Source: a virus
Lineage: Duplodnaviria > Caudoviricetes
IMG/VR virus record: IMGVR_UViG_3300030330_000465
Location: 1 to 24,235 of that record
Length of the DNA stretch: 24,235 bases
Strand: one strand, 5' to 3'
Position numbers and translations under genes: made by a program. Shown here piece by piece: positions 1 through 24,235 of this stretch. Every line of letters starts with the position of its first letter. Within the stretch, counting starts at the first letter, position 1. The notes under the pieces are model-generated. The model was not told the origin of the DNA. It was given only the letters and a program-made list of their open reading frames with translations, and searched no databases.

Positions 1-236
1 CTGAGTCAGCCGGAAGCGAGCCGAAGTTGCCCCCTCGGCCACTTGATACGGAACTCCGTATTTTCGACCAATTCTTTTTCCATTAGTTGTAATCTAGTGT
101 CAGCAATATTCAGACGTTCTATAATCTGGAAATAGCCCATGGTGCCGAGTGCCACGATGATAATCAAACTGGCAACCGTCTTCATAGGCATCTGGACGGC
201 TGCCGATTCTGAAATACTGAGTGGTTTTTTATCCAT
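1..236 (-). CDS. Small membrane protein (one TM helix plus coiled coil); probably runs off the left edge, with an apparent 1-nt frameshift near 23-25
   Basis: ATG 3 nt after the upstream stop. Hydrophobic VASLIIIVALGTMGYF is followed by a heptad-like segment. Removing one base at 23-25 reads ...KWPRGQLGSLPADS to the window edge. Confidence 0.7.
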
Positions 237-239
237 AAA

Positions 240-443
240 TTATTTTGGTAATGCGCTTTTCATCCATCCAATTACTTTTCTGAATGGCCATGAAATGATT
301 ATCCAAATCCATTTTATAATTTTTTTAATCATGTTTTCCTCCTCTTTATGTTCACATACAATACATCCACATCCACCATCTAATGGATTTGCATCGCATT
401 TATCACCACAATGGCAATCGTGATCACAAGTTATACAAATCAT
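240..443 (-). CDS. Small Cys/His-rich protein with a C-terminal Trp/Lys amphipathic helix
   Basis: ATGA overlap with the upstream gene. CITCDHDCHCGDKC...CGCIVCEH, then MIKKIIKWIWIIISWPFRKVIGWMK. An internal ATG at 332 is preceded by GAGGAGG. Confidence 0.7.
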   Translation of the reverse strand: MICITCDHDCHCGDKCDANPLDGGCGCIVCEHKEEENMIKKIIKWIWIIISWPFRKVIGWMKSALPK

Positions 444-1087
444 TTTTTCTTCTCCTCAATTTCATAAAAGAATTTATCAGTATCTTCTGTTCTCCACTGA
501 CTAGTATCTTCTACATTCCATTCGTTAGTTTGCACTTTCCAATCTGGAATATTATCTTTCACAGTAAATGAAGGTATATCCCATATACATCTATTGTTTG
601 GTTGTGCTGCATAATTACCATCATCTAATGCAATTATGTGTGCGCACTTATGTTCGTGCGGTATCTCTGAATGATCAGTATCAAGTATGTTAGCCTCTGG
701 ATGTGCAAAGTCAACAGTAAATAAATATTTACCAGGGTGCCATTTTTTATCTTTTCCTATATACTTGCCAGCTTGTCCGTCTAAAATATCCCAACTAGTA
801 ACAGCAGGATAATAACTAAAACAATTCCATAACTGAAGTTCATCAAGTCTACGTTTAGGAACATCTTCCGATCTAAAACCTCTCTGTATGAAGGCAGATA
901 TCGGGAGACGATAAAAGACAGCGCCATTCTCCATAATCGCATGCCATAAAATAGACCGTCCAGTAATAGCTGAAAGACCAAAGATAACACAGTCTTCAAC
1001 TTCTCCATGATGTTTTTGTAAGTCATATAAATATTCCCTCCTTATTTGAGCATAGGTTACAGGTATGTTTGCATTCAAGTAAGCCAT
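440..1087 (-). CDS. Conserved hypothetical phage protein (215 aa)
   Basis: Long ORF coupled to the polA stop (TAATG); globular composition; HxHxCxH-like segment (PHEHKCAH). Confidence 0.9.
   Translation of the reverse strand: MAYLNANIPVTYAQIRREYLYDLQKHHGEVEDCVIFGLSAITGRSILWHAIMENGAVFYRLPISAFIQRGFRSEDVPKRRLDELQLWNCFSYYPAVTSWDILDGQAGKYIGKDKKWHPGKYLFTVDFAHPEANILDTDHSEIPHEHKCAHIIALDDGNYAAQPNNRCIWDIPSFTVKDNIPDWKVQTNEWNVEDTSQWRTEDTDKFFYEIEEKKK
781..1026 (-). CDS. Candidate overprinted membrane protein nested out of frame in 440..1087
   Basis: 81-codon ORF; AAGGAGG at 1043-1037, 10 nt before the ATG; C-terminal TM segment FSYGIVLVIILLLLVGIF. Confidence 0.5.
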   Translation of the reverse strand: MTYKNIMEKLKTVLSLVFQLLLDGLFYGMRLWRMALSFIVSRYLPSYREVLDRKMFLNVDLMNFSYGIVLVIILLLLVGIF

Positions 1088-3006
1088 TATTTAATATTAC
1101 CCCAATTGGATCCAAACTCGTAGTCTACCTTATTTGGTACTTCTAAGTCAACCGCGTTCTCCATTATGTCTTTTATCTTTGCGGCTTCTAGATCGTTAAC
1201 TACAGATATATCAAGTTCATCATGAACTTGTATATGTGGTGTAATACCTTCCTTATGTAATTCTAACATAGCTTTTTTAGTCATGTCTGCTGCGGATCCT
1301 TGTATTAATCTATTTAAAGCTTTGTATGTAAAAGCTCTACGTGTTGGATTTTCATGCCAATAATTTTTCTTTTCTGTTTTGTTTCCTTCTTCATCTAATA
1401 TGTAAGGACCCATTTCTTGTAGTTCTAACATTCTTTCGTGATCTTCTGCTGGAACAAATTTACCCCAATCATCTCCCCTTAAAACCGGTTCATATTTAAA
1501 AAACCTGCAACGTCTTCCTAATAATGTTTTTATTTGTCCCTTATTCTGTGCTGCTGACATAACTTTATTCATTAACTGTTTTACAAAAGGAACTCTTCCA
1601 TGATATTTATTAAATAGTTCTTGTGCTTTTTCTTGTGTTACACCTAACTCTGCTTGCAGTTTTGCTTTACCCATACCATAAAATAAACCTAAATTAATTA
1701 CTTTAGCTTGTGATCTAGGTATCTCCGCCATGTCTGCAACTATTTTATGAAAGTCAGTTGATGGATCATTTTCGTAAGAGTCAGCTATCGTATTCACAGA
1801 AGGTAATCTAAATTTAAGTGCATAATGTGCAACAAGTCTTGGTTCCTGTTGCGAGTAATCAAAGCACCCCCACTTCATACCTTCTTCTGGTATAAACAAA
1901 GATCTAATTAAAGGACCTGTATCAGGATCTCTTGCTGGTATTTGTTGTAGGTTTGGATTTATATAACTAAATCTACCAGTCACAGTGCCACCATCATCTG
2001 ATCTTATTTGATTTATTTCTGAGTGTATTCTACCATTGTGTTCGTATTTAATTATTGAATCAATAAATGTCGTTCTAACCTTGTTTATTTTTCTAGCTTC
2101 TGCTATCTTTTGAACTAAAGGATGTGGATGATTAACAAGAAAATTTTTAGTAAAAGATGGCTCATCTGATTTTACAGTTCTGGAATAAGGTAGTTTTAAT
2201 TTATCAAAAAGTTTGGCAATTGATCTTGCTGCCATTAATTGAACATCTATGTTACTTTCTTTTTTTATGTCTCTCAGGATTAATTTTTCTCTGTATTCTA
2301 AGTCTTGCTTTAGTGTATGAGCTCTTTCAGCATCGACTCTCACACCAAGAAATCTCATGTCAACCAGACAAGGAAAAAGATCAGTCTCCAAATCAAATAT
2401 AGATTGTAAGTTATCTTCTATAATTATATTTTTTACTTTACCCCAAAGTTCTAAAGTTAGTTCTGCATCTTTCTCTGCGTATGCACCAACTTCCATAGGT
2501 GGTAGTCTCCACATATCTGCTTTTGGATCTAATCCTCTTTCTTTTGCAGCTTTAATTAATTTGGATTCATTCTTTCCTTTATTAAGGTGATGCCAAGACA
2601 AAGTATTTAATGTGTATGAGTATCTGTTTTCATCTATAAGTGATGATGCAATCATAGTATCTACTATTAAACCATTGATTTTTATACCTAATTTTCGTAG
2701 CCAACATACGTCATACATGGCATTATGAAATATTTTTAATGATGGTGCATTACATATATCTTGCAACCATTCTAAAGTTTTCTTTTTGTCCATATTAGGA
2801 CCTTGTTCATGAGCTATCGGAAAATAACCTGACCATCCTTCTACGGCTACAGCTATACCAACTACATAGCCATTACCAATTACAGATCCTGATCCACTAG
2901 ATTTTAAATCTGGATCGTAAGTTTCTAAATCTATAGCAATCTCATCATAAGATCGTAGATCAGGATATTCTTCTGGCTGTAGCCATTCTGTTTCTGGTAA
3001 TATCAT
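1087..3006 (-). CDS. polA: Family A DNA polymerase with 3'-5' exonuclease (Leu762 type)
   Basis: Exo motifs DLET, FHNAMYD, YAEKDA; TVTGRFS..NPNLQQIP; motif A DYSQQEPR; motif B RSQAKVINLGLFYG; motif C QVHDEL. Confidence 0.97.
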   Translation of the reverse strand: MILPETEWLQPEEYPDLRSYDEIAIDLETYDPDLKSSGSGSVIGNGYVVGIAVAVEGWSGYFPIAHEQGPNMDKKKTLEWLQDICNAPSLKIFHNAMYDVCWLRKLGIKINGLIVDTMIASSLIDENRYSYTLNTLSWHHLNKGKNESKLIKAAKERGLDPKADMWRLPPMEVGAYAEKDAELTLELWGKVKNIIIEDNLQSIFDLETDLFPCLVDMRFLGVRVDAERAHTLKQDLEYREKLILRDIKKESNIDVQLMAARSIAKLFDKLKLPYSRTVKSDEPSFTKNFLVNHPHPLVQKIAEARKINKVRTTFIDSIIKYEHNGRIHSEINQIRSDDGGTVTGRFSYINPNLQQIPARDPDTGPLIRSLFIPEEGMKWGCFDYSQQEPRLVAHYALKFRLPSVNTIADSYENDPSTDFHKIVADMAEIPRSQAKVINLGLFYGMGKAKLQAELGVTQEKAQELFNKYHGRVPFVKQLMNKVMSAAQNKGQIKTLLGRRCRFFKYEPVLRGDDWGKFVPAEDHERMLELQEMGPYILDEEGNKTEKKNYWHENPTRRAFTYKALNRLIQGSAADMTKKAMLELHKEGITPHIQVHDELDISVVNDLEAAKIKDIMENAVDLEVPNKVDYEFGSNWGNIK

Positions 3007-3245
3007 TTTTTAGAATCTTTCAATTTTAACATTTCTAATTGACAGTAATGTATTATTTTTTCTAAATCTTGTATACCACCTTTTCGCTGATAGCGACAAA
3101 CATATTTCACTACGTTTCCTTGAAAAAATGATAGATCATTTTTAGAAATAAACTCATACGGTTGAATAGGAAATTTAGTGTAGTGATTTCCTCCTACTTG
3201 AGTAAATTGTGGAAACGCTTCCTCAAATATATCTTTTGTTGTCAT
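3003..3245 (-). CDS. DUF3310 family protein (T7 gp1.7-like putative nucleotide kinase)
   Basis: QVGGNHY...IQPYEFI...FFQGNVVKYVCRY..KGG.QDLEK..HY signature; ATGA overlaps on both sides. Confidence 0.85.
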   Translation of the reverse strand: MTTKDIFEEAFPQFTQVGGNHYTKFPIQPYEFISKNDLSFFQGNVVKYVCRYQRKGGIQDLEKIIHYCQLEMLKLKDSKK

Positions 3246-4663
3246 AAACTATACTCCTTTCTTTTTATTTTTGATTTTAGTTTATATAAATTATTACGTG
3301 CTCTCGTAATTCCTACGTACCAAACTCTATGTTCTTCATCTCTTTTTTCTAAACTACGTTTGATAGATTTTTGTATTTTATCTCCTTGATGCAATGCTAA
3401 AATTACGTTATCACCTTCACCACCTTTTATCGCGTGTATTGTAGATAAAAATATTCTAGCATCTTCATTTAAATTTTCATTATTTTCTAACATATTTCTT
3501 ATATATATTTTTTCTTTTTCGGGAGCTGCAGTAAAAACTTCGTACCATTTTTTATTTTTATTCCAAAATTTAGAATTCGGTATGTATTCTTTTATATATT
3601 TTATATCTTGATCATTTATATCTTTATCCTCACACCATTTTGTATATGCTAAAGCTGCTTTATATATGGCTACTTTATAACTTTTTCCTTTGTTAGTTTG
3701 ATAATATAAATTTTTTTTTCTAACTTCTTTCATGAGTTCTAATAATTGACTCTTGGTTCTTGATAATATTAACCACTTACCTTTATTTAAATCTACTTGA
3801 CCTAGATTAGATATGTAAACTGATTTACCATGATAATCTCTTGCTAGATAAAATTTTTCTTTTCTGACTCCACGTATTTTACCTATTGGGAAACTTGATT
3901 CTAATTGTACACACAAAGATACTCTTCTTGATTTTTCTAGGACTCTTTCTTTTGCAGGCTCTTCTACAAATCTTTTTACATCTGCTCCAGCCCATGCAAA
4001 TATAGCCTGATCATCATCACCGGCTAAATAAATATCTTTACTTTTCTCTTTTAATTTATCGTACAGCTTCCATTGTAATGGTGATAGATCTTGTGCTTCG
4101 TCTACAAATACAACATCAAACTTTGGAACCTTTGGCAAAACCTTATTTATGATATCATTAAAGTCATATAGACCTGCACTTTCTTTATATTTTAAAAGAT
4201 TGTCATGTATGTGTTTTAATGTGTGCCACTGTATTTCTTTTCTGTCATGTTCGTTTCTATCAAATTCTTCTCTGATAGACACATCTCTATTTATAGCACG
4301 CCCTATCATTTGAAAATATGGATCATTACAAGTTAAAAAATGTGTTTCTTCTTCATTGTATTTATCTGTGTATTTAACTCTAATGCCTAATTTTTTTCCT
4401 AACTCTTCATAGTGATATGGTTGCATTATATTTTCTTCTTGTAAACCTAGAGTATTAAATGCAAAAGAATGTAGTGTTTGAAAATGCACTAACTTTTTAT
4501 CCTCTATTGGCATTCTTTCTTTTGCTTCCTTTGCAGCTTTTCTTGTAAAAGCAAAATAGCCTATCTTATGTAAAGGTGTCCCTATTCTAACGTATGCTTT
4601 TGCTCTATTAATTAATTTATGAGTTTTTCCTGTTCCAGGTGGTCCATAATATTTATATATCAT
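3242..4663 (-). CDS. UvrD/Rep-like superfamily 1 helicase
   Basis: GPPGTGKT, AFTRKAA, TLHS, VFVDEAQD, AGDDDQAIF, STIHAIKGGE, YVGITRAR. Confidence 0.93.
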   Translation of the reverse strand: MIYKYYGPPGTGKTHKLINRAKAYVRIGTPLHKIGYFAFTRKAAKEAKERMPIEDKKLVHFQTLHSFAFNTLGLQEENIMQPYHYEELGKKLGIRVKYTDKYNEEETHFLTCNDPYFQMIGRAINRDVSIREEFDRNEHDRKEIQWHTLKHIHDNLLKYKESAGLYDFNDIINKVLPKVPKFDVVFVDEAQDLSPLQWKLYDKLKEKSKDIYLAGDDDQAIFAWAGADVKRFVEEPAKERVLEKSRRVSLCVQLESSFPIGKIRGVRKEKFYLARDYHGKSVYISNLGQVDLNKGKWLILSRTKSQLLELMKEVRKKNLYYQTNKGKSYKVAIYKAALAYTKWCEDKDINDQDIKYIKEYIPNSKFWNKNKKWYEVFTAAPEKEKIYIRNMLENNENLNEDARIFLSTIHAIKGGEGDNVILALHQGDKIQKSIKRSLEKRDEEHRVWYVGITRARNNLYKLKSKIKRKEYSL

Positions 4664-6261
4664 ACTATGTCCTCTTCTTTTTCATATTCCAATATTTCTT
4701 CTGGTGGTTCATCATCTTCAAACTGTCCCATTTTAACAGACATACATCTTATTGGATTACCCTTACCTATTCTTTTTTGACTACTTTCTGCTTTAAATAC
4801 ATCAACCACCATAGTTCTTGTTTCATTTTCATCTAGTTTCCATTCGTTTCTTTTTAGTTCCTCATAAAATTTATGATATAAAAAGTACCCAAAGTCTCCA
4901 TCAACATACACAGATCCGCTCTTAAAACCTGTAAGAGTTGTTGTTCTAACATCATTTAAGTATTCTTTAATGTGTCTATATAAAATACCTGCAGGTTGAG
5001 ATTCTGGATCCGGTGTTTCTACATTTAATTGTGACCACAAACCTGATATTATATCTTGAAAATCTTTTGCTTTTATTGGTGGAGGTACTATATTTGTATG
5101 TTCCGCAATTAAAGCTCTAAGTTCTCTTTGTTCTATTATTTGTTTTACAGTCTTTGCATTTATATTTTTTATCTTACCACTAGGTTGTTTTACATATAAA
5201 AAAAATCTTGGATGTGGACGATAATCCATTTTAGTCACACTGATTATATCTGGCCAAGATGCATTTAATTGTTTTCCTACACCAAATCTTCTACGCAAAC
5301 ATGTGCTCTTTATACATTTACTTTGTATTGGATCTTCATTACATGTGTAACCTGCAGTATCCCCTTTCCACGCTTTTATTTTTGATTTAACTTTATCATC
5401 ACCCCAAACATTATCATATTTAATATAGTCTCTTGCTTTCTGTAATACTCTATCTTCCCATTCATCTGGATATTTTCTTTTAGCAAAGACCATATAATTA
5501 TATAAAAATCTATCTCTCTCATCTGGTAACTTTTGTTTAGTTTTATCTATGTCTCCGCATATAAGACCTAGACATGGTGGTCCATCTTCAAACTCTAGTG
5601 ATTGATTCTTTAGCTCCCGGTTTATTAGATCTGCACCTAAAGTTTTTAAATTTTCGGACGATTGTGCATTTAAATTTATAACTTTAATAAATGTATCAAA
5701 GTCCATTTCTTCTCCATCTGGTTTTATAGCCACTCTATCTTTCTTATTGTAGTATGGTAAATTTATAAAATTACCTGATGGTCTTTTACCATCACTAGAA
5801 TCTAGTGAAGTTTGTTTTGGATATATTTCTGTGTTAGATGGTAAACCAAATATAAATAATAATTTTTCTAAAAATTCTCTAACTTCTGATGCTTTTATTT
5901 TTTCTTTAGTAAATACATACAAATGTAATCCACCACTTTTTGATTTAACTGGTATTACCGGTAAATTTTTTTCTGTAATTATTTCTAAATATTTTTTTAA
6001 ACTAAAATTAGTATAATTTTTTGGATCTATATCTATTGCACCAAATATAGATGTGCCTTCATCATCGCACGGATTTATACCTATTGATTTCTTTCCTGTT
6101 AAATGATCTTCGTAATCTTGATCTGTAATTTCTTTTTTAGCCCAACCGTAATCTTTTGGGTCAAATTTAATTTTACCTGATTCGTCTTTGTATCCTTTTT
6201 CAATATTGCAGAAACCATAATTACGTCTTAAACCTGTAAAATATTTTATAAAATCTTTCAT
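4660..6261 (-). CDS. Archaeo-eukaryotic primase (AEP) family protein with a Cys-rich accessory domain
   Basis: AEP motifs GAIDID, KSKSGGLHLY, GNFINLP; later PPC...YTC...C...C; located in the replication operon. Confidence 0.85.
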   Translation of the reverse strand: MKDFIKYFTGLRRNYGFCNIEKGYKDESGKIKFDPKDYGWAKKEITDQDYEDHLTGKKSIGINPCDDEGTSIFGAIDIDPKNYTNFSLKKYLEIITEKNLPVIPVKSKSGGLHLYVFTKEKIKASEVREFLEKLLFIFGLPSNTEIYPKQTSLDSSDGKRPSGNFINLPYYNKKDRVAIKPDGEEMDFDTFIKVINLNAQSSENLKTLGADLINRELKNQSLEFEDGPPCLGLICGDIDKTKQKLPDERDRFLYNYMVFAKRKYPDEWEDRVLQKARDYIKYDNVWGDDKVKSKIKAWKGDTAGYTCNEDPIQSKCIKSTCLRRRFGVGKQLNASWPDIISVTKMDYRPHPRFFLYVKQPSGKIKNINAKTVKQIIEQRELRALIAEHTNIVPPPIKAKDFQDIISGLWSQLNVETPDPESQPAGILYRHIKEYLNDVRTTTLTGFKSGSVYVDGDFGYFLYHKFYEELKRNEWKLDENETRTMVVDVFKAESSQKRIGKGNPIRCMSVKMGQFEDDEPPEEILEYEKEEDIV

Positions 6262-6268
6262 AGTTTTC

Positions 6269-6323
6269 TGGGCGACTCCACTCTCGCTTTGCCGCCCATA
6301 GTTGCAACTGTTCCCATAGGGAA
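6269..6323 (-). promoter_or_regulatory. GC-rich structured intergenic element upstream of the primase
   Basis: Minus strand UGGGCGGC-AAA-GC-GAGA-GU-GGA-GUCGCCCA (6298-6269), palindrome AGTTGCAACT (6300-6309) and TTCCC-ATA-GGGAA (6311-6323). Confidence 0.6.
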
Positions 6324-7091
6324 TTAGACAATGTTTTCCGTAGAACCATTGCTTTCATACTTTGGTTTAGCAGAACCTTTTGCTACAGTTTTCTGTAACT
6401 CTTGAGCTGCTACGTATAAAGCAGAGTCTTCTTTGTTAGATGTATCTAACATTCTAACCTTAGAAGGTTTGTACACATGCCAGCTTTTGCTGCCTGCAGT
6501 TTTGCCAACTGTTTTTAAGTTGAACATCGCTGAGAAAGCTGCTGGTTGAAATGTACCTTTTGCATCTGTCATCCTTAAATTGGTGATTAGATTATTAAGT
6601 TCCCTCGCCGGTGAAAGATTAGACGATCTCATTGGAATGACAGCCGGTCTAGATTCATTTCCCATAACTACCATTACATAGAAGTATGCAGTTTTTTCTA
6701 CATAGTTTCCATTTGGTAATCTGTATCTACCGTTTCTTTCTTCTACTGCATCTGATGGAATCTGCATATGAGTTCCAACTGGAGCAGAAGCACTATCACC
6801 TCTTTCTTGCCATTCAGGATATCTAGTTTGAGCATGAGCAACAATTATATCTATACCCTTACCCTCACCATCTATCAATTGACCAAGTGATGAAGCATAG
6901 ATCATTCCTGGTTTAGACCCCTCTACATATTTAGGATCTCTTTGATTGCACTCTGGAGAAAGTTGATGAAGAATTTTCAAGATAGGTGTGGATACATCTT
7001 CTTGTTTTATTTCTTCCGCTCCTTTTCTAGAGTCTTCTCTCATGTTTACTACAGCTAGAGATCCGCTGTTTTGTTTGACTAGTTCAGTCAT
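6324..7091 (-). CDS. Putative single-stranded DNA-binding protein
   Basis: Strong AGGAGG SD; size and position upstream of primase/helicase/polymerase; beta-rich core with aromatic residues. Function is inferred from context. Confidence 0.6.
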   Translation of the reverse strand: MTELVKQNSGSLAVVNMREDSRKGAEEIKQEDVSTPILKILHQLSPECNQRDPKYVEGSKPGMIYASSLGQLIDGEGKGIDIIVAHAQTRYPEWQERGDSASAPVGTHMQIPSDAVEERNGRYRLPNGNYVEKTAYFYVMVVMGNESRPAVIPMRSSNLSPARELNNLITNLRMTDAKGTFQPAAFSAMFNLKTVGKTAGSKSWHVYKPSKVRMLDTSNKEDSALYVAAQELQKTVAKGSAKPKYESNGSTENIV

Positions 7092-7123
7092 TTTTCCTCC
7101 TATTAAGTTACTAGTTTATTGTT

Positions 7124-7669
7124 TTACTTTTTACCTTTTATTTTCGTTTGATTTCCATCAAACGTCCAAAAAAGATCTTCAGGAACTTCATTTCCTTTGT
7201 TCTTCCAATCTTCCATGGTTACTTTTAGGGTCATGGCATGAACCGCCTCTTTCTGAGCCGGCTCAAAGCCTTGACCTTTTGCAAGGGTGGCATAAGCCAG
7301 TGCCTTGTTTTCTTCGCCTTGGCCAAAGGTAACAGTGATATCATTTTTAATAATATCACCTAGGCCATTGTTTCGAAGCCATTGATATGCCTCTGCTTTT
7401 TTATCAGCTTTTATTGTGGCACTATAAATTTTTTTAATAGAGACTTCTGATCCATCTTTTAATGTGAGTGAACTTAAGTTCATATCTTCCATCAACTTAG
7501 GTATAACTACACCAGATTGAACTTTCTCATCTGATTTTAAATCTTTTAATTTTTTTTCTGCTTCTTGAATTTGAGCTTGTATAGATTTTAATTTTTCTAG
7601 CTCTTCTGATAGTTTTTCTGGATCAATAACATCGCTCTGATCCGGCGCATCTTGTCTTAAATCAATCAT
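7124..7669 (-). CDS. Conserved phage replication-module protein (N-terminal coiled coil), function unknown
   Basis: 181-aa ORF with AAGGA SD, downstream of a sigma70-like promoter. Confidence 0.85.
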   Translation of the reverse strand: MIDLRQDAPDQSDVIDPEKLSEELEKLKSIQAQIQEAEKKLKDLKSDEKVQSGVVIPKLMEDMNLSSLTLKDGSEVSIKKIYSATIKADKKAEAYQWLRNNGLGDIIKNDITVTFGQGEENKALAYATLAKGQGFEPAQKEAVHAMTLKVTMEDWKNKGNEVPEDLFWTFDGNQTKIKGKK

Positions 7670-7714
7670 GTACTTTCCTTTATATGTTTATTAGTTTAAA
7701 TTTTTAATATCACT

Positions 7715-7746
7715 TCTTTATATAAAGATGTAATTATTAATGTCAA
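7715..7746 (-). promoter_or_regulatory. Sigma70-like promoter with a palindrome over the -10 box
   Basis: TTGACA (7746-7741), 18 nt spacer, TATAAA; palindrome TCTTTATATAAAGA at 7715-7728. Confidence 0.7.
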
Positions 7747-8102
7747 CTAATATTTTGAAAGTCCATTTCAATTGGATAGTATGACATTTGCCTTCTATCC
7801 CATTTTAATGTTTTGTACTTTCTAAATTTTATAGCTAATATACTGCCAACAGTTTGTATTAAATTAGGATCACCATAATTTAAAATATAATCTTCTTCTG
7901 GATTAAAATTTTTTAATTGTTGATTTATTTCAATAATTAAAGGGCCAGGTGATAATTGCATTTGTGCTAATCTTTTATTCATAACCACAATCTCGCCATA
8001 TTTTAAAGCAGGCGTAATATCAAACTTAGGCTTGTTAATCTTAGCGGGATCATCGCTATATTTAATTAATGGTATTTCTTGAACTAAATAAACTTTTGAC
8101 AT
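7743..8102 (-). CDS. Hypothetical phage protein (119 aa, alpha/beta)
   Basis: Fills the gap between the divergent control region and the next gene; DYILNYGDP segment. Confidence 0.85.
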   Translation of the reverse strand: MSKVYLVQEIPLIKYSDDPAKINKPKFDITPALKYGEIVVMNKRLAQMQLSPGPLIIEINQQLKNFNPEEDYILNYGDPNLIQTVGSILAIKFRKYKTLKWDRRQMSYYPIEMDFQNIS

Positions 8103-8152
8103 TGACTTTCTTTTTCTATCCTATATATAGGATATTAGAAAGAAAAGTAAAG
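8102..8152. promoter_or_regulatory. Divergent promoter region with an 18-bp perfect palindrome
   Basis: TATCCTATATATAGGATA at 8117-8134, between TTGACT (+) and TTTACT (-) -35-like hexamers, in a 50-bp gap between divergent ATGs. Confidence 0.7.
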
Positions 8153-9586
8153 ATGTTTTATAAATTTAAGACTAAACCGTATCAGCATCAGCTAGATACA
8201 TTAAAAGAATCTTGGGATAAAGAAAACTATGCCTATTTTATGGAAATGGGTACGGGTAAATCTAAAGTTCTTTTAGATAATGCTGCTATGTTATATGACA
8301 AAGGCAAGATAAACGCTTTGTTAATTATAGCACCAAAAGGTGTATACAAAAATTGGTATGACTCAGAAATACCAACACATTTACCAAATCACATATTTAA
8401 AAAAATGGTGCTTTGGAAAACGTCTGACAAATCTGCAAAACAAAAAAATAATTTAAATACTTTATTTCAAACAGGAACAGAATTTCACATATTAATAATG
8501 AATGTAGAAGCTTTTTCGTCCGGGGATGGACCTGCATTTGCATATAAATTTTTATCTGCACACAATTCAATGATAGCTATAGATGAATCTACAACTATAA
8601 AAACACCTACAACCAAAAGAACAAAAGCAATATTGGCTCTTAGAAAAGATGCAAAATATAGAAGAATATTGACAGGATCTCCTGTAACTAAATCACCTTT
8701 AGATCTATTTAGTCAATGCCAGTTTCTTGATCCCTGGCTCCTAAACCATCAATCTTACTATACATTCAAAGCTAGATATGCTGTCACTAGAAAGATAGAA
8801 GTTCATGGTAGAAGCGTTGAGATAGTTGTTGGCTATAGAAATCTATCAGAACTTACAGATATAATAAAACCTTTTTCAAAAAGAATATTAAAAGAAGATT
8901 GTTTAGATCTTCCTAAAAAGACTTGGATGAAACACACAGTAGAATTAACTAGAGAGCAAAAGAAAGTTTACGCACAAATGAAGCAAGAAGCTATCGCATT
9001 CTTAGATGGCAAGATGCAATCTTCTGCAACAGTTATGACTCAACTAATGCGTCTGCATCAAATAACTTGTGGTCACTTTACAGCTGATGATGGCACTATA
9101 AAAGATTTGCCATGTAGTAGATTAAATGAGTTGCTTGAGATATTAGAAAAGGTAGAAGGCAAAGCAATTATATGGTCACATTATACTCACGATGTAAAAA
9201 GAATTATAAAAAGTATTAAATATATTTATGGTGATGATTCTGTTGTAGATTATTTTGGTGAAACAGATCAAGAAAAAAGATCAACTAATATAAAGAAATT
9301 TCAAAACGATGACAAGTGTAGATTTTTTGTGGGAACTACACATACGGGCGGGTATGGTATCACACTTACTGCAGGTAGTACAATGATTTATTTTTCTAAT
9401 GGTTATGATTTAGAAAAAAGACAGCAATCAGAAGCTAGAATAGATCGTATTGGTCAAACAAAACCAATGACATACATTGATATAATAGCTGAAGACACAA
9501 TAGATGATAGAATAGTAAAAGCTTTACGTAACAAAGTTAACATCGCTAATACTATTATGGGAGAGAATATCAAAGAATGGATATAA
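8153..9586 (+). CDS. SNF2-family (superfamily 2) helicase/ATPase
   Basis: MEMGTGKS, LIIAPK, IAIDES, ILTGSP, GYGITLT, QSEARIDRIGQ. Start moved to ATG 8153 (MFYKFKTKPYQHQ) because the ORF-track start at 8069 overlaps the divergent gene. Confidence 0.93.
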   Translation: MFYKFKTKPYQHQLDTLKESWDKENYAYFMEMGTGKSKVLLDNAAMLYDKGKINALLIIAPKGVYKNWYDSEIPTHLPNHIFKKMVLWKTSDKSAKQKNNLNTLFQTGTEFHILIMNVEAFSSGDGPAFAYKFLSAHNSMIAIDESTTIKTPTTKRTKAILALRKDAKYRRILTGSPVTKSPLDLFSQCQFLDPWLLNHQSYYTFKARYAVTRKIEVHGRSVEIVVGYRNLSELTDIIKPFSKRILKEDCLDLPKKTWMKHTVELTREQKKVYAQMKQEAIAFLDGKMQSSATVMTQLMRLHQITCGHFTADDGTIKDLPCSRLNELLEILEKVEGKAIIWSHYTHDVKRIIKSIKYIYGDDSVVDYFGETDQEKRSTNIKKFQNDDKCRFFVGTTHTGGYGITLTAGSTMIYFSNGYDLEKRQQSEARIDRIGQTKPMTYIDIIAEDTIDDRIVKALRNKVNIANTIMGENIKEWI

Positions 9587-9782
9587 ATCTCTCCAAGAAA
9601 ACTAGTGCTACAGCCCCCACCGTAGCCAATAATACCCAATAGATCTTGTCTATCTTACCGCCCAAATCGTGAATACCATTGTGCATATGTTGCACATCTT
9701 TTTTTAATCCAGTTATATATCCATACAAAGATATAATATGTTCTCTAGTATTTTTAGGTTTTAATTTGTCGCCGTTGGGCAT
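9570..9782 (-). CDS. Small coiled-coil protein with a C-terminal TM helix (holin/XhlA-like)
   Basis: ITGLKKDVQHMHNGIHDLGGKIDK heptads then IYWVLLATVGAVALVFL; TAATG coupling to the upstream gene; last gene of the late operon. Confidence 0.65.
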   Translation of the reverse strand: MPNGDKLKPKNTREHIISLYGYITGLKKDVQHMHNGIHDLGGKIDKIYWVLLATVGAVALVFLERFISIL

Positions 9783-12700
9783 TATGCCATTCCTCTATTT
9801 CTTAAACGTATTTGTTTCTCTTCATCTGATAGTAGAGCATTTTCTATTGGGGTCAATCCCTGATTCATGTTGCCCATTCCCTGCAGTTGTGAGGTTTGTA
9901 TAACTTGATTACTAGGCATTGGTTGTTGCGGTAATGATCCTAATGTTGGATCTTTAAATTGTATTTCTTCATCTACTTCTTCTATTCCAAAATCTGATGG
10001 TTTAAAGTTCCATGATTCAGATAAGTCAGCTCCAGAAAACTCTTGAATCATTTCTATGATTGTAGGTAAAGCCTCTTGAAAAGGATCTTTATATGCAGGA
10101 TTAGCTTCTCTAAATTCATCTGCTTTTCTAGCAAATTTTTCTACAATATTTTCTGAAGGTGTATAAGGTCTAAAATCACCACCAAACAAAGCTCCATATT
10201 CTCTTTTAGATATACCCCTGTCTTCAAATACTGCTGCTAGTTCAGAGTCATCCACATCAAATTTATTAGCTGCTTTTAAATCTAAGTACATTTTTTGCTG
10301 TGAATTAAATAATGATCTATTTGCTATAAAAAATTGTCTAACAACTTCTTTTGCAGTGCTTGGTGAAGATAGTAATCTTGTGTCTCCACCTGTAAATTCT
10401 CTTATACCATTTCTAGAAGACTTATCTAGTTCAGTAATTTTAAAATTAAGCCCTTTAACAGGATCTATTTTAATTAATCTCCATCCTAATAAACCAGGTA
10501 ATTCTTTTTCTAAATTATATATTTCTCCTCTCGGATCAGGTAGTCCTCTTGCTGCATAGTATATTCTAGATAGTTGTGATTTAGAAAACGGAACTTGTGT
10601 CTCTAATAAGTGTTCCATAATTATTCTTACTTTATCTGGAATAGGTGTTTCCTCAGTATATAATTTTTTACCTGTATCAGTTACACCCCCTCTTACAATA
10701 ATATCTATAATGGCTTCAGGTGCAATAGACTCTGATGTAAAAGGCTCAATTGATCTACTAAATGCATCAGATATACCTTTTATAAATCCGTTTATAAGTT
10801 GATCATTAGTTTCAATGCCTTCTTGAACCGATCTTAACATTGTTCTAAAGGGTTGCTCTAAATAATCATAAGCATTGTTGTTACTCCAGTTTTGATAATA
10901 GTATGTTCTCTTGCCGTTTTCATCCTCTTCGTAAGAAATAAATTTTTTGTCACCAACTTCATATGGAGCAACCCATCTTTCAAGAGCTGCTTCTTGATCA
11001 TCTGTTGTTCCAAGAACAGATTTAAATCCTGCACCAATACCAACTCCTATTGATCCAAACGCAGCTGCAGATCCAACTAATCTTTTCATACCTATTCCAA
11101 AAAGAGGGTTATTGTTTTTAACTAAACCTTTTCCTTTTTCAAAAACCATTGGAGTATAGTTAGGTCCGGTTGTAGGTTTGGAATGTGTAATCTCTTTCAT
11201 TATCCTACTACCAATACCAACTGCACTATTCATGATTGCAGTTGGAAAAGATGCAAAGTTACCAAAAGGTGTAGATCTTAAACCTTTTACTATATCAGAT
11301 ACGTATGCATAGTTTGGTACAGTGTTTCTCACAATGTTAGCTGCTTCTTCTTTTAATTGTTGATCAGTTTTTTTAATACCAGATTTTAAATAAGCCTCGC
11401 CTAATCTTTCTTTTTCTACCCAAAAGTTATAAATTTTGTAAACATCATCTTCAGCTGTATATAAATCTATTGCTGGTTTAGTTGCTCTAGATAATCTTTG
11501 TAGCATTCTTTTAAATGCATTAGTTGAGAAACCACCATCAGGATTTAATTCAATATCTTTTAGCAAAGCTTGATAGTCTCCCATCTTAGTTTGTGTATTT
11601 ACAACACCCAACTCTAATAGTTCTCTATATTCAGCCATTGCTTCCGGTGATCTAACACCTAATTGAACAGACTTACGTGCTTTGTTTATAGCTCTTGCAA
11701 CTAATGCAGGATTTGTAAATAATGTACCATTAGCAACAGAGAAAGCAGATGCAGATAAAAAGTTTCTTATATGTGTTGTTGGTGATAGAACTGTTTTTGC
11801 AATCTGTGCTCCAGCTTTTGGATATAAAAATATATACTTATAAGCATTACCTACTTTACCCTCTCGTATAAAAAAATTACTAAGTTTATTTACCGCTTCA
11901 AAAGAGTCAGCTATTTCTTGTGTCGTATGTAGTCCTTTTAATCTATTTACAAGAACTCCATTCTTAAACATACCCTCCAATGTTTCATCCAAAGATACAA
12001 TTTTATTTAAACCACCTGCTCCAAGTTGTTTAATAGCTTCATTTTTATCTGCGTAAAAAAGTCTCCTGGTTCCTGTTTCTAAAGCCTTGTCGTTTGCTTC
12101 TAGTACATCATCAATAAATTGTGATCTTCTTGCAAGGTTAGATAAAAGTCCAATTCCACTGTAAATAGATTCCCTTGCATCATCTACTTCACCAAATAAT
12201 TCTCTAAAGGCTTTACTTCCTTTACCAATAATTTCAGTGGCAGGATCACCATTTTTATTTTTTTTACTTAATATCTGCACAAAATTTTTTCTAACACTTG
12301 GAGTTTTTGCACCTATAGTTAAATCAGTCATTTTAAATGATGGTAATTGTGTTTTAGATGTAAACTTAATTGCACTGTTAAGTATTTCGTTTACTCTGTA
12401 TGATAATTCATCATCAGATAGTTCTCTTCCATGTTTTAGACCATGTCTTTTTAATATTTTTTTTACATTATTTATAGATTGATCAGATGGTTTGTACCCT
12501 GTTAATGCGTCTACATACGGATTTTGAAATATTTTATATGTGCCTCCTAACATAATTTTTAATCTATCCCCCATTAAACCAGATAGTTTTTTAACATCTT
12601 TTGGTAATGTTACAGCAGCTGTGCTACCTTCTTTAATAGTTTCAATTAAATTTACAAATTTTTGTCTAGAATTATAAATAGCATCAAAAACTATTTTTCT

Positions 12701-13804
12701 TGATTCTGCATTTAAACCACCATTAGTCATTTTTCTTTGTAATTTTTTAGCAATTGCTGTGTCACCTAATTTTTTGGACATGTCACCTTCAAACATTAAA
12801 GTTTTTAAATCTTTGTAAAACTCTGCTTGTTGTTTTTGATAATCTTCTCTTAAACCTTTGTTAAATAAAGTTTTAACACCTGGAAACATTTTACCAACTT
12901 CATTATCTATTCTTTTTACTTGCTCCATTGCAAAATTAGCGTCAGAGGCTTTTCTAGCATTTTCTTGATTTTTAGCTAAAAACATGGCTTCAGGTTTAGT
13001 TGAAGTAGGTCTTACAACTCCAGCTATTTGATCTACTTTTTTATTTATTTTAGAAGAACTAAAAGCTAAATCTTTTCCAAACTTTGCTACTTTACCTACA
13101 GTTTTAGTTGCACCATATACAAAGGGAAAATATAATAATGAGTCTGCACCAAATTTAGCCCTGTTTAAAAGTTTTCTTGCTGCATCTTCTTTTGGATCAA
13201 CAGATTCTTCTGTGTCCAATTGTGTTGGACCAATTTGAAAAGCATCACCAAATGTTCCTATTTTTTCTGCATCACCTACAAATACTTCACCGGCCGCACC
13301 ACCAACTACAGCAGCTCCAAATCTTGCAACTCTTGCTTTGTCGTTTAATTTATAAACTTGTTTCATACCTTTACGTACATTTTTACCTTTTAGATTTACA
13401 TACGTTCCAGCTTTTCTTGCTTGCAATGCTTTTGTTGCTAATTTAGATGCGATTTTTGCTCCAACACCTGCAGGTACACCTATTTGTATTAAGGCTTCTA
13501 CAATTTTACCAGCAGCTTTTTGTTCTGCTATCTCTTCAAATGGATTTATTTTATCAAAAAATTGTTCTACTTGTGCGGCTGCGTTTTGTGATATGCCTGT
13601 TGCATCCATTAATTCTGCACCCAATGATACAAAACCCTCGGGTATTTTTAATATACCTGATGCAACACCAGCAAGCCCTGCTTCTAATTGTGATATCTCA
13701 TTATCATCTTCAGCTTCAGGAGTTAAATCAATATAATCTTTTATCTCCTCATTAGTTAATTTTTTTTTAGTAGGAATATTTTTTGTAGGGTCGTATGTTG
13801 CCAT
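9782..13804 (-). CDS. Large internal virion / DNA ejection protein
   Basis: 1340 aa, largely helical with Gly/Ala-rich hydrophobic stretches; last and largest gene of the podovirus-type ejection cluster; GGAG SD. Confidence 0.75.
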   Translation of the reverse strand: MATYDPTKNIPTKKKLTNEEIKDYIDLTPEAEDDNEISQLEAGLAGVASGILKIPEGFVSLGAELMDATGISQNAAAQVEQFFDKINPFEEIAEQKAAGKIVEALIQIGVPAGVGAKIASKLATKALQARKAGTYVNLKGKNVRKGMKQVYKLNDKARVARFGAAVVGGAAGEVFVGDAEKIGTFGDAFQIGPTQLDTEESVDPKEDAARKLLNRAKFGADSLLYFPFVYGATKTVGKVAKFGKDLAFSSSKINKKVDQIAGVVRPTSTKPEAMFLAKNQENARKASDANFAMEQVKRIDNEVGKMFPGVKTLFNKGLREDYQKQQAEFYKDLKTLMFEGDMSKKLGDTAIAKKLQRKMTNGGLNAESRKIVFDAIYNSRQKFVNLIETIKEGSTAAVTLPKDVKKLSGLMGDRLKIMLGGTYKIFQNPYVDALTGYKPSDQSINNVKKILKRHGLKHGRELSDDELSYRVNEILNSAIKFTSKTQLPSFKMTDLTIGAKTPSVRKNFVQILSKKNKNGDPATEIIGKGSKAFRELFGEVDDARESIYSGIGLLSNLARRSQFIDDVLEANDKALETGTRRLFYADKNEAIKQLGAGGLNKIVSLDETLEGMFKNGVLVNRLKGLHTTQEIADSFEAVNKLSNFFIREGKVGNAYKYIFLYPKAGAQIAKTVLSPTTHIRNFLSASAFSVANGTLFTNPALVARAINKARKSVQLGVRSPEAMAEYRELLELGVVNTQTKMGDYQALLKDIELNPDGGFSTNAFKRMLQRLSRATKPAIDLYTAEDDVYKIYNFWVEKERLGEAYLKSGIKKTDQQLKEEAANIVRNTVPNYAYVSDIVKGLRSTPFGNFASFPTAIMNSAVGIGSRIMKEITHSKPTTGPNYTPMVFEKGKGLVKNNNPLFGIGMKRLVGSAAAFGSIGVGIGAGFKSVLGTTDDQEAALERWVAPYEVGDKKFISYEEDENGKRTYYYQNWSNNNAYDYLEQPFRTMLRSVQEGIETNDQLINGFIKGISDAFSRSIEPFTSESIAPEAIIDIIVRGGVTDTGKKLYTEETPIPDKVRIIMEHLLETQVPFSKSQLSRIYYAARGLPDPRGEIYNLEKELPGLLGWRLIKIDPVKGLNFKITELDKSSRNGIREFTGGDTRLLSSPSTAKEVVRQFFIANRSLFNSQQKMYLDLKAANKFDVDDSELAAVFEDRGISKREYGALFGGDFRPYTPSENIVEKFARKADEFREANPAYKDPFQEALPTIIEMIQEFSGADLSESWNFKPSDFGIEEVDEEIQFKDPTLGSLPQQPMPSNQVIQTSQLQGMGNMNQGLTPIENALLSDEEKQIRLRNRGMA

Positions 13805-13813
13805 TTAACGCTC

Positions 13814-14719
13814 CTATTCTAATGGTATTTCTCTTAATTTTTTACCTGAGTATGGATCGTATTCTATTAATATATTTTTTTCAGCGTCTCTTTCATATAA
13901 TCTTTTAGTATCTGGTTTAAAATAAACTCCTCCTGGAATCATTTCATCGAAATTATATTGTCTTGTTTTACCTTTTTTCTTATTAGGTAAAACACCTATA
14001 AAGCCACCTTTTAGATTATCGTTTTGTCTAATTGATGGGCCAATATATGCAGCAAATTCTGCAAACGCTTCAGGATATTCTTGTTGAATTGTAGTAATAT
14101 AACCAGCAGCTTTAGGATCAGTATATTTTTGTAAAGTTTCAAAATAAATTCTTTCAGGTGAATAATCTTTTTGTAGGCTAGATCCTGATTTTCCAGGCAG
14201 TTGTGCTATTTGTAATTTTAAATCTCTATTTAATTGATTTTCATTTCTAACTTTTTCAGCTTCAGAGGCTTGAAATGCTTGTTTTTTAGCTAATAGGTCT
14301 AATTCAAATTTTTGTTGGTCTTTAGTTGCCTCTTTAGCTTCTTTTAATTTTCTTAATCTATTTTCTTCATCAATATCCATTTCTAATCCAGCTAATTTCA
14401 TATCTCTTTCCGACATTCTTTGTCTATCTTGCGTATCAAAAAATCTTTGTAATGGCTCACCGCCAAAAGCTTTTGATAAATTTTGTAAAGTAGTTCCCCC
14501 TGCAGTGCTAAGACCTCTTAAGGAACCTTCTATTAAATATCTACCTAGTGGGTCTGTTGAGGGTCCAGAATATTGATTTACTATTTGCTCGTACCTTTGT
14601 CTTGGAGTTAGTTGAGTTCCATCCTCATAATTTTCTCTATCTTGAATATTAGACATGATGCCATTCATGTTGGCACCGCCACCTTTTCTAAACATAGGTC
14701 TTTTAAATACTCTACTCAT
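13814..14719 (-). CDS. Putative internal virion / ejection protein
   Basis: N-terminal RPMFRKGG motif, central coiled coil, position within the cluster. Confidence 0.65.
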   Translation of the reverse strand: MSRVFKRPMFRKGGGANMNGIMSNIQDRENYEDGTQLTPRQRYEQIVNQYSGPSTDPLGRYLIEGSLRGLSTAGGTTLQNLSKAFGGEPLQRFFDTQDRQRMSERDMKLAGLEMDIDEENRLRKLKEAKEATKDQQKFELDLLAKKQAFQASEAEKVRNENQLNRDLKLQIAQLPGKSGSSLQKDYSPERIYFETLQKYTDPKAAGYITTIQQEYPEAFAEFAAYIGPSIRQNDNLKGGFIGVLPNKKKGKTRQYNFDEMIPGGVYFKPDTKRLYERDAEKNILIEYDPYSGKKLREIPLE

Positions 14720-15540
14720 TATGCTGGTCTCTGTACTGGGTTAAGAGTTCTGTATATACCGGCTAAACCTGCTCCTGCACTAATTAAAGATTGTAGTCCG
14801 CTTGGATTAGGTGTTACCTCCTGAACTGATTTACCAGGATAACCTGCAATCAATTGAGTCACGCCGGAACCATATTGTTGTGCAGCTGTTAATGGCTGCA
14901 TTAGGTTTTGAATATTTAATTGTTGTTGTGCTCCTAACTCAGACTGTTTTTGTTGTTGTAATGCACCACCTAAAGTAGTTAGACCTGCAATTTGTTGTCC
15001 TTGTAATGCAGGTGTTGTTGAAGCTAAAGTTAATTGATTTTGTAAATCTCTTTGTGCACCTTGTTGTGCTTGTTGAAATCCTTGTGCTAGTAATTGTGCT
15101 TGTAATGCGGCTCTGTTTCTATCTGATGTAGATCTAAACTCTGCTTCTTGAACGGCTTGTCTATCACCACCAAAAGCTCCCGCGGCTACAGCCCTATCTC
15201 TTATACCACCTAGACCTCTTTGTGCTTGTAAATCAAATTCTGATAGTGTTGCATCTATTACATCTCTTTGAAATGGAGACATAAATTCTTTAAATGCATC
15301 TGGACCAGTTCTACTTGCCGCTGTTTGCAAGAATGGTTTGAATGAATCTAAACCTGATTGTAAATCTTTTACGGCTCTTTGTTGTAAAGGATCTAGACCC
15401 GCTACAAATTGTGGACCATATACTTTGGAAAGATCAGCTGATTTAAAATCACCTGTTGCTTTTGATAGATCACTTAAAAACGTCTTACCGGCAGCTTCTA
15501 TAAACTCCGGTGGTCTAACTCTAGTTTCTGATACTGCCAT
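14719..15540 (-). CDS. Gln/Ala-rich helical ejection (DNA pilot-like) protein
   Basis: AGAFGGDRQAV..AE, Q-rich helices, C-terminal hydrophobic LISAGAGLAGIY; TAATG coupling. Confidence 0.7.
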   Translation of the reverse strand: MAVSETRVRPPEFIEAAGKTFLSDLSKATGDFKSADLSKVYGPQFVAGLDPLQQRAVKDLQSGLDSFKPFLQTAASRTGPDAFKEFMSPFQRDVIDATLSEFDLQAQRGLGGIRDRAVAAGAFGGDRQAVQEAEFRSTSDRNRAALQAQLLAQGFQQAQQGAQRDLQNQLTLASTTPALQGQQIAGLTTLGGALQQQKQSELGAQQQLNIQNLMQPLTAAQQYGSGVTQLIAGYPGKSVQEVTPNPSGLQSLISAGAGLAGIYRTLNPVQRPA

Positions 15541-16952
15541 TATACTCTTCCTCCATTTTCTAATTTTTTCATCATATCATACATACGTTGAGCGCCTTTA
15601 TTAACGTCACCGTCACCCATTCCTCTTACAGCATCAGCTGTAAATACAAATTCGTTATTTGAAAGCATCGCAGGGATGTCGTCAGCCTTTTCTTTTACAC
15701 CAACTGGAGGAATAAATCCACCTGTTTCTCTAAGATCTAGCTCAGTAATTCCTGCTGGATTTTCGTTTAAAGGTAGGCCCATGACGCCTGCTGCCTGCAT
15801 TGCGTTATCTTCTGCTGAGTCTCCTCTAGCATAACCTATTCTACCGCCTTCTGCCTTTCCTTCTTTAAATATTTTAAAAAGTTCTAGTGGTGCTTTTTGA
15901 CCTTCAAAATCTTTTTCTGTTTGTAAGAAATCTTTGGGCACTAGATCCATATCAAGACCATATAAAGATTGGCCAATTTTTCCACTTTCTCTAATACCTG
16001 ACGGACTTTTTCCTGCAGCTTTTTGTTTTGTAGCAAAATCAAAATATTTTTGCATAGCATCAAATTTATCTCCTCCAAAAAATTTAGTTTTTTCAGCTTC
16101 TATATTTAATAAATCGTCATAGTCTTTATAAACTTTTGCAAACATTTGTTGATCCATTAAACTTTTAGAACCTGGGAATCCAAAATTCATTTCTGCAAAG
16201 CTAGGTAATCCTATGTTTTTTTGTTCTGGAGCATCAAATCTATTTCTTTGTTGTGGGCTGTCGCCTCTTCTATTATTACCACCACCAATAGAACTAGTAT
16301 TTGTTCCACTTCTTTGTTTACCACCACTGCCCATTGCTCTATCTCTGGCTGAAGTAGACCGTCCTTTTGATGCCCCACCTTTACCTGTTTTAGCATCACT
16401 TCCTTGATATCCTCCACCAAATCTATAACCAATACGTCCACCATCTGACATGTATTCTACCATGTTAGATTCTACTAATTGATTTATTCTAGCTTCGTAT
16501 TCTTCGTCCTCTTCGTTATCTCTTTGTGGATTTAAATTTGTAAAATATTCTTTTAAGTAACTTCTTATTGCAGGCGTATTTACACCAAATGATCCTACCT
16601 GTGGTTGAGGCATACCTCCACCTAAAAGTTTTCCTAAACCAACTGATCCGACAAATTTACTCATAAAAGGTAAATTTTTTATATTAGGTAATATGTTAGC
16701 TGCTTTAAAACCTGTGCCAGCTATTCCTGGTAAACTTTTACCAAAGAATGTCCCACCACCTAAACCATATAATGCACCGGCTGTAAGAGCCATTTTACCT
16801 GCATCAGATTTGATAAAACTACCAATACCTTTAGCGACACCTTTGATAGCTTTCTTAAGTCCCCCTAAAAATGCTTCTTCTCTAGGCACGATATTCATAA
16901 TACCACCGCCCATACGTAATTGTCTTTCCATCATTCCTCTAGATATTGGCAT
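15540..16952 (-). CDS. Putative internal virion protein with GGRIGY repeats and a C-terminal DDIPAMLSNNEFV domain
   Basis: Gly-rich amphipathic N-terminus and two GGRIGY motifs. The C-terminal block resembles the DSIPAMLSNGEFV segment of many tape-measure/ejection proteins. Confidence 0.7.
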   Translation of the reverse strand: MPISRGMMERQLRMGGGIMNIVPREEAFLGGLKKAIKGVAKGIGSFIKSDAGKMALTAGALYGLGGGTFFGKSLPGIAGTGFKAANILPNIKNLPFMSKFVGSVGLGKLLGGGMPQPQVGSFGVNTPAIRSYLKEYFTNLNPQRDNEEDEEYEARINQLVESNMVEYMSDGGRIGYRFGGGYQGSDAKTGKGGASKGRSTSARDRAMGSGGKQRSGTNTSSIGGGNNRRGDSPQQRNRFDAPEQKNIGLPSFAEMNFGFPGSKSLMDQQMFAKVYKDYDDLLNIEAEKTKFFGGDKFDAMQKYFDFATKQKAAGKSPSGIRESGKIGQSLYGLDMDLVPKDFLQTEKDFEGQKAPLELFKIFKEGKAEGGRIGYARGDSAEDNAMQAAGVMGLPLNENPAGITELDLRETGGFIPPVGVKEKADDIPAMLSNNEFVFTADAVRGMGDGDVNKGAQRMYDMMKKLENGGRV

Positions 16953-16984
16953 AATTAATAAAGTTTATATAAAAAACTCTCCTT

Positions 16985-17230
16985 TTACAACTGAGAATCT
17001 CCGCCCAAAGGCAAAGACTCTACTGTTAATTTTACACTTCTAGAGATATCTTCTCTTTTAGTGTCTGTTTCAGGGTTATCTACATCTGCATCTGCTTCTG
17101 CATCTGACATGTATTCTTGACCCGTCTTTAAATTTTTTAAAGTAATCTCACACTCTGGTGTAATAACCACAGTTGGTTTACCGTTTATCTCTCTTATTTC
17201 TTTTTTAGCTTTTGTTTCTATAAATGGCAT
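16985..17230 (-). CDS. Hypothetical protein (81 aa), morphogenesis operon
   Basis: TAATG coupling to the upstream gene; GGAG upstream of the start. Confidence 0.8.
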   Translation of the reverse strand: MPFIETKAKKEIREINGKPTVVITPECEITLKNLKTGQEYMSDAEADADVDNPETDTKREDISRSVKLTVESLPLGGDSQL

Positions 17231-17559
17231 TAGTCTCTATTTATCTCCAATATTGATGCAATAACATGTAATTCATTTGCATCTGATGCTTGTGCTTTTA
17301 ATATTTCATTCTCTTCTAAAACAAGAGGATGAGTTAATAGTTCAGTTGTTGCTTTTGATGCTATGGCTTTGTCTTTAAACAAATTAAATACTGCAGATGC
17401 AGCATTTGTTATTGTAAAAGTTACATTACATCCTGATCCAGCGTCTTCTGATACCAATAAACTTTTGATTATAGCTCTAGAATCTGCCGGTGTTGTATAT
17501 ATTGTAGTGTTATCTGTAGTAGTTAAATCTACTAATTCGTTTTTGTATATATTAGCCAC
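17230..17559 (-). CDS. Small beta-rich virion protein (109 aa)
   Basis: GTG start overlapping the upstream stop; TTIYTTP...IIKSLLVSED...PLVLEENEILK pattern typical of small podovirus structural proteins. Confidence 0.8.
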   Translation of the reverse strand: MANIYKNELVDLTTTDNTTIYTTPADSRAIIKSLLVSEDAGSGCNVTFTITNAASAVFNLFKDKAIASKATTELLTHPLVLEENEILKAQASDANELHVIASILEINRD

Positions 17560-17719
17560 TTATAAACCAAGAAAATCTTTCTTGCTCCTGTTTTGTTTCA
17601 TTTAAATATGTAGAATTTAATTGTTCTACTACTAAAGAAATAGTTCTATTTATTTGTTTCTGGTTAGAAACATTATATTCTTCTTTTGGTTCTGGTATTC
17701 TAACATTAATCTTTGCCAT
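17552..17719 (-). CDS. Small protein missed by the ORF track (55 aa, MAKINVRIPEPKEEY...QERFSWFISG)
   Basis: Translated by hand; spans the gap between neighbours and overlaps both (14 nt and 8 nt). Confidence 0.8.
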   Translation of the reverse strand: MAKINVRIPEPKEEYNVSNQKQINRTISLVVEQLNSTYLNETKQEQERFSWFISG

Positions 17720-19085
17720 ATTTACCCACTAAATAACAAATTGGTTCTAATACTTTTCTATATATTCTACCTAACAAGTGAACCTTGTTTCTTGATTCCT
17801 GTCGTATGTCTATTGTTCTATGAACTGCAATGTGTTCTAATACTTTTTTAAGAATATAATTTTTCTTAGATAGTTTTACTAATGGTAAAAATATTTTATG
17901 GTAACCTCTTTGATACTCAGGTGCTAATCCTTTTGAGTGTCTTAACCAAATTTTATTTCTAAATGATCCAAAGCCATAAGACTCGTTCATCATGGTGCAG
18001 ACAATCTTGCCGGTGTCTCTATCGTCTTCTGTTTCAGCGTCATAAGTAGATACTTTCGGAGTGTCTTTTGTTATAATTTGTCCTCTATCATCAGGATCTC
18101 CACTAGATCCTCTATCAATTATGCTTTCCCTATTAGAATCATTTAATCCACCGCCTGGTAAATCATCTCCACCACCTCTATTAATTATTTCTCGGTCTTT
18201 TGCTCGTTCAATTGCCCTAGCTGCAGCAGCTGGAGAAATACCTAATCCAAACTCTCCAAAACCACCTTGATCTACAAAACCCCCACCTGGTTTAAAAGAA
18301 CCAATTCCAAGACCCATGTCAGGTCCTTCATTATCTCCAAATATAATTGGAGCAGTAACCTTATCTGAAACTATTGATTTTTTACCACCCACTATATCCA
18401 CGTCACCAATTTTATCAGAGTCATCATCAGTAAAAAAGTATGGATCTCCATCTGGGCCTGTTCTTTTTTTATTTTCTTCTACCACTTTTCCGTAAAATTC
18501 TAATCTTGCTTCATCAAAGTTTGATAATTTTTTACCTGCTGCTTTTTTAGCTTCTAATTCTCTAACAGTCTTATCTGCGTAAGCTGGATAATTACCAAAA
18601 GCAGATATTGTATTTATACCAAAAGGGTCTTGCCCTGTTAGATTACCAGCTCTCATTTGATCATAATATCCATATGGATCTCCTCCTAAAGCTTGCACTG
18701 AAAAAGATTTACTCATAGGATCTGATGGCATTGGATCTCTTTGAAGCATACTGCCTCCAGGTAAAAATCTAAATAAACCGCTTAAAAGTCCTTTGACCCC
18801 TTTATTTTGATCTTCCAAATAGTCTTCATAGTCTTGATATTCACCTGTATATAATTTTTCTAAAGTTTCTCTAGCTTCAGGGGGTCTATAAAATTTTTCA
18901 ATACCACTATCTCTTTCACCTCCGGAACTCATGGCAGTTGCAATTGCAGTGGGTGTTATTACAGGAGTTGTTTCAGTTTCATCTACAGGTGGTGGCGTAG
19001 TGGTGGATCTATCGTACGTAAATGTTTTAGGTAAATTACGCCTATTTAAATATTCTTGTACTAATTCAAATAAAGTTTTTGCCAT
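17706..19085 (-). CDS. Low-complexity Gly/Asp-rich virion-module protein with a distinct basic C-terminal domain starting GKIVCT
   Basis: 459-aa ORF, TAATG-coupled; acidic, apparently disordered body followed by about 100 aa of basic helical sequence. Confidence 0.8.
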   Translation of the reverse strand: MAKTLFELVQEYLNRRNLPKTFTYDRSTTTPPPVDETETTPVITPTAIATAMSSGGERDSGIEKFYRPPEARETLEKLYTGEYQDYEDYLEDQNKGVKGLLSGLFRFLPGGSMLQRDPMPSDPMSKSFSVQALGGDPYGYYDQMRAGNLTGQDPFGINTISAFGNYPAYADKTVRELEAKKAAGKKLSNFDEARLEFYGKVVEENKKRTGPDGDPYFFTDDDSDKIGDVDIVGGKKSIVSDKVTAPIIFGDNEGPDMGLGIGSFKPGGGFVDQGGFGEFGLGISPAAAARAIERAKDREIINRGGGDDLPGGGLNDSNRESIIDRGSSGDPDDRGQIITKDTPKVSTYDAETEDDRDTGKIVCTMMNESYGFGSFRNKIWLRHSKGLAPEYQRGYHKIFLPLVKLSKKNYILKKVLEHIAVHRTIDIRQESRNKVHLLGRIYRKVLEPICYLVGKYGKD

Positions 19086-21298
19086 TATCTTCTTCCATCC
19101 GGTTGTATATCTAGCTTAAATGTTCCAAATCTCCATTCTTCGCCATTAGAATCGTTTTCTATCTTGAAGTTAACGAAACGACCCCTTGCTCTTGTATCCT
19201 TTTTATCAGTAGATGAGTCTATTGTAAAGGGACTCAAACTAGTGCTTGTATCTGATTGCTGCGGATATCTTTTTACAGCCAACGTAACTTTAGCATTACC
19301 AGCCAAAGTTTTAAAATCAGGAACAAAACGTCTTACAGCTAAAAAAACTTCACCTGCAATACTTGGTCCTGACGATCTCCCTCTTGCATCTTTTTGTCTT
19401 TGTTGTAGGTCAAAATCAAAAGATTTAATAAAAGATGGTACTATTGTTGTTGAACCATCTTCATTAACTTGATCTGTTCCTATCTCATGTTCAAAATATT
19501 TTGTCTGTCCTAAACCATCTTGGCCTACAACAACAGGAAAAGTTCCATCGGCTGTGCTAATATATTTTGTAGCATAAGGTGCTGGATATATGGTTCCATC
19601 CATCCAACTAGTTCTAGCTTCTGTGCCTGTATACCAACAGTTTTCACCATAGTTAAACACCACATATTTATTATTAAAATCAGAGCTTGATGATGGATAA
19701 TACCAAGTTACTTCTGTAAATAAATTATTTAAACCAGCAGCAACTTGTTGTCCTTTTGTTGTATCAAAATCATTAAATACAAAATCTTCTACACTACAAG
19801 GTAATGATTTAACTGTACCATCAAATAAAAAGAAACCATTTGGTGACAACCAAAATGCTGATCCATCTATTTCTACGGCTGCATTTTTACCTATCAATCC
19901 ACAGTTTGTACCAACCTGTTCAAAACCAAACGTAAATGGAGATCCAATAAATTTCATAGTATACAACGCATTATCCGTCCATATTAGTATTGTTTCTTTT
20001 GCTTTTAATGCTCCAACTATTCTAGTTCCATCTTGTAGTCTTTGTGAACCTGCTGAATTTATAGAAGTTGCAATATATGTATTTATATCTTCTTGATCTG
20101 AAAATCTTATAAACATATCATCTTGTGTAGTTGTGTCACCAATAGTTGTTTCTGTTCCAAGATGTATTAAGTGTCTAGTTGTTGGTGATATTAATGTAAC
20201 TCTTGATGCAGTAGGATTGTTTCCTGTTGCAAAACCAGATGTTGTAGTTGATGCTCTATTTAATAAAGGTGTTGAGGCTCCAGCATTCCATGTAAATGTT
20301 TTACCATTTGCAATAGTTGCTATAAGAACTTGTCCAAAATTATCTAGGCTCCAGAGGCCTGGTTCTAGAACTACAGTCGATGCATTTACTGCACTACCAA
20401 ATCCAGAAAAGTTTGTAGCATTTGATACTGTTGCACCACTACTATGTGCTTGTCCATTTGATGTACCAAATGTTGCTGTTCCATTTGCACCCCTAGTAAT
20501 ACCTGTAATATCGTTTGAACTTATTCCTGTGTAAGTTATTAGCTCATTACCTACAGCTATAGTTCCACCACCTGTTGGAAAACCTGTAACTGATGTTAAA
20601 GTTATTGCTGTACCGGATCCTCCTGTACCAGCAGTGTCTGCATTAAGAGCACCATTTAAAGTTGTTGTTGCAACTCCAGACACTGTGCCTCCAAAATTAC
20701 CAATACCAAAACCATATCCATAAGACTGAGCTGCAGGGCCAACTTTTTCGTATGGTATAACATCACAAGATCCACCTGATCCAGCACCTGTTGTGGTTTG
20801 TGTTCCTGTAACAATTGCAATTAAAGAAGATGTAACTCTTGTTACTTGAAATAATTTATCTTCAAAAGCAGCATTAGTTAAACCAACACTTGTTGGCACT
20901 GTTACATTGTCTAATAAAATAATGTCACCAGATTCTAAATTATGTGCTGATGAAAAAGTTAATTGTACTTCTTTTGTTGCATCTGAACAAGACATTCCAA
21001 CAGAAGACACAGTAGCTTTTACTGGTGTAACATCGTGAAGTTGTCCTTCAAAATATATAAGTAAAAATTTATCAGAACCTAATGCAACATATCTGTTACC
21101 ATCTAGATCAACAAAAGAGTGTTGTTTTCTAACTACACCAACTATTGAATCTGAAACTAATGATGACCAGCCGCCCACTTTTTCTGGCAAGCCATATCTA
21201 AATCTAACATTATCAGAATCTATCCAACGATTTTCAGCGCCCGCTGAAGTATTTTGTTTGTCTATTCCCGGTCTAAATTTAAACTCAACTAGAGCCAT
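19085..21298 (-). CDS. Tail tube/nozzle protein (P22 gp10 / T7 gp12-like stabilisation protein)
   Basis: 737 aa, beta-rich; NVRFRYGLPEKVGGW, WSLDNFG, FIRFSDQED, QVGTNCGLIG, C-terminal DIQPDGRR; precedes the ejection genes; GGAG SD. Confidence 0.75.
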   Translation of the reverse strand: MALVEFKFRPGIDKQNTSAGAENRWIDSDNVRFRYGLPEKVGGWSSLVSDSIVGVVRKQHSFVDLDGNRYVALGSDKFLLIYFEGQLHDVTPVKATVSSVGMSCSDATKEVQLTFSSAHNLESGDIILLDNVTVPTSVGLTNAAFEDKLFQVTRVTSSLIAIVTGTQTTTGAGSGGSCDVIPYEKVGPAAQSYGYGFGIGNFGGTVSGVATTTLNGALNADTAGTGGSGTAITLTSVTGFPTGGGTIAVGNELITYTGISSNDITGITRGANGTATFGTSNGQAHSSGATVSNATNFSGFGSAVNASTVVLEPGLWSLDNFGQVLIATIANGKTFTWNAGASTPLLNRASTTTSGFATGNNPTASRVTLISPTTRHLIHLGTETTIGDTTTQDDMFIRFSDQEDINTYIATSINSAGSQRLQDGTRIVGALKAKETILIWTDNALYTMKFIGSPFTFGFEQVGTNCGLIGKNAAVEIDGSAFWLSPNGFFLFDGTVKSLPCSVEDFVFNDFDTTKGQQVAAGLNNLFTEVTWYYPSSSSDFNNKYVVFNYGENCWYTGTEARTSWMDGTIYPAPYATKYISTADGTFPVVVGQDGLGQTKYFEHEIGTDQVNEDGSTTIVPSFIKSFDFDLQQRQKDARGRSSGPSIAGEVFLAVRRFVPDFKTLAGNAKVTLAVKRYPQQSDTSTSLSPFTIDSSTDKKDTRARGRFVNFKIENDSNGEEWRFGTFKLDIQPDGRR

Positions 21299-21308
21299 TT
21301 AATTGCTC

Positions 21309-22037
21309 CTATTGATTAGTTGACTTCAATACCCAGCCAACAGTTACATTAGCATAAACAAGAGTTGATGCTTGACCATTAACATTTAAAACTAAGTTAG
21401 AAGTTCCCGCATTTATTTTGTGACTATTTCTATTTATCGTAAGATTGTTTGATGCAAAAAAATTACCACCATCTATTATAGTAAGTTCATCTCCGGTAGC
21501 AGCGGCTGCTGGCAGAGTTATTGTTATAGGGTTAGTATTTGTAATTGCAAAAATTTGTTCTCCGGCTACAGCTGTATAAGCAGTTACACTTGAAGAGTTT
21601 ACTGTTAAATATCCTTTATCTAATAAACCTAAATTTACATTTGTAGCATCTGAATATACTAATACTTTTGATCCTGAAGGAACTGTAACTCCCGTTCCAG
21701 AAACAGTTTTGATAGTCAATGTTTTTATAGTTCCAGAACTTTCTCTTGTTGTTGCGTCTTCAAACACCATAACTCTTTCTGCGCTATCAGGAACTGTTAC
21801 AGTTCTATTCGCAGTTAAAGTTCCAGTAAGTTTAAAATATAAATTTTTACCATTTGATGTTGCCCCATTGTCTAAAGCTAATGCTACATCACTGCTACCA
21901 ACAGCTAATGATAAATATCCTGTAGCAAGTTGCTCTAATATCTGTAAATTAGTATTTGTTATATTACCCCAAAGACCAGCTTTTTCACCGGTTGTGATAA
22001 TCTCTAGTTTTGAATTTGTTGAAAAACTTGATGCCAT
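21309..22037 (-). CDS. Tail fibre/baseplate-associated structural protein
   Basis: Thr/Asn-rich; TGEKAGLWGNITNTNL N-terminus; ITITLP...GDELTIID...NLTINRN module seen in fibre proteins. Confidence 0.7.
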   Translation of the reverse strand: MASSFSTNSKLEIITTGEKAGLWGNITNTNLQILEQLATGYLSLAVGSSDVALALDNGATSNGKNLYFKLTGTLTANRTVTVPDSAERVMVFEDATTRESSGTIKTLTIKTVSGTGVTVPSGSKVLVYSDATNVNLGLLDKGYLTVNSSSVTAYTAVAGEQIFAITNTNPITITLPAAAATGDELTIIDGGNFFASNNLTINRNSHKINAGTSNLVLNVNGQASTLVYANVTVGWVLKSTNQ

Positions 22038-22038
22038 A

Positions 22039-22482
22039 TTAAATCGGGTCTATTTCTACCCAAACACTATTAGTATTTGGATCTATTTCACTCCATGTTA
22101 TTGCCGTTGCATCCTTGACTGTTATAGTCAGAGGTGTTGCATCAGGCGTTACATTTGCCTTACCAATCAGTGTAACACTTCCTGTGTTTAACGTCAATTG
22201 GTTTCCGGTTACAACTGCATTAGCAGCTGCATTAATTACTACACTTCCTGCAGCAAGAGTTAATCCACTTCCCGCAACAGTTACATTAGCTGCAGCGTTA
22301 ATTACCACACTTCCTGTGGCTGCTGTTAAAGGATTTCCTGTTACTTGAACAAGAGCTCCTGCTAATGATGTAGCATTACCTATTGATAATGTTAACGGAT
22401 TACCTGTTACGTTAATTGAAACGTTAGGATCAAATATCGAATCAGATATCGGAAGAGCAGATATAGCATCAAAACCGAGCAT
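22039..22482 (-). CDS. Structural protein built of about 22-aa repeats
   Basis: AAGGAG SD; repeats VTGNPLTLSIG / VTGNPLTAATGSVVINAAAN / VAGSGLTLAAGSVVINAAAN / VTGNQLTLNTGSV. Confidence 0.75.
   Translation of the reverse strand: MLGFDAISALPISDSIFDPNVSINVTGNPLTLSIGNATSLAGALVQVTGNPLTAATGSVVINAAANVTVAGSGLTLAAGSVVINAAANAVVTGNQLTLNTGSVTLIGKANVTPDATPLTITVKDATAITWSEIDPNTNSVWVEIDPI
22150..22410. repeat. Degenerate 66-bp coding tandem repeat (about 4 units)
   Basis: For example TTAATTACTACACTTCCTG and TTAATTACCACACTTCCTG, 66 bp apart. Confidence 0.7.
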
Positions 22483-22501
22483 TTATTAGGCTCCTTTCGG
22501 A

Positions 22502-22738
22502 TTAGGAATTGTTGTTATCAAATTCTTGTTGTAATTGTAAAAGTTTTGCATTTATTTCGGATTCACTTGGTAATTCTGTAACAGGGTTATCAATTAAATT
22601 TCCATCAACACCAATTTTTTTTGTGAGTCTTAAATTAGCATAAATCTTGTTTTTACTATCTGTCCAAGTGAACCATTGATTAGAGTGCATTACTACAAGA
22701 GCATCTTCTATATGATTTGGTCTGTGGTCAAAATCCAT
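22502..22738 (-). CDS. Small tail fibre assembly/chaperone-like protein
   Basis: Directly follows the fibre genes; C-terminal LPSESEINAKLLQLQQEFD helix. Confidence 0.55.
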   Translation of the reverse strand: MDFDHRPNHIEDALVVMHSNQWFTWTDSKNKIYANLRLTKKIGVDGNLIDNPVTELPSESEINAKLLQLQQEFDNNNS

Positions 22739-22739
22739 T

Positions 22740-23333
22740 TTATGTATCTCCTAACCTAATAAAAGTAAAAAAAGTTCTGTTATGGTCGGTGTCTGCTGTT
22801 ACAGTCGTTGTGCTATTAATACTATCAGCTTTAAATCTAACTTTTACATTTGACGTATCTGTTACATCAATTAAAGCAGAAATTTCAGACGCATTTTCAT
22901 GAACAGTAGCACCACCTGAGTCATGCAATCCAGCAGACGCTCTAGCAACAATACTATAACTTGAATTATTTGTAGTAGCTTGAATTTGACTTGTACACAA
23001 ACCATCAATCGTAGCTGATGTTCCAGCTCCTGTATTAACACTTAAATTAAATTTAACTAACCAAATTCCAGTTGATGGAAAAGTAAAAATACCTGAAGAT
23101 TGTGTCATAGCAGAACCTAATGTTCCCATACCACTTGTATCAACTTGTTCTAAATTACTTGCTATTGGATCAGCACCTCCAGTAAAGCTTGTATTTAATC
23201 TCCATTGATCTGCTACTGTAATACCAGCTGTAAAGCTAGTTGCACCTGTACCACCATTAGCCGTTGGCAACGTTCCTGTAACATTGTTTGCTAAATTTAA
23301 TGATTGATTTGGTCCTAGTCTAGTTAATGCCAT
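22740..23333 (-). CDS. Short tail fibre / receptor-binding protein with a C1q-like head
   Basis: VTGTLPTANGGTG fibre motif; SGIFTFPSTGIWLV; C-terminal TFFTFIRLG. Confidence 0.75.
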   Translation of the reverse strand: MALTRLGPNQSLNLANNVTGTLPTANGGTGATSFTAGITVADQWRLNTSFTGGADPIASNLEQVDTSGMGTLGSAMTQSSGIFTFPSTGIWLVKFNLSVNTGAGTSATIDGLCTSQIQATTNNSSYSIVARASAGLHDSGGATVHENASEISALIDVTDTSNVKVRFKADSINSTTTVTADTDHNRTFFTFIRLGDT

Positions 23334-23341
23334 AATTTATC

Positions 23342-23923
23342 CTATTCTATTAATTTATAAACTGTTAAATTTACATTACCATCAGCTAAACCTATTCCTT
23401 CTGAACCATAAACCCAAAGACTGACGGTATCTCCAACTGATAAATCTCTTGCAGTTGAAACAGATATTGCAGCATATCCATAACCAGAGTTTCCTGATTG
23501 TACATTACTATTATAAACTGTGCTTCTTGCAGAATTTGCTATTTGTATAATAGCAAAATCAGAAGTACCATTCAAATCATTTACTCTTGCAGATGCAGAC
23601 ATAAAATATTTTCCAGCTTTTCCACTAGGAACAGTAAAAGTATAGTTAGACGAATTGTCAAAAGCATTATCAGTATCAATTCTTTCTGTGTTTAATGATA
23701 CTTTGTGATAAGAACCTGAAGAAAATGTTGGGTCTGAGCCTGTCAAGTCTACACTAACAATAGGAGTGTTAGCTCCACCAACAGCAGAGCCGTTGTTCTG
23801 TAAAGTTCCTACAATATTTGTAGTGTCACCAGATGCACCGATAGTAATCGTGTTACCACTTTCGTTGATAATGTTATTACCGTCTGCGTCCTGTATCGTG
23901 TCTACTTTTAATATACTTGTCAT
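23342..23923 (-). CDS. Short tail fibre / receptor-binding protein with a C1q-like head
   Basis: MTSILKVDTIQD N-terminus; DTDNAFDNSSNYTFTVPSGKAGKYF; DLSVGDTVSL. Confidence 0.78.
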   Translation of the reverse strand: MTSILKVDTIQDADGNNIINESGNTITIGASGDTTNIVGTLQNNGSAVGGANTPIVSVDLTGSDPTFSSGSYHKVSLNTERIDTDNAFDNSSNYTFTVPSGKAGKYFMSASARVNDLNGTSDFAIIQIANSARSTVYNSNVQSGNSGYGYAAISVSTARDLSVGDTVSLWVYGSEGIGLADGNVNLTVYKLIE

Positions 23924-24234
23924 TATGCTCCTATTTTATATCCATGTAAAAATGTTATACCAGTTGCTCCACCATCAACACTTATTGCTCCACCTGAAAC
24001 TTGATAAGCATAGAGTTCTATAAAATCAGCTGCTGTTAAATCTAAAACTGCTTGCACAGCAAGATTTGATGTTCCATTCTGTCCTTGAAAAGTAGCAACA
24101 GAAGCAGCTAAAGCTCCATTTTTATATATCATAGCTCTACTCTCATCCTCATTTGTTAAATTAACATATCCAACATTTCCTATAATTAAATATTTTCCTG
24201 CCTGTCCTGTTGGTACTGTAAATTTATTTGAAGC
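23923..24234 (-). CDS. C1q-like receptor-binding protein, 5'-truncated by the window edge
   Basis: Frame is open upstream of the listed ATG to the edge: ASNKFTVPTGQAGKYLI...IYKNG...LDLTAADFIELY...FLHGYKIG. Confidence 0.78.
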   Translation of the reverse strand, partial: ASNKFTVPTGQAGKYLIIGNVGYVNLTNEDESRAMIYKNGALAASVATFQGQNGTSNLAVQAVLDLTAADFIELYAYQVSGGAISVDGGATGITFLHGYKIGA

Positions 24235-24235
24235 A

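Follow-up and report, generated by a model that had tools for sequence, protein, structure and literature searches.

A putative membrane-protein gene overprinted on the 'purM-like' gene of HTVC023P-type Pelagibacter podophages

In phage lambda, the small envelope-targeted gene Rz1 lies wholly inside Rz, in the +1 frame, with its own start and in the late region. Its product is a lipoprotein with a lipobox and without a membrane helix, and the surrounding gene Rz encodes its functional partner. The genes E, within D of phiX174, and L, across the coat and replicase genes of MS2, are de novo overprinted in the +1 frame and encode membrane proteins of 75-91 aa that are lineage-restricted and fast-evolving; the L protein is basic in its N-terminal half and hydrophobic in its C-terminal half. 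Both phages have tiny genomes and no endolysin. To our knowledge, few cases of overprinting in large dsDNA phages, beyond pairs of the Rz/Rz1 type, are documented with comparative evidence.

Here we describe a reading frame nested in a gene of Pelagibacter podophages. Like Rz1, it lies entirely within another gene of the late region, has its own start in the +1 frame and would encode a small envelope-targeted protein. Unlike in Rz1, the predicted product has a C-terminal membrane helix and, in the clade of our sequence (clade A), no lipobox, and the host protein is predicted to be a soluble protein of two beta-barrels. With E and L it shares the frame, the size class, the restriction to one lineage and the fast evolution, and the basic N-terminal and hydrophobic C-terminal halves recall L; its carriers, however, are podophages of ~58-61 kb with an M15 endolysin. 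With holins, antiholins and pinholins it has in common the small size, the predicted membrane helix and the location in the late block, on the same strand as the endolysin gene and less than 3 kb upstream of it. It differs from them in lacking a charged C-terminal tail and any family similarity, in having at most one clear membrane helix, and in not being adjacent to the endolysin gene. As in virus overlapping genes recognized by synplot2/OLGenie-type evidence (reviews PMC8227390 and PMC6188560), the alternative frame is conserved, synonymous change in the host gene is reduced and the range is narrower than that of the host gene; unlike those cases, it occurs in marine dsDNA phages of an abundant group, and the gene that holds it is usually classed as auxiliary metabolic. 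We found no description of it in the literature searched on HTVC023P, pelagiphages and overlapping genes, and the passages on overlapping genes, holins and purM in PMC9599517 and bioRxiv 10.1101/2019.12.14.876532 do not mention it.

The nested frame and its translation signals

The window, that is the whole stretch of DNA analysed (24,235 bases, the length of its own record), contains the following features at this locus:

440..1087, minus strand: host gene, 215 aa, phrog_3704 (E 2.8e-73), no Pfam family at E<=0.01
781..1026, minus strand: putative nested overprinted gene, +1 frame, 81 codons and a TAG stop (783..781)
1037..1043, minus strand: Shine-Dalgarno (SD) sequence AAGGAGG of the nested gene, from the host Arg-Arg codons AGG AGG
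1024..1026, minus strand: nested start codon ATG, made by host TAT and the following G (Tyr-Asp)
976..1026, minus strand: N-terminal amphipathic, net-basic helix (nested residues 1-17), conserved
784..843, minus strand: predicted C-terminal transmembrane helix (nested residues ~62-81)

The initial annotation had proposed an 81-codon out-of-frame ORF wholly inside the host gene, and the list of open reading frames bears this out: the ORF starts with ATG, and its codons begin at the second position of host codons, which places it in the +1 frame. An SD sequence 10 nt before the ATG, formed by host AGG AGG codons, had also been claimed, and the sequence agrees, with TAAGGAGG at 1044..1037 followed by the 10-base spacer GAATATTTAT up to the ATG at 1026..1024. 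The stated dominance of AGA among Arg codons is found in the 25 genes of the window, where AGA occurs 280 times, CGT 26, AGG 22, CGA 8, CGG 4 and CGC once (AGG share 22/341). Host codons over ~890-990 had further been described as unusually G/C-ending. GC3 is indeed raised there (0.35 for host codons 32-66, compared with 0.25 for the whole host gene and 0.17 for all genes of the window), but the effect is weak and not distinctive: codons 130-149, which lie beyond the overlap, reach 0.40, and over the entire overlap GC3 (0.23) is no different from that of the remaining host gene (0.26).

Judged on the window sequence alone, the length of the nested ORF is barely unusual. A +1 ORF of at least 81 codons starting with ATG arose in 933 of 20,000 synonymous shuffles of the host gene (P about 0.05), and the exact nested stretch was open in 1.4% of the shuffles. 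A second long +1 ORF in the window (77 codons, 16211..16444) was checked and is not conserved.

Among relatives, the exact AAGGAGG at -17..-11 occurs in only four of the 81 close sequences (the window, L001, L005 and L025, as read from the upstream sequences). The feature that is conserved is an SD-like enrichment in G, mostly AAGGAG or GGAG 7 nt ahead of the ATG. Such motifs are formed by rare G-ending host codons in 48/78 (A), 20/20 (B) and 118/123 (C) distinct relatives, and 30 of the 78 clade A sequences have no SD core of at least 4 nt. In clades B and C, Lys17 is encoded by AAG (20/20 and 107/111) and Glu18 by GAG (19/20 and 91/123), while G-ending Lys and Glu codons mostly make up 0-30% elsewhere; in clade A, AGG accounts for 33-36% at Arg16/17 versus 2-11% elsewhere. 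Conservation of the SD, one of the checks suggested by the initial annotation, is therefore seen for an SD-like motif and not for the strong version found in the window. On this sequence evidence the nested frame carries initiation signals of its own, as expected of an overprinted gene.

Conservation of the frame and constraint on the host gene

The comparison covered 222 distinct relatives, which fall into three clades (A, B and C) and whose host proteins are down to about 60% identical. The window belongs to clade A, and the set includes the cultured Pelagibacter phages HTVC027P and HTVC023P, both of which have the nested ORF (81 and 84 aa, respectively). The frame is open in 81/81 (A), 78/79 (B) and 74/74 (C) relatives. 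Stops occupy 2 of 1379 stop opportunities in the nested frame, both in one contig, and 908 of 2134 in other parts of the host gene. By clade (A, B, C), the counts are 0/587, 2/134 and 0/658 inside the ORF and 402/752, 70/179 and 436/1203 outside it in the same gene (site-level Fisher p = 1.2e-4, 0.04 and 5.7e-4). The divergent relative L103 has two stops in the nested frame, which may reflect either dispensability of the gene in at least one lineage or errors in the contig.

All 81 close sequences lack a +1 stop from host codon 15 to 100 and have one at codon 101, where a single Leu codon is always xTA (81/81), fixing the position of the nested stop. The xTA codons at columns 22, 37, 62 and 95 occur only before a codon beginning with C or T, and this covariation of adjacent codons points to stop avoidance in the nested frame. 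In a tree-aware simulation, all nine major sites were stop-free in 0 of 2000 runs, with a per-site probability product of about 4e-17. The nested start is ATG in 75/81 (A), 79/79 (B) and 74/74 (C) sequences, with TTG in five and ACG in one. Of the 216 cases in which the codon that forms it encodes Tyr, 215 have TAT; at most Tyr columns beyond the overlap, TAC makes up 10-70%. Open frame, ATG and stop, which the initial annotation had singled out for comparison among homologues, are all kept in clades A-C, and the frequent stops that it had named as evidence against a gene are found only outside the ORF-bearing clade.

Two homologous AT-rich control clades that share the GC content of the ORF-bearing clades (0.34-0.35) have stops at 315/513 and 273/572 opportunities in the aligned stretch (48-61%), and the stretch is open in 0/63 and 2/70 of their sequences. 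The nested ORF is absent from 023Pt_psg01, Mosig, HTVC008M, P-RSM1, Syn19 and S-TIM5. Clades A, B and C lie together on the same side of a branch with support 93/86, and the ORF is confined to them, while the host family spans cyanomyophages, pelagimyophages and podophages. Judged by this distribution, the nested frame is younger than the host gene and lineage-restricted.

Synonymous variability of the host gene is reduced to 0.66-0.86 of expectation under the N-terminal part of the nested gene in all three clades. It reaches the lowest values of the gene under the C-terminal helix (0.66-0.82), compared with 1.0-1.35 outside the overlap. Over the whole overlap, clades B and C show the reduction (p = 4e-5 and 2e-5, respectively) and clade A does not (O/E 1.0, p = 0.41); in clade A, variability is lowered under the N-terminal part (p = 0.02) and under the C-terminal helix (p = 0.01). 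The predicted reduction of synonymous divergence limited to the overlap is thus borne out in part: it is seen in clades B and C, and in clade A for these two segments and not for the overlap as a whole. The middle of the nested product is free to vary at synonymous sites, and within clade A the nested proteins are 46-67% identical to that of the window, compared with 87-94% for the host proteins. At four-fold degenerate host third positions under the C-terminal helix, T makes up 92, 90 and 87% (A, B and C) and A at most 1%; at the same positions in the control clades, T makes up 42 and 33% and A 48%. The T bias corresponds to second codon positions of the nested frame.

Three explanations would do without a separately initiated gene. 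The open frame might be an inherited by-product of the host amino acids and the AT-rich codon usage, as the marginal single-sequence statistics and the missing overall synonymous constraint in clade A would allow; the ATG, moreover, derives from a widely conserved host Tyr-Asp motif found in cyanophage homologues too, and the +1 frame is intrinsically hydrophobic. We consider this very unlikely in view of the near-absence of stops inside the ORF (2/1379 against 908/2134), the stop-avoiding covariation of neighbouring codons and the simulation (0/2000), the abundance of stops in control clades of the same GC content, the invariant xTA codon that sets the stop (81/81), and the four-fold-site bias found in the ORF-bearing clades alone. 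Local dips in synonymous variability such as the two seen here could be produced by an element in the RNA or DNA (a structure, packaging or regulatory signal), and yet such an element would leave unexplained the frame-specific avoidance of stop codons (TAA, TAG and TGA) along 81 codons with a freely varying middle, the conserved start and stop codons, and the T-only bias at nested second codon positions. Nor are promoter- and terminator-like sites enriched in a scan of positions 1..3200 (9 against 14.5 expected, with 0 terminators), and we regard such an element as extremely improbable. Programmed +1 ribosomal frameshifting would fuse the host N-terminus to a membrane tail in the +1 frame, which is the frame of the nested ORF, and in 29 of 81 close relatives the open stretch of this frame extends upstream beyond the ATG, to host codon 9 or 3. 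In the other 52 of 81, an in-frame stop lies six codons ahead of the ATG; inspection of the start region by eye revealed no conserved shift site at a stop or rare codon, and the ATG and the well-spaced SD-like motif are themselves under selection, so that frameshifting, too, is very unlikely.

We conclude that the ORF is probably genuine and translated, a gene for a small membrane protein hidden in the host gene. The conserved frame, start and stop agree with the initial annotation, which had suggested that gene callers would miss an overprinted gene here, coding for a membrane protein and equipped with a ribosome-binding site of its own.

Predicted product and genomic setting

Residues 1-17 of the nested product have the consensus M-I-L-K-N-I-x-E-K-L-K-T-V-L-S-L-V. 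The uninterrupted C-terminal membrane helix that had been noted is evident as an unbroken hydrophobic segment over the final ~20 residues, and hydropathy prediction finds such a segment in 212 of 212 distinct nested products. The protein ends inside this helix or directly after it, and its last 8 aa are free of charged residues in 75/75 (A), 20/20 (B) and 113/117 (C) distinct products. The caveat that the shifted frame is intrinsically hydrophobic is justified, the mean hydropathy of the aligned control stretches being positive (1.6 and 0.8). An AF2 model places residues 3-80 in a single helix (pLDDT 72.7, with 79-85 for the N-terminal helix) and, with a pTM of 0.35, is uninformative on the fold. 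We predict a helical, tail-anchored membrane protein.

No family in PHROGs or Pfam matches the nested product. A search of 5.8 billion clusters returned only 14 sporadic predicted proteins, mostly from short contigs, and the best score in the ESM Atlas (0.84) lies under the lead threshold of 0.9. Two of the 14 cluster matches carry the automatic JGI name 'PerM permease'. A lipobox-like motif is present in 0/75 (A), 11/20 (B) and 89/117 (C) distinct products; Cys31 is missing in clade A, and where the motif occurs, its Cys is probably a consequence of the host Met-Leu codons.

The host gene is surrounded by the following genes:

1087..3006, minus strand: family-A DNA polymerase gene (polA; PF00476, E 9e-67), upstream of the host gene
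240..443, minus strand: Cys-rich zinc-ribbon-like gene, with zinc-ribbon matches under the Pfam cut-off
6..236, minus strand: phrog_20984 gene, product with an N-terminal membrane helix and a coiled coil

The ATG of the host gene overlaps the polA stop (ATAATG). Homologues of the host gene occur in 113 phage records, and scans of IMG/VR yielded an estimated 1600-3700 stretches each. Its protein is modelled by AF2 as two small beta-barrel domains (pLDDT 80.3), with no Foldseek match at E<=0.001. In a wide VIA-align comparison, residues 4-69 and 99-177 match small beta-barrels (Tudor/BAH/SH3-like) with Z<=6.4, a range common among unrelated folds. As regards PurM (AIR synthase), neither AIRS nor AIRS_C nor any other Pfam family is found at E<=0.01, and no PDB sequence matches at E<=1. 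The public names 'PurM' and 'ferredoxin' are not supported by our analysis; ecological surveys use the 'purM' auxiliary-metabolic label for this gene (PMC9599517).

Genome context was taken from a relative, G001 (95% complete). In complete relatives, the two genes downstream of the host gene (240..443 and 6..236) are the first of a block leading to the endolysin gene, which lies on the same strand 1.6 (B), 1.8 (A) or 2.8 kb (C) downstream of the host gene, with five to six genes between. The M15 endolysin (phrog_894) is found in relatives of all three clades (podophage genomes of ~58-61 kb). In HTVC023P the host gene no longer adjoins polA, and the endolysin gene is still downstream. It may be the host gene, and not the nested gene, to which this linkage belongs. 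In psg01-like genomes the endolysin gene lies 8.9 kb upstream of the host gene. According to the RNA-seq passages of PMC12753301, polA (gp10) of HTVC027P is in the 'Middle' class, while the host gene (gp11) and gp12, 13, 14, 16, 17 (the M15 endolysin) and 18 are 'Late', and the mRNA carrying the nested frame is abundant late in infection. The product of gp13 has a weak holin-family match (phrog_1296, E 4.5e-4), and this type of small membrane protein (N-terminal transmembrane helix and coiled coil), encoded nearby, is another holin candidate; holin and spanin candidates other than the nested product lie between the host gene and the endolysin gene.

Possible function and biological meaning

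We propose that ribosomes start at the internal SD and ATG on the late mRNA of the host gene and make from the nested frame an all-helical, net-basic protein of ~81-84 aa. This protein would insert tail-first into the cytoplasmic membrane, with its N-terminus in the cytoplasm. The frame has been kept open by selection in HTVC023P-type Pelagibacter podophages, as an overprint on their 'purM-like' gene, which is the older of the two.

Tentatively, we suggest that the nested product assists in the membrane step of lysis, acting as the partner of a holin, as an antiholin-like timer or as a small pore former, and is made along with the endolysin block downstream of the host gene. The 'holin-like' character inferred in the initial annotation does not stand as such: the product is small and has at least one transmembrane helix by hydropathy prediction, but 208 of 212 distinct products lack a charged C-terminal tail, no described family is similar and the gene does not adjoin the endolysin gene. 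A hydrophilic, highly charged C-terminal tail is typical of holins. That the gene arose de novo and is the missing holin or antiholin, timing or executing membrane permeabilisation in HTVC023P-type pelagiphages, is a narrower proposal that we hold to be rather doubtful. Two other lysis classes were rejected. A spanin is contradicted by the lack of a lipobox in all 75 clade A products, and a single-gene lysis protein of the phiX174 E or MS2 L type by the M15 endolysin in relatives of all three clades, with which such a mechanism is not needed.

There is also a serious possibility that the gene is real and its product membrane-targeted, with a role outside lysis, in superinfection exclusion, host takeover, or as a membrane anchor or regulator in late assembly. 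Overprinted viral genes are typically accessory, and the middle of the nested protein evolves fast, as is common in proteins that interact with the host. The same reading gains from the absence of holin hallmarks beyond the membrane helix, from the lack of family similarity and from the other holin and spanin candidates that precede the endolysin gene. Genes for superinfection exclusion and takeover, however, are usually early, whereas in the RNA-seq data cited above the host gene shares the late transcript class with the endolysin block, and the position 1.6-2.8 kb upstream of the endolysin gene has been retained in three clades despite rearrangement; these observations speak against a role outside lysis.

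The nested frame would be a conserved gene that every annotation of these genomes has missed, which changes their gene inventory, and it would provide one more well-supported case of an overprinted gene in a large dsDNA phage. It may also represent a clean natural case of gene birth, in which the older frame is widespread, the new one is restricted to one branch, and the new protein evolves at several times the rate of the host protein. For the host gene itself, the auxiliary-metabolic label 'purM' is without domain or fold support. Among the known phage groups that infect SAR11, HTVC023P-type pelagiphages are the most abundant. A role in lysis, if true, would bear on the timing of SAR11 mortality, and should the nested gene be the holin or antiholin that is missing, a gene that annotation does not show would help to set the burst time of the bacteria most numerous in the ocean.

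The purM-like gene and the ORF nested within it

The window, a fragment of a tailed phage genome, carries replication, Pam3-like and structural genes. The nested ORF lies out of frame in the gene that follows polA, hereafter the host gene:

1087..3006, minus strand: family-A DNA polymerase gene (polA), from family searches
440..1087, minus strand: host gene (215 aa), directly after polA, its ATG overlapping the polA stop
781..1026, minus strand: nested ORF, 81 codons, +1 frame, inside the host gene (ORF call)
6..443, minus strand: small genes downstream of the host gene; complete relatives show the run continuing to an M15 endolysin (8288..10552 of relative locus L406)
16211..16444, minus strand: another long +1 ORF, 77 codons, inside the 470-aa gene 15540..16952, where that gene is Gly/Arg-rich

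The host protein is assigned to phrog_3704, with homologues in 113 phage records. Its nearest named homologues are from the Pelagibacter phages HTVC027P and HTVC023P (~60% identity), and pelagimyophages and many cyanomyophages have remoter ones (~40%). Public records label the gene ‘phosphoribosylaminoimidazole synthetase/PurM’ or ‘ferredoxin’. No Pfam family (E<=0.01) or PDB sequence matched the protein, and its AF2 model (pLDDT 80.3), in which residues 4-69 and 99-177 each form a small beta-barrel domain, gave only middling Tudor/BAH/SH3-like matches (Z<=6.4). Neither identity is supported by domain searches or fold comparison, and auxiliary-metabolic-gene status appears wrong for this gene. 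purM is counted as a metabolic gene in surveys, and the host gene bears that name (PMC9599517). In the window, the polA stop and the host-gene start overlap (ATAATG, 1085..1089, minus strand) and no Shine-Dalgarno (SD) sequence precedes the host gene (440..1087), which suggests translational coupling to polA in the window’s clade. The HTVC023P host gene stands isolated, with a 94-nt spacer before it and a 188-nt spacer after it.

The initial annotation described the 81-codon ORF as a hidden membrane-protein gene with its own SD 10 nt before the ATG. The sequence bears out all but one of its statements, the ORF and its SD among them: TAAGGAGG ends 10 nt upstream of the ATG, and the AGG AGG pair in the host frame is indeed uncommon (window genes use AGG for 22 of 341 Arg codons and AGA for 280). 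SD motifs are also used by other window genes. The excess of G/C-ending host codons noticed around 890-990 is real (GC3 0.35) but not distinctive: GC3 is as high as 0.40 in one stretch beyond the overlap, and that of the entire overlap is about that of the remaining host gene. Synonymous shuffling of the host gene produced a +1 ORF of equal length in 933 of 20000 cases. The 77-codon ORF is disrupted or missing in most relatives checked (e.g. contigs L416, L419 and L420); it is a chance ORF and serves as an in-window negative control. Judged from the window sequence alone, the nested ORF is not compelling.

Conservation of the nested frame

We scanned IMG/VR with the host proteins of the window, HTVC027P and HTVC023P, taking the best 80 loci per query and leaving partial locus L105 out of the comparative set. 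Since loci were chosen by host protein, the scans are blind to the nested frame. Pairwise nucleotide identity in the window-like set has a median of 80% and a minimum of 73%. The features predicted to persist if the ORF is a gene are kept: the frame is open across the full aligned stretch in 81/81, 78/79 and 74/74 sequences (window, HTVC027P and HTVC023P query groups, respectively) and starts with ATG in 75/81 (TTG in 5, ACG in 1), 79/79 and 74/74. The stop column is identical in 81/81 window-like sequences, and lies three codons farther downstream in the HTVC023P-like clade.

A stop opportunity was defined as a host codon where a synonymous choice would give a +1-frame stop. Opportunities were counted on distinct sequences, assigned by best identity to clade A (window-like, 78), B (HTVC027P-like, 21) or C (HTVC023P-like, 123).

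Table. Stop opportunities and stops in the +1 frame of the host gene (opportunities / stops)
Clade; inside ORF; elsewhere in gene
A; 587 / 0; 752 / 402
B; 134 / 2; 179 / 70
C; 658 / 0; 1203 / 436

With one observation per site, the difference persists (p = 1.2e-4, 0.04 and 5.7e-4 for A, B and C). Both in-ORF stops come from a single divergent clade-B contig, L103, where they fall in columns 23 and 75 of the host codon alignment. The host gene of this contig is intact, and the stops mean either that the nested gene was naturally lost there or that the contig was misread in sequencing. At four sites xTA codons are present only where the following codon begins with C or T, and the Leu codon that forms the nested stop is TTA or CTA in 81/81 window-like sequences. 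When synonymous codon change was simulated along the tree from the non-overlapping part of the host gene, at two rates, every one of 2000 runs put a stop at one or more of the nine major sites; multiplied together, the per-site probabilities come to ~4e-17 at the slower rate. Host codon 3 (window ~1076..1078), a constrained synonymous site close to the host start, forms a +1-frame stop in 81/81 clade-A sequences, its Leu codon being TTA (61), CTA (13) or TTG (7) and never CTT or CTC.

As controls we sampled, by the same procedure, two homologous clades that match in base composition (GC 0.34-0.35), leaving out six partial loci. In the aligned stretch, 023Pt_psg01-like podophages have stops at 315 of 513 opportunities and an open frame in 0 of 63 distinct sequences; the corresponding values for HTVC008M-like myophages are 273 of 572 and 2 of 70. 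Among the named phages checked, HTVC027P (81 aa) and HTVC023P (84 aa) have the nested ORF, and 023Pt_psg01, Mosig, HTVC008M, P-RSM1, Syn19 and S-TIM5 lack it. A tree built from 59 host proteins has a branch (support 93/86) that separates the ORF-bearing clades from the others, which would fit the ORF having arisen once, on a younger branch within an older gene family.

Each third position of a host codon is the second position of a nested codon, so no synonymous change in the host leaves the nested protein unaltered.

Table. Synonymous variability in the host gene as a ratio to expectation
Clade; N-terminal part; middle; C-terminal helix; downstream of ORF
A; 0.76; 1.14; 0.82; 1.01
B; 0.86; 0.86; 0.66; 1.13
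C; 0.66; 0.90; 0.82; 1.09

The expected reduction covers the entire overlap in clades B (p = 4e-5) and C (p = 2e-5), but not in clade A (p = 0.41), where variability is low at the two ends only (p = 0.02 and 0.01). T ends 92 (clade A), 90 (B) and 87% (C) of the four-fold host codons under the C-terminal helix, and the base A <=1%; the two control clades have T in 42 and 33% and A in 48%. T at nested second positions is a requirement of hydrophobic residues. Within clade A, identity to the window’s proteins is 46-67% for the nested protein versus 87-94% for the host protein, the nested protein evolving much faster.

Where the start-forming host codon encodes Tyr, it reads TAT in 215 of 216 instances; outside the overlap, TAC accounts for 10-70% at most Tyr columns. 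The SD proposed from the window recurs in relatives as a frequent SD-like motif, but the exact AAGGAGG is found in only 4 of 81 close sequences (upstream strings read by eye), and in clade A an SD core of >=4 nt is present in 48 of 78 sequences and absent from 30. AGG makes up 33-36% at the two Arg codons of the clade-A SD region versus 2-11% elsewhere. Clades B and C carry AAGGAG 7 nt upstream of the ATG, composed of Lys AAG (B 20/20; C 107/111) and Glu GAG (B 19/20; C 91/123); such G-ending codons are mostly at 0-30% elsewhere in the host gene.

The nested product and its possible function

The products are 81-84 aa long and net basic, with a conserved amphipathic N-terminus of ~17 residues, a variable middle that is weakly hydrophobic in some members, and a hydrophobic C-terminal segment, with no residues beyond it, in 212/212 distinct products. 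AlphaFold, with 61 sequences, gave a single long helix (pLDDT 72.7, pTM 0.35). From hydropathy and charge, we predict a tail-anchored membrane protein with a cytoplasmic N-terminus. No PHROG or Pfam family matched, and a large protein collection holds merely 14 sporadic predictions. Clade-C proteins (e.g. 2562..2813 of locus L082) have 4-6 cysteines including a CxxC, and 89 of 117 have L-T-S-C, which resembles a lipobox, at residues 28-31; the host Met-Leu codons probably dictate Cys31 at least. Window-like proteins have 0-2 cysteines and no motif of this sort.

Table S3 of PMC12753301, from a transcriptome of HTVC027P infection, classes the polymerase gene gp10 as ‘Middle’, and gp11 (the host gene), gp12, 13, 14, 16, 17 (M15 endolysin) and 18 as ‘Late’. 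The distance downstream to the endolysin is 1.6 kb for HTVC027P, 1.8 kb for a window relative with a 95%-complete genome and 2.8 kb for HTVC023P, whose host gene has left its place beside the polymerase and now follows the capsid gene. In the few psg01-like genomes compared, which lack the nested ORF, the endolysin is ~8.9 kb upstream. The linkage may concern the host gene, and the case for a late, lysis-linked role of the nested product is circumstantial. The run downstream of the host gene encodes a Cys-rich zinc-ribbon-like protein, a 189-aa protein with a lipoprotein-like signal and two i-spanin- or holin-like proteins with an N-terminal membrane helix and coiled coil (one is phrog_20984); the lysis cassette of these phages seems to lack annotation. 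The endolysins of 023Pt_psg01 (W01 57584..58063) and of window-like G001 (L406 8288..8770) are 93% identical, although the purM-like proteins of the two share only ~40% identity and the gene occupies a different position; this points to an exchange of modules between podophages of this kind.

The suggestion of a ‘holin-like or other membrane effector’ stands as regards the predicted membrane segment; several observations speak against a holin. The product has no charged C-terminal tail, other genes stand between it and the endolysin, and the block contains the two membrane-helix coiled-coil proteins and the lipoprotein-like protein; HTVC027P gp13, one of these, has a weak holin-family match. 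A spanin reading fails for the window’s clade, which has no lipobox, and single-gene lysis fails because an endolysin exists. We consider it quite likely that the nested ORF is a genuine gene encoding a small membrane protein, and tentatively favour a lysis accessory as its likeliest single function, at rather less than an even chance.

Lysis genes nested in other genes have long been familiar (phiX174 E in D, lambda Rz1 in Rz, MS2 L), so the nested ORF belongs to an already known kind; no report of it was found in the literature searched. Of the known pelagiphage types, the group that carries it is said to be the most abundant (PMC12753301). In this group the nested ORF lies inside a gene that surveys tally as metabolic purM.
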